Assembly (NCBI GenBank): GCA_963768055.1 | Contig: CAVYGN010000001.1 | Location: 53,590-117,589, forward strand | Direction of reading: 5' to 3' | Source: an uncultured Spirochaetota bacterium | GTDB taxonomy: Bacteria; Spirochaetota; Brevinematia; Brevinematales; JAOACQ01 | DNA length: 64,000 bases | In this document: piece after piece, positions 1-64,000 of the stretch | Position numbering within the stretch: the first letter of the stretch is position 1 | How the letters are laid out: every line of letters starts with the position of its first letter | Program-made: the position numbers and the translations under genes | Notes under the pieces: model-generated | What the model saw: only the letters and a program-made list of their open reading frames with translations | Databases searched by the model: none | What the model was told of the DNA's origin: nothing

Positions 1-207
1 GTTTTCCGGGGATACGACGGATTGATCACCAGCTTCATGGACGGGGGATTGCCTCTCCGGTTCTGGCTGTACAAAACCTTTTCCGGCAATATCATCGCTC
101 TGTGCCTGATTCCGGTTATGGTCCTGGTCCTTTTTCTTACCCGGTATTTTTCAAAAAAGGAAACCGGGAAATTTTCAGGAACGGGCGGCGGCATGCATAG
201 TGACTAG
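1..207 (+). CDS. C-terminal part of a membrane protein (runs in from the left edge)
   Basis: Frame 1 is open from position 1 to TAG at 205-207; hydrophobic segment NIIALCLIPVMVLVLFL. Confidence 0.55.
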   Translation, partial: VFRGYDGLITSFMDGGLPLRFWLYKTFSGNIIALCLIPVMVLVLFLTRYFSKKETGKFSGTGGGMHSD

Positions 208-226
208 GCTGGACGCCGTGTTATTG

Positions 227-871
227 TTAACCCTTTCCAAGCTGAAAATATTTTTTGGAAATAAGAAAAAACCATAATATCCAGAAAATATAACCAATAT
301 TGATAAATATGCCTGTTATTTTTGATAAAGCAATTCCCGAGAATAAATCACAACATATTAATAGAATAAAAAACGAAAGAGTTCCAATGATTGAAGTAAA
401 TTTTCCGAACCTGTTGCTCAGCAGCATTAAAATTGAGAATATCAGGCCTGCGGTCAAGATCCCGGTACGCCCGCCGGAATGAGTCAGATATAACAAGACT
501 ATTCCAAGAAAAGGTGAAATAACCGCAAAAATTGAAAATATTGCCCAGATAATATTCTTTTTCCAGAGATTATAGCAAAAGGCTATCGATATTAAACAAA
601 AAAGTATCATAATAGCAAAATCGATCAAATGAAGGGCCGATAACGAATCTCTCTGAACTGCTCCGAAATTAAGCTTTGAGAAAAGAATTATCCAGTTGTC
701 ATCAAAAATTTTAAGCCAATTGTTTATAAAATCAAGTTTTAAAACCAGGGATAACGAGCTGATACCTGCCAGAATAAGCAATGCCGAAATTAATGATGAG
801 GCTATACCGACAGATTTATAGAATCTTTTTAATCCAATCTTATCGGCCTCGTTGTTTTGTATTGCAGCCAT
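227..871 (-). CDS. multi-pass membrane protein (DUF4386-like)
   Basis: ORF 227..913; ATG at 871 has GGAGG upstream; about 6 hydrophobic segments. Confidence 0.6.
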   Translation of the reverse strand: MAAIQNNEADKIGLKRFYKSVGIASSLISALLILAGISSLSLVLKLDFINNWLKIFDDNWIILFSKLNFGAVQRDSLSALHLIDFAIMILFCLISIAFCYNLWKKNIIWAIFSIFAVISPFLGIVLLYLTHSGGRTGILTAGLIFSILMLLSNRFGKFTSIIGTLSFFILLICCDLFSGIALSKITGIFINIGYIFWILWFFLISKKYFQLGKG

Positions 872-928
872 TCTAATTCCTCCGATTGAAAAATATCCCA
901 TATTTTCCGGCAATTAACTCCAGATGTC

Positions 929-960
929 AAAAAAAAGAATGCCCCCCTGTACGAGGGGGA
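929..960 (-). terminator. intrinsic terminator
   Basis: CCCCCT/AGGGGG stem followed on the minus strand by CATTCTTTTTTT. Confidence 0.6.
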
Positions 961-1072
961 TTTCAATAAGGGCGCACGACCCGAAAACAGGCATTGCCGG
1001 CAGAAGGGTTTTCCGCACCGGCCCCCATTACTCAGGCGTTCCGGTATGCCCGCAATCCAATCCCGATGATTA

Positions 1073-1222
1073 TCAGGGTACTACAAATATTGATATTGCG
1101 CCAGTGCAATCCATCAAATACGGCTGTTCGACGCCGTTGACCCAGTAGCAGACGTAGCCGATGCCATCGTACCCACAGATATAAACATTGCCCCCGGATA
1201 CAAACATCGATTCGACATCTCC
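1073..1222 (-). pseudogene. C-terminal remnant of a paralog of the 3792..4820 repeat lipoprotein
   Basis: Manual translation VESMFVSGGNVYICGYDGIGYVCYWVNGVEQPYLMDCTGAISIFVVP* aligns to AYSIYVTGSTIYVSGNDGVYPCYWINGVKQPYLTDCGGATSIFVTP*; the off-frame ORFs 1114..1362 and 3833..4042 both end ATGSTASNSRI. Confidence 0.85.
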
Positions 1223-1225
1223 GCA

Positions 1226-1372
1226 CAGGACATCATTGGCTGGCAGGCGAATGGCATATCGAAAGTGTTTTGATTCAAGGTATTCATAGATCTCGGGTTT
1301 GGCAAATGCCGCATCGCCTCGAAAGTACTAAGGGAGATCCCGATCACGTTAGCGGGAAACAACTGGTTCTAA
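1226..1372 (-). mobile_element. IS1380-family transposase remnant (two in-frame stops)
   Basis: Manual translation LEPVVSR*RDRDLP*YFRGDAAFAKPEIYEYLESKHFRYAIRLPANDVL matches the FRxDAAFA..YExLE..YAIRLPAN segment I recall for IS1380 transposases. Confidence 0.8.
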
Positions 1373-1388
1373 TGCTAATACCCCAAAT

Positions 1389-3561
1389 TTAATGTGAATA
1401 TGCCGCCGCTGTACTGGCAATGTCAACCGCAGCGAAAACACCGTTGCCGTATGTCACTGAATACCAGCTTGCACTGCTTGGAAGCGGGGTTATTGCGGCC
1501 GTCCAATTCATTCCGTCGGTTGAATACGCCGCCGCTGTGCTGCCTTTGTCAATTGCAACAAAAACACCGTTGCCGTATGTCACTGAAGACCAGCCTCCAA
1601 CGCTTGGAAGCGGGGTTATTGCAGCCGTCCAGTTTTTACCGTCCGTTGAGAACTCCGCTGTAGATAAGGAAATCGCCACAAAAACGCCGTTGCCGTATGT
1701 CACTGATATCCAGTGTGCACTACTAGGAAGCGGGGTTATTGCGGCAGCCCATACCGACCCCGAGGGTATCCAGTACGCGTAAATGGTTGTATTCGCAGAA
1801 ACAGTAGTACTTGCCGTAAACTGAGTCCCGCCGCCGTTAGGGGCGGTGTACCAGCCGTTAAAATAATAGCACAGGTATGTCGGTACCGCCGGAAGAGTCC
1901 CGACAGTGGTAGCGGGGAAGGTGACATTCTGCGGGCTTACCGAAGACCCTCCCCCGCTGTTATATGTAACCGTATATGTTATTGGAGTCCAGACCGCATA
2001 AAGCATGATATTTGCCGCACCGATAGTGAAACTTGCCCCTATGGGGTAATTGATCCCGGTCCCGTCGGATTTCGTGTTCCAGCCGCTTAAAAAGTATCCC
2101 GAATTAAGGAGGTTTCCGGTGTTGCCTGAAACGGTGACCGTCGATCCCGGCAGATAGCTGCTGCCGTCAACCGGAACGTTCCCCAAAGCTCCGTTCGCGT
2201 TGTAGGTGACCGTATATGTCGGATTTTGTATTACATAGCTGTCAGTCACCGCATCCGAATCGTCCATTCCCGTCATGACCGCCTTTGCTATTATTGTAAC
2301 GCTTGATGAAACTAAAACAGTATTGTTCTGGTTCCAGTTCCAGGTCGTACCCCCGTCTGTCGACCATATAACGGCCGCCCCGGTTGTAGGGCATGTAAAT
2401 GTGAGTGTGAAAGCCGACGAGTAAGTCCCGGACGCCGCGCTGAACGCCGGATTGGCGGTTTTTCCCGAAGTCGTATACGCATAGCTGACCATGTGTGAAG
2501 TCGTCCATCCTGCGATGTAAGCCATTGCATTAATAGTGCTCGATCCCGGCAACGTCATTACCCCGCTATAAAGTGTCGAGGATGTCGTCGGCGTTGACCC
2601 GTCCAGCGAATAATAAATATTCGCTCCTGAAGTAGCGCTTGCGATGTTTATATATTTCGAGGTATGGTTGTCTATCAGCGTGAATACCGGGTCTATGACT
2701 ATTCCCGTGACCGTGAAAGTCTGTGTGATTATAGGCGAGGATGTCAAACCCGCCTTGAATGAGAATGCGTTTATCGTCATCGCCGAGCCCGGCGCAAGCG
2801 GTATCGCTGTGCTATAGACCTTCGACGACGTCGTAGGGGCCGATCCGTCTGTAGTATAATAAATTTTAGCCCCTGTTGTCTGGCTCTTAATCTTGATGTT
2901 TATATTAGAAAAGTAAGTCCCCTGGACAGGGCTGAAGGCCGGCGCTCCGACTGTTCCCCCCGGGACCGCCGGCTGGAAATAATATGTGCACTGGACGACC
3001 CTCGAGTCCCCCATTCCGCTTGTAACTGCGATAGCACTTACTGTCGTGGTGCCGCTGGAAAGTTTCAGGGTGCCCAGCACCGGCGATGCTTCCGTAGGCG
3101 TGCTGCCGTCCGTTGTATAATGGACTACCGATCCGGAAGTAGTGCTCTTTATCTGTATTGTTTTAGCCGTTGTATAAGTCCCGCCGACCGGGTTGAATAT
3201 CGGGTCGACAGTGTATTGAACAGCCGGCAGGGCCGCTGCCTTGACTGAGCCGAAACTTCCGTTCGCCGTTGTTTTAACAGGCGATTTCGCCTGGGACTGG
3301 CCCGGCACGTCAGGCGTTTTGGGCGGCCCCCAATAAAACACCTCGCCGACCCAGTTGGCCGAGTCGTCCGCTCAGAACGACGATGCGGAAGAAGAAGTAT
3401 GAGAAGTAGAAGAAGAACTGCTCCCGCCAGATGAAATTGTTCCCGCCTCCCCCTCCGCCTTGATTATTATTGCCGCCCCCGCCAAGGTTTAGTGAACAAG
3501 TATAAATGAGAATAATGAAAGCGATTAATGAACAGGTTAAGAGAATAATTTTTTTAAATAT
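1389..3561 (-). pseudogene. surface lipoprotein with chitobiase/Fn3-associated repeats, InlB B-repeats and C-terminal BNR-like repeats; inactivated
   Basis: AGGAGG followed by ATA (3561) instead of ATG; signal peptide ending IYTC; 1-base frameshift near 3440; in-frame TGA at 3372-3374; four YTTDGSTPT-type domains; two YTVTYN repeats; truncated mid-repeat (AAAYSH*). Confidence 0.85.
1400..1790 (-). repeat. about 120-bp coding tandem repeats (about 40 aa)
   Basis: AAAAC(A/G)CCGTTGCCGTATGTCACTGA at 1435, 1561 and 1681; peptide AAITPLPSS..W.SVTYGNGVFVA. Confidence 0.9.
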
Positions 3562-3791
3562 CGATATCCTCCTATTTTGTTAAATTCTTAATAAATTATA
3601 TTAAAGGAAATATTATCATGCAAATAATTTAACAAAGAATAATTATTATATTGGAATATTCTTGAAAATATTTGGAAATATTTTAAATTATTAAAATAGG
3701 TTTTTACTTTCAAGGTCCGGCCAGGCCGTAGGAAAAATAAATCGACTTTACTTTTCCTTTTTCATGGACAATTGCGGCCTGCCATCTTTCT

Positions 3792-4820
3792 TCAGGGTGT
3801 TACAAATATAGATGTTGCGCCACCGCAGTCCGTCAAATACGGCTGTTTGACGCCGTTGATCCAGTAGCAGGGATAAACGCCGTCATTCCCGGATACATAA
3901 ATAGTGCTGCCCGTAACGTAGATAGAGTATGCGGTTGATCCGAGCGTTTGAGATAGAGGTGACTGTTCTTTGCCTTTGACCCAGTAACAGGCGTAGGTGT
4001 TGTTATCGTCCCCGGCGGCATAAACATTACCGCCGGATACATAGATTGACTTTGCTTCTCCGCCGGCCGACAGCACCACTATGCCGCTGGTGTTGTCGAC
4101 CCAGTAGCAGGCCTGGCCGCCACCGGCGGAGTCATCGACCCCGGCGACATAGACATGGCCGCTGTCAAAGAAGATTGAGAATGCATTGTCCATGCCGCCG
4201 GCGGTGTAAGTCGTTAGGTCCTGTTCGCCAATGGCGTTGTTGACCCAGTAGCAGGCGTCCCCGCTACCATTTACCCCGGCAATATAAGAATTGCCGCCGG
4301 ATACGAAGATCGAGTATGCGTAACCCCCGGTCGACAGCACCGGTTGTTTCTTGCCGTCGACCCAGTAGCAGGGCTGGCCATAGGTGCTGTCATCAATCCC
4401 GGCGACATAAACATAGCCGCTGTCTACGAAGATTGATAATGCATTGTCATAAACGGCGGCAGTTGTCAGGACATGTTCGGTGCCGTCGACCCAGTAACAG
4501 GCCTGGTAAGCATCATCGTACCCGGCTACATAAACATGGCCGCCGGATACGTAGATTGAGTTGGCATCTCCTAAGCCGCCGGACGTCAGCGCCGGCTGTT
4601 CGACGCCGTTGACCCAGTAGCAGGCGTCGCCGTTGATATTATACCCGGCGATATAGACTGTCGGGCCTGAAGGAGAACTATGCGAAGATGAAGAACTTGA
4701 TGAAGAACCGGACGAAGAATTCAATTGGGATGTTATGTCATTCGGGGCGAAAAAGCTGGAGCAGGAGAAGGTTAACGCTGTCAATGCGGCAGATATAATT
4801 ATCGATACTGATCTATTCAT
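3792..4820 (-). CDS. lipoprotein with Ser-rich linker and about 6.5 copies of a ~43-aa repeat (putative beta-propeller)
   Basis: MNRSVSIIISAALTALTFSC lipobox; poly-Ser; repeated A.SI(F/Y)V.GG.VY.AG.D...CYWV.G. Confidence 0.8.
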   Translation of the reverse strand: MNRSVSIIISAALTALTFSCSSFFAPNDITSQLNSSSGSSSSSSSSHSSPSGPTVYIAGYNINGDACYWVNGVEQPALTSGGLGDANSIYVSGGHVYVAGYDDAYQACYWVDGTEHVLTTAAVYDNALSIFVDSGYVYVAGIDDSTYGQPCYWVDGKKQPVLSTGGYAYSIFVSGGNSYIAGVNGSGDACYWVNNAIGEQDLTTYTAGGMDNAFSIFFDSGHVYVAGVDDSAGGGQACYWVDNTSGIVVLSAGGEAKSIYVSGGNVYAAGDDNNTYACYWVKGKEQSPLSQTLGSTAYSIYVTGSTIYVSGNDGVYPCYWINGVKQPYLTDCGGATSIFVTP

Positions 4821-4838
4821 AATGTATTTTCCTCTCAT

Positions 4839-6176
4839 TTAAAATCTTATGCCTATCCCGCACATAGGGTATATATTGTGGTCGTAGAGGCTGTATCTCG
4901 CCCCGCCCTCGATAAAGAAGTTAAGCCATGAAAATTCGACTTCTGCTATAGGGGAAAACGTTGGAGAACTTGTAAAATAAACAAACATTCCTCCGTAAAC
5001 AGTCAGCTTGAAATCTCCAAACCCGATAATATCGAGGCCTATACCAGCGTTCGCGACTGGCAGAATCACGCTATTCATATATACCGCTCCGCCGAGAAGC
5101 GAAGCCCGCAGGCCGCCGATAAAATAATAATCGAGGCCGAGAGTCCCGCCGTATCCGCCCTGGAGGGCATGAACGGATACGAACAATCTCCGGGTATTGT
5201 CTTTCTTTACCTCGACCGGAGCGGTCTTCGCTATAGAGGAAAAATCAGCCGTATATGTATTTCCCTCTTCAACCCTGATAATCTTGCTGTCAAGAACCTT
5301 GCCGTCATTTTCAATGCGTATCGCATGGCTCTCTCCCGCTTTCATGTTGCTCACGGCAAGCTCGCCGTTTTTGCCGGTTTCACCGGCCATGAAATCGTCG
5401 GCGAAAACATTTATGCCCGGCGAACCGGCTTTTACGACTATAACGCCGGAGGGAGCGTAAGTGATATCCCTGTTCTCACCGTCCCTGAGCGTAATTGTAT
5501 CATGGTAAACCTCGCGTCCTGTTTCCGGGATGACTATCGACACTTCGATAGGTTCTTCGGCCGGCTCTATTTCTTTAAAACCGTCCTGTCTGGTTATTTT
5601 TTTCTGAAAATTTTTGTTTATAAGCAGGCTGTATGCCGAATCCGAGGATATCTCCACTTCAAGATTGCCCATGTACACCGGATGGCCGACGAGTTCTATT
5701 GAAATGTTGCGGATAAGCCTGTCGATCGTGTCGAATATTTCTACGCCGGCGTCCCCGGAATATTCCCTCTGCAGTTTAAGCTTGTCCGTGACAGGATCGT
5801 ATATATAAACAATTATTTCTATCGTGTTATTTTTCGCATCGACCTTGTAAGTGCCTGTAACGACCCGTTCGGCTTTTAGCGACAGGCCCATTTCGACAGC
5901 GGTTTCGATATCCAGCTTTTTCGATTTCCAGAACTTATTCTCCGCCGCAAGTTTTTCCATAATTGCAAAGGGCGTCACCCTGACGCCGCCGATCTTTCCC
6001 AGATAGGTTATCAGCGATTTGCTGATGACCTTATTGATGGGATCGTCCGTTTTAACGCCCTGGTTTATGAACCCGGCTACGGCGATTGTTTTGATTTCCT
6101 CGGTAAATAGGGATGATACTGATACAGATAAAATAATGGATAAAAACAGGAAAGCAATCTTGTTCGGAATGCTCAT
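4839..6176 (-). CDS. exported protein with TolB-N/CsgG-like N-terminal domain, PEGA-like middle and beta-barrel-like C-terminus ending in Phe
   Basis: Signal peptide; IAVAGFINQG..VVTGTY; C-terminal GIGIRF; ATG 6176 has a GGAG RBS. Confidence 0.6.
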   Translation of the reverse strand: MSIPNKIAFLFLSIILSVSVSSLFTEEIKTIAVAGFINQGVKTDDPINKVISKSLITYLGKIGGVRVTPFAIMEKLAAENKFWKSKKLDIETAVEMGLSLKAERVVTGTYKVDAKNNTIEIIVYIYDPVTDKLKLQREYSGDAGVEIFDTIDRLIRNISIELVGHPVYMGNLEVEISSDSAYSLLINKNFQKKITRQDGFKEIEPAEEPIEVSIVIPETGREVYHDTITLRDGENRDITYAPSGVIVVKAGSPGINVFADDFMAGETGKNGELAVSNMKAGESHAIRIENDGKVLDSKIIRVEEGNTYTADFSSIAKTAPVEVKKDNTRRLFVSVHALQGGYGGTLGLDYYFIGGLRASLLGGAVYMNSVILPVANAGIGLDIIGFGDFKLTVYGGMFVYFTSSPTFSPIAEVEFSWLNFFIEGGARYSLYDHNIYPMCGIGIRF

Positions 6177-6256
6177 ATACTCTCCTAAAAATGATAAAAT
6201 ATTTTGACAAAGCTTAAAATAAATACCGTTTATTGTCAATATTTTCTATATAGGTA

Positions 6257-6310
6257 TTGACAATAATTTTAAAAGATGTTACTATATATTGACTGACTAT
6301 AAAGTCAATA
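6257..6310 (+). promoter_or_regulatory. sigma70 promoter and putative TetR operator
   Basis: TTGACA(6257)-17 bp-TACTAT(6280); inverted repeat TATTGACT-N8-AGTCAATA at 6287-6310. Confidence 0.7.
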
Positions 6311-6330
6311 TAAAAACGGGGGCGGTGCTT

Positions 6331-6975
6331 ATGTCTCCGAGAACTAAAGAGGCGAATGAGCAGATCCGGAGCGGCCGCAGGGAGCAGATACTCAGGGCTG
6401 CAATGAGGGTATTCGGCAGGAGAGGACTTGCAGCGGCTAAGATCAGCGATATAGCTTCTGAAGCCGGTTTCAGCCACGGTCTGGTTTACAATTACTTCGG
6501 GTCGAAGGATGAAATTTTCACGGAGCTGGTCAGGCGGGCAATGGATTTTTCCATTGGCATAATTTCAGCTGCAGTTCAGGCCGAAGGGTCTGCCTGGGAC
6601 CGCATAAAGCGGATAACTGAAACTATAGTTAACGGAGCCTACCGGGGCGACGCCCCGTATTATTTTCTGATCATTATCCAGGCGTTCACATCCGATGCCG
6701 TTCCCCCTGAAAGCAAGGAGATTTCATCAAAGCAGTCCATTCTTTTCAATAAGTATATGGTCCCCCTGATAAGGGAAGGCCAGGAATCCGGGGAGATAGC
6801 TCCCGGCTATCCGGAGGAACTGTCGATGGCCTATTTCGCACTTATACAAGGGCTGGCAATAATGAAAATACAGGGCGGCGAATCGATGCCCGATCCGTCC
6901 CCCGATATTGTCCTGCGCCTGCTCCGCAACGGCCGTACCCCGGCCGTTGAATCAAATATAAGGAGGCTTAAATGA
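6331..6975 (+). CDS. TetR/AcrR family transcriptional regulator
   Basis: N-terminal HTH RREQILRAAMRVFGRRGLAAAKISDIASEAGFSHGLVYNYFGSKDEIF. Confidence 0.9.
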   Translation: MSPRTKEANEQIRSGRREQILRAAMRVFGRRGLAAAKISDIASEAGFSHGLVYNYFGSKDEIFTELVRRAMDFSIGIISAAVQAEGSAWDRIKRITETIVNGAYRGDAPYYFLIIIQAFTSDAVPPESKEISSKQSILFNKYMVPLIREGQESGEIAPGYPEELSMAYFALIQGLAIMKIQGGESMPDPSPDIVLRLLRNGRTPAVESNIRRLK

Positions 6976-7548
6976 TAAAGAATATTATCGAATATGCGGC
7001 TATGATCTACGGGGCAATGGAAATTGCTTATGGGATAACAAGCCGGATCAGGAGCGGCAATGTTTCAAAAAATAACAAGGACAAAGGAAGCTTTGTGCTG
7101 AATCTTTTATTCTTAGGGATAGGGTTCACTATTTCTCTCGGGATTTATTTAGGGGGTTCCGGGGGCCCTGATGTTCGCCGATGCGGTTTATCCCTTTGCT
7201 GCGGGTGCGGCTATCGTCATTATAGGCTTCATTGTAAGGGCCGCTGCAATACTGACCTTAAACCGGCAATTCACATTCTCTGTTCAGATCTTCGACTCTC
7301 ACAGGCTCTATGATTCCGGGATATACCGGTATATAAGGCACCCTTCCTACCTTGGAATAATTCTCATAACAACGGGGTTCGGCCTGGCGATGAACAGCTG
7401 GATCTGCCTTGGCATCCAGGTGCTGATCAATTTTATACCCATGATCTATCGGATAAATGTCGAGGAAAAAGCCCTTATTGAAAAATTCGGGGCTTCGTAT
7501 TCGGATTATATGAAGAAGACAAAAAGGCTTGTGCCTTTTATATACTAG
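6972..7548 (+). pseudogene. isoprenylcysteine carboxyl methyltransferase family protein, frameshifted
   Basis: Overlapping ORFs 6972..7313 and 7171..7548 offset by +1 at G5 runs (7152-7165); C-terminal GIYRYIRHPSYLG and RINVEEKAL motifs. Confidence 0.8.
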
Positions 7549-7584
7549 GCGGGCGATATGCCGTGATCATGAGGCGGGCGGTTT

Positions 7585-8034
7585 TCAGCCGTTTGTTTCT
7601 GCAAAAAAGAGGCTCTTCATTTCTTCCGAGGCTTTTTCCGCCCATTTCGCAGCCTTTTCCTTCTGAGCCGGGGTCAGGGTCTTATGAAAATCAGTGAATT
7701 TCTGAGTGATAAAATCCTCCAGCTCCCTGTCGAGACCGTTCATTTTTTCCCAGAGCTGGTCCAGCTTTGCCTGATCGACGGCGTCGCTTTTGACCAGGGC
7801 GGCGAAATCGTCGTTGAGCCGGATACGGTCTTCCTTCTGGGCATTCAGCTTTTGAAAGAACCCGATCGTGATCTGCCTGACGGAATTCTGCTGGTCTTTT
7901 GTCAGGTCCAGTTCCGCTATAATTCTTTGCGCTATCCAATCCGCCCTTTGTTCCATTGTAGTTGCGCATCCCGCCAAAAGCACGATCGTGAATATAAGGA
8001 CAGCGGCAATCGTTCCCGATGATCTGTAAGTCAT
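7585..8034 (-). CDS. Spy/CpxP-like (LTXXQ motif) lipoprotein
   Basis: LLAGC lipobox; LDLTKDQQ and LTPAQKEK motifs; ATG 8034 has GGAGG. Confidence 0.75.
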   Translation of the reverse strand: MTYRSSGTIAAVLIFTIVLLAGCATTMEQRADWIAQRIIAELDLTKDQQNSVRQITIGFFQKLNAQKEDRIRLNDDFAALVKSDAVDQAKLDQLWEKMNGLDRELEDFITQKFTDFHKTLTPAQKEKAAKWAEKASEEMKSLFFAETNG

Positions 8035-8223
8035 ATGAATGCCTCCTGCTGTATTCTTACGCATTCCCCCTGCAGAATATATACCGGTTCGCAGGAAAAG
8101 TAAAGGGTCAAACGGCAGGCAATAACGATTTTAAAAAATTAAATATTAAAATACCGGGATTTCGGTATTGAAATTCTGAAAGTTTTGCTTTATTCTATCT
8201 TAAATTATGATTTTATGGAACAA

Positions 8224-10113
8224 ATGATGAAAAAAGCAGAAGCGATCGTTTTGATCATTTTATTGATCCTGATAAAAGGTTTGATTTCAGGGCAGGATGA
8301 CAGCAGCTACTATCCCGGCGATACCTGGCGGACATCTACGGCGGAAGCTCAGGGGATGGATTCCGGATACCTCGTCAAAATGATGGATGATATTCAATCG
8401 AATAATTTGAATATACACAGCATGATAATTATAAGGCATGGATATGTTGTTATGGAAGCTTACAGAGAACCCTTCGGAAAGGACAATATTCATGCCATTA
8501 ATTCATGCACTAAGAACGTAGCGTCAGCTTTGATCGGCATCGCTCTGAGGGAAGGCTATATTAAAAGCATCGATCAAAGGGTGGTTGATATCTTTTCAAA
8601 CCTGAATATTAAAAATCTGGATGATAACAAGCGGGCTATGACAATTAAACACCTGCTTACCGAGAGTTCCGGAATCAATTTTACCGGGTTATATCCCGAT
8701 GGATACTTAAACGCCCCCGATTGGACCCGATTTTATCTCGATCAGCCGATGGCCGCGCCGCCCGGCAAGGTGTTTCATTATGATTCCGCGGGCGTGAATC
8801 TCCTTATGGCAATTCTGCAGAAAACCAGCGGCTTGAAAAATTCGGATTTTGCCGATAAATTCCTCTTCAAACCGATAGGCATTACCAAATACTACTGGCA
8901 GTCCGATCCTCAAGGTCTTAATCTGGGGGGTATGGGGCTTGCATTGACGCCTATGGAAATGGCCAGGTTCGGTTATCTTTATCTGAAAAAGGGTTTATGG
9001 AATGGAAAGAGGGTAATACCTGCCGATTGGGTAGAGGCGTCCCTGTCCAGTCAGATAAAACCGCCTGCCTGGTTTTCTAAAGACAAGGGGCACGGCTACC
9101 TCTGGTGGGAGCTTCAATCCGGAGGATTCGCGGGGATCGGCCATGGGGGGCAATATATAATTGTCATGCCCGGGCGGGATATGGTGATCGTAATTAACTC
9201 CGGACTTTCCGATAAAACTCATTGGCAAACTGTAAGCCCTCTGATAGAATATATAAACAAGTCTGTCGTATCCGGTAAAAGTATCGTGGAAAATCCGGAA
9301 AAACAAGCAGAACTGTCGGAGGCCATCAGGAATTTGGCGAATCCGGCAAGCAAAACGGCAATTATTATTCCGGAAACGGCTCAGAGAATATCCGGTAAAA
9401 AATATATCCTGAATCCAAACTCATGGAATTTAAAAACCCTTATGGTGACTTTTAATGGAAAGGACGAATGTATTGCCGAACTGGGCTGGCCCGGTTTTCT
9501 GTTCTTTGACTACCGTTACGAAATTGCAATCGGATTGGACGGCAAATACTGGGAGAATAGATTTGCCCCTGATTTTCGCCAGCGCGAACTTTCACGGGGT
9601 AAATGGGTCAGTAATGATACTTTTGTTATTGAATATTACAGGCCCTGGGCCGATAGCAGTAAAATTCTTTGTGTTTGCCAAATTGATCATGACAGGTTTT
9701 CAATGACATTGGAATCGACTACCGGAGAATGGCTGCAGGAGTTTACAGGGAAAATGGAACAACAGATTTTCTTATTTGAAGCGGCTTCCAGGGGCGATTA
9801 TAACTTCATAAAAAGTTATCGGGGCTATATCGACGATAAAGACGATTACGGCAAGACGGCAATGATGTACGCCGCCGATGCCCTGACGGTTAAAACGTTA
9901 ATCGCAGCCGGGGCCGATATAAATTCGGTTGATGAAAAAGGCTGGACGGCATTGATGTATGCGGTCAAGGAAGGAAAAACGGATGCGGTTAAAGAATTGA
10001 TCGAAGACGGTTCCGATATAAACGCGAAAGATAATTACGGCAGGACGGCTATATTTTGGGCTAAAAATGAAGCTATAGTAAATCTGTTTAAAAATGCAAA
10101 AGCCGGGAAATAG
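8224..10113 (+). CDS. serine hydrolase (beta-lactamase class C-like) with C-terminal ankyrin repeats
   Basis: SxxK (SCTK), FHYDS, GHGGQ; ankyrin motifs GKTAMMYA, GWTALMYAV, GRTAIFWA. Confidence 0.85.
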   Translation: MMKKAEAIVLIILLILIKGLISGQDDSSYYPGDTWRTSTAEAQGMDSGYLVKMMDDIQSNNLNIHSMIIIRHGYVVMEAYREPFGKDNIHAINSCTKNVASALIGIALREGYIKSIDQRVVDIFSNLNIKNLDDNKRAMTIKHLLTESSGINFTGLYPDGYLNAPDWTRFYLDQPMAAPPGKVFHYDSAGVNLLMAILQKTSGLKNSDFADKFLFKPIGITKYYWQSDPQGLNLGGMGLALTPMEMARFGYLYLKKGLWNGKRVIPADWVEASLSSQIKPPAWFSKDKGHGYLWWELQSGGFAGIGHGGQYIIVMPGRDMVIVINSGLSDKTHWQTVSPLIEYINKSVVSGKSIVENPEKQAELSEAIRNLANPASKTAIIIPETAQRISGKKYILNPNSWNLKTLMVTFNGKDECIAELGWPGFLFFDYRYEIAIGLDGKYWENRFAPDFRQRELSRGKWVSNDTFVIEYYRPWADSSKILCVCQIDHDRFSMTLESTTGEWLQEFTGKMEQQIFLFEAASRGDYNFIKSYRGYIDDKDDYGKTAMMYAADALTVKTLIAAGADINSVDEKGWTALMYAVKEGKTDAVKELIEDGSDINAKDNYGRTAIFWAKNEAIVNLFKNAKAGK

Positions 10114-10211
10114 GATATAGGGGTAACCAGGCTGATAAAAATATATAAAATGTGCTTGACATCATAATCGTAATATTATAATATTAAGATATTGATTTTA
10201 GGAAAATAGAA

Positions 10212-10472
10212 ATGGAATTTGTTAAGGATAGCGAACTTCTTAAAGCGCTGGGCCATCCGGTCAGGCTTCGGATCGTAGCCGCCCTTGCCGGAAGCAAGGA
10301 GTGCAACGTTAATAATATGGTGTCCAGGCTTAATATACCGCAATCGACGGTTTCCCAGCATCTTGGAATATTGAAAAGCCGGGGTATAATTACATTCAGG
10401 AAGAAAGGGGTGGAAACTTGTTATTTTGTGGAAGATGAAAGGGTAAAAAAGATACTAGAAGCGCTGGGATAA
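10212..10472 (+). CDS. ArsR/SmtB family transcriptional regulator
   Basis: LKALGHPVRLRIV..PQSTVSQHLGILK; palindrome AATATTATAATATT upstream at 10172-10185. Confidence 0.9.
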   Translation: MEFVKDSELLKALGHPVRLRIVAALAGSKECNVNNMVSRLNIPQSTVSQHLGILKSRGIITFRKKGVETCYFVEDERVKKILEALG

Positions 10473-10486
10473 TTTTATTTTGAATA

Positions 10487-11014
10487 TTACCTTCCGGTGA
10501 GGGCCTTCATCAGGTTATCGACTTCCTCCTGGTTGATGAAGGATTTTCTGTCGAATGCGAGTTGAAGATGCGACTCGCGAAGCTTGAGAAGAAGGCTGTA
10601 GGTTATTACCATCAGTATCTTGACCCCTGCGATGGGGTAGAGTTTGAAAAAAGACAAAAGCCCGTTCCTCTCGATTTCGATAAGCTCAGTGCGTTCAAGG
10701 GCGTAAACATCGGCAGTCCGCTTCATGTTTATGAAAAGCGCCGCCTCTCCGAAAATATCGCCTTCGCCGATCGAGCTCAAAAAAACGTCCTTTTTTTCAT
10801 CCTCATGTATCATTACATTTACAGATCCGTTTGCAATTACGTAAAGATTAGGGTTGACCTCATTTTCACCGATGATCTTCTCGCCCTTTGCAAACTGCAC
10901 AAATTTACAGAATCCGTAAAGGTTGTCGAGGTCGTCGTCGCTGAGATACTGAAAGGTTTTTGTGCTTTTCAGGACTTTGAAAGCGGCATCTTTTGCCATA
11001 GTAATCTGTTCCAT
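10487..11014 (-). CDS. cyclic nucleotide-binding domain protein
   Basis: LYVIANGSV, GDIFGEAALF, RTADVYA; no clear HTH. Confidence 0.85.
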   Translation of the reverse strand: MEQITMAKDAAFKVLKSTKTFQYLSDDDLDNLYGFCKFVQFAKGEKIIGENEVNPNLYVIANGSVNVMIHEDEKKDVFLSSIGEGDIFGEAALFINMKRTADVYALERTELIEIERNGLLSFFKLYPIAGVKILMVITYSLLLKLRESHLQLAFDRKSFINQEEVDNLMKALTGR

Positions 11015-11181
11015 TATCGATATCCTCCATTATAGGTGATATTAAAGTATAAACAAATATAATAAAAAAATTCCGGTTGGAAAATCTATATGTGAAAAAC
11101 CCGCATGAATCTTTTTTCCCGCCGCCGGCGATTGTCACTAAGCTCTATTGAAAAATATGACCGCTGGCAGCCTGTTCTGAT

Positions 11182-11565
11182 TTATTTTCTAAAAGCTCCC
11201 TGTATTATCAATACCCCTGAAACAGAAAAAATATAGGGACATAGTTTAAACGGCAGGAAATCGATATTATATCCGGTGAATAATGATAATATCGCCATCG
11301 AGAATAGCATAATTGAAGACGATATATAGATCAATTTTGAGGTTTTATTATTCTCTTTATTGATAACTGCCGTTATAAAAACGAGCAAGCCGATAAAGAT
11401 TAAAGTAAATCCTTCATTGATCCATTCCATTAAAATTATGTTTTTATTATTAGCCGACAGAGTACCGTAAACTCCGTTCGCAACGGCGCTCGCCGGGATT
11501 AAGTGAGAAGCGCCCCACAGGAAAGCTGATAAACCGCCGATCATAACAAAAATTTTTCTATACAT
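11182..11565 (-). CDS. small multi-pass membrane protein
   Basis: Four hydrophobic segments; AGGAGG RBS before ATG 11565. Confidence 0.7.
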   Translation of the reverse strand: MYRKIFVMIGGLSAFLWGASHLIPASAVANGVYGTLSANNKNIILMEWINEGFTLIFIGLLVFITAVINKENNKTSKLIYISSSIMLFSMAILSLFTGYNIDFLPFKLCPYIFSVSGVLIIQGAFRK

Positions 11566-11729
11566 ATTTTCCTCCTTACTTTGCACCGATAATTATATTT
11601 GTTAAGCCGCTGTTTAATTCAAAACTTCATCCTTAAAAACCGGCATAAAAGCCGGCCCTACTTTGTACATTCCCCATGGTTCGGCCGGTCCGAAGAGGCC
11701 CATATCCAATTTGCCGTTGCCGTATACTT

Positions 11730-12029
11730 CTATTTTTTTGATGAACTTTTCATTACAGGACCAAGATAATCCTTGACAAAAAATCCGAGTTCTTCCGATT
11801 TCATCAGGGAAAAACAAAGAACTTTCCCATTCATGGTCCAGCTGATCAAAGCCAATTTATCGCCGGCTTTAATATCCGCCTTATCTCTCACTTCTTTAGG
11901 CAGGACCATCTGTCCCCTCTCGTCAACGGTGATGAGAGATTCGACCCGGCACTTGCTGTCATTGCAGCATGAAGGCTCATTAATACAATCGGATCCGCAT
12001 ACTTTTGATTCTTCACTTTTTTTATCCAT
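11730..12029 (-). CDS. hgcC: HgcAB-associated protein HgcC-like (AbrB/MazE/SpoVT fold, Cys-rich N-terminus)
   Basis: C.VESLITVDERGQMVLPKEVRDKA.IKAGDKLALISW motif recalled for the HgcAB-associated family; hgcAB is in the same window. Confidence 0.75.
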   Translation of the reverse strand: MDKKSEESKVCGSDCINEPSCCNDSKCRVESLITVDERGQMVLPKEVRDKADIKAGDKLALISWTMNGKVLCFSLMKSEELGFFVKDYLGPVMKSSSKK

Positions 12030-12042
12030 TTAATTTCTCCTA

Positions 12043-12060
12043 ATTCTGATATATCAGAAT
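12043..12060. promoter_or_regulatory. perfect 18-bp palindrome upstream of hgcC (putative operator)
   Basis: ATTCTGATATATCAGAAT; ATCAGAATAATC recurs at 12053 and 12072. Confidence 0.6.
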
Positions 12061-12195
12061 AATCTATAAAATCAGAATAATCATAATGGATTTATAATTC
12101 TAACATAAATAATCTTATTTTTCAAACGATACTAATTATTTGCAGGTTATAGGCCTGCGGATTATAATGAAGGATAATCCGTGGTAGAGTAAATT

Positions 12196-13830
12196 ATGAA
12201 GAGGCGAGTTATGAAAAATTTCTGGGCCTTATTTTTTGTATTGGGGTCTGCTTTCAGCTTTCTGGGCGCTGAAGAAAAGACAAACCTGGATTCCGTGATC
12301 ACTTCCGTGATTGTATTTTCCGACAGGGCGCAGGTTACACGCAGCGCTGAGCTTACTCTTGCCCAGGGGGATTACGTCCTGGTTTTCGACATGCCTGATT
12401 CCATGGATTTAAAGAGCGTCCGGGCGAGCGGAAGCGGGAACGGCCGGATCAAGGACGTCAGTCTTATTACAAAATTCGTAACCGAAATATCCGATGACCG
12501 GATAAAGGCCCTATATGCCGAGAAAGAGAAAATGGAATCGGAGTTGAAAGATGACGACTTAAAAACAGCGAGAATAAATAATGAAGTCGATTTCCTGCAG
12601 AAAATGAAGGGAAAAGTAACCGGTGAAAACAATACACAGCTGGCTGTTGAAAAATGGACGGCTTTGATAGCGTTTTACCGGACCCGCCTGGATAGCCTGG
12701 ATAGGGAAAAACAAGCAGCCGAGCAGGAACAGAAGTCGATCAGGGGTAAACTCGACAAGATCAACTCTAAAATACAGGATTCGAACGCTATGCTGGGCAA
12801 GTCTAAAAAACAGGTCGAAATATTGTTTTACTGTGGGGGCGGAGGTAAAAATACGATAAGGTTGTCTTATATCGTTTATAACGCCGGCTGGCTGCCGGTT
12901 TACGATCTCAGGGTCGATAAGGACGAAAAAAAGGTCTCCCTGTCCTATTTCGGCATGATCAGGCAGAACACCGGTGAAAACTGGGATAACACCGCAATCA
13001 GCCTCTCGACGGCAAAGCCCTATGCCGGCGGCAATCAGCCCGAGCTTTCAGCCTGGTACATAGATGAAGCGAGGCGATACCCGGAAATTTCATCCCTTGA
13101 AGAAAAATCGGAGGCCCCAAAAAAATCGGGCATGAAAGATGAAATTACCCGGGACTATAAAGAACAGGCTCCTATTATAAACGAAGGAGCACAGGTCGAT
13201 ACGGGCGCAACCTCAGTCGATTTCCAGATCGGCGGCAGATCTACTATAGACAGCGACAATGTCCCGCACAAACTCGGGATCCTGGAAACAGCTTTCGATG
13301 CTGCTTTCCATTATTCCGCAGTCCCGAAACTTTCCCCTTACGCATATTTGAAAGCCGGAACAACGAACATTACGGAATATCCCTTTTTACCCGGCGAAGC
13401 CGGCATTTATTCGGACAACTCTTTCGTATCGACTTCCCGCCTTGAACTGGTCGCTCCCGGCGAGGAATTCCGGATGTTCCTGGGAATTGACGAGGCTATC
13501 CGGATTCGGCATAACCTGGTCAAACGCGAGAAGATGAAGTCCGGTTTTCTTGCGAATAATGTCAAATACCGGTATGAGTACTTGACTTTTATAAAAAACA
13601 ACCGCAGGGATAGCGTAGAATTGACATTATACGACCAGATCCCGATCGCCCTTAATGCGGAAATCAAAGTGGAATTGCTGGAGCCGGAATTAAAAAATAC
13701 GACAAATGTCAAGTTGAATGAAAATAAGACATTGGAGTGGAATTTTAGTATCAGACCCGGCCAGGAATTGAGCGTTCCCCTCATTTTTACCGTGGAACAC
13801 CCGGAAAATATGGCAGTCAATGGATTGTAA
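12196..13830 (+). CDS. mucoidy inhibitor MuiA family protein (DUF4140/DUF4139)
   Basis: ITSVIVFSDRAQVTR, AGWLPVYDLRV, QNTGENW..LSTAKP; signal peptide. Confidence 0.85.
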   Translation: MKRRVMKNFWALFFVLGSAFSFLGAEEKTNLDSVITSVIVFSDRAQVTRSAELTLAQGDYVLVFDMPDSMDLKSVRASGSGNGRIKDVSLITKFVTEISDDRIKALYAEKEKMESELKDDDLKTARINNEVDFLQKMKGKVTGENNTQLAVEKWTALIAFYRTRLDSLDREKQAAEQEQKSIRGKLDKINSKIQDSNAMLGKSKKQVEILFYCGGGGKNTIRLSYIVYNAGWLPVYDLRVDKDEKKVSLSYFGMIRQNTGENWDNTAISLSTAKPYAGGNQPELSAWYIDEARRYPEISSLEEKSEAPKKSGMKDEITRDYKEQAPIINEGAQVDTGATSVDFQIGGRSTIDSDNVPHKLGILETAFDAAFHYSAVPKLSPYAYLKAGTTNITEYPFLPGEAGIYSDNSFVSTSRLELVAPGEEFRMFLGIDEAIRIRHNLVKREKMKSGFLANNVKYRYEYLTFIKNNRRDSVELTLYDQIPIALNAEIKVELLEPELKNTTNVKLNENKTLEWNFSIRPGQELSVPLIFTVEHPENMAVNGL

Positions 13831-13846
13831 TTTCCGGCAGGTTGTA

Positions 13847-15106
13847 TTATGCATTACCGGGAGATGCGTTCCTTTGCTTTTTATTGGGATCGGCAAAAAA
13901 AAGCATTGAAAGCATCAATAAAACCCCGATGCCGATCGTTATAAAACATATTCTGATCCCGAAAGCCTGGCTTAGCCCCCCCGCTATCAGGTTTCCGATA
14001 GGCGTTGTCCCGGCATTAACAAGCAGATAGACGCTGATTACCATGCTTCTGTATTCATCGCTCGATTTTATTTGAAGAGTTGAATTAGCTGAAGTAAAAA
14101 ATGAAGATGTTATAAACCCGGTAAGAGCCAGTAAAAAAGATGATAACACCAGATTGGCGTTCAAGCCGATAATAATAAAAATTACTGAAACAGCGAAACC
14201 CGCGCCGGTCAGTACAAAATTTTTAGGCCCATGTTTGCTTCTGGAGGCTATAAAAAGAGCTCCGGAAAGAGAGCCCGCCCCCATGCAGGACCATAAAAAG
14301 CCCAATCCCTGTTCTTTCTGGTGAAGGCCGGCTTTAGCCAGGACAGGCATAAGGACATTAAAATTCATAATAAATGTGCCTATGATAAAAACTGAAATGA
14401 CAGTCTTCAGGAGAATTTTATTTGAAAAAATATATTTTAACCCGTTGTAAATATTACTCAGAATATTAGAGCTGCCTGCCTCTTTCCTGTAACTGAAAAT
14501 CGGCACTATAAAAAACATCCCGGCAATTAAAGGCAGAAAACTAAGGGCGTTTATCAGGAAACACCATCCTATCCCTAAACCGGCCATCAATAACCCTGCT
14601 ATGGCAGGGCCGACGATACGCGCCCCGTTATGGACAGCGGAATTAAGGCCGATTACGTTCATTAAATCGCCTTTTCCGATCATTTCAATGATAAACGACT
14701 GCCGGGCGGGAAAATCTATAGCGCTGATAGAACCAAGCGCCAATGACAAAATAACCAGGTGCCAGTACTGGATCAGGCGGGAAAAAACAAGGAAAGCTAA
14801 AATAAAGGCGATCACAGCCTGGGCGCTCTGGGTAAAAATTATTATTTTCTTTTTTTCATACCTGTCTATCGCAGCGCCTGCAAAAAGGGAAAAGAACATA
14901 ACGGGCAAATACTGCATTGCCCCGACAACTCCCAGCAGGAAAGCGGAGCCTGTGATGGAATAAGCAAGCCAGGGAAGGCTTATTGTCTGCATCCAGCTTC
15001 CTATCTGGGAAATTACCTGCCCTGAAAAGAATATCCTGTAATTTATGTGGCTTAAGGAATGAAATGATTTTTTTAATTTTCCAATTAATAGATATATATT
15101 AAACAT
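13847..15106 (-). CDS. MFS transporter (MFS_3 / transmembrane secretion effector type)
   Basis: NYRIFFSGQVISQIGSWMQ, IDFPARQSFI, GLNSAVHNGARIVGPAIAG; about 12 TM segments. Confidence 0.9.
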   Translation of the reverse strand: MFNIYLLIGKLKKSFHSLSHINYRIFFSGQVISQIGSWMQTISLPWLAYSITGSAFLLGVVGAMQYLPVMFFSLFAGAAIDRYEKKKIIIFTQSAQAVIAFILAFLVFSRLIQYWHLVILSLALGSISAIDFPARQSFIIEMIGKGDLMNVIGLNSAVHNGARIVGPAIAGLLMAGLGIGWCFLINALSFLPLIAGMFFIVPIFSYRKEAGSSNILSNIYNGLKYIFSNKILLKTVISVFIIGTFIMNFNVLMPVLAKAGLHQKEQGLGFLWSCMGAGSLSGALFIASRSKHGPKNFVLTGAGFAVSVIFIIIGLNANLVLSSFLLALTGFITSSFFTSANSTLQIKSSDEYRSMVISVYLLVNAGTTPIGNLIAGGLSQAFGIRICFITIGIGVLLMLSMLFFADPNKKQRNASPGNA

Positions 15107-15145
15107 ATAATAACCGGCGAAGCAGCCGTCAAAGCGTTACCGCTG

Positions 15146-15178
15146 CTACCGCTTTTTTAGCGAGTCCGCCGATAGCAT
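15146..15178 (-). other. candidate 10-aa leader peptide MLSADSLKKR in a structured 5' UTR
   Basis: GAAGGGA precedes TTG-ATG; the ORF lies inside nested inverted repeats (CGGCG/CGCCG, AGCAGC/GCTGCT). Confidence 0.3.
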
Positions 15179-15341
15179 CAATCCCTTCTATTGATATTAC
15201 AATTACGCAGTACGTAAATGTTATTATAATAATATATTTGATATAATAGCTTGTCAAGGTACATGTTTATATCAAAGGGTGATTCTGCAAGTATTGATAT
15301 GTGAGGCGGCAGGATTTTTATCCCGAAAAAGAAAATTAGTA

Positions 15342-15394
15342 TTGACAATGTAATTATTTTAAGCTATAGTTTACATATGACCGGGCGGTCATAT
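15342..15394 (+). promoter_or_regulatory. sigma70 promoter and perfect palindrome at the predicted start site
   Basis: TTGACA(15342)-17 bp-TATAGT(15365); ATATGACCG-GG-CGGTCATAT at 15375-15394. Confidence 0.7.
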
Positions 15395-15516
15395 TATTTA
15401 AAAAATTTTAATGAAAGTTGACGAGAATACTATTTTTAGTTTAACATAACAGCATCAAGTCATGAAAATCAGGCTTTGATGCCGGCCCGGTCGAGTATAA
15501 GCGGAAGGGGATAGTT

Positions 15517-15633
15517 ATGTCTCAAATACTTTTTAATCCGGCATTAAATTGTTTTAGAAACATTCCTGTTTTCTCGGGATGCAAGTTCTGGATCAAAGGG
15601 ATTCCCTTCTCCGAGCCTCCCAGTCCCAAATAA
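15517..15633 (+). CDS. 38-aa proline-rich leader peptide candidate
   Basis: AAGGGG RBS; MSQILFNPALNCFRNIPVFSGCKFWIKGIPFSEPPSPK*; 6 Pro, 4 of them in the last 9 residues. Confidence 0.6.
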   Translation: MSQILFNPALNCFRNIPVFSGCKFWIKGIPFSEPPSPK

Positions 15634-15689
15634 CCAAAATTCCATACCGGTTCTAATCGCAATTAAGACGGTTATACAGGAGGCTGATC

Positions 15690-16964
15690 ATGCGCTTTTG
15701 GGACAAATTATATTTCAATCTGAAAAGATATTTCAAATCGATTCAATTATTTCTGATCATAAGCGGTCCGGGTATCATTGTTATGATGGCCGATAACGAT
15801 GCGGGCGGTATTACGACTTATGCCGCCACTGGAGCGAAATACGGTTATCATCTGATCTGGTTTATGATCCTGCTTTTTCCCGTGGCTTATTACGTACAGG
15901 AAATGACCGTAAGGTTAGGCGCGGTAACGAAGCATGGCCATGCCGAAGCGATATTCAGCGCGTTCGGCCCCTTCTGGGGCTGGTTTTCTCTGATCAACCT
16001 GGGTATTGTCGACTGGCTCACCCTTGTAACGGAATTCATTGGCATGACCGCGGCTATGAGCATTTTCCACGTTGCGCCCCTTATAACGATTGCCATCGTG
16101 ATCGTTATCATGGGTATTATGATCATTCAGGGGCGCTACTGGACCTGGGAAAAGATCGCTATCGCCTTTTCGATATTGAACGTCATATACATTCCAGCCT
16201 GTATTATGGTCAAACCGAGCGTTTCGGATATAATCAGGATAGGCCTTATACCCCATTTCCCCGGCGGATTTAATGTCGATATCTTCTTTTTTATCATGGC
16301 TAATATCGGCACTACTATAGCTCCCTGGATGATTTTCTTCCAGCAGAGCGCGGTTGTAGACAAGGGGATGCAGGAAAAGGACATCCCCTGGGGCAAATTC
16401 GACACCTTAAACGGCGCGGCATGGACGGTCATAGTCGCAATAGTTATTATTATCGCTGCAGGTACGGTTCTTCTCGGCCAGCCTATCGATAACGCCGCCC
16501 AGGCGGCCCTTGTGCTGATGAAGACCAATCAATGGGTCGGGACAATGATTGCAATCGGACTTTTCGATGCGGGTTTATTGGGCGCAATATGCATTTCGCT
16601 TGCGACCTCATGGGCTTTCGGGGAAGTATTCGGCTGGGCGCATTCGCTCAATAAAAAGGTTAAAGAAGCGCCCTGGTTTTACGGCGCTTATTTTATTCTT
16701 CTCTCATCGGCAGCCGCTGTGGTTCTTATCCCAAACGCTCCCCTTGTGCTGATAACTCTTTTTGTCCAGGTCGTTGCCGTGACCCTTCTCCCCGCGGCGC
16801 TGGTATTCCTGATCCTGCTGTTAAACGATAAAAAACTTATGGGAAAACACGCCAATACGCCCCTCGAGAATATTATTAATATCACTATTGTATCAATCAT
16901 CATTGTAATATCTACGCTTTACGGGATAAGCGCGATTTTCCCCGAATTTTTTGCGGTTAAATAA
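15690..16964 (+). CDS. Nramp-related divalent metal transporter (Mg2+-type clade)
   Basis: DNDAGGITTY in TM1 instead of MntH-type DPGN; GTTIAPWMIFFQQS; adjacent MgtE-like gene. Confidence 0.85.
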   Translation: MRFWDKLYFNLKRYFKSIQLFLIISGPGIIVMMADNDAGGITTYAATGAKYGYHLIWFMILLFPVAYYVQEMTVRLGAVTKHGHAEAIFSAFGPFWGWFSLINLGIVDWLTLVTEFIGMTAAMSIFHVAPLITIAIVIVIMGIMIIQGRYWTWEKIAIAFSILNVIYIPACIMVKPSVSDIIRIGLIPHFPGGFNVDIFFFIMANIGTTIAPWMIFFQQSAVVDKGMQEKDIPWGKFDTLNGAAWTVIVAIVIIIAAGTVLLGQPIDNAAQAALVLMKTNQWVGTMIAIGLFDAGLLGAICISLATSWAFGEVFGWAHSLNKKVKEAPWFYGAYFILLSSAAAVVLIPNAPLVLITLFVQVVAVTLLPAALVFLILLLNDKKLMGKHANTPLENIINITIVSIIIVISTLYGISAIFPEFFAVK

Positions 16965-16976
16965 GGAGGGTTTATA

Positions 16977-17153
16977 ATGCTGCGAATGATTAACGGGTTT
17001 TTAAAAAGCATATCGGAAATAAATAAGAAGTATAAAACCCCTACCATAAAGATAACGCCGATGGTCAGGTTTTCTCTCTTTATTCTCCGCATGTATCTGT
17101 TAATACTTGTCGGATTATTGGTATTCCGATTCATTACTCTATTGCATAAATAG
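16977..17153 (+). CDS. 58-aa single-TM protein (not in ORF track)
   Basis: AAGGAGG RBS; MLRMINGFLKSISEINKKYKTPTIKITPMVRFSLFILRMYLLILVGLLVFRFITLLHK*; fills the operon gap; its TAG overlaps the next RBS. Confidence 0.8.
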   Translation: MLRMINGFLKSISEINKKYKTPTIKITPMVRFSLFILRMYLLILVGLLVFRFITLLHK

Positions 17154-17163
17154 GAGGTTTTTC

Positions 17164-18444
17164 ATGAACGATATAAATAAAAAAGATATGCGGCCTGAGC
17201 CTAAGAGGCCGGAGCCGGAAAAGAGCTTTTTACTGAGCGAGATAAAAGACATACCCGTTTATAACGGCGTAAAGCGGATAGGCAGGCTTTCGGATATGAT
17301 CGTCCAGGAATACGCTACGATTCCGCATATCACTCATTTTATTATAAAAAGGCCCTTCGGCTATCCGAAGCTGCTCATTCCAATGGCTAAAATGCTGTCT
17401 ATCGGCCTTAAAAGCCTTCGTTTTGAGCTGCCCTCCCTGGATGAATATGAAAAAGAGCCAGAACCCGGCGACATGCTCCTTCGGGACTATATTCTCGATA
17501 AAAAAGTGATCGATATGGACGAACATGAAGTATCGGTAGTCTACGATGTGAAGATCATCCAGGTGAATAAAAAGCTCTATGCAAGCGATGTCGACTTCAG
17601 CCACTACGGATTTTACAGGCGTCTGCATATGAAATGGCTTGCCGGGATATTGAATATCAAAGAGGACCTGTTATCCTGGAAATTCGTTCAGCCGCTGCCT
17701 GGGAACCTCAGCAGTTTCAAAGGCGATATCAAGCTGACGGCTTTGAAAGAAAAGCTTGCCGATATTTCTCCGGTCGATATGGCTGACATTATCGAGGAAT
17801 TGGACCGGGAACAGCGCGCCGCAGTCTTCCAGGAAATGCCCACGGAACAGGCTTCGGACACCCTTGAAGAGCTCGAACCCAGCGTCCAGCGCGAGGTGGT
17901 TTCTTCACTTAAAAAAGAAACTGTCGCCCAGCTTATAAATGATATGACCCCCGCGCAGGCTGCCGATGTCCTGGCGGTTATTTCACTTTCGGAAAAAGAA
18001 TCGATTATGCAGCTTGTTGAAAAAGATATGGCATTGAAGATACAGGCCATTCTTGACAGGCAGGAAGAAAACATCCTTAATTTCACTACCGCCAGTTTCC
18101 TTAAATTCGGCCCGCATGAAATTGCAAGAGATGTCCGTAAATTATACCAGAAAAAGGCCCGCGACATGGATGTGATCATGTATCTTTATGTGGTCGACCC
18201 TGAAGATAAGCTCCTGGGAGTACTGGACATCAAAGAACTATTAATTGCGGAAGATGGAGCGCTTCTTTCGGAAATAATGACTGAAGGAATAATAAATTTG
18301 AACCCTGACAGCACGCTGCATGACGCATCCGATCTGTTCGACCGCTATAGTTTCAGGGCCCTGCCCGTATTGGACGCCGATGGGAAAATTCAAGGCGTCG
18401 TTCCCTACAGGGATGTAATGGAATTGAAACACCGGTTTTTATAG
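17164..18444 (+). CDS. soluble MgtE-like protein (PRC-barrel-like, MgtE N-domain, CBS pair; no TM domain)
   Basis: KLADISPVDMADIIEEL, YLYVVDPEDKLLGVLDIKELL, FRALPVLD. Confidence 0.85.
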   Translation: MNDINKKDMRPEPKRPEPEKSFLLSEIKDIPVYNGVKRIGRLSDMIVQEYATIPHITHFIIKRPFGYPKLLIPMAKMLSIGLKSLRFELPSLDEYEKEPEPGDMLLRDYILDKKVIDMDEHEVSVVYDVKIIQVNKKLYASDVDFSHYGFYRRLHMKWLAGILNIKEDLLSWKFVQPLPGNLSSFKGDIKLTALKEKLADISPVDMADIIEELDREQRAAVFQEMPTEQASDTLEELEPSVQREVVSSLKKETVAQLINDMTPAQAADVLAVISLSEKESIMQLVEKDMALKIQAILDRQEENILNFTTASFLKFGPHEIARDVRKLYQKKARDMDVIMYLYVVDPEDKLLGVLDIKELLIAEDGALLSEIMTEGIINLNPDSTLHDASDLFDRYSFRALPVLDADGKIQGVVPYRDVMELKHRFL

Positions 18445-18795
18445 AGTTTCTTTGAGAAGTATCCTTGTATTATATAAAGAACAGGCATAATGAGAAATAA
18501 CAATCGGAGCATTTTGAATGATCGATGAAATTATTTCTTTGTAGAGAAATCACTGACTGAAATTGCAACTTATGTCGTTGACTTTCATAATATAGCGCTG
18601 CATTCAAATTTAAAGATAATGAATCCGGAGAAATATAAAGAAAACAGGATTTGAATAAAATTAAGAATTTATCTTATAATAAAGCGGTAGCTTTTTAACC
18701 TGATATTAATAAAAACTTTGTTTCCCGCTTGCCATCTATGGTGAGACGAGCTTCGGGACTCTGGAATAAAATTTATTTAATATAGGGGATAATAG

Positions 18796-19656
18796 GTGTC
18801 GGTTAAATCAAGGGCGATATTCCTCGCGGTTTTATCGGATATTTTATTGATAGTCATAAAAACCGGGGCCGGTATTTTCAGCGGTTCTGTCAGTTTATTA
18901 TCGGAAGCCGTACATTCGGGAATGGACATGGTTTCATCGATAATTAATTTCCTTTCAGTAAGAGTGTCGGATAAACCACCGGATGAGAGCCATCCATACG
19001 GTCATCATAAGTTCGAGGATATGTCGGGACTTCTCGAATCGATCCTCCTTTTGTTCGCTTCCGGGTCAATTATTTATGAGGCGATAATCAGGCTTAAAAA
19101 TTTGAAAGAAATCAGTATGCCGTCCCTTGGCCTGGCTGTTATGGTTTTTTCTTCCCTTCTGAATCTTGCGCTCTCTTTTCACTTTTCCAATGTAGCTAAA
19201 AAAGAAAGCTCAATCGCCCTTGAAGCCGAGGCTTTAGACAAAAGGGCCGACATAATTTCCACAGCGGGTGTAGGGGTCGGCTTTATTCTCATATGGCTCT
19301 TCAAGCTCTATTATGTCGACCCAATTCTTGCAATAATAATTGCCCTGTACATATTGAGGGGAGCGGTTTCGCTTTTTATCAAGGTGGTTAATCCCCTGAC
19401 CGACTCAAGCCTTTCAAAAAAAGATATTATAATTATCAAGGAAGTATTAAATAACAACTCCGATTATATATTTGATTATCATGACCTGAGGACAAGGGGG
19501 GACGGCATCACCAGGTATATTGATATGCACATCACGCTTCCGGATAATATGACGATCCATCGCGGCCATGACATCGCCAATAAAATTGAAAAGGAAATCG
19601 AAAGCAGGCTTAAAAACACCCAGGTCCTTATCCATATGGAGCCGAAAGAGGGTTAA
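18796..19656 (+). CDS. cation diffusion facilitator (FieF/CzcD family)
   Basis: SEAVHSGMD, PPDESHPYGHHKFE, C-terminal HDLRTR..HMEP. Confidence 0.9.
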   Translation: MSVKSRAIFLAVLSDILLIVIKTGAGIFSGSVSLLSEAVHSGMDMVSSIINFLSVRVSDKPPDESHPYGHHKFEDMSGLLESILLLFASGSIIYEAIIRLKNLKEISMPSLGLAVMVFSSLLNLALSFHFSNVAKKESSIALEAEALDKRADIISTAGVGVGFILIWLFKLYYVDPILAIIIALYILRGAVSLFIKVVNPLTDSSLSKKDIIIIKEVLNNNSDYIFDYHDLRTRGDGITRYIDMHITLPDNMTIHRGHDIANKIEKEIESRLKNTQVLIHMEPKEG

Positions 19657-19705
19657 TCATCAACCCCTCCCGGTTGACATCATGGAGGAAAATACCGAGG
19701 CCATT

Positions 19706-20122
19706 ATGCTGCAGGAATTTATCCATCGTAAAACGCTTGCCCATGAGGGAGTTTACGATATTACCTCCGAAGTGAAGTCTATCGTCGCCAGGAGCGGTAT
19801 AAGAACCGGCCTTGTCAATATATATGTACAGGGCGCTACAGCCGCTATAATGATCCAGGAGAACTGGGATGAAAGCGTTCAGACCGATGTGATCAACCTC
19901 CTCCGAAAGCTTATTCCGGCGGGTGTCTGGCTTCATGACAGCCAGGATAATAATGGGGATTCTCATCTCAAATCCGGGCTTATCGGGCCTGGAAAGACAG
20001 TTCCGGTTATAAACGGAGAACCCGGCCTTTCCACCTGGCAGAACATCTTTCTCTGCGAGTTCGACGGGCCAAGGGAAAGCAGGGATATAATTGTCACAGT
20101 TGTTGGAGAGCCCTCCCCATGA
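19706..20122 (+). CDS. YjbQ family protein (secondary thiamine-phosphate synthase)
   Basis: TAAIMIQEN, HDSQDNNGDSHLKS, LSTWQNIFLCEFDGPR. Confidence 0.9.
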   Translation: MLQEFIHRKTLAHEGVYDITSEVKSIVARSGIRTGLVNIYVQGATAAIMIQENWDESVQTDVINLLRKLIPAGVWLHDSQDNNGDSHLKSGLIGPGKTVPVINGEPGLSTWQNIFLCEFDGPRESRDIIVTVVGEPSP

Positions 20123-20225
20123 TATCCATGTTTCGTTAAACTCCGGTAAGAATTGTGGCATATCCCTTGACATCTAGCCCATATTTAATGTAACATTATT
20201 GATTCATTAATAAGGAGGGTTTAAT

Positions 20226-20501
20226 ATGAACAAAGGTGAACTCGTTGAATTCCTGGTTGATAAGGCCAAATTGAGCAAGGCGGAAGCCGGAAGAATTTTT
20301 GACTATGTGATCGAAGGAATTCAGCATGGTCTTAAGAAAACAAAAGAGGTCGCTTTAGTAGGTTTTGGGACTTTCAAAGTCGTTGACAAGCCGGCAAGGG
20401 AAGGAAGAAACCCTAAAACAGGTGAGAAAATTAAGATCGCGGCAAAAAGAGCGGTTTCCTTCAAAGCAGGTAAGGGTTTAAAGGAATCCGTGGCAAAGTA
20501 A
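20226..20501 (+). CDS. hup: DNA-binding protein HU
   Basis: LVGFGTF..REGRNPKTGEKIKI..FKAGKGLK. Confidence 0.95.
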   Translation: MNKGELVEFLVDKAKLSKAEAGRIFDYVIEGIQHGLKKTKEVALVGFGTFKVVDKPAREGRNPKTGEKIKIAAKRAVSFKAGKGLKESVAK

Positions 20502-20724
20502 GGGTCTGATCTGCCGGCTCGCTGCTCCCGGGCGTATAAAATAAAAAACTAGCTTGCAGCTATTTGTCAAGGTATCGATTTATTTCGGCATTGCCGATGA
20601 AAATTGTCCTTGGCCGGATTCGGCCTGGATTTTTTTATCGAAGCAATGCGAGATATCGGTGTGTGGTATATGATAATCCATATACGATGGCTATGGATAA
20701 ATCGAAGGGATAAACGGAGGATTT

Positions 20725-21606
20725 ATGAAAAATAATCTTATTATATTCTTCATTTCTGACGCTTTGATATTTTTGTTAGCAGCCTGTTCGGGTAATGGAA
20801 AGACGGCTTCAAGCAGTTCAAGCGCCAGCTCTGTTGCCAGCTCCAGTTCAATTTTATCGTCCTCTTCAAGCTCCGTATCTTCAAGCCTAGCTACTTCCTA
20901 TTCCCATTCCAGTTCAACTATTCCTACTTATACCGTTACCTACAATCCTAACAAAGCAAAGGGGGGAAAAGTTCCAACCGACCCGAATAATTATACGAAT
21001 GGGGAAGCTGCTACAGTATTAAGTAATTCCGGCAGTCTGGTTAATACCGGATCGATCTTTGCAGGATGGAACACAAAGGCTGACGGAACAGGAACCAGTT
21101 ATGCCGCAGGAACCACTTTCATTGTCAATGCTGCAAACATAACGTTTTATTCTATATGGCTTCCCCACAACCTTTCTTTTTCCAGTTCAGGGAAGAGCAT
21201 CGTTATAGAAGGCCATTCTTCAGCTCCAATCGGAGATCTTGTTATTCCCGACGGCGTCACAATCGTAGGGTGGAATGCCTTTATTAACTGTTCAAGCCTG
21301 ACAGGAGTAACAATCCCCTCCACCCTGGCCGGCATCGGCGACAGCGCTTTTGACGGCTGTACAAACCTTGTAAGCGTAATCATTCCTTCAAACGTAACCA
21401 GTATCGGCAATTATGCATTTTATAGCTGCACCGGCCTTACAAATGTTACCGTTAAGGGAAGAACCCCTCCAGGCCTTGAACCTGGATCTAAGGCATTTAA
21501 TTTATGCCATGCAGGTCTGCAGATACATGTCCCGGCCGGTACCCTGATTTCTTATCAATCGGCAACCGGCTGGAGTGATTATGCATCTATAATTGTTTCT
21601 CCTTAA
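20725..21606 (+). CDS. lipoprotein with Ser-rich linker, InlB B-repeat and BspA-type leucine-rich repeats
   Basis: LLAAC lipobox; YTVTYN..FAGWNTKADGTGTSY; IPSNVTSIGNYAFYSCTGLT repeats. Confidence 0.85.
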   Translation: MKNNLIIFFISDALIFLLAACSGNGKTASSSSSASSVASSSSILSSSSSSVSSSLATSYSHSSSTIPTYTVTYNPNKAKGGKVPTDPNNYTNGEAATVLSNSGSLVNTGSIFAGWNTKADGTGTSYAAGTTFIVNAANITFYSIWLPHNLSFSSSGKSIVIEGHSSAPIGDLVIPDGVTIVGWNAFINCSSLTGVTIPSTLAGIGDSAFDGCTNLVSVIIPSNVTSIGNYAFYSCTGLTNVTVKGRTPPGLEPGSKAFNLCHAGLQIHVPAGTLISYQSATGWSDYASIIVSP

Positions 21607-21717
21607 TTATTTGCCGGCAGGTATTTTTAATAAAATTGATTTGACCAATTTCTTTAAAAACATTAAATTAAAATAAAAATATATTAATTATTAGAAGCGT
21701 TATAAGGAAAGGAGCTT

Positions 21718-23265
21718 ATGGGAGCAATAGAAACCAGGACTGCAAAAATTTATCTTGATGAAAATGGGGTTCTCAGAATTGTATTTACGGCCGCACTCGA
21801 CTCCGGGGAAGACGAGAGGGAAAATATCGAGGCTATTGACAAAATCACGGAAAAACAAAAATACCCTCTTCTAATAGATTTTTCGGGAGTAACTGAAATC
21901 CCCCCCCTGTCCAGAAAGTTTTTTGAATCTAAAGATGCTTTCAATCCCATTTCAGCTATGGCGGTGCTTTTGGGGCCGGCTGTAAGCAAAATGACGGAGG
22001 ACTTTTTCACCGGTTTAATGAATCAGCCCGGCCTGGCTATGAAACTTTTTAATGATGAAGACAAAGCGCTTTTGTGGCTGAATAGCTTTATATCGGCCAG
22101 GTTTGAAGCCGAGCAGTATGCCGTAGACCGAAAAATATCAATATTAGAATTTAAGGATACGAAAACTTCCTTTATTATCTCCTGCGATGACGGGATAATC
22201 CGGATTTCATCTTTTTGGGACACTCATACGCTGGAAGACGCTAAAGAGGTGATTTCCGCTTTCAAGCTGATAGCGAAGGATAAAAAGCACCCGGTACTGG
22301 TAGATTCTTCAAGAGCAAAGGATATGTCGCCTGAAAGCATGAAATTTTACGGTTCTGACGAGGCTATGATATCCGTATCAGCCATTGCAATCATCATAAA
22401 ATCCGGAATTTCAAGAGTGATGGCGAATTTTTTTATGGATATCAGCAAAAGAAAATTCCCTCCCAGAAGGCTGTTTAACGATGAAAATAAGGCCGTTGAA
22501 TGGCTGAAAACCTTCATGGTTTCGAATTCGGCAGGGGAAACCGAACAGATTAATGTACTGGTTTATGAGCCCGTCAGCCAGATGCAGAAGCCAATCATAT
22601 ACACGCTGATAAAGAACGGCATCAAATGCCTGTGCCTGCAGGACAAAAAATTTATTATTAATAAATTAAACTCAAAAAAATTTAATGCTTTTATCTGCAA
22701 CTGTCCCCCCGGGGCGACGGAAATTATAGGAATTATTAAAGAAATAAGGCAGGACTCCGGTTTGAATTCCGTTAAAATCGTCCTCTGGACCGATGCTTCC
22801 TACAAAAGTTTTTTTGAGGAAATGATCAGGATCGGCATCAACGGGATCATTTTAAAGCCGTTTGTCGAGGAAGTATTTGAACAGAGCATTCTTAAAATAT
22901 TGTACGGAAAGGGAGGAGTTCCCGATCGCAGGCGGATTATCCGGGTTGAACCGGATGCCGGAGACAGAACCATTGTCGCAATCCGGTCAACCACCACTCA
23001 TAAGACAGTTGTCGGCAAAGTAAAATCCTTATCCATGGAGGGAATGGCGATCGAGCTGACCGGCGAACTTACAGATGAAGATCTTAGAGAAAAAGAAGTG
23101 ATAACCAATAATAACATCAAAATCACTCTAAATGAGAATGATATCAGCACGAACGGCGTCATATTCAAGAGAAAACAAAATATGGCGGTGATTAAATTCT
23201 ATGAAATGCAGGATTATTACAAAAACATGCTCAGTTCTTATATTTACGGCAGGCTCGGACTTTAA
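21718..23265 (+). CDS. multidomain signalling protein: two STAS/SEC14-like domains, pseudo-receiver, PilZ-like
   Basis: Duplicated P(L/V)L(I/V)D.S..LFNDE.KA..WL domain; receiver-like GINGIILKPF; RRIIRV..SLSMEGM. Confidence 0.65.
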   Translation: MGAIETRTAKIYLDENGVLRIVFTAALDSGEDERENIEAIDKITEKQKYPLLIDFSGVTEIPPLSRKFFESKDAFNPISAMAVLLGPAVSKMTEDFFTGLMNQPGLAMKLFNDEDKALLWLNSFISARFEAEQYAVDRKISILEFKDTKTSFIISCDDGIIRISSFWDTHTLEDAKEVISAFKLIAKDKKHPVLVDSSRAKDMSPESMKFYGSDEAMISVSAIAIIIKSGISRVMANFFMDISKRKFPPRRLFNDENKAVEWLKTFMVSNSAGETEQINVLVYEPVSQMQKPIIYTLIKNGIKCLCLQDKKFIINKLNSKKFNAFICNCPPGATEIIGIIKEIRQDSGLNSVKIVLWTDASYKSFFEEMIRIGINGIILKPFVEEVFEQSILKILYGKGGVPDRRRIIRVEPDAGDRTIVAIRSTTTHKTVVGKVKSLSMEGMAIELTGELTDEDLREKEVITNNNIKITLNENDISTNGVIFKRKQNMAVIKFYEMQDYYKNMLSSYIYGRLGL

Positions 23266-23302
23266 AACCGGCATCTATACCCGGTAAAAATACCTCTATT
23301 AT

Positions 23303-24055
23303 TCAATCGTTGGTCGGATTAAAAATATCCAGTTCGTTTTGCGCTTTTACCGCCTCGTGAACGTTTAGATTTAATTTTTTGTTCAGCGATACCGATTTGT
23401 CCCAATAATCGACTGCCCCCGCGATATTTGTTTTTGATTTCTGCAGTTCTCCGAGAAAATAATAAGCGGCTATCATATATCCTTCCAGGCTGGAATTTTC
23501 AGAATATGCTTTTTGGACGAAATCGTAATCGGCTGCGGCAATATCCCGTTTTTTAAAAAAATCCGGCAGATTGATAAAAAGATTGGCCCTCTGGTATCTT
23601 ACAAACCATTCTATAGGCTTGCCCCCGGCAATCCTGACCGCATTATCGAAAATGGAAATTGCATTGTTTACCTCGAAGAATTTTTCCAGCCCGTCTTTGG
23701 AATCCCGGCTTACCAGAGAATGTCCCAGGCCAAGGTAAACCATTGCGAAAGGATTTTCCTTTTCTTTATTTAAGAATTTTTCCACATGCGATACAATATT
23801 CCTTGAATTGGTAATGTCCGGGTTTTCCCCTGAAGACGATAAGGCCGTGTATAAAATTCCAATGGCCAGGTCCGCATAATAATCCTTGGGATCGCCGATC
23901 AGTCTTTGTTCGTATTCGGTAATTTTTGCCCGGATCTTTTCCCGGGAATAATTAAAATAATTGTTTAAACCGAAGCATTCGTCAAAATCCGTTGAAAACA
24001 TGGATGATGCGGCTATAAAAGCTAAAATCCCCGATACTGCTATTCTCTTAATCAT
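23303..24055 (-). CDS. exported helical-repeat (TPR-like) hypothetical protein
   Basis: Signal peptide; AMVYLGLGH and AAYYFLGELQ helical repeats. Confidence 0.6.
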   Translation of the reverse strand: MIKRIAVSGILAFIAASSMFSTDFDECFGLNNYFNYSREKIRAKITEYEQRLIGDPKDYYADLAIGILYTALSSSGENPDITNSRNIVSHVEKFLNKEKENPFAMVYLGLGHSLVSRDSKDGLEKFFEVNNAISIFDNAVRIAGGKPIEWFVRYQRANLFINLPDFFKKRDIAAADYDFVQKAYSENSSLEGYMIAAYYFLGELQKSKTNIAGAVDYWDKSVSLNKKLNLNVHEAVKAQNELDIFNPTND

Positions 24056-24213
24056 AATATTGCTCCTGCCTGTAACATCATGACGCGCCGGCTATTTGAA
24101 GCGCCTTTAATGCAGACAATTATAGCATGAATATCAGCCGGTTAAAAGTGATTTTTGACAAGATGGTCAAAAGGCATTATGAAGTGATTTATTCTTTGCA
24201 TGACAGGATGAAT

Positions 24214-24531
24214 TCAGCAGCATCCGCCGGATTCCGGCTCTTTACAGGACTGCGGCCCCCCGCACCCGCATTCGGGAGATTTATTCCCGAAAATGCCGCT
24301 GATTACCGCGGCGGCACATCCGACACCGGAATTGACTTCGATTGCACCGGCCGGGCAATTTATCCGGCAGGCCCCGCATTCCATGCATGCGTCTCTTATA
24401 ACTATCAATGCTTTTTTATCAAGCAGCTTGAAAACATTATGCGGGCAAACTTCTATACAATTGCCGCATCCGGTGCATTTATCGATGTCCAATGCCAGGC
24501 TCCCGCCGTTTTTAATATATTTCCAGATCAC
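24214..24531 (-). CDS. hgcB: mercury methylation ferredoxin HgcB
   Basis: Two CX2CX2CX3C motifs including CMECGAC; C-terminal CC; directly after hgcA. Confidence 0.95.
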   Translation of the reverse strand: MIWKYIKNGGSLALDIDKCTGCGNCIEVCPHNVFKLLDKKALIVIRDACMECGACRINCPAGAIEVNSGVGCAAAVISGIFGNKSPECGCGGPQSCKEPESGGCC

Positions 24532-24533
24532 TG

Positions 24534-25562
24534 TTACCCTCCGATATTCAGAATTTTTAAAATATTTAATACGATCCCTCCCGCAAAGGCCGCGGCCATA
24601 ACGGGCAGCGATCTTTTAACCTCGAGAGTCGCGCCGGTTTGATTTGTAAATGTCGTCGATCCCGTAAAATTCATGGCTATAAACGATATTACGGGAATCG
24701 TTATAAGGGCCAGTAATAGCGACCCGTAAATTGAAAGCCTGCATATCCATGCCGCCGGTAAGCAATATATAATACCGAGAACGCCGCCCTTTAAAGAAAA
24801 GGCCCTGAAAGGCAGGTATGGGAGCAGCAGGGGAAATACAAAAACTCCTGAAAGAACGGAAAAAATGTAAGCGGTAAGAAGCGGCGTAAGTCTTTGTATA
24901 TAAGTTTTGTCTAAAGGCAGGCTGAAAACAGAGCCGAGAATAATGAGAACAGAAACAAGCCACATGCTTTGAACCAGTTCCACCGGAGCCACTATAAGCC
25001 TGTCCTTCCAGTTGAAGCTTACCTCGCTCATGCGGGCGTCTTTTTTCATCCCTTTTGCCATGAATCGTTTTATATCGCCTGCACGGACAGGGCCGTATGT
25101 AATTTCAAATTTTGTCATCATGCGGGCCTTATAAGAAGACACTCCTACAGCGCCAAGCTGCGGCAGGATGATTTTCCTGTGCCTTACGATCCTTTCGAGC
25201 CCCGATTCTAATATTCTTTTTACAAGCTCCATTGTTCCGAAAGTACCCTTTCCGGCTGCGCACCAGACGTTGATGCCCCTGGTATCGAGAACGATCAGCC
25301 AGGCGTCCAAGCCTTCAAGGTTTTTTCTAACAATGTCGAAAGAAAGTTTATAGTTGGCCGTGACAAATACAGGTGAGTCCTGATCCGGTTTCCCGATCCC
25401 GTAAAGCCCCGGAGAAACCCTGTAATTTCCTCTCCCGATATCGAGCCTGACCATAAGGCCGCCAATCCAGTCTGTAAAGGTGAGCTTAGTCGATATTAAA
25501 GGAATTTGCCGGTTGGAAATGCCGGCATAACCACTTATATAAGGTTCCCTTTTATCCATCAT
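24534..25562 (-). CDS. hgcA: mercury methylation corrinoid protein HgcA
   Basis: Cap-helix NVWCAAGKG, VTANYKLSFD, C-terminal TM domain ending FTGSTTFT; start may be the second Met (25559). Confidence 0.97.
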   Translation of the reverse strand: MMDKREPYISGYAGISNRQIPLISTKLTFTDWIGGLMVRLDIGRGNYRVSPGLYGIGKPDQDSPVFVTANYKLSFDIVRKNLEGLDAWLIVLDTRGINVWCAAGKGTFGTMELVKRILESGLERIVRHRKIILPQLGAVGVSSYKARMMTKFEITYGPVRAGDIKRFMAKGMKKDARMSEVSFNWKDRLIVAPVELVQSMWLVSVLIILGSVFSLPLDKTYIQRLTPLLTAYIFSVLSGVFVFPLLLPYLPFRAFSLKGGVLGIIYCLPAAWICRLSIYGSLLLALITIPVISFIAMNFTGSTTFTNQTGATLEVKRSLPVMAAAFAGGIVLNILKILNIGG

Positions 25563-26007
25563 GGACCTCGCTTGTTGTTTTTTTTCTCAGGGCGTCGGCG
25601 AAAAGTTTGAAGGATTCAACCACGCCGGCATGTTTATAATCGGGTATGTATTTAAAAATATCCAGGTATATTTTGTTCCATAACGAATTTATCTCACAGG
25701 TAATTCTATAGCCGGTTTCCGTCAGTTTAAGGTTAGTATATCTCCTGTCTTTAGGATTTTCAGACCTTTCAATAAAACCCGATTTGAACAATTCGTCGGC
25801 TGTCCTGCTCAAAGTGCTTTTATCAAGGTCGAGGGCTAGGGAAAGCTGTTTTATTGTAAGTTCTCCCTGCGATTCTATCTCCATTAGCATGTGACATTGA
25901 GGCACGGTGATCCCGCAGCAGCAATCGCCGTTTGCAAACTGCCTTTCTATCGCCCTTTCTATTACCCTGATCGATTTTCTGAAAATTCCTAACTTTAATT
26001 CGTCCAT
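25552..26007 (-). CDS. MarR family regulator with DCCC motif
   Basis: ITVPQCHML, LDLDKSTLSR, ENPKDRR; overlaps the hgcA start. Confidence 0.9.
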   Translation of the reverse strand: MDELKLGIFRKSIRVIERAIERQFANGDCCCGITVPQCHMLMEIESQGELTIKQLSLALDLDKSTLSRTADELFKSGFIERSENPKDRRYTNLKLTETGYRITCEINSLWNKIYLDIFKYIPDYKHAGVVESFKLFADALRKKTTSEVHDG

Positions 26008-26041
26008 ATTTTATCCGGTTTATTGAGTGTGTATAACAACT

Positions 26042-26070
26042 ATTGTAACACACAACTACGATAATGTCAA
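26042..26070 (-). promoter_or_regulatory. sigma70 promoter of marR-hgcAB
   Basis: TTGACA-17 bp-TACAAT; -35 overlaps the GH1 stop; imperfect IR (GTGTGT..ACAA-N3-TTGT..ACACAC) overlaps the -10. Confidence 0.7.
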
Positions 26071-27410
26071 TAGCCGTTGTTATCAATAACCGATTTAAGC
26101 CACAAGCCGCTTTTCTTGACTGTCCTCTTTTGCGTTTTAAAATCCACATGAACAAGCCCGAATCTCTGTGAATACCCGGCGTTCCATTCAAAGTTATCCA
26201 TGAAGGACCATACAAAATAACCGGCCAGGTTTACTCCGGCTTGTATCGCCCGGTGGGCCTGGAATATATGTTCCCGGATATAATTAATCCTGTTATCGTC
26301 ATTAACTTTCCCCTGCGGGTTTAAAACATCCTTAAAGGCCGCTCCGTTCTCGGTTATCATCATTTTTATGCCATTGTATTCCCTGTGAAGATAAAGCAAT
26401 AGATCGTAAAGGCCTGCGGGATATATTTCCAATCCCGAGCCGGTCGTTTCCTTTCCTGTTTTTGTAAAGGAAGTTTGAAGATAGGGTTTACCGGGATCAT
26501 GCCTTGCCGAATTGCTTGTATAATAATTTACACCTAAAAAATCAATCGGGGTATTTATTATATCCATGTCGTCTTTTTTTATTTCAGGAAAATCTGCTGT
26601 CTCAGAAAACCAATTGACCAGCTCGGGCGGATATTGCCCTTTCATTACAGGGTCGAGGAACCAGCCGTTATAAAAATCGTTGTAACGCCTCGCTGCGGCA
26701 ATGTCCCTCTCATCCATTGACGCGGGGTAGACCGGATTCAGGTTAAGCTTTATCCCGATTTCGCCCTTCATTCCCATTTCACGGAAAGCGCGGACGGCCC
26801 TGCCATGCGAGAGCAGGATATTATGAGAAACGGATAGCGCTATTGAAAGATCCTTGATCCCAGGCGGATGCCCGCCGTACAAGTTGCCCGCAAAGGCGCT
26901 CACCCAGGGCTCGTTGAATGTCGCCCAGATTGGGACCATATCTCCAAGTTCCCTGAATACATAGCGGGAGTATTCTTCGAAATAATTAATAGTTTCCCCG
27001 GCGGCCCAGCCTCCGATATCCTGGAGTTTCTGGGGCAGGTCCCAGTGATACAGGGTAGCCGCAGGTTTAATTCCGTTTTCAAGAAGCAGACCGGCAAGTC
27101 TCCTGTAAAAATCGATTCCCTTTTTATTAGGTTTTCCTTTGCCTTCCGGAAATATCCTCGGCCAGGAAACGGAAAAAAAGTAAGATTTGAATCCGAGGTC
27201 TTTAAGAAGTTTTACATCCTTCTCATAAAGATGATAATGGTCGCAGGCGACATCGCCGTTATCGTTGTTGAATATCTTTCCAGGCCGCAGGTGAGTGAAG
27301 CGGTCCCAGATCGATTCCCCCTTCCCGTCTTCCAGGTAAGCGCCCTCGATCTGATATGAGGCGCTCGACGCGCCCCAGATGAAGCCATGCGGAAAAACTA
27401 ACCCCGGCAT
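26067..27410 (-). CDS. GH1 beta-glucosidase
   Basis: WGASSASYQIEG, TFNEP (acid/base), ITENG (nucleophile), WSFMDNFEW. Confidence 0.95.
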   Translation of the reverse strand: MPGLVFPHGFIWGASSASYQIEGAYLEDGKGESIWDRFTHLRPGKIFNNDNGDVACDHYHLYEKDVKLLKDLGFKSYFFSVSWPRIFPEGKGKPNKKGIDFYRRLAGLLLENGIKPAATLYHWDLPQKLQDIGGWAAGETINYFEEYSRYVFRELGDMVPIWATFNEPWVSAFAGNLYGGHPPGIKDLSIALSVSHNILLSHGRAVRAFREMGMKGEIGIKLNLNPVYPASMDERDIAAARRYNDFYNGWFLDPVMKGQYPPELVNWFSETADFPEIKKDDMDIINTPIDFLGVNYYTSNSARHDPGKPYLQTSFTKTGKETTGSGLEIYPAGLYDLLLYLHREYNGIKMMITENGAAFKDVLNPQGKVNDDNRINYIREHIFQAHRAIQAGVNLAGYFVWSFMDNFEWNAGYSQRFGLVHVDFKTQKRTVKKSGLWLKSVIDNNGY

Positions 27411-27532
27411 TTTTCACCCGGGCAGCCGCACGGTGCGGGCGGCCTGCAATCCGTGTTTTCCGGGCCGCAGCATTCGCAATCGATGCCTTTTTGCTTTGAA
27501 ACGCCTTCCATTTCCTTTTTGAACTCAAACAT
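27398..27532 (-). CDS. 44-aa Cys-rich mini-protein (not in ORF track)
   Basis: AGGAGG, 7 nt, ATG; MFEFKKEMEGVSKQKGIDCECCGPENTDCRPPAPCGCPGEKCRG*; 7 Cys; stop overlaps the GH1 start; lies directly behind an ECF-type promoter copy. Confidence 0.7.
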   Translation of the reverse strand: MFEFKKEMEGVSKQKGIDCECCGPENTDCRPPAPCGCPGEKCRG

Positions 27533-27562
27533 AATTGAGCCTCCTGAATTATTTTTCATAAT

Positions 27563-27598
27563 ATATGACGTAAGTTTCCCTGAAAGGACGCAAAATCC
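27563..27598 (-). promoter_or_regulatory. ECF sigma-type promoter, copy 1
   Basis: Minus strand TGCGTC-16 bp-CGTC; 34/36 identical to copy 2. Confidence 0.75.
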
Positions 27599-27637
27599 AT
27601 GATAATTTGCAGTGCCATTGTAAAAAAACCTTGCATT

Positions 27638-28996
27638 TTATTCTCCTCTTACAATATTTAGCAAGCAGGACGGCCGGACAGTATAGGACCTGATAAGATC
27701 GGCGAGTTCCTCCCATCCGGTGCAGTTTTCCAGTAAAAAAGACCTTGGATAATCTTTGATCTCCTCCCAGGGAATAGACTGCAATACAGGTTTGAAAAAC
27801 TGGCGGATTTGAAGCTCATCAAGAAAAGAAAAAATCCTGAATTTCAACTGTTCTTTTACTTTGTAATCAATTGCTGAAGAAAACCTGTCCTCCAGCATTT
27901 TGAATATTTCCACTGCTATAGCGGAATTACCGAGGCCCCGTCTTTGATCCCTGATTTTATCGGCCATTGACGCCCATTTTGTGCCGTTCTTCGGATAAAC
28001 CAATCCCATTGCCCCGATATCTTTATAAGCCCAATAAGTCCATGAAATGCGGTATTTTTCAAAAAGATCGAGACAGTCTTTTACTAATTTCAGACCTTCC
28101 ATCAGCCTGCCTTTGGGAAAAAACCCTCCGGTCTCTCCAACCCACAGAGGCATGCCTGTTTTTTCTCTAAGGCCGATGAAATACGATAGTTTTTGTTCCA
28201 GTTCCGCTTTTCTTTTTTCAGGTTCTGCGGATAATAAAACATGCATACCGGGGTAAAAATGGAACGAAATAGCCTGCTGGCGCCCGCCTAAATTTTTAAA
28301 TAAATTAAAGTCCTTGGCCCAGTCGTCTCCTTCAAGGAATATTATGTGATTATTATCGATTTCTCGTATCTTACGGATCACCCTGTCATAAAAGACGTTG
28401 AAGGTATCGATATCAGGAACGAATGCGGGTTCATTGAGTATATCGAAACCGGCAATGATCGGATCATCCTTATACCTCTCCGCTATATATCCCCAGAGGT
28501 TGACGATTCTCTCTCTCGATGAGGCGTCTTCCCAGAACGTGCTGACCCCTGTATCACCCCCGCCATGCGAATCGGGGTTTTGGCCGCCGGGTGAAGAATG
28601 CATATCAAGGATAGCGAAAATATCATATTTACGGCAAAGCTCAAGCACCCGGTCTATATGTTTAAATCCTTCAGGTTTATACTCCCCCGGCGCCTGATCA
28701 TCTTCAAAACGCCTGTAATCGAGAGCCAGCCTTAAGGCGTTTATGCCCAGACTTTTTAATAATATAAAATCTTCTTCGGTAATGAAGAATCGCAGGTAAT
28801 CATCAAAAAATTGGGCGGAATTTTCGCTGCCGTAAACCCCGGCAAAAGTCTGTCGGATTCTCTTATTGGAGCCCGGTATTCCGATCATGAAATTTTCGAT
28901 ATTCATCCATGATCCTAACACAAACCCCCTTAAAATTATAGATGTGTTATGAAGGGTAAATTCCCCGTTTTTAGCTTGGATAAAACTTGTGTCCAT
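27638..28996 (-). CDS. GH5 glycoside hydrolase (cellulase family)
   Basis: ILDMHSSPGGQN, FDILNEP, FHFY, WVGETG; start placed at MDTSF because the longer ORF runs through the promoter. Confidence 0.9.
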   Translation of the reverse strand: MDTSFIQAKNGEFTLHNTSIILRGFVLGSWMNIENFMIGIPGSNKRIRQTFAGVYGSENSAQFFDDYLRFFITEEDFILLKSLGINALRLALDYRRFEDDQAPGEYKPEGFKHIDRVLELCRKYDIFAILDMHSSPGGQNPDSHGGGDTGVSTFWEDASSRERIVNLWGYIAERYKDDPIIAGFDILNEPAFVPDIDTFNVFYDRVIRKIREIDNNHIIFLEGDDWAKDFNLFKNLGGRQQAISFHFYPGMHVLLSAEPEKRKAELEQKLSYFIGLREKTGMPLWVGETGGFFPKGRLMEGLKLVKDCLDLFEKYRISWTYWAYKDIGAMGLVYPKNGTKWASMADKIRDQRRGLGNSAIAVEIFKMLEDRFSSAIDYKVKEQLKFRIFSFLDELQIRQFFKPVLQSIPWEEIKDYPRSFLLENCTGWEELADLIRSYTVRPSCLLNIVRGE

Positions 28997-29028
28997 GCTT
29001 TTTATTCCGTTAAAATATTTTCCACAAG

Positions 29029-29064
29029 ATATGACGTAAGTTTCCCTGAAAGGATGTAAAATCC
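29029..29064 (-). promoter_or_regulatory. ECF sigma-type promoter, copy 2
   Basis: ATATGACGTAAGTTTCCCTGAAAGGATGTAAAATCC on + strand; minus strand TACATC-16 bp-CGTC. Confidence 0.75.
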
Positions 29065-29075
29065 GGGATGTGTTT

Positions 29076-29630
29076 TTAAGAAATGTTACAGCAGCAGCAT
29101 GTGACGGGCCGGATGTCGATGATTGTACCAAAGCGGTCGAATTCGAAATGGCAGCAATTCATGAGGCTGTCCCTGACTAATTTGCGGCCCCTCTGGACGC
29201 GCGACTTGGCACATGATGATGAAATACCAAGTTTTTCCGCTACTTCAACGATTGATAAACCCTGAAATTCGAATAAGAGAAGAGCCTGCGCGTACTTTTC
29301 CGGCAGGGTTTCGATCATATTTCTCAGGCCCGAAGCGATTTCATCCTCCGGGCTTTCCTCTTCTCTTTCATAGCCGATTTCGATATCATCTATATCCTTG
29401 ATCCCTGTCCTGCGTTTCCTGTAATAGTCTATTATCGTATTCCGCGCTATCCGGTAGATCCATCCTACCAGCTTCGACTGTTCCTCGAGTTTATCGATAT
29501 TAAGGTGGATCTTTAAAAAAACATCCTGAAGGATATCGTCGATATCGGAGCGGTTGGATATCCTATGGTATATAAAAGCCCTTATCCTTTCTCCGAAATC
29601 TTCCCAGATTTGATTGAAATCATGCGGCAT
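29076..29630 (-). CDS. sigZ: ECF RNA polymerase sigma factor, SigZ-like, with Cys-rich C-terminus
   Basis: DDILQDVFLKIH, WIYRIARNTIIDYYRK, AKSRVQRGRK; tail CCHFEFDRFG..TCCCC. Confidence 0.85.
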   Translation of the reverse strand: MPHDFNQIWEDFGERIRAFIYHRISNRSDIDDILQDVFLKIHLNIDKLEEQSKLVGWIYRIARNTIIDYYRKRRTGIKDIDDIEIGYEREEESPEDEIASGLRNMIETLPEKYAQALLLFEFQGLSIVEVAEKLGISSSCAKSRVQRGRKLVRDSLMNCCHFEFDRFGTIIDIRPVTCCCCNIS

Positions 29631-29678
29631 AATTACCCAAAACCTCCGTCATCTTCAAAAAAAATATTTTTTTACAAG

Positions 29679-29714
29679 ATATGACGTGAATATTTTTGAA
29701 AGGATGCAAAGTCC
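29679..29714 (-). promoter_or_regulatory. ECF sigma-type promoter, copy 3 (autoregulatory position)
   Basis: Minus strand TGCATC-16 bp-CGTC; 28/36 identical to copy 2 with -35 and -10 conserved. Confidence 0.75.
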
Positions 29715-29862
29715 GGGATTTTTTTTGCATTACATTATAAGTTCCAATAAATTATACTCTTCTTAAAGGAAAAAATTCAACATCTTTCTTTATTTTTTAA
29801 GCCGGCCTCTTTAACCTTATGTTAAAATATTCTTTCAGCTGTGAGAATTTGTTTAGTTTCTT

Positions 29863-32211
29863 ATGAGGTTCCGGATGAAAAGATTTTTTGCGGTTTCAGC
29901 AATTATCTTCACCTTCAATGTAATGTCTTTTCCTGCAAACCTTACTGTAAAAGTAACCGACGGGAAGATCGCTCTCGAAGATGCGACTGTGGTCATCATG
30001 GAACTCAAAACGAATATTCTGACTTCCGACATGGGCATAATTTTTGTCAAAAATATACCGGACGGGAAATACACAATGATCGCAGTCCTGCCGGGATATG
30101 AAAAATACAGCAATGTCATAGAGATGAACGGAGAAGACAGGGAGATCGATGTGAGGCTCAGGCCGGTTACTTTTTCCCTCGGCGAAATAAATGTCGAAGC
30201 GAAAAAGAACGAGGGAAAGGTCCAGACTACAACCACTATAAAAAAAGACGAACTCGAGGCAAATACACAGACCTTCATGAACGATGCGGTAAAGACCCTC
30301 CAGCTTATGCCCGGCGTCTCGTCCGGAGGGGGGACTTTCGACAGCAGGATGTACATACAGGGCGGCGACCAGGACGAATGGATCGCTTACATGGACGGTA
30401 TATGGATCATGAACCCGACTGTATTCGGAGGGTTCCTGTCGATGTTCAACCCTTATGTGATAGAAAACATAGACCTTTACACGGCAGGGTATCCCGTCGA
30501 GTACGGACAGGGTCTTTCAGGCATAATTGTCGTCGATACGAAGAATGGAAATAAGGACAGGCTGAAGGGATTTATCGATATTTCCCTTATTTCGGCGGAG
30601 ATGCTCCTTGAAGGGCCTTTAAGTTCAAACTTCACGGTGATGTTCGATATGAGAAGGACCTATTACGATCTTTATCTGTCGGAAATATTTTCCAGTTCAC
30701 TGCTTTCAGGGGTCCAGCTTCCATATCTTTGGGACGGGATAATAAAATTCGACTGGGACATTTCCCCTCATGACAACCTTACCCTGGACCTTTACGGCAA
30801 CATAGAGGGATTGAAATGGGATTTCAGCGGTTTTAGAGGGTCGTCCGGCTCGAATGAGGAATTTTATTACCAGCAGATAAACCTTATCGGCAGCATGAAA
30901 TATACCCACAGGGATGATTCGGGCGACGCATTCGATCTTGTCGCAGGCGCAACACCTCAATTCAACCAGGACCAGTTAAGCGGAAGCCCTAATACCTTTT
31001 TTGACGACACTGAAAATGATTATTTATACCAGGTAAAGTCGGATTATTTTTTAAATTCCATTAAAGGGCACAAAATTCAGCTGGGCGGGCAATTTGTATA
31101 TGATGTCCCGACCGGCAGCGATGTGATCAGCAATTATTCGCTAAACGCGCAGGGCCAATGGGCGAACACTTCGGAACTGGATCTTAACTACAATTCGACC
31201 CGGATCGCTTATTACAGCGGTTATCTCATGGATAACTGGGAGATCTTCCCCTCGATAATCATAGAGGGAGGGGGAAGGGAGGAGTATTATACGCTAAATG
31301 GCGAAAGCGCCTTCAACCCCCAGGCAGGGATAAAGTGGGAGAGCACCGATGCGCTCGATTTCTACCTGAGGGGAGGTTTATATCATCTTTTTCCTACGGA
31401 TATTTCCTATATAGACAGCAATATGGGGAATCCTGACTTGCAGAGCGAGAAAGTCTGGCATGTCATCGGGGGGACCGAATATTCAAGCGGTGATTACGTC
31501 CTGCGCCTGGAGGGTTTTTACAAGTACTATTACGACCTGTGGGAAAGCGATTCAATACTCCGCTACAATAACGACGGGATAAGGAATATATACGGCGGGG
31601 ATGTCTACATCCAGAAAAAGGCAAGGAAGGGCGAATGGCTTTCGGGATGGATCGCTTACACATATGTTTACGGTGCAGAGGACGTAATCGACAGGTCGCC
31701 TGATAATCCCGCGAATCCTTATCAGACTCCCTTAAACGACTGGTATGTCCCCGATTATCTCCGGGAGGATACTATATCGGCCATTATTGAAATGACGTAT
31801 TATAAAAATCCGGACGTGCCTTCTTTTCTAGACTTTCTTAACGAATGGAAGCTTTCCCTTGAGCTTTCGGCGCTTAGCGGCAAGCCATACACGCCGGCGA
31901 CTAATTTCATACAGAGCACCGATCCAAACGGCAATACGGTTTATTACATAAACTACGGCTCATACGACAGCCAGTATACTCCATGGTATATAAGGCTTGA
32001 CGTAAAGATTACAATACCTGTAGGACTGCATTTTCTCAGCGGACTTCTTGGGCCCAATGTGAACGGCTATTTCTATGTTGAAGTATTAAATGTTCTAAAC
32101 CTTTCGAATGTGATAGGCTACTATTACAGCGTCCAGAACGGCCAGCTTACCCAGACCCCGGAAAAAGACCTTCCGTTCGTGCCTTTCGCCGGATTCCGCA
32201 TAGAGTTTTAG
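29863..32211 (+). CDS. TonB-dependent receptor
   Basis: Signal peptide; carboxypeptidase-regulatory-like N-domain; plug LQLMPGV; YPVEYGQGLSGII; C-terminal FRIEF. Confidence 0.9.
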   Translation: MRFRMKRFFAVSAIIFTFNVMSFPANLTVKVTDGKIALEDATVVIMELKTNILTSDMGIIFVKNIPDGKYTMIAVLPGYEKYSNVIEMNGEDREIDVRLRPVTFSLGEINVEAKKNEGKVQTTTTIKKDELEANTQTFMNDAVKTLQLMPGVSSGGGTFDSRMYIQGGDQDEWIAYMDGIWIMNPTVFGGFLSMFNPYVIENIDLYTAGYPVEYGQGLSGIIVVDTKNGNKDRLKGFIDISLISAEMLLEGPLSSNFTVMFDMRRTYYDLYLSEIFSSSLLSGVQLPYLWDGIIKFDWDISPHDNLTLDLYGNIEGLKWDFSGFRGSSGSNEEFYYQQINLIGSMKYTHRDDSGDAFDLVAGATPQFNQDQLSGSPNTFFDDTENDYLYQVKSDYFLNSIKGHKIQLGGQFVYDVPTGSDVISNYSLNAQGQWANTSELDLNYNSTRIAYYSGYLMDNWEIFPSIIIEGGGREEYYTLNGESAFNPQAGIKWESTDALDFYLRGGLYHLFPTDISYIDSNMGNPDLQSEKVWHVIGGTEYSSGDYVLRLEGFYKYYYDLWESDSILRYNNDGIRNIYGGDVYIQKKARKGEWLSGWIAYTYVYGAEDVIDRSPDNPANPYQTPLNDWYVPDYLREDTISAIIEMTYYKNPDVPSFLDFLNEWKLSLELSALSGKPYTPATNFIQSTDPNGNTVYYINYGSYDSQYTPWYIRLDVKITIPVGLHFLSGLLGPNVNGYFYVEVLNVLNLSNVIGYYYSVQNGQLTQTPEKDLPFVPFAGFRIEF

Positions 32212-32219
32212 GAACTAAA

Positions 32220-32792
32220 CTACCTGTGCCATCCCCCGCGCCAGCCGCCATGCCAGCCGCCGTGCCAGCCCCACCCATGATAGAAACCCCGGTGCGGGCC
32301 GAAATAACCCCAGTGCGGACCTATGTAAAAAACCGGGCCGGGCACATATGGTCCCTCAATAATAATCCATGGTCCGGTATAAAAGGGCGACCTGTACCAG
32401 GCCCCGTCTTCGTACCTCCACCAGTATCCGCCGTAGTAATAGACAAGTTCGCCGTTATAATCATAATACCCTTCCGAACCCGGGACAGGTATTAATTGCG
32501 GCTGCTGGACCTGTGAATTTTGATTGTTCTGTACATTGGTGGAAGGTTGTGTCGGCTGGGGGGCTTTAAGATCAACCTGTGACCCCTTTGCCGCGTCGAA
32601 CACGGATTTGATGTCGGCTATTTTAATCGATCTCGCTTTTCCGTTTTCGCCGTCAAGGTACAACTCTTCGGCAGTTTTTCCCAGCATATTGCCCTTGACA
32701 ACGCTTCCATCGTTCAAAATTATGTTTACTTCGAAAGAATATAGGAGAGTCATGGGCAGTAGAAGTATCGCCGTCATCAATATTTTTTTCAT
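32220..32792 (-). CDS. exported protein with Q/P linker and Y/W/G/H-rich C-terminus
   Basis: Signal peptide; GWHGGWHGGWRGGWHR encoded by 12-bp repeats; GGAGG RBS. Confidence 0.7.
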   Translation of the reverse strand: MKKILMTAILLLPMTLLYSFEVNIILNDGSVVKGNMLGKTAEELYLDGENGKARSIKIADIKSVFDAAKGSQVDLKAPQPTQPSTNVQNNQNSQVQQPQLIPVPGSEGYYDYNGELVYYYGGYWWRYEDGAWYRSPFYTGPWIIIEGPYVPGPVFYIGPHWGYFGPHRGFYHGWGWHGGWHGGWRGGWHR

Positions 32793-32928
32793 AACCGCCT
32801 CCATGAAGCTTCATGTATAATATAATAAGGGTTTTTCCCAAAAGAAAGATTCAGTATTTAGATCTGTCTTTTTCAGCGATTGCGTTGTGAATCTATGCTG
32901 TATGGCGCCCGGCTTACGGTACTTACAG

Positions 32929-33339
32929 TTACTGCTGCCGTAGCGTTCCCGAACCGGCTATCGAAGACATTATGATTCCCGCTATAGTATACTGGATCAA
33001 GCCTTCAATAAACCATATGACTGCAATTTTAAAAGGTATAGGGTATAAGGCGTATTGTTTGAATGATGAATATCCGGCCATAAGTATGCCGATCAGGAAG
33101 CCGTAAAAAATTCCCTCTGTAATACCCTTGCCTTTGTAAATACGGGCAAATATGAATACAAAAAGCAGGGTCGAAACCAGATATAAAACCGGTTCGAGCC
33201 AGAATATCATCTGAGGCCGCCATACATTGCTTAAAGAATTATTTATCTTGACAAGAAGTAGGGAATCAAATAAAAAATCGATAATTGCAAAGCAGAAAAA
33301 TACAGCGGCAATTGTAATAAAGTATTTTTTGACGGTCAT
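32929..33339 (-). CDS. four-TM membrane protein
   Basis: Hydrophobic segments; GGAGG RBS. Confidence 0.7.
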   Translation of the reverse strand: MTVKKYFITIAAVFFCFAIIDFLFDSLLLVKINNSLSNVWRPQMIFWLEPVLYLVSTLLFVFIFARIYKGKGITEGIFYGFLIGILMAGYSSFKQYALYPIPFKIAVIWFIEGLIQYTIAGIIMSSIAGSGTLRQQ

Positions 33340-33351
33340 TGTCAACCTCCT

Positions 33352-34362
33352 TTATGATAACACGGATAATTTATTTCTTCTGGTTGAAGAAGTCAAGTGC
33401 AGGATAAGCTCCCCGATGTCCCCGACAAATTCCAGCCCGGCGTTTCTTCCGGTGCCCGAGAATACCATTTGATTATTCTCATAAAAACAGACCATGATAT
33501 TCGATTTCAGGGATTCGTTAACTTTTGCCGTCATCTCGCCAAGCTTAGGAGCCGGCAGGTCGATTCCCTCGGTTCTGTCGGCGTATATTTCCATAGAACG
33601 TCTTTTATCTTTTACTGTTATTTGTATCGTCTCTGACGATAAGATGATTTTATCTATCCGGGCTCCGGTATATGTCGCAAACCGGTAAATGCGGTTTTTA
33701 TAATAAAAACCGAAGATGAATCCTGTAAAATAACTTCCGAGCCATGGGATTTTAGCGATTGAACCGAACAAAGAGATTCCGTCTTCGTCAAAGTGATTGG
33801 TCTGCATCCAGATCCATGATGACGGCATCGATCGGCCCCAGTCCTTTTCCATGTAGCCCTTACCGCCTGTAAAATCGGTAGTTATGCCGTTAACATCAAA
33901 ATAACCGTATATATCATGATCAAAGCTCATGGTGGCATGATAGCATTCCATCATGGGCACGAAAGCGTACCAGCCCATTGTTCCCGGAGAGAAAGGGGAT
34001 ACCGGCCAGGGAAAGATGTTTTTAAAATTCAGGTCGGCTTTTATTTTGTCCCTTCCGTCGTCCATATCCAGGAGCATTTGTTCCAGGGAAAAATAATTAC
34101 CGCCGATTTTAAGCTCGAACTTTTTTGTATTTGCCCGGAACTCGCCGATCGGATATTGATAATAATAGAGTTTCCGATTTCTGGCGTCCGCAAGCATAAC
34201 AAAAGAATGCGATTTTGACGTATTCATCGATATTGAAATTCCGGGAATGACTGCATAAGCTGTTTTCTCATCCCTGCTGATCGACTTAAAATACCAGCCC
34301 TCAAAATAGTTCTTCTTCTTCACTTTGCCCTGAAAAACCTCAGGCTTCCAAAGATTCGACAT
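33352..34362 (-). CDS. tocopherol cyclase family protein
   Basis: YFEGWYFK, MGWYAFVPMMECYH, GYMEKDWGRSMP..WIWMQ. Confidence 0.9.
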   Translation of the reverse strand: MSNLWKPEVFQGKVKKKNYFEGWYFKSISRDEKTAYAVIPGISISMNTSKSHSFVMLADARNRKLYYYQYPIGEFRANTKKFELKIGGNYFSLEQMLLDMDDGRDKIKADLNFKNIFPWPVSPFSPGTMGWYAFVPMMECYHATMSFDHDIYGYFDVNGITTDFTGGKGYMEKDWGRSMPSSWIWMQTNHFDEDGISLFGSIAKIPWLGSYFTGFIFGFYYKNRIYRFATYTGARIDKIILSSETIQITVKDKRRSMEIYADRTEGIDLPAPKLGEMTAKVNESLKSNIMVCFYENNQMVFSGTGRNAGLEFVGDIGELILHLTSSTRRNKLSVLS

Positions 34363-34428
34363 GCATCCCCCGAATAATAAATATAGAATATAATGATCAT
34401 ATTGACAAATTAGAAAATTAATTTTATT

Positions 34429-34448
34429 ATTTAATAAGCCTATTAAAT
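34429..34448. promoter_or_regulatory. putative TetR operator of the ABC operon
   Basis: ATTTAATA-N4-TATTAAAT perfect IR downstream of TTGACA. Confidence 0.5.
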
Positions 34449-34477
34449 ATCATTATTAAATAGCGGGGAAAATTTAT

Positions 34478-35167
34478 ATGGGTATTGCCGCATCTTTCAG
34501 CAAAGTTAGGAAATCATATTCCTCAGGCGAAGCGAGAACCGCTGTTCTTAAAGACCTTGATTTCAAGATCGAAAACGAGGAAATGGCGGCTTTTGCAGGG
34601 CCTTCCGGATCGGGTAAAACCACTATCCTTAACCTTCTCGGCTGCATAGACAACCCCGATTCCGGAAAAATAGAAATAGACGGCCTCGATATCACATCGA
34701 TGGGACAGGGAAAACTCGCGGAATTAAGAAATAGCAAAATAGGGTTTATCTTCCAGAGCTTTAACCTTATACCGGTCCTGACGGCATTTGAAAACGCGGA
34801 GTTTCCCCTGCTTCTAGGAGGAATGAAAGACAGGGATCAAAGAAGGGAAAAGGTGATGGAAATATTTAAACTCGTCGGAATTGAAAAATTAGCCTCCCGG
34901 CTTCCGGGGCAGCTTTCGGGGGGCCAGCAGCAAAGGGTCGCTATAGCAAGGGCCCTTGTTAAAAAACCCCTCCTGATCCTGGCCGACGAGCCGACAGCAA
35001 ACCTGGATTCAAAGAGCGCATCCGAAACCCTGGAACTGATGAGGATGATGAATAATGAACTTAAAACGACTTTTGTATTTTCGACCCATGATATTAAAAT
35101 AATGGAATTCGCCAAAAGGCTGATCCGGCTGGTTGACGGAAATATAGTTTCGGATGAAAAAAAATGA
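34478..35167 (+). CDS. ABC transporter ATP-binding protein (LolD/MacB type)
   Basis: GPSGSGKT, LSGGQQQRVAIARAL, LADEPT. Confidence 0.95.
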   Translation: MGIAASFSKVRKSYSSGEARTAVLKDLDFKIENEEMAAFAGPSGSGKTTILNLLGCIDNPDSGKIEIDGLDITSMGQGKLAELRNSKIGFIFQSFNLIPVLTAFENAEFPLLLGGMKDRDQRREKVMEIFKLVGIEKLASRLPGQLSGGQQQRVAIARALVKKPLLILADEPTANLDSKSASETLELMRMMNNELKTTFVFSTHDIKIMEFAKRLIRLVDGNIVSDEKK

Positions 35168-36420
35168 TCGGGCCGGCTGATTTATTGAAACTTGCCGCAA
35201 GGAATGTCCGCCGAAACCGCGCCAGGACCGTTCTTACTGTGGCCGCCAGCGCTGTCGGCATAATGGTTTTCCTGTTATCGAGCGCCATGCTGGGCGGGAT
35301 CGATGAAACCTCGATCAGGAACCTCGTTAACTCGGATACGGCCCATATTAAAATTTACAATACGGCTTATTATCCCGACAGGAAAAATATGTACCTTGAG
35401 AACCTTATTCAGGGCTATGATAAAATTACAGTAAAAATCAAATCGCTTGACAGCGTAATTTCCGTAACTCCCCGCCTTAAATTCACCGGGGCCGTATCCA
35501 TGCCTGAAGAAGACGCCCCCTGTACAATTATCGGTGTCGATCCGGAAACCGATGGTAAAGTCTTTAATATCCTGAAAAGCGTTATAACGCCGGGCAAAGG
35601 CGCTGATTTTTATAATAATCCGCACTCCTGCCTCCTGGGGGTAAAGTTCGCCGATTATATAGGGGTAAAACAGGGTGACGAGATTTTACTTTCGGGAAGA
35701 ACCATGCATGGCACTTATAACGCCGACAGTTATACCGTATCCGGGTTTGTTTCGTGCGACAATCCTGCAATCGACGCATTCTCCGTTATACTCCCCCTTA
35801 AATCGGCATTAGAATTCGCCGATACGGGTGAAAGAGTGAGCGAAATAGATATCTCCTTAGGATCCAAAGATTCTCCCCTGATTGGCAAAGTCATGGATTC
35901 TCTGCGGGAGCAAAATAATCTGCCGCCAGGGCTCAATGCTTATTCCTGGAAAGACGAGCTTTCGGATATGCTGACGGTATTCGGGATCAGGCGTTTCGCA
36001 CAGAAATTGATCATATCCCTGCTGTCCATAATAGCAATTGCCGGCATTGCCAACACCATGCTGATGGCCGTTTTCGAGAGGACAAAAGAAATCGGGACAA
36101 TGGAGGCAATGGGAATGAAAAAGAGCGAGATCATGCAGCTATTCCTTTTCGAGGGGATAATCATAGGTATCGCGGGCTCCCTTGCCGCTATAGTAATCAC
36201 CTCGATTCCCCTTACCATTCTCACCAATATCGGGATCGAGGTCAAGGGTTCGGAACTCCTGGCTAATGTCCCGATATCGAGCAGGATCTACGGTTACCTG
36301 GAATGGTCGTATTACCCTGTCGCATTGATCATCGCTTTCATCACCTCTGTGATCGCTTCGGTTTATCCGGCCCTTAAAGCAGCCGGCCTCAATATTGCGA
36401 TGGTCCTCAGGAGTAAATGA
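35164..36420 (+). CDS. ABC transporter permease (FtsX/LolE type)
   Basis: MacB-like periplasmic domain; NTMLMAVFERTKEIGTMEAMG. Confidence 0.9.
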   Translation: MIGPADLLKLAARNVRRNRARTVLTVAASAVGIMVFLLSSAMLGGIDETSIRNLVNSDTAHIKIYNTAYYPDRKNMYLENLIQGYDKITVKIKSLDSVISVTPRLKFTGAVSMPEEDAPCTIIGVDPETDGKVFNILKSVITPGKGADFYNNPHSCLLGVKFADYIGVKQGDEILLSGRTMHGTYNADSYTVSGFVSCDNPAIDAFSVILPLKSALEFADTGERVSEIDISLGSKDSPLIGKVMDSLREQNNLPPGLNAYSWKDELSDMLTVFGIRRFAQKLIISLLSIIAIAGIANTMLMAVFERTKEIGTMEAMGMKKSEIMQLFLFEGIIIGIAGSLAAIVITSIPLTILTNIGIEVKGSELLANVPISSRIYGYLEWSYYPVALIIAFITSVIASVYPALKAAGLNIAMVLRSK

Positions 36421-37655
36421 TGCATTATTTAATTTCTTTTTCCATGAAAAACATTTTAAGGAACAAGAGGCGGACGCTTCTTACTCTGATTGGAATTATA
36501 CTTGCAATATCGGCCCTGATAATAGGCTATTCGGTCCTTACCGGAGTTTTAAATCAGGTCCTTGAAGCGTCGGTTAAATCGTCGGGAGATATCTGCATCC
36601 AGACCAGGGCCTTCACGAAATCGGAAAGGCTTCTTCCAACCGATAAGGGCCTGTCAGATCTAACCGGACTCATCGATGCGATTAAGAAATATCCGCAGAT
36701 AAAATATGCCATTCCGAATGTTAAATTTGCCGGTTTATTCGTTACAAACGATGAAAACTTTGCTTCAATGGGAAATTCCATTGTTCCTTCAACCGAAAAG
36801 GATTTCTTAAGGCTTCAGGACAATCTGGTCGCAGGGACATATTTTTCAGGAGGCACTAACGAAGCGGTCATCGGCATAGAGATTGCCAGGAAGCTCGGGT
36901 TGAAAGCCGGCGACACCGCCCTTTTTGTCACTAAGAACAGCTTCGATTCGCTGGCCGCCAGGAGGTTCAAGATAGTCGGAATAGCCGATTTCAGCATGTA
37001 TGAATTGAACAGGACTTTTTACGCCGACCTTGATACGGTTTATTCCCTCCTTAAAATAACGGGAAGCCCGCAGAAACTGATGATAATACTCCGGAACAGT
37101 TCGGATATGGATACCTTCAAGGGGACACTTTTAAAAGACCCTTATATCAGGGAGCATAAGCTCGATGTGTTCAGGGCCGATGAAATAGGAATTTTCTCGA
37201 CAGTATTCCCGCTCATGACCTGGATAGCGAGGTTTGTAATGCTTCTTTTCCTCCTGACGGCGGGGATGACTATAGTCAATACCATGATGATGACTGTCCT
37301 TGAAAGGACCGCTGAAATCGGGGTCCTTCAGTCGATGGGCATGAAACGCGGCGCCGCGATAATAATGATCATCACCGAAAGCTCTTTGATCGGGCTTATC
37401 GGAAGCACCTGTGGAGCCGCAATAGCCGGCCCGGCGGCTTTTTATCTTGCCAGGAACGGGATAATACTCGGAGAAAACATAGCAAAGGGAATGCCGATAG
37501 CGATTAAAAACGTGATCTACCCGTATATCAGCATCGGATCGATCGCCGGTATTATGGCGATAGGAGTTATTATGGCGGCTGGGGCAGGCGCCATCCCGGC
37601 TCTTTTAAAAATTTTAAGGCTGAATCCCGCCCAGGCCATAAGGTCCAAGGGATGA
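36417..37655 (+). CDS. ABC transporter permease (FtsX/LolE type)
   Basis: NILRNKRRT; NTMMMTVLERTAEIGVLQSMG. Confidence 0.9.
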   Translation: MMHYLISFSMKNILRNKRRTLLTLIGIILAISALIIGYSVLTGVLNQVLEASVKSSGDICIQTRAFTKSERLLPTDKGLSDLTGLIDAIKKYPQIKYAIPNVKFAGLFVTNDENFASMGNSIVPSTEKDFLRLQDNLVAGTYFSGGTNEAVIGIEIARKLGLKAGDTALFVTKNSFDSLAARRFKIVGIADFSMYELNRTFYADLDTVYSLLKITGSPQKLMIILRNSSDMDTFKGTLLKDPYIREHKLDVFRADEIGIFSTVFPLMTWIARFVMLLFLLTAGMTIVNTMMMTVLERTAEIGVLQSMGMKRGAAIIMIITESSLIGLIGSTCGAAIAGPAAFYLARNGIILGENIAKGMPIAIKNVIYPYISIGSIAGIMAIGVIMAAGAGAIPALLKILRLNPAQAIRSKG

Positions 37656-38263
37656 AAGAAAGTAAAGCCGAACAGGTTATTCTTGAAGCCGCGGAAAAAT
37701 TATTCCTGGAAAAAGGGTTCTCGATGACATCCACTACCCTGATCGCTAAAGCCGCCGGCTGCAATCAGGCCCTTATTCATTATTACTTCCGCACTAAAGA
37801 ACATTTGTTCGAAGCGGTGTTTGAAAAAAAAATGAAAATGTTCGTATCGACGTTTTTCCAGGCGGGGAAAGAAAATTCAACTTTAGAAGATAAATTGAAA
37901 CAAAAAATCGAAACCCATTTCGATATGCTTAAAGCCAACCCCCAGCTGCCCTTTTTAATATTTAATGAATTGATAACAAACCCCAAAAGGCTTGATAAAT
38001 TCAAGAATAAAATAAAAACAATTGCTCGGCCGATTCTTCTTCAAATTCAGTCTGATTTGCAGACGGAGATAGAAAAAGGAAATATCCGTCCAATTACCGC
38101 TGTAGATTTATTGATCACGATTTTTTCACTCAATGTAATTCTGTTCCTTGGTAGCCCGATCCTGAAAACTATTGCGAACCTATCGGACGATGAATATCAA
38201 AATTTTATCGAACACAGAAAACGGGAAAATGTAACTGCAATTCTAAAAAGCCTGCGCCCCTGA
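37652..38263 (+). CDS. TetR/AcrR family transcriptional regulator
   Basis: ILEAAEKLFLEKGF..IAKAAGCNQALIHYYFRTKE. Confidence 0.92.
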   Translation: MKESKAEQVILEAAEKLFLEKGFSMTSTTLIAKAAGCNQALIHYYFRTKEHLFEAVFEKKMKMFVSTFFQAGKENSTLEDKLKQKIETHFDMLKANPQLPFLIFNELITNPKRLDKFKNKIKTIARPILLQIQSDLQTEIEKGNIRPITAVDLLITIFSLNVILFLGSPILKTIANLSDDEYQNFIEHRKRENVTAILKSLRP

Positions 38264-38745
38264 CCTTGAGACCCTGCAATTCCCGCCATTGTTTGATTTT
38301 TGATATTCAGTTAAAATCACTTATTTTAAAAAATTCAGTGAATATTCCTGATTGCAAATACCCGGATTATTTGTACCATTAATTGCGGAATGATTTTAAT
38401 TAAAATAATCAGAGGATATTTTGATAAAAATAATTATATTTATTTTTTCACTTTGCTGTTTGACTTTCGCTTTCTATTTCAGGGATTTAATTGTGGCCGG
38501 TTTAATTTTTTTTATGATAGGGCTATCCGGAATGCTGTATCTGATAAAAAATTATTTGAATAAGAATAAGATAGACCCTCCTGCAAAAAATAAATCATGA
38601 AAAGGAATAATTGGCCCCTCAAAAAAAATATAAAACAACTTGACTTTTCATTTTATTTCTTACTATATTCAATTAATAATAATTTAAGAGGCTGCAAGTC
38701 TGAAAATATTTCTTTTAAAAAAATCTCTGCCTTCCTCCTATAAAG

Positions 38746-38786
38746 AGAGCTGTGTCCATTGATTGGGGACAGCTCTTTATTTTTTT
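38746..38786 (+). terminator. terminator-like hairpin in the 5' region of the desaturase gene
   Basis: AGAGCTGT/ACAGCTCT stem followed by TTATTTTTTT. Confidence 0.55.
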
Positions 38787-38809
38787 GAACGCATGGAAAG
38801 GAGATTTCG

Positions 38810-39592
38810 ATGGGTTTTAAATCTATTGCTCTGGTTATCATTTACCCGGTTGTTTTTATATTGGAGCATGTTTATCCGAATTATTTTCCCAGGCCCCGCC
38901 ATATCCGGCACAGCGCTTACAATCTGTCGGTCGGCCTCTTGAACGGCCTCATCGGATTATTTATTATTTCGGTTGTCAATCTGCGCCTGTCGGATATTAT
39001 AAGCCTGAACAATTTCGGCCTCCTGAATTTACGGGTTTTGCCTTATTTTCTCAGGATAATTCTCGCATTTCTACTGTTCGATCTCTGGATGTATATCTGG
39101 CACCTGGCCGATCACCGGGTGCCTTTGTTATGGCTTTTCCATAGATCCCACCATAACGACCCGGAGATGGACGGCTCGACAGCGCTGCGCTTCCATCCTG
39201 TTGAAATCATAATATCGGGTGTTTTAAGGCTTCCTGTCTTTATTCTGCTAGGCATGAATATTACAGCCCTGTCCATATATGAAACCGTTTTTTTGGGCTG
39301 CATTCTTTTTCACCACAGTAATATTTACCTTCCGGCTCCTGTCGACAGGTTCATACGAATTTTTATCGTAACACCCGATATGCATAGGATGCATCATTCT
39401 GTTAAGAAAATAAACCTTAATTCTAATTTCTCATCGATTTTATCTTTCTGGGACAGAATTTTCGGCACTTTTAAAAAATGGGGAGATACCAGGCTCGTGA
39501 AAATAGGCCTTACAGATTACCGTGAAGAAAAATGGCAGAGGCCCCTTGGTATTCTTGCCCTTCCCTTCAAGGGCCTCGATGAAACGGGATAA
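38810..39592 (+). CDS. sterol desaturase / fatty acid hydroxylase family protein
   Basis: His boxes HLADH, HRSHH, RFHP, HRMHH. Confidence 0.9.
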   Translation: MGFKSIALVIIYPVVFILEHVYPNYFPRPRHIRHSAYNLSVGLLNGLIGLFIISVVNLRLSDIISLNNFGLLNLRVLPYFLRIILAFLLFDLWMYIWHLADHRVPLLWLFHRSHHNDPEMDGSTALRFHPVEIIISGVLRLPVFILLGMNITALSIYETVFLGCILFHHSNIYLPAPVDRFIRIFIVTPDMHRMHHSVKKINLNSNFSSILSFWDRIFGTFKKWGDTRLVKIGLTDYREEKWQRPLGILALPFKGLDETG

Positions 39593-39688
39593 AAGAAATT
39601 AAATCACATTATCGGCGAAAAAAAACACGACAAAAAATATATTTTTCAAAACCCTTGATTTTTGGTTTTAAATATCGTATAATATATC

Positions 39689-39708
39689 TGTATTAGAACA
39701 GTAGTACA
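39689..39708. promoter_or_regulatory. YtrA/GntR-type operator
   Basis: TGTATTA-N6-TAGTACA upstream of an operon encoding a YtrA-like GntR. Confidence 0.65.
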
Positions 39709-39713
39709 CTAAT

Positions 39714-40580
39714 ATGGAGGAAATGATGGTTTCCATTCACAAACTTTCCTTTTCTTATGGGAAAGGAAAAAATTTGTTTTCAGGTTTGAACCTGGAATTA
39801 ACACCCGGGAATATTTATGGGCTTCTCGGCAAAAACGGGGTAGGGAAGACAACCCTGCTTAAAATCATATCGGGGCTTCTTTTTTCACAATCCGGCGAAT
39901 GCATGGTCTCGGGAATAAATTCAAAATACCGCAATCCGGAAGTTTTAAAAGATATTTATTTTATTCCGGAGGAATTTTATTCCCCGCCGGTAACTATAGG
40001 CCAGTATGAATTTCTCCAGGCCCCGTTTTACCCCAAATTCGATCATGAAAATTTTTCCAGATTGATCGGTGAATTCAGCCTTTTCCGCAAGAATAAACTG
40101 ACGGAGCTTTCTTTTGGGCAGAAAAAAAAATTCCAGCTGGCATTCGGTACGGCCACTAACAGCCGGCTTTTTATCCTGGACGAACCGACAAACGGGCTGG
40201 ATATCCCCTCAAAAAGCCAGTTCAGGAAACTCCTCGCCTCATCTTTATCCGAAGAAAGGATCTTTATTATCTCTACGCACCAGGTCAGGGATATGGAGAA
40301 TATCATAGATCCCATAATCATCCTTGATGACGGGAAAATAATCTTTAACGAGTCGATGGAAAATATTTCAAGACATCTTAATGTTTCCATCAGGCAGGAT
40401 CTTGGAAATGATAATAAAATCCTGTATTATGAAAGGGTTCCCGGCGGATACAGCGTATTGTCGGCCGATGGAAATTCCGGAGGTTCCAGGATCGACATTG
40501 AGGTCCTTTTTAATGCAGTAATATCGGAGAGGGAAAAGATGAAAGCCATTTTTAATTCGGAGGAAAAAAATGAATATTGA
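39714..40580 (+). CDS. ABC transporter ATP-binding protein (YtrB-like)
   Basis: GKNGVGKTT, LSFGQKKK, ILDEPTNGLD. Confidence 0.93.
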   Translation: MEEMMVSIHKLSFSYGKGKNLFSGLNLELTPGNIYGLLGKNGVGKTTLLKIISGLLFSQSGECMVSGINSKYRNPEVLKDIYFIPEEFYSPPVTIGQYEFLQAPFYPKFDHENFSRLIGEFSLFRKNKLTELSFGQKKKFQLAFGTATNSRLFILDEPTNGLDIPSKSQFRKLLASSLSEERIFIISTHQVRDMENIIDPIIILDDGKIIFNESMENISRHLNVSIRQDLGNDNKILYYERVPGGYSVLSADGNSGGSRIDIEVLFNAVISEREKMKAIFNSEEKNEY

Positions 40581-41304
40581 ATCCATAATAAATATCAATA
40601 GGGTCGTTTTCCTTATAAGGAACGAAATATTTTCTAATTACACGAAAATATTTACTGTATTCGGAGCGATAGCAGCAGTTTTATTTGTGAACATGCTTTT
40701 CTCCAGGAATATAGGCGCCGGCTTGTTCGAGGCAATACTTTTTATAGGGGGGGTAATATATACCAGCGGCATATTCAAAGAATTGCACAATCCTCAGAAG
40801 GGAATCAGCTATCTTATGCAGCCTGCATCGATACCGGAAAAATTTCTGGCCAAACTCCTGCTCTCAACCATCGGGTATTCACTAGCGGTAATAGTTTTTT
40901 TATTTCTATTTTCCGTTGTGATTTCAGGTTTAAGTTCGGTCATTTTTGGAAAAGGAAGTCCTTTATTTAATCCTTTTACATTGAATGTGATCTGGATGAT
41001 ACTGAATTATTTCATAATCCAGTCGGTCTTTCTGCTGGGTTCGGTTTATTTTAAAAGGTCGGCTTTATTCAAAACAATTCTGGCATTGTTCGTTTTCGTA
41101 ATTTTGTTAGGGCTTATGAGTTTTATTTCGATCAGAATCGTTTATGGAAACGATTTAAGCTTGAATTTACAGGAATTATCAGGCAGCTTCAAAAATTATT
41201 TCATAAGCTACATACCGGGAATTGCGAAAACTTTATACCTTTTCGCAGCGGCTCCCCTTTTCTGGATAGTCGGTTATTTTCGATTAAAAGAAACAGAGGT
41301 TTAA
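40570..41304 (+). CDS. ABC-2 type permease
   Basis: Six TM segments; YLMQPAS..EKF. Confidence 0.8.
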   Translation: MNIESIININRVVFLIRNEIFSNYTKIFTVFGAIAAVLFVNMLFSRNIGAGLFEAILFIGGVIYTSGIFKELHNPQKGISYLMQPASIPEKFLAKLLLSTIGYSLAVIVFLFLFSVVISGLSSVIFGKGSPLFNPFTLNVIWMILNYFIIQSVFLLGSVYFKRSALFKTILALFVFVILLGLMSFISIRIVYGNDLSLNLQELSGSFKNYFISYIPGIAKTLYLFAAAPLFWIVGYFRLKETEV

Positions 41305-41305
41305 T

Positions 41306-41686
41306 ATGGAATTCCGGAACCGGGAGTCTATTTACCTCCAGATAGGGGATTTTATCTGTGAAAATATTTTACTTGAAAAATGGAAGGCGGGGGAGAAGAT
41401 ACCCTCGGTCCGCGATATGGCTGTGAGTATCGAGGTGAATCCCAACACGGTAATGCGAACATACTCTTATCTTCAGGAAAAGGGCATTATAAACAATCAG
41501 CGCGGGATCGGATATTTTATAACTGACGAATCCTATGAAAATACACTGAAATTGAAAAAGAAGGAATTTATCGATACGGAACTCGGAAGGCTTTTTAAGG
41601 ATATGGAACTTCTCGGATTATCGATCGAGGACCTGATTACTTTATATCAAAATTATAAAAGCTTGAATAAGGAGAAAAATATATGA
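41306..41686 (+). CDS. GntR family regulator (YtrA subfamily)
   Basis: IYLQI..KIPSVRDMA..VNPNTVMRTY..RGIGYF. Confidence 0.93.
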   Translation: MEFRNRESIYLQIGDFICENILLEKWKAGEKIPSVRDMAVSIEVNPNTVMRTYSYLQEKGIINNQRGIGYFITDESYENTLKLKKKEFIDTELGRLFKDMELLGLSIEDLITLYQNYKSLNKEKNI

Positions 41687-42399
41687 AGACTTCAGACAAA
41701 ATATTGATTTATGCAGGTTTTTTTGTATTGATATTGATAACCGCATTAATTGTTTTTTCGAGGATTACTCTTCACCGTCAAAACCCTGCGGTCGATCAAA
41801 AAGAGCATTCCGCCGGCGGTGAAATAATCACAAAAGAATTTCAGCTGGACGGGTTTTCCGGAATTTCCGTTTCAGGGGGCTGGGAGGTTGAAATAACTTC
41901 CGGCGGTTCAAATCAATACCAGGTGCGGATAGATCTTCCGGAGTCCGATTCCGATAACCTCGATGTTTATAAGGATGGCGGATTGCTGATCGTTAAATAC
42001 AAAAATTTTTCATTTTATACCCCTGGGGAACATAAAATCAAGGTTACTATGCCGAAAATCGCCCGGATTGATTCGAGCGGGGATGCGAAAATTTTCTTCA
42101 CGGGTTTTCAGTCCGGAAATCTGGATATATCAAGTTCAGGAAGCTGCAGACTTCTAGACGGTACCAATACTATCGGACGCTTATCGATCGATAGTTCCGG
42201 TTCTTCGCAAATAAACCTTAACGGCAGTCCGGTTACAAACGCCTATGTTCATACATCCGGATCCAGTACGGTAGAACTTAATATGGCCGGAGGCGATCTT
42301 ACCGTAAACACCAGCGGATCAGCATCTGTAATTTATTCCGGCGCGGCGGGTAAATTAAATGTAAGCCAATCGGGATCGGGTTCGGTTACTAAGAGATAA
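41683..42399 (+). CDS. DUF2807 / GIN-domain membrane-anchored protein
   Basis: N-terminal TM; repeated SSGS beta-helix motifs. Confidence 0.8.
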   Translation: MKTSDKILIYAGFFVLILITALIVFSRITLHRQNPAVDQKEHSAGGEIITKEFQLDGFSGISVSGGWEVEITSGGSNQYQVRIDLPESDSDNLDVYKDGGLLIVKYKNFSFYTPGEHKIKVTMPKIARIDSSGDAKIFFTGFQSGNLDISSSGSCRLLDGTNTIGRLSIDSSGSSQINLNGSPVTNAYVHTSGSSTVELNMAGGDLTVNTSGSASVIYSGAAGKLNVSQSGSGSVTKR

Positions 42400-42605
42400 T
42401 CACGAATTAATTAATTGTTTCATTTAGCCGGCTAAGCCGGCTGTATTGTCCTCTTCATCAGTAAATCCTCCAGATGCAGGTACATAATATGGCCTGCATT
42501 TTATTATTGAGGGAGATCCGGCGAATTCAATAGTCATGCAACTTTTTCTCATAATGAATTAATAAGCTATAATATAATAACTTGAAATTTAGAGAGGCAT
42601 ATCTA

Positions 42606-42992
42606 ATGGATAAAGATAAAGAACCTCCCATTTTTGACACAAACCCGCTTGTCCTCCGGGATGAGATGATTATGAAGCCTGTGCTGGCTTCAGGTCCCGG
42701 AGGCCAGCATATAAATAAGACATCGTCGGCAATCCAGGTCTATCATCAGAAATCCGGAATTCGTTTCCGGGTGCAGGATTCCCGCGACCAGTTCCAGAAC
42801 AGAAAGATAGCGGTAGAAAGGCTGGCAATGAAACTCGAAAAACTAAATGAAAAGAACAGATTAAAACTGGCTGAAAATAAAAGGAAAAATAAAGTATGGA
42901 AGAAACCTAGAAAAATCAAAGAAATGATACTAAAAGACAAAAGGAAAATATCGGAAAAGAAGGAATCGCGAAAGGGACCCTTAGCCGATTAA
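42606..42992 (+). CDS. peptide chain release factor-like ribosome rescue protein (ArfB/YaeJ type)
   Basis: SGPGGQHINKTSSA (GGQ), SRDQFQNR, basic C-terminal tail. Confidence 0.8.
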   Translation: MDKDKEPPIFDTNPLVLRDEMIMKPVLASGPGGQHINKTSSAIQVYHQKSGIRFRVQDSRDQFQNRKIAVERLAMKLEKLNEKNRLKLAENKRKNKVWKKPRKIKEMILKDKRKISEKKESRKGPLAD

Positions 42993-43207
42993 AGGTTGTA
43001 TTTAACCTTGATCTCCTGTTCGGCTTTTAACCAATCCGATATTTCATTGCCTGGCATTCCATTATTTTTCCTTTCCAGATAAAGTTCATAAGATCGTTTT
43101 TTAATTTCATTCAAAAAATCTTTGAGTTCCGGCTTTACTTTCGGGCTCCTCTTTTTTGCAGTTTTTTTTGCCGGTTTTTTTGTCGAGGTCTCTTTTTTTG
43201 AAGCCAT
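42989..43207 (-). CDS. DUF2934-domain protein with Lys-rich N-terminus
   Basis: IKKRSYELYLER..DWLKAEQEI. Confidence 0.75.
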   Translation of the reverse strand: MASKKETSTKKPAKKTAKKRSPKVKPELKDFLNEIKKRSYELYLERKNNGMPGNEISDWLKAEQEIKVKYNL

Positions 43208-43385
43208 AATAATTCCCCTCCTAAACACTAAAAGAATTATAATAATCGCCCTGCAATAAAGCAAAATAATTAAAGGGTCGGCAAGCTTATAAAAAATTCC
43301 CTACGGCTCTTTGCAGCGGGTCATAATTCCTGTTATAATTTTTAAGGATTTCATATAAGTCCGGTTATTTTAGGAAGATATCACG

Positions 43386-44489
43386 ATGCCCTTTGACAAA
43401 ATTATGAAAATAATTGTGAAACCTTATACACTGGGATTGCTATTACTGATAACCGGATGCGAATTGAATCCGGAAGGCAGCAATCAACATGTCAGTCCAA
43501 GGAATTCCAGCTCTTCGTCATCGTCGTCATCGCAGTCCCATTCGTCAGTCAGCAACCCGACAAATTTGGTTTTAAATCATTTCGGGACACAAATTATAGG
43601 CAATCACTTCCAGGTGATCGTTTCAAGCTGGCTTAGTAACGGTTCAACATATTTTGCCACAAACTCATTATTAGACAAGGAAGATATCAGCATCCTTTTC
43701 GCTTGCGAACAAACCCCTGTTATCTTTAATGGAAAATATTATGAAGTAGTCTCCGTGCATCCGGCTGTCGGAGGCCAGGAGAATAATATTAATACTTATA
43801 TTGTCGTAATGAATGTTGATGGAGTAAATAATATAGTCGCCAGGACAGGCACCTTTACAAGCATGTGCTGCGCTATTGTAAATGGCGGCACTCTTTATAT
43901 ATACGGTACTTTATTGAGCAGAAACGGCATAACCAGAGATTGCCAGATTCCCTGGGTATTTTATACTCAGGACCTCATTAACTTTCAATCTAACCAGGTA
44001 TTTTCAACAGACCCGACGAATACGATCTTTAATACCAGTGTTTGTTTTGATGGTACCAGATATGTTATGGCGCTGGAAGCGGGTTATTTTAATCCGGTAT
44101 TCGCGCAATCTGCCGACGGGAAGAATTTTACTCTGATGAACCTTAAATATCAGAACGGAAGTTATAATGCATGTCCGACTATACGCTATTCAAACGGTTA
44201 TTATTATATGATTTATCTTATTTATACGAATGGCCTGTATAATGAAATGATCACAAGGACTGCCGACTTTGTCAATTGGCAGGATTCAGTCAAGAATCCG
44301 GTTTTAGTTCCCGATTCTTTTGACATGAAGGATCCGTCGTGCATTGATACTTCGGATATAGATATGGTCGAATATGGGGGGCAGCTTCATGTTTATTATT
44401 GCATCGGCAATCAGTCCAGCTGGTTCAATATAAGGCGCGCCTATTATAATGGGACTATGGCCAATTTTTTCAACTGGTTTTATATGTGA
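43386..44489 (+). CDS. lipoprotein with Ser-rich linker and beta-propeller glycoside hydrolase-like domain
   Basis: LITGC lipobox; ACPTIRY, NPVLVP, SDIDMVE. Confidence 0.65.
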   Translation: MPFDKIMKIIVKPYTLGLLLLITGCELNPEGSNQHVSPRNSSSSSSSSSQSHSSVSNPTNLVLNHFGTQIIGNHFQVIVSSWLSNGSTYFATNSLLDKEDISILFACEQTPVIFNGKYYEVVSVHPAVGGQENNINTYIVVMNVDGVNNIVARTGTFTSMCCAIVNGGTLYIYGTLLSRNGITRDCQIPWVFYTQDLINFQSNQVFSTDPTNTIFNTSVCFDGTRYVMALEAGYFNPVFAQSADGKNFTLMNLKYQNGSYNACPTIRYSNGYYYMIYLIYTNGLYNEMITRTADFVNWQDSVKNPVLVPDSFDMKDPSCIDTSDIDMVEYGGQLHVYYCIGNQSSWFNIRRAYYNGTMANFFNWFYM

Positions 44490-44602
44490 TGATATGCCCC
44501 GGGATGGCAAACCAGGCTTTGAATCAAAAATTTTTATTAAAAATATATGCAATAACTTGACACTACGAAATAACGGGATTATCCTTATTTAGGAGTTGAA
44601 AA

Positions 44603-44866
44603 ATGAAACTTTATGTAGGAAATCTATCGTTCAACATGACCGATTCGAGTTTGAGTGATATTTTTAAGGAATTCGGCGCTGTGAATGAAGTTACCATCGT
44701 TATTGACCGCGAATCAGGTAGATCGAAAGGTTTCGGGTTCATTGAAATGCCAAATCAGGCTGAAGCTGAAGAAGCTATCAAGCAGCTTGACGGCAAGGAA
44801 GTTGACGGCAGAAAAATTAAAGTGAATGTCGCCAAACCGAAAGAAGATCGTTCTCGCCGCTATTAG
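44603..44866 (+). CDS. RRM RNA-binding protein
   Basis: KLYVGNLS (RNP2), RSKGFGFIEM (RNP1). Confidence 0.95.
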   Translation: MKLYVGNLSFNMTDSSLSDIFKEFGAVNEVTIVIDRESGRSKGFGFIEMPNQAEAEEAIKQLDGKEVDGRKIKVNVAKPKEDRSRRY

Positions 44867-44949
44867 TCAATTTTCCGCATTGCTTCAGAGGATTGTCTGG
44901 AACCGCTGTCAAAGAAGTCATAGAGGTGTTTATTTTATATCGCCTCAAG

Positions 44950-45251
44950 AGGCGTTTGTGCCGTACAATGAGGATGTGAGAGAGGCTGAGAAATTAGGGC
45001 TGTTAAAATATCCTCTTTATCCGAACGGGCGGATAGTCTTACCGCGACAGCGGGCTTTTTGATCAGTCCTGATAGAGCGCGGCAGGATCCAAATCCTTTG
45101 ATGAAGAAGCGGGAATGCCTGTTTCAATAATATCGACGCCTGATTTTTCAATCTGAATCGCAACGGCAATTTTGTCTTCAATTGAAAAGCCGATACCCGG
45201 CCCCTTTTCTCCTACCTGAAGAGTCGTATCGAGTATGAATAGCTTTTTCAT
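44950..45251 (-). pseudogene. LeuA/HMGL-like (2-isopropylmalate synthase type) N-terminal fragment
   Basis: ILDTTLQVGEKGPG (canonical DTTLRDGEQ is degenerate), GVDIIETG; stops after 62 aa, with weak continuation in another frame. Confidence 0.7.
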
Positions 45252-45613
45252 GTTATACCTCCTTTAAGCAAATACCTTTTTCCTGCCATTGATTATCAAT
45301 AGCAATTTTATTTTATCCTGCCATGGACATGCAATTTGCCTCAAAGTAAGGAATAAAAGGTTTTTCCTTATTTCCCGGAAATTGATACCAATCTAAAAAG
45401 TGATTAATATTTAATCATTTTTATATAATAAGATTATATTATAATCTGGTTAAATTATTTTAGCATAATAATTACTCATTATTTTGAAATTGCAGTAGCT
45501 CATTTAACTTATTTGATAATAAGGAATTATAATATCACCTGATTAAAATATAGAATGTTGGTATAAATATTGCTTCATTTATTTAAAGAGATTTTTAGAT
45601 AAAGGAGGATTCT

Positions 45614-47515
45614 ATGTCTGAAAGAATAATAACCGGTCCGAAGATTGTTCCGACTCTGGGTTTTATGGGCGCTGCAATTAACGCAATGGCGCTGATCGCT
45701 CCCGGGGCGTTTCTCTGGATCACATACCAGATGCAGGCCGCGGCCACGGCTACAAGCGGGGCGTCTGCGGCGCTGGATATGTGGCCGGGTATATTAGTCG
45801 CTCTTGTGCTGGCTTTTTTGACGGCCCTGTCCTACGCGGAACTCGCAAGGATATATCCGGAAGCCGGTTTTGCAAGCTGCGCTTACTTCGCGGAGAAGGC
45901 TTGCCTTGATGCTGCAAAGGAAAAACGTGCGGCCCCCGCTTCTTTCGCACGTCTCTCCAAACTTGTGACCGGCTGGGCCGCCCACCTGTTCTACTGGGTT
46001 TACCCCGGCGTTATGGTGGCCATGATGTCGATACTCATAGGCTATATATATAATGCTGTAACGGGCCAGACCCTCTCGAACACGGTCCTGGTCATCATCG
46101 GTATAGTTTTTGCCTTCGTCATGGGTTATATCGCTTACAGGGGCGTCAATGGCTCCACGAAGACCAATATTGTGGTAAATATAATCCAGTGGGTGGCTAT
46201 TGTTGTATTTAGCGGCCTTGCGATATGGTACAGGATATCCAACCCCGAACATGTTCAAAACTGGTCTTTTACCGGCACGTACGATATCCTCAAATTCCAC
46301 AATATCCAGGCCGTACTGGTTCAGTCCACGATCGCCATCCTTATACTCGTCGGCTTCGAAAGCGCGACCGCGCTGGGCGCCGAGACAAAAGAGCCGGGGA
46401 AAAATATCCCCAAGGCTATAATCCTGGCGTTATTTGTCCAGGGTGTTATAGCGTACCTCTTCGAATACTTCGCGGCAAACCTTATGGCCAGTGAAAAGCT
46501 TACAGGTACGATTACTGTTGCGGCGACTGCCTCAGCTAAAGCTTACACGAAGACTGTGACCGGCATGGACTGGCTTGCCGCATCTTCCGCGCCGATCGGC
46601 GATATGACGAGGCTTCTCGGCGACAAACTCCTGGGCGGTATAGGCTTCGGGCTTATGATAATCATGGCTGTAACCGTCGCGATAGCGGTAATAGGCACGA
46701 CCCTTAGCTGTATGAATACTGCCGTCCGGGTGACGAACGGCATGGCAGCGGACAGGGAACTTCCGGAATTCCTGGGGTTCCTCCACACCGAGCATAAGTC
46801 TCCGCATACCGCCATCTGGGTGCTTGTCGCAGTTTCCTGTGTAATAGCGGCTATCGGCATACCGAATATTGTCGGTTTGACGGGCATTACCCTTGCATCC
46901 AACTTCGGCACGTTCGTCCTGTACGGTTTCGTATGCATATGGACTATAATCGCTTTTAAAGGCCGAAAGGATTTTAACCTGCTCAGGCATGGCGTTATTC
47001 CTGCAGGAGGGCTGATCCTGAACATCCTGATGCTTGCAGGGATAATCTACCTGAACTTTACCGGAACGGCGGATAATGTTACCGAAGCGAGTATATGTTT
47101 TTACATAGCGGGCGGCTTTGCTCTTGTAAGCTTCCTGTATGTGGTGATTACGACCGTCAACAAGAATTATAGCATGAAAATGATATCGGCGATGATACGT
47201 CCTGAAAAGCTGGGAATACTTGTCGCTGTGTTAAAGGAAGAATCCCTTGTCCAGGGCATGACTGTTACAAAAGTCAAGGGTTTCGGCCGGACATACGGCA
47301 AGGTCGATCCGGATGAACCGGTCGACGAGAAGATAAGCTTTATCCCCAAAACCAGGATCGATATAGTCGTAAACGACTGGGATGTTCCCCATGTCCTGGC
47401 TATAATGAAGGAAGTTTTAAGGACCGGTAAAGCCGGTGACGGCAAGATCTTTGTTACCGACACAAAGGAAACCTTGAGGGTTTCCACCGGTGAAACAGGG
47501 GTCCTTGCCGTATAG
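45614..47515 (+). CDS. APC-family amino acid permease fused to a C-terminal P-II (GlnB/GlnK) domain
   Basis: About 12 TM segments with GFESATALGAETKEP; then MKMISAMIRPEK..KGFGR..GKAGDGKIFV..RVSTGE. Confidence 0.9.
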   Translation: MSERIITGPKIVPTLGFMGAAINAMALIAPGAFLWITYQMQAAATATSGASAALDMWPGILVALVLAFLTALSYAELARIYPEAGFASCAYFAEKACLDAAKEKRAAPASFARLSKLVTGWAAHLFYWVYPGVMVAMMSILIGYIYNAVTGQTLSNTVLVIIGIVFAFVMGYIAYRGVNGSTKTNIVVNIIQWVAIVVFSGLAIWYRISNPEHVQNWSFTGTYDILKFHNIQAVLVQSTIAILILVGFESATALGAETKEPGKNIPKAIILALFVQGVIAYLFEYFAANLMASEKLTGTITVAATASAKAYTKTVTGMDWLAASSAPIGDMTRLLGDKLLGGIGFGLMIIMAVTVAIAVIGTTLSCMNTAVRVTNGMAADRELPEFLGFLHTEHKSPHTAIWVLVAVSCVIAAIGIPNIVGLTGITLASNFGTFVLYGFVCIWTIIAFKGRKDFNLLRHGVIPAGGLILNILMLAGIIYLNFTGTADNVTEASICFYIAGGFALVSFLYVVITTVNKNYSMKMISAMIRPEKLGILVAVLKEESLVQGMTVTKVKGFGRTYGKVDPDEPVDEKISFIPKTRIDIVVNDWDVPHVLAIMKEVLRTGKAGDGKIFVTDTKETLRVSTGETGVLAV

Positions 47516-47540
47516 GATTTATCCTGAAAGGAGGCATTAA

Positions 47541-47818
47541 ATGAAAAGAATAGAAGCAATAGTAAGGCAGAAAAAGCGGGTGCTGTGGTAACGGCCCTTG
47601 GCCGGATCGGGCACCCGGGTATAATGATAAGCGAGATAGAAGGACATGGAAAACAGCATGGCCTGGAGGATAATGTCCGCGGAAAAAAATATACAATCGA
47701 CCTGATAACCAAGACGCGTATCGAGATAATCGCTAAAGATCCCGATGTAAAAAAACTTGTCAATGCGATAAGAGAAGCGTTTTTACTTAATCATCGCAAC
47801 CGTTCTTATATTATTTAA
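47541..47818 (+). pseudogene. P-II family protein, frameshifted and C-terminally truncated
   Basis: AAGGAGG RBS; MKRIEAIVRQ, then a 1-base deletion; continuation EIEGHGKQ..KTRIEI..IREAF lacks GDGKIF and runs into the convergent U32 gene. Confidence 0.85.
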
Positions 47819-49048
47819 AAGCGTATCTGCATTCTTAAGCCATATGCCGACTTCCCTGTCATCATATGAAATTGCCCTTTCGGCCCATTGCCTGCAGTAC
47901 GAACATACCAGGGATTTGTCATTTATAACCCTGTCGCTGCCCATTCCATCACAAACCTTTTTATCGCATTCATAGTTTGTTACAAATTTTTTTAAAAATC
48001 CGTCCAATTTTTTATTATCGATATAAAGGCTGGAAGGAAACTTAAAGAAATCAAAAAACCTGGCCAGTTCCTCCAGATTTGTTTTCCCTGCCGTGTCTTG
48101 CCCGGCCTTTTTAATCTCTTTAATATCTTTAATAGACGGCCAGAACATCAGGTCTAACAGGTTTCCTTTGTATTCTCTCGATATATAAGCCTGTGCAACC
48201 CTTGATAAAAATTCGGTAGTTTTAGTTCTATCGACGAGCTTCATAGAAAAATTGTAATTACCCGTTTTATTGCAAAGCTCTTCATAGAGGTATATGTCCT
48301 CGGGCCTGATAAATTCGGCGGCTATATTATGTACGGGATATTTGAATTTTTCCGTGCAGCAATTCATTACATTGTAATCTATAATTAAATTTTCCGATGG
48401 GTCGCCTTTTCTGCTTGAATGCGACTGGCTTGTCGAGTGGGAAATACGATTAGGGCAATAGTGCAGGCATGAACTATTTGCAAAGATCCGGAGCGCAACA
48501 TTTGAATTCCTGGTATAGCTCAGCATATCCTCAAGCAATTCAAAGTTTCTATTATTATAGTTTTGCAATGTGATTTCATCCGCGCCCATCTCTTCCCAAT
48601 ACTTTATGTGCTGCAGTTCGCAAATACAGGCGTGCGCCCCGATTGTAACCTTTAAATCCGGAAAAAGTTTTTTAACTATAGTCAATAGATATGAAGAATT
48701 AAGGGTTATCCGGTCCGTACCCATCTCTACAAGGGATTCAACCAGCCGGATCATTTCATTAAGGATGGTTTTATCAAATTCTTTATTTGCCAGACACATG
48801 GGATTTAAAAGGTAGTTAAACTGCAGTCCGTTATCATGGCAAAGTTTTATATAGCTTCCAAGCGACTCCCTGGAAAGCTCCGGTAGGAGCATAGAGTATC
48901 TTCCGCCTCCCACAGCATCGCTTTTTTGCTTCCCATAGACAGATTTTATCGATTTTTCGATATCAATTTTTACTATCTCTTTAATTAATTGAGGATCGAA
49001 GTTCGTTGCCAGAGAATAATTCATTTTGAATTTTTCCGGACTTTGCAT
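47783..49048 (-). CDS. U32 family peptidase-like protein (putative Fe-S enzyme)
   Basis: FNYLLNPMC, LRIFANSSCLHYCPNR, YNVMNCC, FIRPED, KLVDR. Confidence 0.85.
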   Translation of the reverse strand: MQSPEKFKMNYSLATNFDPQLIKEIVKIDIEKSIKSVYGKQKSDAVGGGRYSMLLPELSRESLGSYIKLCHDNGLQFNYLLNPMCLANKEFDKTILNEMIRLVESLVEMGTDRITLNSSYLLTIVKKLFPDLKVTIGAHACICELQHIKYWEEMGADEITLQNYNNRNFELLEDMLSYTRNSNVALRIFANSSCLHYCPNRISHSTSQSHSSRKGDPSENLIIDYNVMNCCTEKFKYPVHNIAAEFIRPEDIYLYEELCNKTGNYNFSMKLVDRTKTTEFLSRVAQAYISREYKGNLLDLMFWPSIKDIKEIKKAGQDTAGKTNLEELARFFDFFKFPSSLYIDNKKLDGFLKKFVTNYECDKKVCDGMGSDRVINDKSLVCSYCRQWAERAISYDDREVGIWLKNADTLLNNIRTVAMIK

Positions 49049-49141
49049 TTCTTTATCTCCAAATTTGCCGCATACGGACGGCGATTGCAGGAGATAGTAT
49101 AAAATGAGGCAAAATAATAGTCAAAACCCTAAATGACCGGG

Positions 49142-50482
49142 TCATCGCGGCGGGATGTAGTCCCTGTATTCTTCAATCCAGCCGTTTTGAAGCATTACCC
49201 TGACTTTTGTTCTTCCTGTTATATTTTCAGGTAAAGGGCTTGTCCATGATTTGCCCGGAGGCAATGAAAAATTAGTCGAATAAGAGCTGTCTGATCCGTC
49301 AATAAGGACTTTTCCGTTCGTTATTCCGTATTCCGTAGGATTATCCAGCTGCAAAGTCATATCGGGATGAACTATTTCGATATTTACCGGATCGATGATC
49401 CTAATTAAAACAATGCCGGGCCTTATATCGTTCGTACTGTTAAATTCGGATTGATAAAAAAGATATACATTGGTTTTGACTGTGAAAGCAGGGATTTTTA
49501 CCGGGATGACGACTGTTTCCTGATCCGCTGAAAATTTGATGTTTCCCGAGATTTTGGGATTTTTCTCCAGGTTAAAATGAATCATTCCGCCCTTTGACAT
49601 ATCTGTTTTATCCCGGCGTAAATCCAGCAAAAGCGTTTCACCGGGGTAAATATGAACTTCGTTATTTTCAGGCTTGAATGCCGGATTTGTGCAATTGAAC
49701 ATGCATTTATATAAAAACATGGTAATGTGTGTTACTGCGCTGTAAAAAAATTCGTCATTTTCCCCGAGGCCTCCTCCTTCCATGACTCCATGGCCCATGC
49801 CCTTCAAGGTAAGCAGTTCATTAAAGATACCCTTATCGGTTAGTAATCTTGAAAAATTGGCGCTGGTTTCATAAGGAACAAACTGATCTTTATCGCCATG
49901 GATCAGAATAGTCGGAGTATCGGTAAGCTTAAACGCCGGAAACGAAAATGACCCGTAAATACTTATTATCGCGAAAAGCCCGCTTTTATCCGGATAGTTG
50001 TGAGCGATTTCACCGCCGGCTGAAGCTCCTCCAAGGGCGATGAAATTTGAATTTATTCCATACCTTACGCTGTTTTCTCTTACCCAGGCTACGGCTTTTT
50101 CCGTATCGGCTATAGCGTTAGCATAAGCCTTCGCCCAATTCAATTCAGGATGATCCGCAAGGGTATAATTTATCGAAATAACGACATAACCCCGCCTTGC
50201 AAGAGCTTCGGCCAGGGTCTCTAGCTGTGTTTTATCGCCGGTGGAAAACCCTCCGCCATGCACAAGTATAATTGCAGGACGGCTTAATGCCTTATCTTTT
50301 GACGGCCTGTAAATATCCAAAGTAAGATTAGTATTCTGCGGGGAGTAAACCAGGTCATTTTCCGCATCGATTTTATCAAAAATCGGAATTAAGTAACGCA
50401 GGGTTTCATTGCCCTTATTCTGTGAAAATCCAACTGATGAAAATAGAACGGCAATTGTTAATATAAAAATGATTTTCCTCAT
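49142..50482 (-). CDS. exported alpha/beta hydrolase (esterase) with C-terminal extension
   Basis: VHGGGF, GGASAGG, IHGDKDQFVP, GHG. Confidence 0.88.
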   Translation of the reverse strand: MRKIIFILTIAVLFSSVGFSQNKGNETLRYLIPIFDKIDAENDLVYSPQNTNLTLDIYRPSKDKALSRPAIILVHGGGFSTGDKTQLETLAEALARRGYVVISINYTLADHPELNWAKAYANAIADTEKAVAWVRENSVRYGINSNFIALGGASAGGEIAHNYPDKSGLFAIISIYGSFSFPAFKLTDTPTILIHGDKDQFVPYETSANFSRLLTDKGIFNELLTLKGMGHGVMEGGGLGENDEFFYSAVTHITMFLYKCMFNCTNPAFKPENNEVHIYPGETLLLDLRRDKTDMSKGGMIHFNLEKNPKISGNIKFSADQETVVIPVKIPAFTVKTNVYLFYQSEFNSTNDIRPGIVLIRIIDPVNIEIVHPDMTLQLDNPTEYGITNGKVLIDGSDSSYSTNFSLPPGKSWTSPLPENITGRTKVRVMLQNGWIEEYRDYIPPR

Positions 50483-50520
50483 TTGTTGCTCCTCTTTTTA
50501 TTCAATTAACGGTTTAAGGC

Positions 50521-50679
50521 TTATATTCCGGAAATAAAGTGAAGGCTTGTCAGCCCCGCATTCGAATTATAACCAGCCGAAATCGTCGGTTTCGATCCTT
50601 TCATGCCGCCGCATGATACTAAAGTCATGCCAAAGGCGAAGCACACGTCGGCTGTTAAAGACTTGTGGACAATATTCAT
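50521..50679 (-). CDS. 52-aa lipoprotein-like ORF or remnant (not in ORF track)
   Basis: AGGAG RBS; MNIVHKSLTADVCFAFGMTLVSCGGMKGSKPTISAGYNSNAGLTSLHFISGI*. Confidence 0.35.
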   Translation of the reverse strand: MNIVHKSLTADVCFAFGMTLVSCGGMKGSKPTISAGYNSNAGLTSLHFISGI

Positions 50680-50731
50680 CAGTTTCTCCTGTTAAATATG
50701 TGGTAGATAATTTCTTTGAAGTGTTTACTTT

Positions 50732-53053
50732 TCAAATTTCTATATAATTAACATTTCTATATTTTTTATTGTTATTGAAAATTTCTTTAATTTCACCTTT
50801 CGATGAAAAATATAATATTTGCCACCCCTTATCTATAATTTTTTGAAGCATATTAATTTGTTTTTCCAATCTAATAGGATCAGATTTAATAAATGGATCA
50901 TCCAGAATAAAGAAACCTTTACTTCCTTTCAAAAGCTTTTCTCCAAGTGCAAGCCGGATGGAAAAATATAATTGGTCCCACGCTCCTCCTGATAATTTTT
51001 CAGCTTCTAAAACTTCTCCATTCTGTCGTCTGACTTTTATTTTATCATTTTCCTGGCTAAAAATAACTTCTTCATAGAAGTTACCTGTTATTTCAGCAAA
51101 AAACTTTGAGGCCGGGCTATTTTTTCCAAAAAGCACAGAAACCTTTTCTTTTTCTTCAGCTTCTATCTCTTCAAATATTTTAATACCTTCCAGTGCGTTT
51201 TCCCTGTTATTTTCAGTTTTATTTATAAATTCCTGCAATCTATTTAAAAGTTCTTCCAGTTCAATAGTTGTTGTACAATAAATACTTTCACTTTCTGCAT
51301 GTAAAACTTCATTTGCCTTTTTTCCAATTTCATTCATTTCATTTTGAATATCTTTTAATTTTTGATTTAATATATTCAAATTATTTTCAAATTCATTTTT
51401 TTGATTGTTTAATTTTAAAAATGATGTTTCATTAAAATTTATAGATTCTGCTTTATCTTCATATTCTTTTAATTTTTCTATTTCCTCAGTCCAGAAATTA
51501 ATATTTTCTTTTAAAATTTTGCTCTTTGAATCAAATAAACTATTTAAGATACTTTCTTGTTCTTTTATTGACCTCTCATATTGACTTTTTAAAATAAGTT
51601 TCTTTGTATATTCTTCCAATGATTCTTCTTCAGATTTACTTTTTATCAAATTGATTTTTTCAAGGATATTTTTTATTTTATTTTTTATCCCTGGAATTTT
51701 TACTTCTTTCAATTCTTTTATTTTATCTTTTTTGATTTCCAGTTTTCTCTTAAATTCTTGCAATTCATTTGATTTTTTATCATAGTTTTCATTAAACCTT
51801 TGCATTAATGAAAGTATTTCTTCTATATTATCAGAAGCCAGTTCAAATTTTGATAAATATAATCTTATTGCATTAAATGAGCTTGAAAACAAGGCTTTTT
51901 TCTTTATAAATTGATACTGTAATATAAAAAAAATACTAAAAACAATGATAGAAAATGAAGCGAGGAGATAAAAAAAATAGTATAAAAATGATGGTTTAAG
52001 AATAGCTCCAAACAAGGATATACAGAAAACAATTGCTGACATAATTAAAAATGGAGTAAAAAATTTACTTTTAATTTCTTGCTGAACTATTTCCCCTTTC
52101 TCCTTTTCAAGGTTTTTTAATTGGGGTTTTACTTCATTTTCCAGATCTTTTTTCCTTTCTTCGTAAATTTTAAAATCACTCACCAATCCAAGGGATTTTT
52201 CACTTATAATTTCATATTCTTTTTCTTCTTTTATTTGTTCTACAAGTAGATTTTCTTTTTCCTCTTCCAAAGTTTTAATATCCTTTTCATTATCCCTCCA
52301 AAATTCCCGGTCTTTCTCATTAATTTCCTCTAGGTTTTCAATTTCTTTTAAAGCTTTTTCCATTTTATTCAAAGCATCTTTTCCTTTTTCATATTTATCT
52401 CTTTTCCTTGCGGCATCAAAATTTTTAATATTTTCTTTAAGGATATCGATTTCTTCACTTTGTTTGGCAAAATTTTCTTCAATCGCATCAAACTGTTTTT
52501 CTTTAATTTCTTTTTTTAATTTTTCAATTTTATCAATAAGATTGACGGCCTGTTCAAACCTTGTTTTTAATTTATCATCTTTATCAGAATCAGTAAGATT
52601 ATTGTCCTTAGCAGTAATTTTTCCAAAATTTCTCAAGTTTTTAATTATCTTTGAAATTTCATTAGTTTTTAATCCTGTAAGTCGATCTGTAATATTAATA
52701 TAAAATTTATTCTCACACGAAATAGAAAGATTGCTATTTCTTATCACAAAAATATTGTTGTATTCTGCTGAAGTTAATTCAGTAATTTCAGTTAAATAAC
52801 CTTTTTCAGGAATTTTAATTTCTTTACTATTTTCATCTTCAATAATAACATACCCTTCCGGTTCTTCATCTACACGATTAATTTCATTAAATTCTTTATA
52901 AGGTTTTAATATCATTTTCACAAGCGCATCTATTGATAGAGTTTTTCCCTCCTCATTTTTCCCCCAAAAGAGGTTGAAATTTTTCAACCTAAATATTCCT
53001 CTATTAATTAACGGACCGTAGTGGGTAATAGAGAATTCTTTAATTTTCATCAA
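50732..53053 (-). CDS. SbcC/Rad50-like (YhaN-type) coiled-coil ATPase with central TM hairpin
   Basis: Walker A GKNEEGKT, signature LSGG, ILDDPF; long coiled coils; hydrophobic central segment. Confidence 0.85.
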   Translation of the reverse strand: MMKIKEFSITHYGPLINRGIFRLKNFNLFWGKNEEGKTLSIDALVKMILKPYKEFNEINRVDEEPEGYVIIEDENSKEIKIPEKGYLTEITELTSAEYNNIFVIRNSNLSISCENKFYINITDRLTGLKTNEISKIIKNLRNFGKITAKDNNLTDSDKDDKLKTRFEQAVNLIDKIEKLKKEIKEKQFDAIEENFAKQSEEIDILKENIKNFDAARKRDKYEKGKDALNKMEKALKEIENLEEINEKDREFWRDNEKDIKTLEEEKENLLVEQIKEEKEYEIISEKSLGLVSDFKIYEERKKDLENEVKPQLKNLEKEKGEIVQQEIKSKFFTPFLIMSAIVFCISLFGAILKPSFLYYFFYLLASFSIIVFSIFFILQYQFIKKKALFSSSFNAIRLYLSKFELASDNIEEILSLMQRFNENYDKKSNELQEFKRKLEIKKDKIKELKEVKIPGIKNKIKNILEKINLIKSKSEEESLEEYTKKLILKSQYERSIKEQESILNSLFDSKSKILKENINFWTEEIEKLKEYEDKAESINFNETSFLKLNNQKNEFENNLNILNQKLKDIQNEMNEIGKKANEVLHAESESIYCTTTIELEELLNRLQEFINKTENNRENALEGIKIFEEIEAEEKEKVSVLFGKNSPASKFFAEITGNFYEEVIFSQENDKIKVRRQNGEVLEAEKLSGGAWDQLYFSIRLALGEKLLKGSKGFFILDDPFIKSDPIRLEKQINMLQKIIDKGWQILYFSSKGEIKEIFNNNKKYRNVNYIEI

Positions 53054-54123
53054 GATATCTCCATCATTGACTTGATTGTCATATCTTGCAGTTCTTTTTT
53101 CTTTTTTGCATCAAAAGCGCTTTCATTTAATTTATTTATAAAAATTTTAAATAAATCATCTTCTAAAATTCTATTTATATCTTTAAATTCAAATTTTGTG
53201 TCTTTTTCATCATCAATTAAATTCTTATCCTTGATTACATCTTTTATTTTTTTTACAAGATCCTGTTCATTAATTTTCATCTTTAAACCATTAAAATAAC
53301 CACCAATTGACAGTATAAGAGAGGCTTCTGGATTAATATCCTTTAGATATTCACTTACAACTTCTATAGGGTTTTTATCATTAAAAGGATCAAATCTAAT
53401 AGTGACTTCTTCAAAATATGAAGTATCCAAAAGATATTCCTTTGGCTTTTTTCCTATTTCGAAGAGATTGACTTTCCTTTTCCCTGTTTCTCTTTTTGTT
53501 ATTGAAACTGGTGATCCGGGATAAACAAAATATCCTCCATTTTCTAATTGCCACATATCAAATTTAGAATGGAAATGGCCTCCAAGAACGTATTCAATAT
53601 TTAAATCTTTAAAATATGATAGTTTGACAGGCATATATTTTTCATCGCCTTCTTCTCCAAAATCTTTTCTGGAATAAAAAGAATCAAGTAATTCTCCATG
53701 ATAAAGCAATATATTTTTTTTATTGTTTGTCAAACTATTTTTTAGAGAATGTAGTTTTTGGATAATTTTGTCGGAAGTCAGCTTTTCAAATGGAAAACCC
53801 CAAATATTGATATCCTTGTATTCATATGGTTTATTTAGATCATTTAATACTATTATATCTTCCCCAAAATACATACCGCTTTTATAAGAATCACTATCAT
53901 GATTCCCCGGAATAACAACTATTTTATAGCCGTTATTTGAGAAAATTTGCCTTATTTTTGTTTTAAGGGTTTCTGCATTTATGTCTTTATCAAAAAGATC
54001 TCCACTAATAATAAGTATTTCAATTTTTTCCTTTTTTCCGACTTCGATAAGTTTTTCAAGAGCCTTCCATCTTTCGTCTTCAAATTCCCTTAAATGAATA
54101 TCAGCAGTATGAAGAATTTTCAT
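53050..54123 (-). CDS. SbcD/Mre11-like metallophosphoesterase nuclease
   Basis: HTADIH, SGDLFD, PGNHD, LYHG, GGHFH. Confidence 0.9.
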   Translation of the reverse strand: MKILHTADIHLREFEDERWKALEKLIEVGKKEKIEILIISGDLFDKDINAETLKTKIRQIFSNNGYKIVVIPGNHDSDSYKSGMYFGEDIIVLNDLNKPYEYKDINIWGFPFEKLTSDKIIQKLHSLKNSLTNNKKNILLYHGELLDSFYSRKDFGEEGDEKYMPVKLSYFKDLNIEYVLGGHFHSKFDMWQLENGGYFVYPGSPVSITKRETGKRKVNLFEIGKKPKEYLLDTSYFEEVTIRFDPFNDKNPIEVVSEYLKDINPEASLILSIGGYFNGLKMKINEQDLVKKIKDVIKDKNLIDDEKDTKFEFKDINRILEDDLFKIFINKLNESAFDAKKKKELQDMTIKSMMEIS

Positions 54124-54183
54124 TATTTGCCTCGATTATTTCTTTCATTTGTCCTCGAAATGATATCTATGATCCCTTACAGC

Positions 54184-54843
54184 TTAATCTGTGGAATCTG
54201 TGGTTTCGTTCTTCCGGTGGAAAACTCTGCCGAATACATATACCGCGCTGAAAGCCAGTAGAAGCCCGGCGGCCGCATCAGCGACATAATGCTGTTTGAT
54301 GAATAGGGTCGATAATACGATCAAGGCGGTCCATAATGCGGCAGGTATTCCGATCCTCTTTTCAAGTTTCCACCAGTGGATAGCCATTACGGTCGATATT
54401 GAAGTATGCAGGCTCGGGAAATCATTATACGGATTGTCGGTGGAATAAACACCCTTGATCAGCCCTGATAGAAAATCGTTTCCTTCAATAGACGGCCTGT
54501 CGACATAGGACTGAAAAAAATAATAAAATAAATAACTGATTATGAATATTGTTATCATCGATAACGCTGCTGAATGAAAATATTCAGTCCTGAAAAGCAG
54601 GAATAAAATAAGCGAGAAATAAACGTAGAGGTCTAAAGAGATATAAGGTATGACGAATATTTTGACTACCGGTATAATTTTGTCAAAAGGAGTCAGCAGG
54701 AATATTCGGGCCGGGCCATGATTGAGCGGTCCGTACACAAGGGAAACCAGGTAAACGGCCGCAGCCAGGATAACTGCCAGGAAAGTATTAAGCCAGCCGG
54801 TATATAAAACACCATTTTTTAACCGTGATAATAACCAATTCAA
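54184..54843 (-). CDS. PAP2-family membrane phosphatase/transferase
   Basis: DRP, NDFPSLH, STLFIKQHYVAD. Confidence 0.85.
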   Translation of the reverse strand: MNWLLSRLKNGVLYTGWLNTFLAVILAAAVYLVSLVYGPLNHGPARIFLLTPFDKIIPVVKIFVIPYISLDLYVYFSLILFLLFRTEYFHSAALSMITIFIISYLFYYFFQSYVDRPSIEGNDFLSGLIKGVYSTDNPYNDFPSLHTSISTVMAIHWWKLEKRIGIPAALWTALIVLSTLFIKQHYVADAAAGLLLAFSAVYVFGRVFHRKNETTDSTD

Positions 54844-54948
54844 AAGAACCCCCCTTCGGTGCTTCCTATCCGTAGAAGCGCCTTAAAAAGAATATAGAGG
54901 GCAAGGATAAATGTCAAAATCTAATAACGGCTGATCTTAAAATCACAG

Positions 54949-54990
54949 ATGTCATTTCGAGGTTAACAGCTGGGATGCTCGAAATGACAT
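54949..54990. repeat. 13-bp perfect inverted repeat (REP-like hairpin)
   Basis: ATGTCATTTCGAG-N16-CTCGAAATGACAT. Confidence 0.6.
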
Positions 54991-55061
54991 TGTTTTGGAA
55001 AAATTAGCGTAATCGTTTTATAATTATGAAAGAGGATCTTGAAACCGATTGGAGTGATATA

Positions 55062-55880
55062 ATGGAATTTACCGAAGATCAGCTTGAACGTTACAGCAGG
55101 AATATCCTTTTAGAGGATATCGGCACTGCCGGCCAGGAAAAGATCTTGAGAAGCAGTGTACTGGTTATCGGCGCGGGTGGGCTGGGGTCACCTGTCGCGC
55201 TTTACCTTGCCGCGGCAGGAGTAGGAACGATCGGGATAGCTGATTTCGACAGGGTGGAGCTGTCCAATCTCCAGAGACAGATCATCCATTTTACTGCGGA
55301 CATCGGCAAGCCCAAGGTCCAGTCCGCCCGGGAAAAAATGACTGCGATCAATCCGGATATCAAGGTAAATGCCATAGAAGAATTTCTAAGCGGCGTTAAT
55401 ATTGTTTCGATTATTCGGGGATACGACTTTGTGATAGACTGCACGGATAATTTTGCCACCAAGTTCTTGATCAATGACGCCTGCGTCATTGAGAAAAAAC
55501 CATTTTCTCATGGCGGCGTCCTGCGCTTCGAGGGTCAGACGATGACCGTCAAGCCCGGAGAAACGGCCTGCTACCGGTGCATTTTTACTGCGCCGCCTCT
55601 CGCCGGCACTGTTCCTTCATGCCGTCAGGCGGGTGTGCTTGGCGCTGTCGCAGGCATTCTCGGTACGATCCAGGCTTCCGAGGCTTTGAAATTTATTACC
55701 GGGGCCGGCGAAATGCTTTACAACCGGCTCCTTATTTTCGATGCGAAGAAAATGAATTTCAGGAAAGCGGTGTTCAATAAAAATCCGGAATGCCCGGTCT
55801 GCGGGGAGAATCCGTCGATTACCGAAATTAAAGAAAACTCTCAGTCGGCGATCGACCTGGTTTTCGAATTGAAGAAATAA
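55062..55880 (+). CDS. HesA/MoeB/ThiF family adenylyltransferase
   Basis: RYSRNILL, GAGGLG, SNLQRQ, CTDNF, CYRC..CPVC. Confidence 0.93.
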   Translation: MEFTEDQLERYSRNILLEDIGTAGQEKILRSSVLVIGAGGLGSPVALYLAAAGVGTIGIADFDRVELSNLQRQIIHFTADIGKPKVQSAREKMTAINPDIKVNAIEEFLSGVNIVSIIRGYDFVIDCTDNFATKFLINDACVIEKKPFSHGGVLRFEGQTMTVKPGETACYRCIFTAPPLAGTVPSCRQAGVLGAVAGILGTIQASEALKFITGAGEMLYNRLLIFDAKKMNFRKAVFNKNPECPVCGENPSITEIKENSQSAIDLVFELKK

Positions 55881-56255
55881 TTAAACCACAGATTTACACA
55901 GATTGATACGGATTAATTATTGTAAGGAATGAGAATTTCTCTGTGAAATCCATATAAAATTAGAGAATAAATTGTGATTTACCCCAAAGAGTCATAAGGT
56001 ATTATTTTACATGTAGAAACTGAGGCACGAGAGTATATAAGATGATGTTCATCAATTAAATTATACTATTAAATAAATCAAACCTTAATAAAAATGGTTT
56101 AAAGAAATGTTAAAAAAATAAAATTTATATTAAAATAAAACTCATTTATTCAGTGTGTCGAGGACCGGGTAGATTCCCCAGTGGCAGGGGCATGAGATTC
56201 CCCACCTTTTCCTGAAAAATACCGTTCTTGATTTTAGAGAGAAATCATAAAACTT

Positions 56256-57002
56256 TCAAATAGTTTTCCCTTCCTTCCGGAAAGATTTTCCATCTTTGGA
56301 TTTTACCAGGATTTTAATTGAGCCTGAAACAAGGCGGTCAAGCATAGCCCCTCCAATCACAGGATCAGGGAAGATTGCCAGCCAGTCCTCCGGAGGCCGG
56401 TTGCTTGTCAGAATAATGGACCTGTTTCCAAGCCTTTCATCGACAATCCGGTATAGGTATTCCGTTTCTTCATTGTCGAGTTTTTTAAATCCGAAATCGT
56501 CTATTATCAGGAGGTCTGTTTTAATACACTTTCTGAATAGAGTATTCTTAAACATAAGCTTTTCGCTTTTCAAGTCTTCAAGAAGAACCGCGGCTTTCTT
56601 GAAAAGAACTGTGTTTCCTCTTCTGCAGGCCTCATGGCCGACTGATTTTGCAATGCATGTTTTACCTATGCCGGGAGGCCCGGCGATGACAACAAACTGT
56701 CTCATATCCATGAAACGGCAGGACGCGATTTCACGAATAAGCCTTGAAGGGATAGCGCTCTCATTGAAATTAAAATCAAACCCCTCGAAAGTGTTTTCCT
56801 GGCCGAACTTCGCTTCTCTCAGCCTCTTTTTGAGCATGTTATTATCCCTCTGGCATAATTCATCCTGAACTAACAAAGAGAAAAATTCTCCATAGTCCAG
56901 GTTTGATTCTTGAGCCTCCCTGATCCGCATAGGAAGGTTGAATAGCATCCCAGGAAGCTTTAACCTCCTTAAGTTTGCCTCAAGCTGATTCTGATGTTCC
57001 AT
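56256..57002 (-). CDS. istB: IS21 helper ATPase IstB
   Basis: GPPGIGKT, LIIDDFG, ILTSNR, MLDRL. Confidence 0.95.
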   Translation of the reverse strand: MEHQNQLEANLRRLKLPGMLFNLPMRIREAQESNLDYGEFFSLLVQDELCQRDNNMLKKRLREAKFGQENTFEGFDFNFNESAIPSRLIREIASCRFMDMRQFVVIAGPPGIGKTCIAKSVGHEACRRGNTVLFKKAAVLLEDLKSEKLMFKNTLFRKCIKTDLLIIDDFGFKKLDNEETEYLYRIVDERLGNRSIILTSNRPPEDWLAIFPDPVIGGAMLDRLVSGSIKILVKSKDGKSFRKEGKTI

Positions 57003-57020
57003 ATTTCCTCCTCATTATCT

Positions 57021-58562
57021 CTATTGAAAGTAATAGCTGCCGTCCCTGGTCATTTCAGACCCTTCTTCTGAAATTTCAAACAGGGTGTCCTGTTTATCCT
57101 TTCCTTCATTTTCCATCCAGCTTTTGAATAGTTTGGGATCGGTTATTTTTGCCGATATTGCTCTTTCACAGACTTTATTAAAGTATTCTTCTTTCGAGAA
57201 TGTTTCCATTACACTTAAGAACCCCAGGGCCCTCCGGCAATTCAGATTAGCATGAACAGCAAGGATTTGAAAGATCAACTGGTATGCGGCTTCTCCGTAT
57301 TTCCTCGACTGGTCTAATAAATACTTGGGGTATCCCCCGGATAGCATCTCCCTTGTATTCTCCGGAAAATCAGTCTTTTCATATGCTGCATGTCCTCTTG
57401 GTACGACAAATTCCCGGATAAGTTTGTACTGGAAGAAGATCTTCACTAAATTGCCGGTTCTCCTGACAAAGACTTCCTCTCCACGATACCTGGGAGGCAG
57501 GGAATACCTCTTTTTCTCGAACTGGACAAATTGGTCCGGGTGTACCTTGGCCTTTTTCCATACGGGAGTCTTAAACCTTTCTTCAGGAAGCTTCTTAAGC
57601 AGGGGCTTCTCTATCGTTTCAAATACCTCTATTGGTTTCAAACCTGTTGTTCCATGGTTCCTCATCCCGTATTCATACCTGCACCATTCCAGAGCTTTGA
57701 TGTTTAATTCCTTTAACGAGGCTCCGGGATTAAGGGCTTTAAGTTTTCTGAAAAGCTCTCTGGCAACAGGGACCATTCTCTCTATCTTGGCTTTATCCTT
57801 TGGTTTCCTTACCCTGCAAGGATCAAGAAAAGTATTGTAATACTCCGCATAATCAGCATATGCCTGATTATATTTAGGATCGTAAAGGTCCGGTGATATG
57901 ATGCCGGTTTTCAGATTGTCCAGGGATATTCTTACAGGCACACCGCCGTAAAACTCCAGCATATCCACATTGCTTTCAACGAATGATTCCTGGTTTTGTG
58001 AATAGACATATTGAACAAATGGCAGCCTTGAACTCGACATTATTCCGATAAAAGACTGCACGATCTTGTTGTGCCCCAGGTATTCCATTGTGCCGGCCCT
58101 GCCGTAGTCAAGCTGGATCTCCTGACCAGGGTTAGTTTCAATCCGGATGGTTTCCTTTAATTCTTTAGCTGTAAGGCCGCTCTTTATCGAGAATCTCTTG
58201 AAACTTGTATAGCTTATGTCCAGATTATGCCTTATACAGACAACTTCAAAGGCTGTCTTGGGTTTCATTCCGTTTTTCGGGTCATTTATGAGCCCGTACA
58301 GCTCATCTTTATATCGTTCAAGTATGCTTGCCTTATTTTCATTTTTTGGAGGCCCTACAAAGGGGCGTTTCAGATGGAATTCTTCCCGGCTTATTGTTTC
58401 TCCCGCCTTTTCAAAGCCGTAATCGATAATTTTTTGAATCGCTAGTCGGACTGTTTTCCTATCCCTGTTTTCCTGTTCGGAAATTTCACTTATGCTTTGA
58501 TCGGCTTTCCATCGTCTGTAAATGTCATAGTAATCCTGTTCGTTCATAAATCTGTACCCCAT
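57021..58562 (-). CDS. istA: IS21 transposase IstA
   Basis: PGQEIQLDYG, SLDNLK, KPKDKAKIER, KVHPDQFV. Confidence 0.95.
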   Translation of the reverse strand: MGYRFMNEQDYYDIYRRWKADQSISEISEQENRDRKTVRLAIQKIIDYGFEKAGETISREEFHLKRPFVGPPKNENKASILERYKDELYGLINDPKNGMKPKTAFEVVCIRHNLDISYTSFKRFSIKSGLTAKELKETIRIETNPGQEIQLDYGRAGTMEYLGHNKIVQSFIGIMSSSRLPFVQYVYSQNQESFVESNVDMLEFYGGVPVRISLDNLKTGIISPDLYDPKYNQAYADYAEYYNTFLDPCRVRKPKDKAKIERMVPVARELFRKLKALNPGASLKELNIKALEWCRYEYGMRNHGTTGLKPIEVFETIEKPLLKKLPEERFKTPVWKKAKVHPDQFVQFEKKRYSLPPRYRGEEVFVRRTGNLVKIFFQYKLIREFVVPRGHAAYEKTDFPENTREMLSGGYPKYLLDQSRKYGEAAYQLIFQILAVHANLNCRRALGFLSVMETFSKEEYFNKVCERAISAKITDPKLFKSWMENEGKDKQDTLFEISEEGSEMTRDGSYYFQ

Positions 58563-58993
58563 CCATTCCCCTCCGGTTTTTTCCGGAGAGTATGTTTGAT
58601 TTTTTAGATTCTGAACAGGAAAAGGTGGGTGGGGAATCTCATGGCCCTGGATGCTAAAAAGTGGGGAATGTGGTGGCCCTGACCCTGGGGAATCTCATGG
58701 CCCTATTTTGCCTTTTTACTGGGGAATCTGGGTGGCCCCGGACAAGTGTCTACAATTCATAATTATGTTATGATTACACAGATATTTCCTTATATACCAA
58801 TACATTACAATTTTTAAACCCCGAAAAAAGATTTCTGGTTATAGCGTTATCTGAAATGACATCTGTGCAATCGGTGCAATCTGTGGTTCCAATCACAGGT
58901 AATCCTATAGGAAAATGGTTGTTAATTTACAAAACCTGGAAATCATTATATAATTTTCGTTATGAAAAATCTGAAATGGACAGGTTGTCGAAT

Positions 58994-59851
58994 ATGAACA
59001 TATTTATAATTATTCTCCTCGCTGTAGTCCAGGGAATGGCGGAGCTTCTGCCTATATCGAGTTCAGCGCATGTCATTCTTGTTGAAAAATTCCTGGGCTT
59101 AAACCCCTCTTCCCCCGAAATGACTTTTTTACTTGTTATGCTCCATACCGGGACTATGTTTGCCGTTCTTATATATTTCTGGCCCCGCTGGAAAAGATTA
59201 TTGTCAAAAGAAAATCCCAACCGATGGAATTTTGTCAGGATGGTGATTTACAGTACGGCAGCTACGGGAATAGTTGGACTGGGGCTATTATATTTAATTG
59301 AAAAATATGGATCCCCCGGAAAATCGGTAGAAGACATATTCGGCAACACTTTAATAATAGGGACCGCTCTCGGAGCTGCGGGAATATTAATTATCGTTTC
59401 AGGGCTTTTTAATAGGAATATAGAAAAAGATAAAATCGATTTCGATTCAAAAAATTATGAGTTAAAAAATTCCTTTCTTGTAGGGATTGTCCAGGGTCTG
59501 GCTCTTCCCTTCCGCGGATTTTCAAGATCGGGTTCGACTATATCAACCTCCATTCTGCTTGGACTGCCTAAAGGCTTCTCCGAAGATTATAGTTTTATCC
59601 TCGCACTTATTATAACCCCGCCGGTCATTATCCGTGAATTTTTACGTCTCAGGCATTTTGCCGGGGCGAATATAAGCCTTCCTTATTTACCGGGAATATT
59701 GGGAATGATATTCAGCTTTTTTGCCGGCCTATTAGCAATTAAATGGCTTTCATCATGGCTTGAAAAAGGCCGCTGGTCTATATTCGGCTGCTACTGCCTC
59801 GTTCTCTCCGCATTTATCCTGACTATGACGGGTTTGAATATTCTCAGGTAA
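58994..59851 (+). CDS. uppP: undecaprenyl-diphosphate phosphatase
   Basis: VQGMAELLPISSSAH, FRGFSRSGSTI. Confidence 0.92.
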   Translation: MNIFIIILLAVVQGMAELLPISSSAHVILVEKFLGLNPSSPEMTFLLVMLHTGTMFAVLIYFWPRWKRLLSKENPNRWNFVRMVIYSTAATGIVGLGLLYLIEKYGSPGKSVEDIFGNTLIIGTALGAAGILIIVSGLFNRNIEKDKIDFDSKNYELKNSFLVGIVQGLALPFRGFSRSGSTISTSILLGLPKGFSEDYSFILALIITPPVIIREFLRLRHFAGANISLPYLPGILGMIFSFFAGLLAIKWLSSWLEKGRWSIFGCYCLVLSAFILTMTGLNILR

Positions 59852-61547
59852 TATCCGCCGGATCCCCCTGATAAATATCGCTATTCGCCTGGTTGACCGC
59901 GGTGAATTCGTAGGTCTTGTAACCGCCGGACAGATTAAAAACACTATCGAAGCCGCTCTGGGTCAGGATACGTGCGGCAGTATAAGCCCTTAAACCAACT
60001 CCGCAGAATACTATGATCTTCTTATCCTTAGGCAATTCGGGAAGGCGCCCCCGGATTTCATCAACCGGAATATTTACCGCGTCTTCGATGGTCCCTTTCC
60101 TGTATTCCTCTTCCGTCCTGACATCCACCAGGATTGTTTTAGAGGGATCCCGACTCATTATATCGTACCATTGAACAATTTTTACTTTTCCTTTAAGGAT
60201 ATTATCCGCTGTAAAACCGGCTATATTGACGGGATCTTTTGCGGACGAATAAGGAGGAGCGTAGCTTTGTTCCATCATCTCAAGATCGTAAACGGTTTTA
60301 CCGTTCAAGAGAAAAGCGGCGATGACGTCGATCCTTTTATCTACCCCTCTGTACCCGACGATCTGGGCGCCCAGGATTTTTCCATCATCGGGAGAAAAAA
60401 GTATTTTGATAGACATGGGGGCCGCATTCGGGTAATAGAGAGCATGGGAAGAGCTGTGTGTTATCGATGCCATATACGGAATGTTTTCCCTTCTGAGAAG
60501 TTTTTCGGAAGCGCCAGCCGATGCAACTGCAAGGTCGAACACCTTCACAATAGCCGTTCCTATAGAGCCGATATATTTCGAATTATTTCCGTAAACGATA
60601 TTGTCGGCGGCAATCCTTCCCTGCTTATTGGCAGGCCCGGCAAGGGGCATCAAAACCTTTTTGCCGATTACCGGGTTGGTAACTTCTATCGCATCCCCCA
60701 CCGCATATATATCGAGATCGCTTGTCTGAAGATATTCGTTTACCTCAATTCCCCCGAGTTCTCCGGTTTTAAGCCCCGATTCCCGGGCCAGTTTGATTTC
60801 CGGTTTAACTCCGATAGATATTATTGCCATGTCCGCGAAGAGTTCCTTTCCGCCGCCCAGGACAACGGATAATCTGTTTTCCCCGGGGTTTTTAAATGCT
60901 TTAACGCCCTCCTTAAGGAACAATTCCACTTTCTTCGTTTTTAAATGATGATGGATCATTGAAGCCATTTCGAAATCCAGAATGTTCATGACCTGATCGG
61001 ACATTTCGACTATTGTTACTAAAACCCCTCTTTTCTCAAGTGTTTCAGCCATTTCAAGACCGATAAAGCCGGCCCCTACGATAACCGCCCTTTCCGGTTT
61101 TTTAGTATCGATAAAATCTTTTATGGAATCGGTATCCTGAATGCTCCTGAGCGTAAAAATACCTTCGCCGTCTATTCCCGGGATAGGGGGAATTACAGGT
61201 TCGGCCCCCGGTGAAACAACTAATTTATCATATTTTTCACTATAAACTTCCCCTGAACCGGTTTTTTTTACTTCGATTGTCTTTACGGCCCTGTTTATTT
61301 TAATAATATCGGATTTCAGGCGTACATCCACATTGAACCTTGCCTTGAAACCTTCCGGGGTCTGAACGAAAAGATCGTCCCTGTCGGGGATCACTCCGCT
61401 TATATAATACGGCAACCCGCAATTTGCATATGAAATATAATCCCCCCTCTCGAAAAGGACGATATCCGCTTTTTCATCGTTTCTTCTGAGCCTTGCGGCG
61501 GCCGTCGCTCCCCCGGCTACTCCGCCTACTATTAAATACCTGGACAT
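59844..61547 (-). CDS. CoA-disulfide reductase with rhodanese domain
   Basis: GGVAGGA, SYANCGLPY, GAGFIGLE, YAPPYSSAKDP, VFCGVGLR. Confidence 0.9.
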   Translation of the reverse strand: MSRYLIVGGVAGGATAAARLRRNDEKADIVLFERGDYISYANCGLPYYISGVIPDRDDLFVQTPEGFKARFNVDVRLKSDIIKINRAVKTIEVKKTGSGEVYSEKYDKLVVSPGAEPVIPPIPGIDGEGIFTLRSIQDTDSIKDFIDTKKPERAVIVGAGFIGLEMAETLEKRGVLVTIVEMSDQVMNILDFEMASMIHHHLKTKKVELFLKEGVKAFKNPGENRLSVVLGGGKELFADMAIISIGVKPEIKLARESGLKTGELGGIEVNEYLQTSDLDIYAVGDAIEVTNPVIGKKVLMPLAGPANKQGRIAADNIVYGNNSKYIGSIGTAIVKVFDLAVASAGASEKLLRRENIPYMASITHSSSHALYYPNAAPMSIKILFSPDDGKILGAQIVGYRGVDKRIDVIAAFLLNGKTVYDLEMMEQSYAPPYSSAKDPVNIAGFTADNILKGKVKIVQWYDIMSRDPSKTILVDVRTEEEYRKGTIEDAVNIPVDEIRGRLPELPKDKKIIVFCGVGLRAYTAARILTQSGFDSVFNLSGGYKTYEFTAVNQANSDIYQGDPADIT

Positions 61548-61652
61548 AAGAAATTCCTCCTGAAAACATTAAATACAGTACTTAGAATTGAATATAATTA
61601 TTAAATGAAGAAATTGCAAAGTCATTTTATAACCTTGAAAAATATAAAAAAT

Positions 61653-61705
61653 TCCCTCGCCAGTTTAATTGTAATAATAGTCAAGCCGGATAGACTGGCG
61701 AGGGA
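61653..61705. terminator. 12-bp inverted repeat, terminator-like on the minus strand
   Basis: TCCCTCGCCAGT/ACTGGCGAGGGA followed on the minus strand by ATTTTTATATTTTT. Confidence 0.45.
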
Positions 61706-61728
61706 CAATTTATAGGGAGGAAAGATTT

Positions 61729-62652
61729 TTATCTGAACCTGGCCCTCTCATCCAGGGGGATAAGTAAAATCACTATCCTTCTGTTTTGGGCCTTCCCTTC
61801 CTCGGTATCGTTCGAAGCAACCGGATTATACTCGCCGTACCCGGTCGCTTTTAACAGGGTGGGATCGATACCCTGGCTTTGCAGATAACGAACGATCGTT
61901 GTCGCCCTTGCAGTGGAAAGTTCCCAGTTTGATGGAAATTTCCACCGATAGCCAGGAGCTATCGGAACATTATCAGTATAACCCTCAATGCGGATCTGTT
62001 TATTTGTAATACTTTTTAATACCTTTGCCACTTTATCAAGGGTTCTCTTACCGCTGTTTTTAATGTCGGCGCTGCCCGAATCGAAGAAAATTTTATCCTG
62101 GAAATCTACGCTTAACATGTCGCCCATTTGCTTGATTTTTAAATCTCCGCTAGCAATTTCTATCTGCATAGCTGCTTCGAGTTTATTATGGGTTTCAGTA
62201 ATGTTGGATATTTCCTGGTTTTTTTCCTGAAGAAGCTTTGCCTGCTCTGCCGATAGGGATTTGATCGTCTTTTGCAGATCATTTATTTGTCCATCCCTAT
62301 TGCTTATCTCATTTTGCAAATATGATTTCTTTAGATTGTTGTCTTTAATGGACTCATTCAAACTGTCAATTTGCTTTCCCAGTGCGCTTTTCGTCGAGTC
62401 TACAAGATTCTTTAAAGCGATATTATCATTTGAGTATATTGCAGCCTGCTTCTGAAGACTATCCCTCTGATCCTGAAGGGAAGCTATATCGTTTTTCCGT
62501 TGATTCAGATCGTTCGCCAGATTCTGGTTTTCTGCCGTCAGATTATCGTTATCCGCCTTTAACTTGGCAAACTCTTCAGGTTTTATAGATGAACAACTGC
62601 CCAGAATTATAAGTAAAGATGAAAGTGATGCGAGCCATAAAAATTGTTTCAT
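61729..62652 (-). CDS. OmpA/MotB-family lipoprotein with coiled coil
   Basis: LGSC lipobox; FFDSGSA, IEGYTDN, NWELSTARA, NRRIVI. Confidence 0.9.
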   Translation of the reverse strand: MKQFLWLASLSSLLIILGSCSSIKPEEFAKLKADNDNLTAENQNLANDLNQRKNDIASLQDQRDSLQKQAAIYSNDNIALKNLVDSTKSALGKQIDSLNESIKDNNLKKSYLQNEISNRDGQINDLQKTIKSLSAEQAKLLQEKNQEISNITETHNKLEAAMQIEIASGDLKIKQMGDMLSVDFQDKIFFDSGSADIKNSGKRTLDKVAKVLKSITNKQIRIEGYTDNVPIAPGYRWKFPSNWELSTARATTIVRYLQSQGIDPTLLKATGYGEYNPVASNDTEEGKAQNRRIVILLIPLDERARFR

Positions 62653-63046
62653 ATAAACCTCCTTTGGATTTATCTTTATTTTACTAACGATTGTAACAGG
62701 AGTAATCAGGAATATTTACTGATTTATGAATATCATGCTCAGGAAATTAAACTGATTTTTAATAAAAAGCGTAGGGGATTATTACTGATTGGCATTATTT
62801 ACCGAATGAATCGACCATCTTTATTAATTCATTTTTATTCTTTGAACCTGTTTTCTGATAAATATGATAAACATGTGTTTCGACGGTTTTATTCGAGATG
62901 AAAAGCTTGTCTGAAATTTCCTTATAACTGTATCTTTGTACCAGAAGTTCAAGTATATCGCATTCCCTTTTCGATATTTTATGTTTTTCAGCAAATTCTT
63001 TAATGGGGGTAACAACATCATAGCTGTAACCAGGGGCAAAGTAGCT

Positions 63047-63206
63047 CTATATTGGGAATTTCTTAATAACTTCATTATATTTCTCTTGAGCCTCGACTAT
63101 AGAAAGTTTTGAATATATCTCGAGCGTCTTTCGGCTCTCATGTCCGCTATAAGGTTGTATCAAAGCATCATCAATACCTTGCTTTTTGAGCCATGTGAAA
63201 AGGAAA
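63047..63206 (-). pseudogene. C-terminal remnant of a tyrosine recombinase
   Basis: [34 protein letters not shown]: GH...Y catalytic region; stop abuts the left IR. Confidence 0.8.
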
Positions 63207-63287
63207 GCCCGTGGATTGAAACTGGAAAGACACATATTCTATCGCCGCCCCCATCGTCGGGCCCCACGCGGGCCCGTGGATTGAAAC
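63207..63287 (+). CRISPR. CRISPR remnant: 16-nt partial repeat, 33-nt spacer, full 32-nt repeat (type I-C-like)
   Basis: GCCCGTGGATTGAAAC / TGGAAAGACACATATTCTATCGCCGCCCCCATC / GTCGGGCCCCACGCGGGCCCGTGGATTGAAAC; hairpin-forming repeat ending ATTGAAAC. Confidence 0.8.
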
Positions 63288-64000
63288 CATTAAGGTAATC
63301 CGAATGTTTAATTCACGGAACATAAAAAAATCATCCGGTAGATTAATTGAAAGCTACTTTGCCCCTGGTTACAGCTATGATGTTGTTACCCCTAATGGGC
63401 AGTCCGGGCTCTTCCTTTATTTTTCCGGGCACTGTGATATATAGATAATAAGTATTAACGATAGTAAACAATAATATTCCATAACCGAGGGTATCCTGCT
63501 GGCCGATAAATAAGACTGTCAGGCTGATCGTATAAATTTTATTCTGGATAATATAAATCAGATATGAAAATAGCAGGATTGAAGAGCTCAATAAAAACAC
63601 AATGGATTTCAATCGGTCTTTTTTAATAAAATAAGCTGAAATAAATATATTGAATGCCAGGCCGGCCAATAATAAAATGTAATAAATCGATAGAATGTAA
63701 TTAAGCGATACCCAGTTAACCGGTAAGGTTAATGATATGATTATTAGTATAAAAACAGCGGAAATGATCCTGAAGATAGCCCTGCTTTGACTTTTAAAAA
63801 AAAGATATATGAACAGGGCGTTTATAAGGAACAGTTTTGCATAAAGTAAAATTATTTGTATTTTAATAAGCAAATCGGCTGAAATATCCGAAAGAAAATT
63901 AAGAGTTTCTCCCCTGCCGACTAAATTCAGGGCCTGGATAAATGCAAATAAACTCAGTATCAAAAAAGCGTAATTTTTCCTGTTCCCGAGCAGTAAGAGT

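Follow-up and report, generated by a model that had tools for sequence, protein, structure and literature searches.

What does a 38-codon reading frame do when it stands directly upstream of the gene of a predicted magnesium importer, in a leader where no M-box riboswitch can be recognized? The question arose from the first-pass annotation of the window, i.e. the whole stretch of 64,000 nucleotides that was analysed. It proposed that the frame encodes a Mg2+-sensing leader peptide and that a ribosome pausing on its Glu-Pro-Pro codons would free the ribosome-binding site (RBS) of the transporter gene. The genes of the operon are the following:

15690..16964, + strand: NRMT-type Nramp-related transporter, 424 aa (Pfam Nramp, E 9e-71)
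16977..17153, + strand: 58-aa single-helix mini-protein between the NRMT and MgtE-like genes, with no Pfam family
17164..18444, + strand: soluble PRC-barrel + MgtE_N + CBS protein (MgtE-like cytoplasmic fragment), with no channel domain

By its sequence the transporter is a member of the NRMT clade of SLC11/Nramp and a predicted magnesium/manganese importer. Its helix 1 (MMADNDAGGITTY) reads D-A-G-G, i.e. DxxG in place of DxxN, and its helix 6 (NIGTTIAPWM) reads T-T-I-A, TxxA/T in place of AxxM, identical in alignment to EleNRMT. The DxxG/TxxA signature defines NRMT, and EleNRMT transports Mg2+ and Mn2+ (PMC8806188). EleNRMT is also the best match among solved structures (7qia, E 1e-60), the next ones, MntH/DMT of the classical Nramps, being at 1e-14 or worse, and the protein scores below the cut-offs of the NCBIfam MntH models. 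The MgtE-like gene, whose start (ATG 17164) was set from comparison with the sister species G001, is of a kind known as a partner of NRMT genes (PMC4072509). The Nramp-MgtE pairing assumed at the outset was verified on both counts, signature and neighbour. The mini-protein is found in all of the eight orthologous loci examined (52-88% identity) and in no paralogue locus.

NRMT transporters came to light through their M-boxes. To our knowledge, genes respond to Mg2+ either through the M-box riboswitch or through enterobacterial leader ORFs (MgtL, MgtP, MgtQ), which serve P-type ATPases and CorA. M-boxes have been described upstream of NrmT/MgtE-like operons, which hold the same transporter family and MgtE-like partner (Shin et al. 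2014, PMC4072509), and an NRMT homologue without M-box is reported to behave as a Mn2+ transporter (PMC4072509). Scans with the Rfam covariance models confirmed that the present leader has no recognizable M-box: neither an M-box nor any other family was found in the leader (14900-16000) at E<=10, nor anywhere in the window at the gathering score. The M-box (ykoK, RF00380) is likewise absent from the genome and 12 relatives, where controls gave matches, and from 9 orthologous loci. Neither CorA nor an MgtE channel domain was found in the lineage. The genome also carries a gene for an MgtA-type ATPase; the leader described here is absent from it, its own leader being short and devoid of a uORF.

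The leader of the NRMT operon contains the following elements:

15342..15370, + strand: putative sigma-70-type promoter TTGACA-17-TATAGT of the leader and NRMT operon, 11/12 consensus positions
15377..15392, unstranded: palindrome ATGACCGGGCGGTCAT, predicted TetR-family repressor operator over the predicted transcription start, in 4/4 leader copies
15503..15510, + strand: conserved Shine-Dalgarno (SD) sequence GGAAGGGG of the uORF, with the ATG 6 nt downstream
15517..15633, + strand: leader ORF (uORF) of 38 codons, MSQILFNPALNCFRNIPVFSGCKFWIKGIPFSEPPSPK and stop, intact in 4/4 independent copies
15559..15609, + strand: peptide core NIPVF(S/Y)GCKFWIKGIPF, codons 15-31, under strong purifying selection
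15613..15621, + strand: Glu-Pro-Pro codons GAG CCT CCC, candidate diprolyl pause site, S(E/D)PPS in 3/4 copies

The uORF runs from ATG 15517 to the stop codon TAA at 15631-15633 in the window sequence and is separated from the NRMT start by a gap of 56 nt; its coordinates, its RBS and its terminal Glu-Pro-Pro codons are as first described. Four independent copies of the leader were compared: that of the window, a relic copy in the same genome (G000:C1:7119-7235), that of G001 and that of a metagenome contig (L033). These four sequences come from two or three closely related uncultured species. G001, the relic copy and L033 share the -35 box and its spacing with the window, and in these three the uORF SD reads GGAAGGAG, compared to GGAAGGGG in the window. 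Between the operator and the uORF (15393-15500), some other riboswitch was considered and rejected: the region is conserved neither with G001 nor with the relic copy, and about 50 nt are absent in L033, which leaves no conserved aptamer-sized element.

The palindrome, which the first-pass annotation did not mention, points to a separate, transcriptional layer of control, in which a TetR-family repressor would act on the promoter. A 14-16-mer of ATGACCGGGCGGTCAT occurs in tandem twice (G000:C2:1483326 and 1483359) between the TetR gene at G000:C2:1482579-1483196 and a LolA-like/ABC operon, and a site of the ATGACCGGGCGGTCAT type holds the same TetR-adjacent position in four other genomes of the genus, while the reversed control pattern gave 0 matches.

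Selection on the uORF falls on the peptide. In the core, synonymous variation affects 10 of the 17 codons over the four copies with one amino-acid change (S20Y), which corresponds to a pN of 0-0.02 for a pS of 0.4-0.8. Differences counted by codon position (1, 2, 3) are 0,0,6; 0,1,5; and 0,1,8, i.e. almost all at position 3. From this coding pattern we infer that the uORF is translated and that the peptide itself is under selection, a situation known from leader peptides and peptides that arrest the ribosome. The N-terminus, unlike the core, evolves in a near-neutral way. This contrast matches the pattern of known arrest peptides, in which 15-25 C-proximal residues are conserved among homologues; here the segment is residues 15-31. 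A chance ORF is ruled out by the coding substitution pattern together with conservation in four independent copies.

The Glu-Pro-Pro codons themselves, on which the first-pass annotation had placed the switch, fare less uniformly. After the core, the window, the relic copy and L033 all keep an acidic residue followed by Pro-Pro, as S(E/D)PPS; the strongest selection, however, falls on the 17-residue core upstream, which had gone unremarked in the first-pass annotation. In G001, a 1-nt indel gives the frameshifted tail WRPSQ and stop in place of SEPPS, the core being retained and the Pro-Pro motif lost.

Searches for further copies of the peptide did not lead beyond this group. A degenerate CKFWIKGIPF pattern run over the genome and metagenome contigs retrieved only G001 and its metagenome twin. 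In a DNA search covering 43 genomes of the class nothing but G001 and the relic copy came up, and tblastn in the peptide's own genome gave the two uORF copies only. L032 and L033 were found among cluster members; the former is the same strain as the window, with an identical leader, and was not counted separately, and the latter is new. A peptide profile run against 1.84 billion representative proteins gave no true homologue and one spurious repeat protein, and the leader peptide has no Pfam match. No homologous uORF was found before the NRMT orthologues of other lineages (L003, L004, L020-L023). One of these loci, L022, has an orphan 44-aa uORF ending in GFDPPY, with neither homologues nor stable structure, which we record as an anecdote.

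A peptide under selection might also work in trans, as an independent small protein that modulates, for example, the transporter or metal homeostasis, the overlap with the SD complement being incidental. We consider this unlikely, yet several observations speak for it. Selection at the peptide level proves translation and a role of the sequence, not a mechanism in cis. The relic copy has kept promoter, operator, RBS and an intact uORF (core pN 0) beside a destroyed transporter gene, of which a truncated Nramp fragment remains (pN 0.12), a hint that its function may not depend on the gene downstream. Mg2+/Mn2+ regulons often include small proteins, as MgtS, MgtR and MntS illustrate. On the other hand, the peptide MSQILFNPALNCF has no signal or transmembrane segment, AlphaFold2 predicts no fold, core included (pLDDT 54, pTM 0.13), and the protein database search described above returned no homologue. 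Conservation along the peptide, low at the N-terminus, high in a C-proximal stretch and followed within a few codons by the stop, is distributed as in an arrest peptide, and the uORF always lies directly 5' of the NRMT gene. If the product were nevertheless such a small protein, it would be a new accessory factor of NRMT systems, and with the 58-aa mini-protein it would make NRMT operons more complex than described.

Alternatively the uORF could be a constitutive helper without sensing, which keeps the leader unfolded or protects the mRNA, control being left to the TetR operator and to MgtE-like CBS gating. The conserved operator, common to the TetR-adjacent operon across the genus, fits such an arrangement, as do the NRMT orthologue operons of other lineages, which lack this uORF (in G002 a PadR gene lies directly upstream of the NRMT operon), and the tolerance of G001 to the loss of Pro-Pro. 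A helper ORF, however, could do with any peptide sequence. That 17 residues are almost perfectly conserved while synonymous change is close to saturation indicates that the nascent chain itself matters, and we regard a helper role as improbable. A cis-regulatory leader peptide of the arrest type, acting on the NRMT operon, is in our opinion the probable function of the uORF.

How such a leader would act on the transporter gene depends on the following elements:

15601..15660, + strand: C-rich, G-poor tract (23 C, 6 G), possible Rho loading site, less marked in G001
15614..15620, + strand: candidate anti-SD AGCCUCC, exact complement of 15679-15685, its CCUCC conserved and inside the invariant CCTCCCAG
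15630..15675, + strand: inner helix AUAACC (15630-15635) with GGUUAU (15670-15675), inside the anti-SD/SD helix, in the minimum-free-energy fold
15679..15685, + strand: GGAGGCU, SD region of the NRMT gene, unchanged in G001 and L033

The complementarity on which the initial proposal was built is real: the reverse complement of AGCCTCC, within the Glu-Pro-Pro codons, is identical to GGAGGCT. The Nramp ATG (15690) follows GGAGG at a distance of 6 nt, and CCUCCC lies about 60 nt upstream of GGAGG. Among the 506 genes of this genome with a GGAGG SD, a 7-mer complement spanning the whole GGAGG is present 10-120 nt upstream in 7 (1.4%), and the best SD/upstream duplex of the window (-14.2 kcal/mol) ranks 8/506. 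CCTCCC is invariant in 4/4 copies, although synonymous sites in the neighbouring Nramp gene are close to saturated (pS 0.66-0.83) and although G001 reads it in another frame; its persistence across the change of frame speaks against a peptide acting in trans. CCUCC stands opposite GGAGG in every copy that still carries the transporter gene, and the RNAalifold consensus retains this pairing.

The further claim, that this pairing masks the SD and that a pause frees it, stood only in part. The complement is rare and its CCUCC is kept, but the pairing is reduced from 7 bp in the window to 5 bp in G001 and L033, whose duplex energies (-10.8 and -9.8) do not stand out. For the window the model predicts an ordinary SD accessibility (0.27, rank 224/506), and a ribosome footprint forced over the anti-SD in the window model does not free the SD (0.26 -> 0.23-0.24). 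With a footprint at the uORF end, the G001 model goes from 0.31 to 0.65. Local leader folds show no extra stability compared to shuffled sequence (z -0.85 and +0.40). Alignment of the orthologous upstream regions, which retain the uORF in the four copies but not in other lineages, reveals no covariation of the anti-SD/SD helix among the window, G001 and L033, where every conserved pair is invariant; the inner helix, with one two-sided change (C-G to U-A) and one broken pair in three sequences, adds little. Folding, accessibility and footprint models thus gave no thermodynamic proof of SD masking, a lack of distinction that a small protein acting in trans would readily accommodate. We hold the opening of the NRMT SD as the output of the leader tentatively, at somewhat less than even odds.

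A different output is conceivable from the C-rich tract. As in the control of mgtA by MgtL, the progress of the ribosome on the uORF would decide whether Rho loads on the tract and terminates transcription before NRMT. The genome encodes Rho, no intrinsic terminator is present between the uORF and the NRMT gene, and MgtL and CorA-type leaders work by this logic (PMC4072509 for part). The excess of C over G is weaker in the G001 counterpart (19 C vs 12 G in 72 nt), the 56-nt gap is short for both loading and termination, and the element that is invariant is exactly an SD complement; we regard termination by Rho as improbable.

We thus return to an arrest-type leader that acts on the NRMT SD, for which the following steps can be proposed. 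The ribosome would slow or arrest at (E/D)PP or at the uORF end while residues 15-34 occupy the exit tunnel. Its P and A sites would then lie over 15614-15620, so that the anti-SD would be barred from pairing and the NRMT ribosome-binding site would be open. With fast clearance, or when the uORF is not translated, CCUCC would pair with GGAGG and initiation would be damped. Asp before Pro-Pro is a known stalling context, modulated by upstream context (PMC4176338), and in arrest peptides the conserved segment lies in the tunnel while residues near the catalytic centre may vary (PMC10987492). Taken as a whole, the account of a translated, cis-acting, arrest-type leader whose paused ribosome opens the SD has in our estimate a probability of about 0.4.

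As signals, cytoplasmic Mg2+ or translation capacity would be the most plausible, since acidic and proline stretches are translated more slowly at low Mg2+, MgtL being an example; alternatives may be EF-P activity or the supply of proline. Mg2+ in particular is suggested by family association and is, as the signal, doubtful. More speculative still, and in our view unlikely, the nascent chain (17-22 conserved residues) could be a tunnel sensor that makes (E/D)-Pro-Pro bond formation depend on free Mg2+ or another cation. We know of no ion-sensing arrest peptide of this kind; if true, it would be the first, turning on an NRMT importer by uncovering its RBS, and it would replace the M-box in a lineage without M-box, CorA or MgtE channel. 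The locus is in any case a candidate for the control of NRMT operons without M-box, of which there are many, and the one conserved complement of the NRMT SD lies where a paused ribosome would cover it. Stalling, if true, would add a new arrest peptide outside the fields of secretion and antibiotic resistance and provide a tool for asking whether ribosomes report Mg2+ directly.

Compared to known systems, the leader shares with M-box loci the transporter family, the MgtE-like partner and presumably the same need for Mg2+-responsive expression, but it would be read by the ribosome instead of being folded around Mg2+. MgtL, whose translation in Salmonella and E. coli is thought to be slowed by low Mg2+, likewise combines acidic and proline residues, seen here as S(E/D)PPS in three of the four copies, in a short ORF within the leader of a gene for Mg2+ transport, mgtA in its case; the present ORF is translated, to judge from the substitution pattern. 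MgtL differs in having 17 residues, in acting through Rho-dependent transcription termination and not SD access, and in its PhoPQ-controlled promoter. The present peptide is longer (38 residues), and its conserved part lies upstream of Pro-Pro. No homology to MgtL was detected by profile (1.84 billion proteins) or Pfam, and the two were set apart by length, not by alignment. TnaC and SpeFL are short leader peptides (24-34 residues) that respond to tryptophan or ornithine, mainly by way of Rho. Like ours they have a conserved chain without targeting signal; in the tunnel this chain makes their stalling dependent on a small cytoplasmic molecule, a part that Mg2+ would play here only by hypothesis.

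SecM, MifM, VemP and ErmCL resemble the leader by a conserved segment near the C-terminus, a proline at the proposed stall site and a downstream SD with potential pairing to sequence that a stalled ribosome would cover (PMC10987492). The SecM motif FxxxxWIxxxxGIRAGP recalls F-x5-WI-x-GIP loosely, with another spacing. Membership of the SecM family proper was rejected on this spacing, on the absence of a signal sequence and on the downstream gene, which is that of a metal transporter (NRMT) and not secA; stalling is here a proposal, and a peptide with neither signal peptide nor membrane anchor is not a monitoring substrate released by force. In the Salmonella mgtQ-mgtB system, an 8-codon ORF, when translated, frees the RBS of a Mg2+ transporter gene from sequestration (PMC8092293). 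The two cases are alike in a short ORF with acidic residues just 5' of a Mg2+ importer gene, where a ribosome opens, or would open, an RBS-hiding stem-loop. They differ in that mgtQ has 8 codons, lies between two genes, relies on ribosome-destabilising Asp/Glu codons and serves a P-type ATPase, whereas the uORF described here has 38 codons, a 17-residue conserved core, a diprolyl motif, an NRMT target, no sequence similarity to mgtQ and a predicted function. The switch had been presented as apparently undescribed; its regulatory principle is already known from mgtQ, MgtL and SecM, and what is new is the peptide family and its link to an NRMT transporter.

The leader of the NRMT-type Nramp-related transporter gene contains a 38-codon upstream ORF (uORF) which, to judge from its substitution pattern, is translated and whose amino-acid sequence matters. 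The features of leader and operon are distributed as follows:

15342-15370, + strand: near-consensus promoter TTGACA-17-TATAGT (predicted)
15377-15392, no strand: palindrome ATGACCGGGCGGTCAT, overlapping the predicted transcription start
15503-15510, + strand: RBS of the uORF, GGAAGGGG (sequence read)
15517 (ATG) to 15631-15633 (TAA), + strand: uORF, encoding MSQILFNPALNCFRNIPVFSGCKFWIKGIPFSEPPSPK (sequence read)
15601-15660, + strand: C-rich, G-poor stretch (base count 23 C, 6 G)
15613-15621, + strand: uORF codons GAG CCT CCC, which include AGCCTCC
15690-16964, + strand: NRMT-type Nramp gene (Pfam Nramp, E 9e-71)
16977-17153, + strand: 58-aa mini-protein with one C-terminal hydrophobic helix, between the NRMT and MgtE-like genes
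17164-18444, + strand: soluble PRC + MgtE_N + CBS protein (domain matches)

Counted from the predicted promoter the leader is about 315 nt long, and GGAGG lies 6 nt 5' of the Nramp ATG. On re-inspection, everything that the first-pass annotation had read from the sequence was correct, including the exact complementarity of AGCCTCC (15614-15620) to GGAGGCT (15679-15685).

Four independent copies of the leader were compared: those of the window, of a relic locus, of the sister species G001 (loci L002/L009, with an identical sequence in metagenome contig L010) and of metagenome contig L033. Locus L032, from the same strain (a single mismatch over 6275 nt), was counted with the window. Promoter, palindrome, strong RBS and ORF are kept in all four, whose peptides are as follows:

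Window: MSQILFNPALNCFRNIPVFSGCKFWIKGIPFSEPPSPK
Relic copy: MSQILKPVLNYFRNIPVFSGCKFWIKGIPFSEPPSKPY
L033: MFQIKPVFNFYKNIPVFSGCKFWIKGIPFSDPPSSPEKL
G001: MYLIKPVYNFYKNIPVFYGCKFWIKGIPFWRPSQ

Across the four copies, the core (codons 15-31) shows synonymous variation at ten codons, and S20Y is the sole amino-acid change. Pairwise pN is 0-0.02 versus a pS of 0.4-0.8, and differences at codon positions 1, 2 and 3 amount to 0,0,6; 0,1,5; and 0,1,8 in the three pairwise comparisons among the window, the relic copy and G001. That the core is invariant reflects selection and not recency, since the neighbouring Nramp gene is near saturation at its synonymous sites (pS 0.66-0.83). Codons 2-14 evolve almost neutrally. 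This profile, in which the N-terminus varies, a C-proximal block is conserved and the stop follows within a few codons, is like that of arrest peptides, in some of which conserved residues lie mid-tunnel while those by the catalytic centre vary (PMC10987492). The relic copy lies outside the window at ~6950-7500 of contig C1 of the window's own genome, G000 (L019 440-1010), beside an HU-like gene and the 3' end of a CDF efflux gene. It has promoter, operator and intact uORF, and a deletion fuses the uORF end to a diverged Nramp paralogue (81% identity) that starts at codon 35 and breaks off after codon 123. An intact uORF beside a dead gene speaks for a small protein acting in trans, a reading that we consider unlikely and against which stands the lack of any predicted fold for the peptide.

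The leader is confined to one 90% cluster of NRMT proteins. Conservation of the uORF in orthologous upstream regions, a point raised by the first-pass annotation, holds for the four copies. The uORF is missing at the two other NRMT orthologues of the genus (genomes G002 and G003), and in other lineages none of four orthologous loci examined showed a homologous uORF. The leader in G003 is unrelated. In G002 (L003 1174-1482) a 102-aa gene, PadR-like by eye from its sequence, ends 19 nt before the NRMT start; as it takes the place of the leader ORF, the same operon has different regulatory solutions among closely related genomes. One of the four loci from other lineages, L022 (NRMT 73% identical), carries an orphan 44-codon ORF (2277-2411) with a strong SD, 90 nt 5' of the NRMT start. 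CCUCC is spelled here too by the Asp-Pro-Pro codons close to the end of the ORF, ...SSGFDPPY*. We treat it as an anecdote because a search of 5.8 billion proteins gave no homologues and its leader is weakly structured, with no stable structure predicted.

The absence of an M-box, already noted at first reading, was borne out. The Rfam scan gave no match in the leader, with the cut-off relaxed as far as E<=10, and none in the whole window at the gathering score; RF00380 (M-box) is missing from G000 and 12 relatives, with matches in control genomes, and from nine related or orthologous loci. A conserved aptamer-sized element was also rejected: the window and its relatives do not share the sequence of the leader's 5' half (15393-15500), and L033 lacks ~50 nt of this part.

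After the core, three of the four copies read S(E/D)PPS (codons TCC/TCA, GAG/GAA/GAC, CCT, CCC, AGT/AGC). In G001 a 1-nt indel, on which two assemblies agree, turns the tail into WRPSQ* and Pro-Pro is lost. Nucleotides CCTCCCAG are invariant in all four copies, and because this holds even where G001 reads them in a different frame, it points to an RNA-level constraint besides that on the peptide. CCUCC stands opposite an invariant GGAGGCU in the three copies still with the transporter gene; in G001 and L033 the helix has 5 bp and a C-C mismatch, against 7 bp in the window. The RNAalifold consensus retains CCUCC:GGAGG. The inner helix AUAACC/GGUUAU, with one double change versus one broken pair, offers too little evidence of covariation. 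That the EPP codons mask the SD, as first proposed, was only partly upheld. In its favour, the complement is conserved and a 7-mer SD complement 10-120 nt upstream is rare in G000 (7/506 GGAGG-SD genes); the best SD/upstream duplex of the window (-14.2 kcal/mol) ranks 8/506. Against it, the duplexes in G001 (-10.8) and L033 (-9.8) are stronger than the median (-8.0) and weaker than the 5th percentile (-12.4), local folding shows no gain in stability over shuffled sequence (z -0.85 and +0.40), the predicted probability of an unpaired SD in the window is ordinary (0.27, rank 224/506), and in the window model the SD is not opened when a ribosome footprint is placed in silico on the anti-SD (0.26 to 0.23-0.24). 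In the G001 model it is (0.31 to 0.65). On this balance the conserved pairing is plausible.

We favour a cis-acting leader or arrest peptide, putting the chain as a whole at a probability of about 0.4. The ribosome would slow at (E/D)-Pro-Pro while residues 15-34 occupy the tunnel, and Mg2+ may be the signal. Once Pro34 had reached the P site and Pro35 the A site, positions 15614-15620 would be inside the ribosome; CCUCC, being covered, could not pair and the NRMT SD would be free. Ribosomes are known to stall at Pro-Pro preceded by Asp, an effect modulated by upstream sequence (PMC4176338), and in MgtL the element sensitive to Mg2+ consists of acidic plus Pro residues. A MgtL-like transcriptional output through Rho-dependent attenuation would suit the C-rich, G-poor stretch 15601-15660 and the presence of a Rho gene in G000; we hold it to be quite improbable.

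The transporter scores far under the NCBIfam MntH cut-offs. It has D-A-G-G in helix 1 and T-T-I-A in helix 6, the DxxG/TxxA signature which, in the NRMT passages of PMC8806188, defines the Mg2+-transporting NRMT clade, and its closest solved structure is EleNRMT (7qia, E 1e-60; classical Nramps 1e-14). Protein identity of 70-76% between Brevinematales, Chitinivibrionales, Betaproteobacteria, Magnetococcales, Planctomycetota, Omnitrophota, Bipolaricaulota and one archaeal record suggests strong constraint, frequent horizontal transfer, or both. The 58-aa mini-protein is kept in 8/8 orthologous loci examined from several phyla (52-88% identity) and at none of the paralogue loci; it matches no Pfam family and has no mention in the NRMT passages of PMC4072509 or PMC8806188. 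The PRC + MgtE_N + CBS protein is a "MgtE-like fragment", a known companion of NrmT genes according to such passages of PMC4072509. In G000 (Brevinematales, Spirochaetota; completeness 94.75%) neither CorA (PF01544) nor an MgtE channel domain (PF01769) was found. One MgtA-type P-type ATPase gene is present (contig C2, 267786-270398), with a consensus promoter and a leader of ~50 nt without uORF. A second full-length Nramp paralogue (L007 1444-2724, G000:C1:~950000; 40% identity) carries DAGS (helix 1) and AVIM (helix 6). It retains the Met that is usual in transition-metal Nramps and probably serves as the Mn2+/Fe2+ importer. A CDF cation-efflux gene (MntE/FieF-like) adjoins the NRMT operon both in the window (18796-19656) and in another phylum (L020 5459-6269), and one also stands beside the relic copy (L019 139-414), a possible sign that import and export of a divalent metal are repeatedly paired.

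The palindrome ATGACC-N4-GGTCAT also occurs as a tandem pair in G000 (C2:1483326 and 1483359), where a TetR-family gene lies on one side and a LolA-like/ABC-transporter operon on the other. This arrangement is kept in four other genomes of the genus (L025, L026, L028, L030), and the reversed control pattern had no matches. A TetR-type repressor may thus act on both promoters, and the shared palindrome suggests a small TetR regulon including the NRMT operon in G000, G001 and L033. That the uORF is a constitutive helper, with regulation elsewhere, seems to us hardly probable.

The regulatory principle behind a cis-acting leader peptide is already known: mgtQ opens the RBS of mgtB (PMC8092293), MgtL reads Mg2+ via its acidic and Pro codons, and in SecM, MifM and ErmCL a stalled ribosome unmasks an SD. 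The present locus is outside all these families, having no homology to them, no signal peptide and a different transporter. The FxxxxWIxxxxGIRAGP of SecM is loosely like F-x5-WI-x-GIP in the uORF, a lead and not evidence. What is new is a peptide family without homologues (none among 1.84 billion representative proteins in a profile search), a long conserved core instead of a handful of special codons, and a leader peptide attached to an NRMT operon in a lineage without M-box.

What the first reader, a model, noticed from the sequence alone, without database searches (positions are those of the whole stretch)
24214..26070. Complete hgcAB mercury-methylation operon led by a Cys-rich MarR rather than ArsR
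Seen: canonical HgcA and HgcB motifs; a MarR with a DCCC motif overlaps the hgcA start; a consensus promoter carries an overlapping imperfect IR. Known: hgcAB confers Hg methylation, and ArsR-like control is described in Pseudodesulfovibrio mercurii ND132. Inference: this organism is a predicted methylator with a different, thiol- or metal-sensing MarR switch.
Basis: partly seen in the sequence, partly recalled or inferred. Interest (0 to 1): 0.62.

Follow-up and report, generated by a model that had tools for sequence, protein, structure and literature searches.

The report
Cysteine-rich MarR repressor controlling hgcAB
An uncultured spirochaete relative carries intact mercury-methylation genes (hgcAB) behind a cysteine-rich MarR regulator, which belongs to a widespread, uncharacterised family found almost only in front of hgcAB, so identifying what it senses could show what switches mercury methylation on.

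Summary
On the minus strand, marR (26007..25552), hgcA (25562..24534) and hgcB (24531..24214) form one tightly packed unit. It sits behind a near-consensus promoter, TTGACA-17-TACAAT with a TG extension. HgcA and HgcB both score above NCBI's equivalog cut-offs and carry the diagnostic motifs.

The main new result is that this MarR is not a one-off. It belongs to a MarR subfamily of at least 349 clusters at 50% identity, spread across phyla. The core motif CCG(V/I)(T/S)xxQCH is almost invariant.

- **Association with hgcA:** in 401 Spirochaetota genomes, 30 carry the family, each as a single copy. In 28 of them it lies directly upstream of hgcA, and none of the genomes without an HgcA hit has it.
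- **Outside the phylum:** four of four members checked also precede hgcAB.
- **Co-evolution:** MarR and HgcA distances are correlated (Mantel r = 0.66).
- **Operator:** a palindrome TTGT-N5-ACAA, usually two copies 16 bp apart over the -10 hexamer and start site, is conserved family-wide. In the window's genome the tandem form occurs only here.

The window's clade is a derived variant. It has CCC but has lost the α5 cysteine and the C-terminal CC tail.

The most likely mechanism is an autorepressor released through its cysteine/histidine cluster. The signal is untested. A soft metal or metalloid is favoured; thiol oxidation or an Fe-S cluster are rivals. The held literature mentions MarR next to hgcA in one sentence only.

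The parts
26065..26070 (-). -35 hexamer TTGACA of the marR-hgcAB promoter. It overlaps the TGA stop (26069..26067) of the upstream GH1 gene.
   Evidence: invariant in 5 related loci
26042..26047 (-). -10 hexamer TACAAT, with an extended TGn at 26050..26048 and a 17-nt spacer
26042..26057 (-). Predicted MarR operator site 1, AGTTGTGTGTTACAAT (core TTGT-N5-ACAA). It covers the promoter spacer and the -10 hexamer.
   Evidence: the core is exact in 18 of 26 family promoters, against 0.12 expected
26026..26041 (-). Predicted MarR operator site 2, AGTTGTTATACACACT (core TTGT-N5-ACAC, one mismatch). It lies 16 bp downstream of site 1, over the predicted transcription start.
   Evidence: the 16-bp tandem arrangement recurs across the family and is unique in the own genome
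25552..26007 (-). marR, 151 aa, a member of the hgcAB-linked MarR subfamily. Sensor-candidate cluster: C29 C30 C31 in the α1-α2 loop and C38 H39 in α2. Recognition helix: residues 63-75.
24534..25562 (-). hgcA, 342 aa, corrinoid protein. Cap helix NVWCAAGK at residues 98-105; transmembrane domain at 189-341.
24214..24531 (-). hgcB, 105 aa, 2x[4Fe-4S] ferredoxin with Cys72 and C-terminal Cys104-Cys105; GTG start

Best explanation
marR-hgcA-hgcB is a single autoregulated operon in an uncultured Brevinematales (Spirochaetota) bacterium.

A strong sigma-70-type promoter drives all three genes. They are probably translationally coupled, because marR and hgcA overlap and hgcB starts 2 nt after the hgcA stop.

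The MarR dimer binds two tandem pseudo-palindromes (family consensus GTTGTATwATACAAC) centred 16 bp apart. The right arm of the first site is the -10 hexamer and the second site covers the start site, so bound MarR would exclude RNA polymerase. It could also block read-through from the GH1 gene, which has no terminator.

Repression would be relieved when the conserved Cys/His cluster (C29-C31 in the α1-α2 loop, C38-H39 at the start of α2) is occupied or modified, shifting the winged-helix lobes. The favoured signal is a thiophilic metal or metalloid such as Hg(II), As(III) or Cd(II).

The regulator belongs to a dedicated subfamily that travels with hgcAB as a cassette across phyla.

Shown here: gene identities, synteny, exclusivity, co-evolution and the conserved operator. 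Inferred: DNA binding, the direction of control and the nature of the signal.
For: HgcA and HgcB exceed the equivalog cut-offs and carry their motifs.

Promoter: 11/12 match, conserved in relatives.

Cassette conservation: marR-hgcA-hgcB is conserved with different flanking genes in 5 close loci.

Spirochaetota survey: a MarR homologue lies co-oriented directly upstream of hgcA in 30 of 78 loci. In 401 genomes the subfamily is found in 30, single-copy, with 28 adjacent to hgcA and none in genomes lacking an HgcA hit. Four of four members outside the phylum sample that were checked (MAGs named Syntrophus sp., Deltaproteobacteria and Candidatus Wallbacteria, plus an unnamed 5.2-Mb contig) also precede hgcAB.

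Co-evolution: regulator type is clustered on the HgcA tree (9 changes against 26.7 in shuffles, 0 of 500). MarR and HgcA distances give Mantel r = 0.66, 0 of 2000 permutations as high.

Operator: TTGT-N5-ACAA is exact in 18 of 26 promoters, against 0.12 expected from shuffles and 18 of 1560 other windows in the same loci. With one mismatch allowed it is in 25 of 26, typically as two sites 16 bp apart. It is also seen in the Syntrophus and Wallbacteria loci. The tandem form is unique in the own genome.

Cysteine cluster: C30 124/125, C31 123/125, C38 122/125, H39 124/125. Among 145 world-wide cluster representatives the counts are 140, 120, 139 and 133.

Structure: the AlphaFold model (pLDDT 89.8) is a canonical MarR fold with the cluster in the α1-α2 loop and at the start of α2.

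Convergence: the ArsR-like regulators at other hgcA loci also carry 2-3 CxC motifs, and most have a C-terminal CC or CxC tail. The ArsR2 regulator of P. mercurii ND132 is experimentally linked to hgcAB control and has a 4-Cys site (bioRxiv 10.1101/2022.10.17.512643).
Against: The ligand is unknown. The window's clade lacks two cysteine features that most of the 125 database homologues carry: the α5 Cys (111 of 125, though only 60 of the 145 world-wide representatives) and the C-terminal CC tail (about 100 of 125). Its sensing chemistry may therefore differ from the family's, or be reduced.

Operator site 2 in the window has a weak right arm (ACAC).

Conservation of the right arm of site 1 is confounded with conservation of the -10 hexamer.

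In known MarR-family metal sensors (AdcR, ZitR) the metal promotes DNA binding, so the sign of regulation could be the opposite of what is proposed.

About 40% of Spirochaetota hgcA loci have no adjacent regulator at all.
Confidence: 0.6

Rival explanations
1. The MarR is a thiol-oxidation (redox, peroxide or electrophile) switch of the OhrR/MgrA/SarZ type. Oxidation or disulfide formation among C29-C31 and C38 releases the repressor. Expression of the oxygen-sensitive corrinoid/Fe-S HgcAB pair would then be tied to redox state rather than to a metal.
For: Cysteine-based oxidation sensing is the best-documented use of conserved Cys in the MarR family (established knowledge: OhrR, MgrA, SarZ, E. 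coli MarR Cys80). These proteins appear among the sequence and structural neighbours. Vicinal cysteines in a flexible loop (pLDDT about 68 over residues 21-30) could form disulfides.
Against: Known one- and two-Cys MarR oxidation sensors do not need 3-6 cysteines plus a histidine. The broader family adds a C-terminal CC tail, and the unrelated ArsR-like hgcAB regulators show the same CxC and CC signatures. That pattern is more typical of soft-metal ligand sets such as ArsR, CadC and the MerA/HgcB tails. The hosts are anaerobes.
Confidence: 0.2
2. The cysteines and histidine hold a structural Zn(II) or an Fe-S cluster. The physiological effector is then either a small organic molecule bound in the usual MarR pocket (for example a C1, corrinoid or methyl-cycle metabolite) or the cluster's redox or assembly state.
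For: Most MarR proteins respond to organic ligands (established knowledge). Four thiolate or imidazole ligands (C30, C31, C38, H39 or C110) fit Zn or Fe-S coordination. In ND132, hgcAB expression also responded to S-adenosylhomocysteine-related treatments (bioRxiv 10.1101/2022.10.17.512643).
Against: The ligand set is plastic across the family. C110 is present in only 60 of 145 representatives, the C-terminal CC tail is optional, and in the window's clade C29 is gained while C110 is lost. That is unusual for a strictly structural site. I know of no precedent for Fe-S clusters in the MarR family (own knowledge, not checked).
Confidence: 0.15
3. The MarR is merely a neighbour. It regulates only itself or something else, and hgcAB is expressed constitutively or from another promoter.
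For: hgcAB has often been reported as constitutively and weakly expressed (general knowledge of the field). About 40% of Spirochaetota hgcA loci have no adjacent regulator.
Against: marR overlaps hgcA by 11 nt, and no promoter-like site of comparable quality lies before hgcA. In 28 of 30 genomes the family member is adjacent to hgcA and co-oriented. The two proteins co-evolve, and the cassette keeps its order while the flanking genes change.
Confidence: 0.04

Closest known systems
ArsR2, the ArsR/SmtB-family regulator (DND132_1054) upstream of hgcAB in Pseudodesulfovibrio mercurii ND132
   Same: A small winged-helix regulator encoded upstream of hgcAB, co-oriented and co-transcribed with it, and cysteine-rich (4-Cys site). 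It is the only experimentally supported hgcAB regulator (bioRxiv 10.1101/2022.10.17.512643). ArsR2-like proteins occupy the same position at 15 of 78 Spirochaetota hgcA loci and share the CxC and C-terminal CC signatures.
   Different: It belongs to a different family. The window protein matches PF01047/PF12802 (MarR) and does not match PF01022 at E <= 0.01. It has six helices with an α1/α5/α6 dimer interface, and its cysteines are in the α1-α2 loop and α2 rather than in α3 and the β-strand region. The two regulator types sit on different branches of the HgcA tree.
AdcR and ZitR, Zn(II)-sensing MarR-family repressors of Streptococcus and Lactococcus
   Same: They share the MarR fold and appear among the Foldseek matches (5jls, 5jlu, 6fi9). 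NCBIfam AdcR_fam_Zn_TF gives a weak match (27 bits, far below the cut-off of 175). Their metal site is built from the α1-α2 loop, α2 and α5, the same neighbourhood as C30/C31, C38/H39 and the family's C110. This is my own knowledge of AdcR, not tested by superposition.
   Different: Their ligands are His and Glu, not Cys. In them Zn acts as a co-repressor. Their regulon is zinc uptake. They have no link to hgcAB and no C-terminal CC tail.
OhrR, MgrA, SarZ and E. coli MarR (Cys80): thiol-oxidation-responsive MarR proteins
   Same: MarR-family repressors that bind palindromic operators overlapping their own promoters and are inactivated through cysteine chemistry. They appear among the PDB sequence and fold neighbours.
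   Different: They use one or two reactive cysteines at other positions. They lack the CCGxTxxQCH motif and control peroxide or drug resistance genes.
[quoted passage not shown] 2023, PMC10349881), and the unnamed 'putative transcriptional regulator' upstream of hgcAB in 112 genomes (McDaniel et al. 2020, PMC7438021)
   Same: The same gene position relative to hgcAB. These are plausibly the same subfamily, since members occur in Desulfobacterota-type MAGs.
   Different: The papers give only a COG assignment or no family name. They describe no motif, no operator and no exclusivity. I could not fetch those proteins, so membership of the subfamily is untested.

Membership tests
HgcA (NCBIfam NF040863, mercury methylation corrinoid protein) | Profile score above the curated equivalog cut-off, and higher than the score for the non-methylating HgcAB-like fusion model | tested here: met
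   387.2 bits against a cut-off of 275. The HgcAB_like fusion model scores 199.7 against 285. There is a single copy in the genome.
HgcA (NCBIfam NF040863, mercury methylation corrinoid protein) | Cap-helix motif N(V/I)WCA(A/G)GK containing the Co-ligating Cys | tested here: met
   NVWCAAGK at residues 98-105
HgcA (NCBIfam NF040863, mercury methylation corrinoid protein) | C-terminal transmembrane domain of about five helices | tested here: met
   Hydrophobic segments at 189-220, 225-252, 260-302 (two helices) and 319-341, by a Kyte-Doolittle scan
HgcA (NCBIfam NF040863, mercury methylation corrinoid protein) | Hg(II) methylation activity | not testable with these tools
   Uncultured organism; no assay is possible
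HgcB (NCBIfam NF040864, mercury methylation ferredoxin) | Score above the cut-off, two CX2CX2CX3CP motifs, the conserved extra Cys and a C-terminal CC pair, encoded next to hgcA | tested here: met
   113.3 bits against 99. Motifs at residues 19 and 49, Cys72, Cys104-Cys105. The start codon is 2 nt after the hgcA stop.
MarR family (Pfam PF01047) | Profile match above the gathering score, and a winged-helix fold with α1/α5/α6 dimerisation helices | tested here: met
   58.4 bits against 24.6. AlphaFold model with pLDDT 89.8 and topology α1-α2-β-α3-α4-wing-α5-α6. Foldseek TM-scores of 0.6-0.77 to many MarR structures.
MarR family (Pfam PF01047) | Binds a (pseudo)palindromic operator overlapping its own promoter | tested here: inconclusive
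   A conserved palindrome TTGT-N5-ACAA overlaps the -10 hexamer and start site across the family. Binding itself was not tested.
ArsR/SmtB family (Pfam PF01022), the known hgcAB regulator type | Match to the HTH_5 profile | tested here: not met
   PF01022 is not among the Pfam hits at E <= 0.01. The genuine ArsR2-like proteins at other hgcA loci form a separate sequence cluster.
hgcAB-linked CC-MarR subfamily (defined here) | Core motif C30-C31-G-[VI]-[TS]-x-x-Q-C38-H39 | tested here: met
   The window has C30, C31, G32, I33, T34, Q37, C38 and H39. Conservation is 122-124 of 125 and 120-140 of 145.
hgcAB-linked CC-MarR subfamily (defined here) | Encoded directly upstream of hgcA-hgcB and co-oriented with it | tested here: met
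   11-nt overlap with hgcA. The same position is seen in 28 of 30 family-bearing Spirochaetota genomes and in 4 of 4 loci outside the phylum.
hgcAB-linked CC-MarR subfamily (defined here) | Additional α5 Cys (position 110) and a C-terminal CC tail, present in most of the 125 database homologues | tested here: not met
   The window and its four close relatives have W110, no C-terminal cysteines and an extra C29. They form a derived variant clade. These two features are frequent but not universal: C110 is in 60 of 145 representatives.

The most novel reading that the evidence does not exclude
The CC-MarR subfamily is the dedicated sensor of the physiological signal for HgcAB. Its Cys/His cluster would bind a specific soft metal or metalloid (Hg(II), As(III) or another), and binding would induce hgcAB. 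Identifying the ligand would then reveal the native function and environmental trigger of mercury methylation in a large share of methylators. The window's CCC clade, which lacks the α5 Cys and the CC tail, would be a natural minimal sensor. The independent recruitment of Cys-rich MarR, ArsR and AbrB-type regulators to the same position would show strong selection to couple hgcAB to thiophilic-metal status.
Probability: 0.35. Interest if true: 0.8.

Novelty: new variant of a known kind. Interest (0 to 1): 0.6.

Why it matters
What controls hgcAB expression, and what HgcAB is really for, are long-standing open questions in mercury biogeochemistry. Gene abundance predicts methylmercury production poorly. 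The only regulator studied so far is the ArsR-like protein of one Desulfovibrionaceae strain.

This analysis shows that a different regulator family is tied almost exclusively to hgcAB, moves with it between phyla, and has a recognisable operator and an invariant Cys/His cluster. In the Spirochaetota sample it is twice as common at hgcA as the ArsR type.

That provides a defined protein, a defined DNA site and defined residues for direct tests: gel-shift assays, metal-binding assays and reporter fusions in a laboratory host. It also provides a sequence marker that could improve interpretation of metagenomic and metatranscriptomic hgcA surveys.

The locus itself is an ordinary intact hgcAB operon in a phylum already known to carry these genes.

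Tried and rejected
- **Locus searches that failed:** The search for related loci with the broad MarR alignments A1 and A5 failed because no stretch was conserved enough. The narrower A4 found only two other named MAGs and two weak Ktedonobacteraceae hits. This first suggested a tiny family; the profile search and the phylum survey overturned that.
- **First reading of the inverted repeat:** I initially considered the GTGTGT...ACACAC pair and the 11-nt pair found by the repeat finder (I1) spanning -35 and -10. Neither is conserved in relatives, so I replaced them with the TTGT-N5-ACAA tandem sites.
- **Other regulon members:** the tandem operator occurs only at this locus in the own genome.
- **Closeness to a characterised MarR:** the best PDB sequence hits are structural-genomics MarRs at E about 1e-17, and Foldseek gives generic MarR matches. 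No specific relationship to AdcR, ZitR or OhrR emerged.
- **The 44-53-aa Cys-rich ORF upstream:** a homologue exists only in the nearest relative, L008/L009, so it is not a general part of hgc cassettes.
- **Named methylators and prior literature:** I could not test whether the Geobacter daltonii and Dethiobacter alkaliphilus MarRs, or McDaniel's 'putative regulator', belong to this subfamily. Literature searches for 'hgcR' and 'hgcC' found nothing relevant.
Full report
**1. What is in the window.**

Three minus-strand ORFs are packed head to tail.

- marR, 26007..25552, 151 aa. Pfam places it in MarR (PF01047, 58.4 bits against 24.6). There is no ArsR/HTH_5 hit at E <= 0.01.
- hgcA, 25562..24534, 342 aa. 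NCBIfam's HgcA equivalog scores 387 bits against a cut-off of 275. The model for the non-methylating HgcAB-like fusion stays below its cut-off (200 against 285).
- hgcB, 24531..24214, 105 aa, with a GTG start. The HgcB equivalog scores 113 bits against 99.

HgcA has the cap-helix NVWCAAGK at residues 98-105 and a hydrophobic C-terminal domain with about five membrane segments. HgcB has two CX2CX2CX3CP motifs, Cys72 and a C-terminal Cys104-Cys105 pair.

marR overlaps hgcA by 11 nt, with a GAGG Shine-Dalgarno sequence inside marR. hgcB starts 2 nt after the hgcA stop, behind GGAGGG. The genome (3.69 Mb, 2 contigs) has a single hgcA.

**2. The promoter.**

The promoter is TTGACA (26070..26065), a 17-nt spacer, then TACAAT (26047..26042) with an upstream TGn, an 11/12 match. 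Sites this good occur about once per 15 kb of strand in this genome.

The stop codon of the upstream GH1 beta-glucosidase gene lies inside the -35 hexamer, and there is no terminator. Read-through from upstream is therefore possible.

**3. Close relatives.**

A word-based search found only eight relatives of the MarR. The five close ones (64-75% identity) all carry CCCG(I/V)T..(Q/E)CHMLM.

In every contig that could be read, the gene order is marR-hgcA-(optional 126-aa membrane ORF)-hgcB, while the flanking genes differ completely. The cassette is therefore the conserved unit.

Named records place these genomes in Brevinematales/Spirochaetota. One relative (L008/L009) has an in-frame deletion of MarR residues 5-43, which removes α1 and the Cys cluster.

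**4. The regulator belongs to a large hgcAB-dedicated subfamily.**

I located hgcA in a sample of 401 Spirochaetota genomes. It exceeds the cut-off in 77 of them. I then read 78 loci.

| Regulator directly upstream of hgcA | Loci (of 78) |
|---|---|
| MarR homologue, co-oriented (28 strong, 2 divergent) | 30 |
| ArsR2-like, co-oriented | 15 |
| None within about 1.1 kb | 31 |
| Too short to tell | 2 |

The converse search used a profile of the subfamily over the same 401 genomes. It found the subfamily in 30 genomes, always as a single copy. In 28 of them it is adjacent to hgcA, and no genome without an HgcA hit has it (compared).

A profile search of the protein collection gave 644 members at E <= 1e-10, with names from Spirochaetes, Syntrophus, Deltaproteobacteria and Wallbacteria. 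All four non-spirochaete or unnamed members whose contigs I read precede hgcA-hgcB.

An exhaustive HMM search of 1.84 billion cluster representatives found 349 clusters (50% identity) at E <= 1e-30.

**5. Co-evolution and transfer as a cassette.**

On an HgcA tree of 84 sequences, regulator type is strongly clustered: MarR needs 9 changes against 26.7 in shuffles (0 of 500 as low). The window's HgcA sits in a 99%-supported clade with the four other CCC-MarR loci.

Genomes of the window's own genus carry three different cassette types at different places on the tree. This indicates horizontal movement of hgcAB together with its regulator.

Pairwise MarR and HgcA distances are correlated, with Mantel r = 0.66 and 0 of 2000 permutations as high.

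**6. The candidate sensor.**

| Position | 125 database homologues | 145 world-wide representatives |
|---|---|---|
| C30 | 124 | 140 |
| C31 | 123 | 120 |
| G32 | 122 | 126 |
| Q37 | 120 | 137 |
| C38 | 122 | 139 |
| H39 | 124 | 133 |
| Cys at position 110 (α5) | 111 | 60 |
| C-terminal CC tail | about 100 | not aligned |

The window's clade is a derived variant. It has W110, no C-terminal cysteines, and an extra C29 that gives the CCC triple.

An AlphaFold model (pLDDT 89.8) shows a canonical MarR fold. C29-C31 are in the α1-α2 loop (residues 26-34), C38-H39 are at the start of α2, the recognition helix is at 63-75, the wing is at 79-95 and position 110 is in α5.

Fold and sequence searches of the PDB return only generic MarR proteins. 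No characterised close relative emerged.

To my knowledge (not tested by superposition), the α1-α2 loop, α2 and α5 neighbourhood is where AdcR and ZitR bind Zn.

The ArsR2-like regulators at other hgcA loci also carry 2-3 CxC motifs, and most end in CC or CxC. The ND132 ArsR2 has a 4-Cys site (bioRxiv 10.1101/2022.10.17.512643). This is a convergent signature, and it favours soft-metal or metalloid binding over simple oxidation sensing.

**7. The operator.**

Aligning promoters of close relatives showed invariant AGTTG...TACAAT.GTTG...ACA blocks, including in the normally unconstrained spacer.

Across the whole subfamily the upstream regions share the palindrome GTTGTATwATACAAC (core TTGT-N5-ACAA). 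It is usually present twice, 16 bp apart, with the right arm of the first copy serving as the -10 hexamer.

- The core is exact in 18 of 26 regions. Shuffles predict 0.12, and it occurs in 18 of 1560 other windows of the same loci.
- With one mismatch allowed, it is present in 25 of 26 regions.
- It is also present in the Syntrophus and Wallbacteria loci.

In the window the sites are 26057..26042 (AGTTGTGTGTTACAAT) and 26041..26026 (AGTTGTTATACACACT). The tandem form occurs nowhere else in the genome.

This arrangement is typical of an autorepressor that excludes RNA polymerase.

**8. Mechanism proposed.**

The proposal is an autoregulated marR-hgcAB operon. MarR dimers sit on the two sites and are released through the Cys/His cluster.

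- Shown: gene identities, cassette conservation, exclusivity, co-evolution, and an operator conserved and fused to the promoter.
- Inferred: DNA binding, repression rather than activation, and the signal.

I favour a thiophilic metal or metalloid. Thiol oxidation, or a structural Zn or Fe-S site with another effector, are live rivals.

**9. Comparison with the literature.**

hgcAB in Spirochaetes is well known (PMC7438021). ArsR-like control is established for ND132.

In the held library, MarR next to hgcA is mentioned in one sentence of one paper (PMC10349881). McDaniel et al. reported an unnamed 'putative regulator' upstream of hgcAB in 112 genomes, which may be this subfamily. I could not test that.

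I found no description of the motif, the operator or the exclusivity.

**10. Verdict.**

The locus is an ordinary intact hgcAB operon. The value lies in recognising a dedicated, testable regulator family.

Noticed in passing
window 11730-12029 (-): A 99-aa AbrB/SpoVT-like protein with a Cys-rich N-terminus (CGSDCINEPSCCNDSKC). Homologues lie directly upstream of hgcA in other Spirochaetota loci (L061, 103 nt upstream, E 1e-28; L051). This is therefore a third Cys-rich regulator type found at hgcA, and here it is detached by about 12 kb.
   Followed up: partly
window 27398-27559 (-); L008 3751-4029: A small Cys-rich ORF (MFEFKKEMEG...CECCGP...CGCPGEKC). A homologue lies directly upstream of the marR promoter in the nearest relative, L008/L009. 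In the window a GH1 gene is inserted between them. It was not found at any other hgc locus, nor elsewhere in the own genome.
   Followed up: partly
window 29076-29630 (-): An ECF-type sigma factor (184 aa) ending in a Cys-rich tail (CCHFEF...VTCCCCNIS). It heads the same-strand run sigma-GH5-Cys peptide-GH1-marR-hgcAB. The same order without GH1 is seen in L008.
   Followed up: no
L008 4124-4450 and L009 4089-4415: The MarR of a close relative has an in-frame deletion of residues 5-43 (helix α1 plus the whole Cys cluster), while the promoter, operator and hgcAB are intact. This is a natural variant without the sensor or the dimerisation helix.
   Followed up: partly
L008 5481-5861; L001 7478-7861: A 126-aa ORF predicted to span the membrane about four times is inserted between hgcA and hgcB in some relatives. 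It has no Pfam hit and is absent from the window.
   Followed up: no
L098 2677-3658 (genome G228): This is one of the two subfamily members in the phylum sample that are not next to hgcA. It has a single Cys (SCGIGLAQCH) and is followed by a C_GCAxxG_C_C-like gene. A PF09719 gene also follows hgcB in the Wallbacteria locus L096.
   Followed up: partly
L041-L093, ArsR-like ORFs upstream of hgcA: The ArsR2-like regulators at 15 Spirochaetota hgcA loci carry 2-3 CxC motifs, and most end in CC or CxC. This mirrors the C-terminal CC tail of most MarR-type regulators and of HgcB itself.
   Followed up: partly
L001 2186-3237 and 3618-5912; L008 6169-9396; L010 136-1183: Arsenic- and thiol-related genes flank several relatives' cassettes: ArsR-like genes, a methyltransferase, LMW phosphatase/ArsC, an SBF/Acr3-like gene, glutamate-cysteine ligase with an ATP-grasp gene, and thioredoxins. 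None of these is adjacent in the window.
   Followed up: no

Follow-up and report, generated by a model that had tools for sequence, protein, structure and literature searches.

Within the window (the whole 64,000-nucleotide stretch analysed), the minus strand carries every gene from a SigZ-type ECF sigma factor, through a GH5 glycoside hydrolase, a mini-protein and a GH1 beta-glucosidase, to marR, hgcA and hgcB (Table 1). This is the co-directional arrangement described in the original prediction.

Table 1. Genes and predicted promoters of the sigma module and the adjacent hgcAB operon, with window coordinates.
Feature	Position	Strand	Details
Sigma-70-type promoter upstream of sigma gene	29751..29780	-	TTGAAT-18-TATAAT; 10/12 in consensus scan
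ECF-type promoter, sigma copy	29679..29708	-	TGCATCC-N15-CGTCATAT; predicted positive autoregulation
SigZ-type ECF sigma (ECF238-like), 184 aa	29076..29630	-	tail CCHFEFDRFGTIIDIRPVTCCCC
ECF-type promoter, GH5 copy	29029..29058	-	TACATCC-N15-CGTCATAT
GH5 glycoside hydrolase, 452 aa	27638..28996	-	PF00150, E = 9.6e-33
ECF-type promoter, mini-protein/GH1 copy	27563..27592	-	TGCGTCC-N15-CGTCATAT
Mini-protein, 44 aa, MFEFKKEMEGVSKQKGIDCECCGPENTDCRPPAPCGCPGEKCRG	27398..27532	-	ATG start behind AGGAGG
GH1 beta-glucosidase, 447 aa	26067..27410	-	TIGR03356, 586 bits (cut-off 478.5)
marR-hgcAB promoter/putative operator	26008..26070	-	TTGACA-17-TACAAT, extended-10 TG, repeated AGTTG half-sites
MarR-family regulator, 151 aa	25552..26007	-	PF01047, E = 6.7e-16
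hgcA, corrinoid protein of mercury methylation	24534..25562	-	NF040863, 387 bits (cut-off 275)
hgcB, ferredoxin of mercury methylation	24214..24531	-	NF040864, 113 bits (cut-off 99)

Gene products and the GH1-marR junction

The sigma factor exceeded both NCBIfam SigZ cut-offs (NF007215, 213.1 bits against 212; TIGR02959, 202.6 bits against 168.65), contains the Pfam domains Sigma70_r2 and r4_2, and fits ECF238 in its invariant tail, CCHF..D..G..CCC. Residues C159, C160, H161, F162, D165, G168, C178 and C180 were invariant across 41 homologues, and an AlphaFold2 model places a beta-hairpin at residues 162-173, in a C-terminal part of only moderate confidence (pLDDT about 60-66). There is no recognisable anti-sigma, and the sole candidate sensor is the sigma's own C-terminal Cys/His knuckle, CCHF-x2-D-x2-G-x9-CCC. 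The predicted SigZ-like factor with a Cys-rich tail and no recognisable anti-sigma was borne out, as was the Cys-rich character noted for four products of the locus: the sigma tail (CCHFEF...TCCCC), the mini-protein (7 Cys in 44 aa), MarR (GDCCCG motif) and the C-terminal CC of HgcB, which ends in GGCC.

The GH5 start was corrected to the ATG at 28996, from a TTG at 29131. The closest solved relatives of this enzyme are 9ku5 (putative beta-xylosidase GE32, E = 1e-60) and CelC (1cec). No N-terminal signal sequence was evident by eye in GH5, which is therefore probably cytoplasmic; none was seen by eye in GH1, and both beta-glycosidases are probably cytoplasmic. The mini-protein stop and GH1 start overlap by 13 nt, and the mini-protein is translationally coupled to GH1. 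The mini-protein had no Pfam or NCBIfam match, but its unannotated orthologues share MFEFKKxMxGV..CECCG and occur in nine further sampled GH-bearing loci, a count that leaves out L139 (a GH1 fragment and an unread 59-aa ORF). A profile search of 1.84 billion proteins retrieved 21 cluster representatives, the full-length matches being 44-95 aa long, and judging by these matches the mini-protein belongs to a small family. Its most likely role would be to buffer thiols or metal in the manner of a metallothionein, or to act with the sigma in feedback.

The 3' end of marR overlaps the hgcA start, HgcA carries the cap-helix motif INVWCAAGKGTFG, and HgcB has two CxxCxxCxxxCP motifs. A consensus scan found a near-consensus sigma-70 promoter at 26070-26042 (11/12 matches), with the GH1 stop TGA falling within its -35 box TTGACA; TTGACA, both AGTTG half-sites and TACAAT were invariant in four genomes. 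This promoter and its operator-like half-sites had been overlooked in the original prediction. The GH1-marR interval yielded no terminator-like site, as had been stated; the junction RNA is no more stably folded than shuffled versions (z = -0.86), and it lacks a U-tract. In the window, marR and hgcA have no ECF-type motif ahead of them.

A shared promoter motif

The motif TGCRTCC-N15-CGTCATAT matched the 3.69 Mb genome at three places only. All three are on the minus strand, one each ahead of sigma, GH5 and the mini-protein/GH1 pair, as predicted. A genome-wide scan had been proposed as a check, and was run with the 16-position pattern CRTCCTTT-N11-ACGTCATA on both strands of the two contigs (3.69 Mb). 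At up to two mismatches it returned the same three module sites alone, while the reversed pattern gave 0, 1 and 9 matches at 0, 1 and 2 mismatches in the same genome. None of the looser motif matches elsewhere in the genome lies upstream of a same-strand gene. The architecture is that of a classic ECF promoter with a CGTC -10.

The GH5 and mini-protein copies are identical at 34 of 36 positions, spacer included, the same value as first reported. The sigma-gene copy has the -35 and -10 elements common to the other two but a different spacer, and lies within a segment of about 85 bp. A recent duplication had been suggested, and this is supported by the sister lineage L045, since it has a single clean copy, before GH5, and its orthologous region lacks that segment. 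We infer that the three promoters are in use and depend on this sigma.

Upstream of the sigma gene, the sigma-70-type promoter at 29751-29780 lies in a stretch with a conserved counterpart, homologous to it, ahead of the L045 sigma orthologue, and it likely gives basal sigma expression. This promoter had also escaped the first reading. The closest sigma orthologues have no clean upstream ECF promoter (none in L045; CATCC without CGTC in G003), and on this comparison predicted autoregulation is not general in the sigma clade.

The sigma module and hgcAB in other genomes

The same promoter type was found beside sigma orthologues in Bacillota, Bacteroidota, KSB1, Ignavibacteria and other Spirochaetota. 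The pattern GCRTCY-N15-CGTC had 17 matches in 13 of roughly 20 sigma loci, all intergenic and adjoining the sigma gene or its downstream genes; 80 hgcA-only loci (about 650 kb) contained nine scattered matches, those in L091 falling within coding sequence. Between phyla the -35 block, the -10 block and the 15-bp spacing are conserved and the spacers differ, and the promoter type of the sigma is TGCRTCC-N15-CGTC(A/T)T. The proposed role of the motif as the promoter type of this sigma is supported, as it adjoins sigma orthologues in at least five phyla and stands before orthologous GH5, GH1 and mini-protein genes.

Identities to the window proteins are 58% for the sigma of the Bacillota module L040, 66% and 75% for GH5 (L040 and L045) and 68% and 64% for GH1 (L051 and L048). 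Promoter orthologues precede GH5 in L045/L046, L050 and L051 (with a CGTT -10 variant in L055) and the mini-protein in L040, L041, L048 and L050. Genes behind the promoter elsewhere include orthologous GH5, GH9 or GH1, the mini-protein, PF03773 efflux permeases, ArsM and a CysE-like gene. GH5, GH9 or GH1 genes lie behind it in ten sampled loci (the window, L045/L046, L040, L041, L048, L049, L050, L051 and L055), in some cases accompanied by a SWEET transporter. Permeases of PF03773 occur in L040, L041, L049, L051, L052, L056, L137 and L138, ArsM in L053 (NF008823, 350 bits), Methyltransf_31 genes in L054, L137 and L138, and the CysE-like gene in L042 and L043, while ars genes flank the module in L045, L050, L051, L137 and L139. 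At least nine other loci of the same sigma clade and promoter hold no glycosidase, and have a PF03773 permease, ArsM, the CysE-like gene or MatE instead. The occurrence of sigma orthologues in several phyla with the same promoter and orthologous cargo argues that the module is a real, laterally mobile regulon.

Uniqueness of the sigma-hgcAB adjacency to this genome had been named as grounds for refutation, but the adjacency recurs elsewhere. The order sigma-GH5-mini-protein-marR-hgcA-hgcB is kept in the sister lineage L045/L046 (a Brevinematales MAG, two samples) at only 74-75% identity in sigma, GH5 and HgcA, and, as an independent case, the KSB1 MAG L052 groups sigma, promoter, PF03773 permease, hgcA and hgcB along a single strand. 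This recurrence argues that the two may be neighbours for reasons other than chance. However, the sigma signature was found in none of 80 other hgcA loci, and G168 and G324 carry sigma and hgcA on different contigs. In L052, no ECF motif was found upstream of marR or hgcA, and the permease gene is separated from hgcA by a long palindrome. The marR-hgcA-hgcB order is kept in G001, G009, G019 and L045; G001 and G009 have marR-hgcAB without the sigma, with a terminator upstream in G001. The original prediction had proposed that hgcAB may be coupled to the sigma regulon, and in that form this part is not supported: regulon membership is not demonstrable for an operon with its own conserved sigma-70 promoter and operator and no ECF motif before marR or hgcA, and the sigma-less operons and the 80 hgcA loci speak against coupling.

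Interpretation and comparison with known systems

The explanation that we consider probable is that 26067-29780 forms a self-contained, laterally mobile sigma regulon directly upstream of a separately controlled marR-hgcA-hgcB operon. Basal sigma would be made from the upstream sigma-70 promoter, and would become active once its Cys tail is loaded or modified by its signal, amplifying its own expression and switching on both beta-glycosidases and the mini-protein. The signal would most likely be a thiophilic metal or metalloid, or thiol/redox status, because of the sigma family and its cargo elsewhere (PF03773 efflux permease, ArsM, CysE-like gene), and a connection of the regulon to soft metals, metalloids or thiols is probable. 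The metal or thiol sensing first proposed is plausible, given that the sigma and promoter appear to control such genes in other genomes. The main control of marR-hgcAB would be its own near-consensus sigma-70 promoter and a predicted MarR operator. Since there is no terminator after GH1, sigma-driven transcripts from the mini-protein/GH1 promoter could enter marR-hgcAB, a possible input that would be minor and additive, not the main control.

Glycosidases are odd as cargo of a metal-responsive sigma, so the tail could instead bind Zn for structural reasons, with a signal related to carbohydrate. The sigma would then control cellodextrin/beta-glucoside catabolism (GH5, GH9, GH1, SWEET), its tail being a structural zinc knuckle and the metal-related neighbours and hgcAB adjacency a genomic-island coincidence. 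The ten glycosidase loci, some with SWEET, are consistent with this, as are the enzymes' lack of a signal sequence (judged by eye) and their similarity to CelC and a beta-xylosidase-like enzyme, and the invariance of the Cys/His ligands is what a structural site would predict. We nevertheless regard it as unlikely, in view of the glycosidase-free loci of the same clade and promoter, the metal sensing of the ECF238 relatives CorE and CorE2 through a Cys-rich tail, and the Cys-rich mini-protein that always accompanies these enzymes. That the motif copies are a small repeated element, or binding sites of another regulator, is highly improbable: two copies share their spacer as dispersed repeats do, but across phyla only the -35/-10 blocks and their 15-bp spacing are conserved, and the sites have classic ECF architecture, lie in every case between genes, in the orientation of the gene that follows and 30-60 bp ahead of its start codon, and appear only where the sigma gene occurs.

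Rather doubtful, too, is a single response unit in which a metal-, metalloid- or thiol-sensing sigma sends transcripts across the GH1-marR junction and co-induces hgcAB with the glycosidases. Co-directional genes, a junction without terminator or stable hairpin, the order kept in the diverged sister lineage and the independent KSB1 arrangement all favour such coupling, as does the repeated association of this sigma family with ars, arsM and efflux genes. Furthermore, co-localisation of hgcAB with ars genes is known, as is a response of hgcAB to an ArsR-like regulator (preprint 10.1101/2022.10.17.512643). Against it stand the strong promoter and operator of marR-hgcAB, conserved in sigma-less genomes, where MarR on the -10 box could also be a roadblock against read-through; the lack, in both the window and L052, of an ECF motif ahead of marR or hgcA; the L052 palindrome; the absence of the sigma signature from all 80 other hgcA loci; and the placing of the two genes on different contigs in G168 and G324.

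No description of an ECF sigma module upstream of hgcAB was found in the literature searched. Alternative sigmas of the SigI family serve glycoside-hydrolase genes in anaerobic cellulolytic bacteria such as Clostridium thermocellum, where membrane anti-sigmas (RsgI) sense extracellular polysaccharide and the targets are secreted cellulosomal enzymes. The window sigma likewise has predicted glycoside-hydrolase targets, but it belongs to another family and has no recognisable anti-sigma, and no signal sequence is evident in its enzymes. CorE and CorE2 of Myxococcus xanthus (formerly ECF44, now grouped with ECF238) also work without an anti-sigma, their activity being set by a metal-binding, C-terminal Cys-rich extension (Cu for CorE; Cd and Zn for CorE2), and their regulons include metal efflux genes. 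The window sigma shares the ECF type, the Cys-rich C-terminal tail and the absence of a recognisable anti-sigma, with a predicted metal role, but lacks the CxC of the sigma2-sigma4 linker (no Cys in residues 72 to 100), and differs in its Cys pattern (CCHF...CCCC) and in its cargo of glycosidases and mini-protein. SigZ of Bacillus subtilis (ECF238 subgroup 9; TIGR02959, NF007215) has only two reported C-terminal cysteines, no known anti-sigma, and an essentially unknown regulon and signal. The window sigma passes both SigZ equivalog cut-offs and likewise has no known anti-sigma, but its clade has (nearly) invariant C159, C160, H161, C178, C179 and C180, with one further tail Cys, the fourth, in the window, and its promoter and cargo can be defined. 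OrbS of Burkholderia cenocepacia is an ECF sigma whose C-terminal Cys-rich extension is an on-board iron sensor (PMC9023288), and the tail of the window sigma is a candidate for such built-in metal sensing; OrbS belongs to another ECF group (iron-starvation type), with other promoters and siderophore genes as targets. The ArsR-like regulator of hgcAB (10.1101/2022.10.17.512643) resembles the window in its small winged-helix repressor gene immediately upstream, co-transcribed with hgcAB (in the window, by prediction), and in its arsenic-gene theme; in the window, however, the regulator is of the MarR family with a CCC motif, and an ECF sigma module lies upstream.

Identity of the sigma factor and of its promoter

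The genes from the sigma factor to hgcB all lie on the minus strand, with marR, hgcA and hgcB overlapping or abutting one another. The pair is hgcAB: both proteins pass their NCBIfam equivalog cut-offs and carry the cap-helix motif (HgcA) and the C-terminal CC (HgcB).

Positions in the window of the sigma module, its promoter copies and the marR-hgcAB unit
Feature	Position	Strand	Remarks
ECF-type promoter	29679-29708	minus	TRCRTCC, 15-bp spacer, then CGTCATAT
ECF sigma gene	29076-29630	minus	first gene in the order sigma to hgcB
ECF-type promoter	29029-29058	minus	consensus as for the first copy
GH5 enzyme gene	27638-28996	minus	true start is the ATG at 28996
ECF-type promoter	27563-27592	minus	consensus as for the first copy
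Mini-protein gene	27398-27532	minus	44 aa, Cys-rich; AGGAGG ahead of start
GH1 beta-glucosidase gene	26067-27410	minus	13-nt overlap with mini-protein stop
marR	25552-26007	minus	PF01047 winged helix
hgcA	24534-25562	minus	NF040863, 387 bits (cut-off 275); INVWCAAGK matches the cap-helix motif N(V/I)WCA(A/G)GK
hgcB	24214-24531	minus	NF040864, 113 bits (cut-off 99); terminal GGCC

ECF (group 4) sigma factors contain only the sigma2 and sigma4 domains and are ~180–200 aa long. The 184-aa protein encoded here is of this sigma-70 type, with PF04542 at residues 10–74 and PF08281 at residues 102–150, and its PDB matches are SigW, SigE and SigH. It belongs to the SigZ family (TIGR02959, 202.6 bits against a cut-off of 168.65) and narrowly exceeds the cut-off of the SigZ model NF007215 (213.1 against 212 bits). 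SigZ-type matches to these models occur in just 6 of 401 Spirochaetota genomes, and 2167 database proteins match the sigma factor at E < 1e-30.

Members of the ECF238 group are described as ending in a short (~20 aa), Cys-rich C-terminal tail and as having no known anti-sigma factor and an almost unknown regulon (Casas-Pastor et al. 2021); the window protein possesses such a tail, CCHFEFDRFGTIIDIRPVTCCCC. Among 41 homologues C159, C160, H161, F162, D165, G168, C178 and C180 never vary and C179 hardly does, and in an AlphaFold2 model (mean pLDDT 76) these positions map to a beta-hairpin that follows the final helix of sigma4, with only moderate local confidence. The linker (residues 72–100, RKRRTGIKDIDDIEIGYEREEESPEDEIA) contains no Cys and hence lacks the CxC motif which defines CorE-like sigma factors, so we did not file the protein as CorE-like; ECF24 and ECF44 are not mentioned in the main text of the Rhodius 2013 paper. 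No anti-sigma domain was found among the sigma neighbours in the fetched loci, although the conserved mini-protein that accompanies the sigma factor in the glycoside hydrolase (GH) type loci might have such a role. The orthologues in two Bacillota modules have a C-terminal CCCCC tail and also possess an additional N-terminal Cys-rich extension (MCYSKSCTSH... in L040, 6902-7000; MCSSEICINHPEKNEKISCGIHTCEYN... in L041, 6899-7000).

A genome-wide scan showed that the proposed motif is real and exclusive to three sites: the 16-position pattern CRTCCTTT-N11-ACGTCATA matches the 3.69 Mb genome only at the three window copies with up to two mismatches allowed, compared with 0, 1 and 9 matches at 0, 1 and 2 mismatches for the reversed-pattern control. 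Using a wrong-spacing pattern as the control across 61 genomes gave 8 one-mismatch matches, against 14 for the reversed pattern. Looser matches in the window genome (C1:357877, C1:468656, C1:85381 and C1:1119444) were discarded, as none is upstream of a same-strand gene.

Relatives of the sigma factor (51–79% identity) were collected from ~20 loci in Spirochaetota, Bacillota, Bacteroidota, KSB1, Ignavibacteria and unbinned metagenome contigs. The pattern GCRTCY-N15-CGTC has 17 matches in 13 of these loci, all of them intergenic, on the strand of the sigma gene, and directly after it or before a downstream gene; the spacer sequences vary between loci. In 80 hgcA loci without the sigma factor (~650 kb) the same pattern has 9 scattered matches, and those in one such locus (L091) were rejected as sites because they fall within GC-rich coding sequence. 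That sigma and promoter type are conserved together in several phyla is the best computational argument to be had for the regulon; the self-contained SigZ-like regulon of the original prediction is well supported. The two Bacteroidota loci carry two sigma-type promoter copies in divergent arrangement (L042, 490-598; L043, 6025-6086), one directed toward the cysE-like/sigma operon and the other toward a gene on the opposite strand, which in L043 encodes a MatE efflux protein.

A sigma-70-type promoter ahead of the sigma gene is common to the window and a sister-lineage Brevinematales MAG (L045), whereas a ~85-bp extra segment with an ECF promoter copy is present in the window and not in L045. 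The latter has one clean ECF promoter, ahead of GH5, and before its mini-protein gene only what by eye resembles a degenerate promoter remnant; GH1 is absent. A same-genus genome (G003) has an orphan sigma gene, 79% identical, where the CATCC box is kept and CGTC is absent. Comparison with L045 and G003 indicates that the predicted autoregulation and a separate promoter for the mini-protein and GH1 are recent additions in the window genome. This agrees with the promoter duplication originally proposed from the 34/36 identity, spacer included, of the GH5 and mini-protein copies, an identity which was borne out. Genes for TonB-dependent receptors with a CarboxypepD_reg-like N-terminus adjoin the sigma gene in the window (29863-32211, plus strand) and in G003 (L013, 12936-15257, minus strand), with a different orientation and order in each.

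Glycosidases, mini-protein and metal-related genes behind the sigma factor

Glycoside hydrolases recur behind the sigma gene in other fetched loci. It is followed by promoter, GH9, GH5, promoter, mini-protein and PF03773 permease in the two Bacillota MAGs (L040, L041); by PF03773, GH9, GH5 and mini-protein in L049; by GH5, SWEET, promoter, mini-protein and GH1, then arsR-arsD-arsA, in L050; by PF03773, promoter, GH5, mini-protein and GH1 in L051; by promoter, mini-protein, GH1 and SWEET in L048; and by GH5, mini-protein and GH1 in L055. The GH5 enzymes of the window and of the Bacillota module are 66% identical and their sigma factors 58%, and the window GH1 is 64–68% identical to module GH1 genes, which indicates that the whole module moves between phyla. 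The beta-glycosidases have no evident signal sequence.

The mini-protein was found in all ten sampled loci with an intact GH5 or GH1 and seen in none of the non-GH loci, short ORFs having been read in GH loci only. Its head is conserved, MF(E/K)FKKxMxGVxK(Q/E)ExFECECCG, and its Cys/Gly/Ser tail is variable. No described family of metallothioneins or other Cys-rich peptides was matched: the window copy hit nothing in Pfam or NCBIfam, and the L040 and L041 copies hit nothing in Pfam. An exhaustive profile search of 1.84 billion proteins shows the mini-protein to be a small family in its own right, with 21 cluster representatives; a word-indexed search returned only the mini-protein itself. A role as a Cys-sensing leader peptide for GH1 was dropped because it is the last gene of the unit in L045, L040, L041 and L049, as was a role as an S-glycosylated peptide substrate, since a glycosyltransferase is absent from every module.

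In other lineages the sigma factor and its promoter type have metal- or metalloid-related genes as cargo. An arsM gene lies directly behind the promoter in L053 (NF008823, 350 bits against a cut-off of 263), a Methyltransf_31 gene is the cargo in L054, and PF03773 permeases are found in L052, L056, L137 and L138, their closest NCBIfam likeness, below cut-off, being the SO_0444 Cu/Zn efflux transporter. The L138 motif stands before the PF03773 gene, behind which comes an ArsM-like gene, and in the Bacteroidota loci L042 and L043 the promoter leads into an operon in which a gene for a CysE/EpsC-like serine acetyltransferase is joined to that of the sigma factor. Several sigma loci are flanked by other ars genes.

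A PF03773/DUF318 homologue is required for zinc resistance in Shewanella, and in the characterised relative CorE2 a Cys-rich tail mediates the response to Cd and Zn. Together with the metal and metalloid cargo these suggest, by association only, that a plausible signal for the clade is a thiophilic metal, a metalloid or thiol status.

Control of marR-hgcAB and its possible link to the sigma module

The marR-hgcAB unit has a promoter of its own at the GH1-marR junction, TTGACA-17-TACAAT with an extended −10 TG (11 of 12 consensus positions), and the GH1 stop codon falls within its −35 hexamer. Four genomes, those of the window, of L045 and of two further relatives with marR-hgcAB (G001, G009), keep TTGACA, AGTTG, TACAAT and a second AGTTG without any change, the half-sites lying around and after the −10. 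A PF01047 protein encoded behind a repeat which overlaps the promoter and represents a putative operator is the pattern expected of an autoregulated MarR operon. In G001, which lacks the sigma factor, an unrelated gene with a clear terminator precedes marR-hgcAB. The evidence says that a MarR-type repressor is what mainly controls hgcAB in this clade.

The marR-hgcA-hgcB order is a conserved unit of this Spirochaetota order (window 25552-26070; L026 6700-7223; L027 10660-11170; L029 7138-7605; L045 4040-4450), and the MarR protein of the unit contains a CC(C)G motif, which reads GDCCCG in the window and SECCG in G019. In the sister lineage MarR is only 108 aa long on both contigs (L045 4124-4450, L046 4089-4415), lacking ~43 N-terminal residues including the CCC motif, with promoter and operator intact; L045 also has an extra Pfam-negative ORF of 126 aa between hgcA and hgcB (5481-5861), without counterpart in the window. 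Directly upstream of the unit in G009, which lacks the sigma factor, are co-directional ATP-grasp and glutamate-cysteine ligase (gshA) genes (L027 11195-13489), a pair suggesting glutathione-type thiol synthesis. The divergent ECF sigma gene beside marR-hgcAB in G019 (L029 7695-8653) and G025 (G025:C82), members of another family of the same order, was set aside because it is a generic ECF factor with a probable membrane anti-sigma, not SigZ-type.

The original prediction had also coupled the sigma regulon to hgcAB, and here the synteny evidence is divided. On one side, the order sigma, promoter, GH5, mini-protein, marR, hgcA, hgcB is retained in the sister Brevinematales MAG from two samples (sigma 74%, GH5 75% and HgcA 74% identical to the window proteins), and a KSB1 MAG (L052), as an independent case, carries sigma, promoter, PF03773, hgcA and hgcB all on the same strand. 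On the other, the CCHFEFD sigma signature was found in none of 80 metagenome hgcA loci, and two genomes with both genes (G168, G324) have them on separate contigs. These two independent adjacencies among ~18 sampled lineages, against a roughly estimated chance expectation of ~0.06, are more than chance would give, and the simple cause could be that both units are drawn to metal/metalloid islands. No ECF-type motif precedes marR or hgcA in the pattern scan of the window genome, and no terminator or stable hairpin was detected at the GH1-marR junction; coupling may take the form of read-through atop an independent MarR-controlled operon. In L052 (8183-8450), a locus which is partly N, a long palindrome (GTGAAATGTGAAAG...CTTTTCACATTTCAC) separates hgcA from the permease gene, and the HgcA of this KSB1 MAG is extended at its N-terminus by a Cys-rich stretch in which the unit SCTCSSQSNG is repeated.

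A far-reaching reading, which we regard as improbable, would make the CCHF..CCC-tail clade a direct sensor of thiophilic metals and metalloids (As, Hg, Zn, Cd), with a regulon of PF03773 permease, ArsM, CysE-like enzyme, MFEFKK mini-protein and, surprisingly, beta-glycosidases that are probably cytoplasmic. Together with hgcAB this would form one metal/metalloid methylation and detoxification response, and read-through in the window genome and its sister lineage would add signal-dependent activation of hgcAB over the MarR control. If true, this would be the first case of mercury-methylation genes under activator-type control that responds to a signal.

Comparison with known systems

How hgcAB expression is controlled is a long-standing question in mercury research. 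Our literature search returned no paper connecting hgcAB to a sigma factor or to glycoside hydrolases, and a sensor-sigma module beside hgcAB in two phyla, combined with the repeated arsM and efflux wiring of its family, offers a concrete hypothesis on this control. The hgcAB genes of Pseudodesulfovibrio are led by ArsR, whereas the Spirochaetota unit is led by MarR. SigZ/ECF238 is a large group in which regulon and signal are known only for Myxococcus CorE and CorE2; the window locus and the related ones fill three gaps by providing a promoter consensus, a list of cargo genes that recur and a partner mini-protein that had not been annotated before, which together make the group directly testable by simple sigma-plus-promoter reporters.
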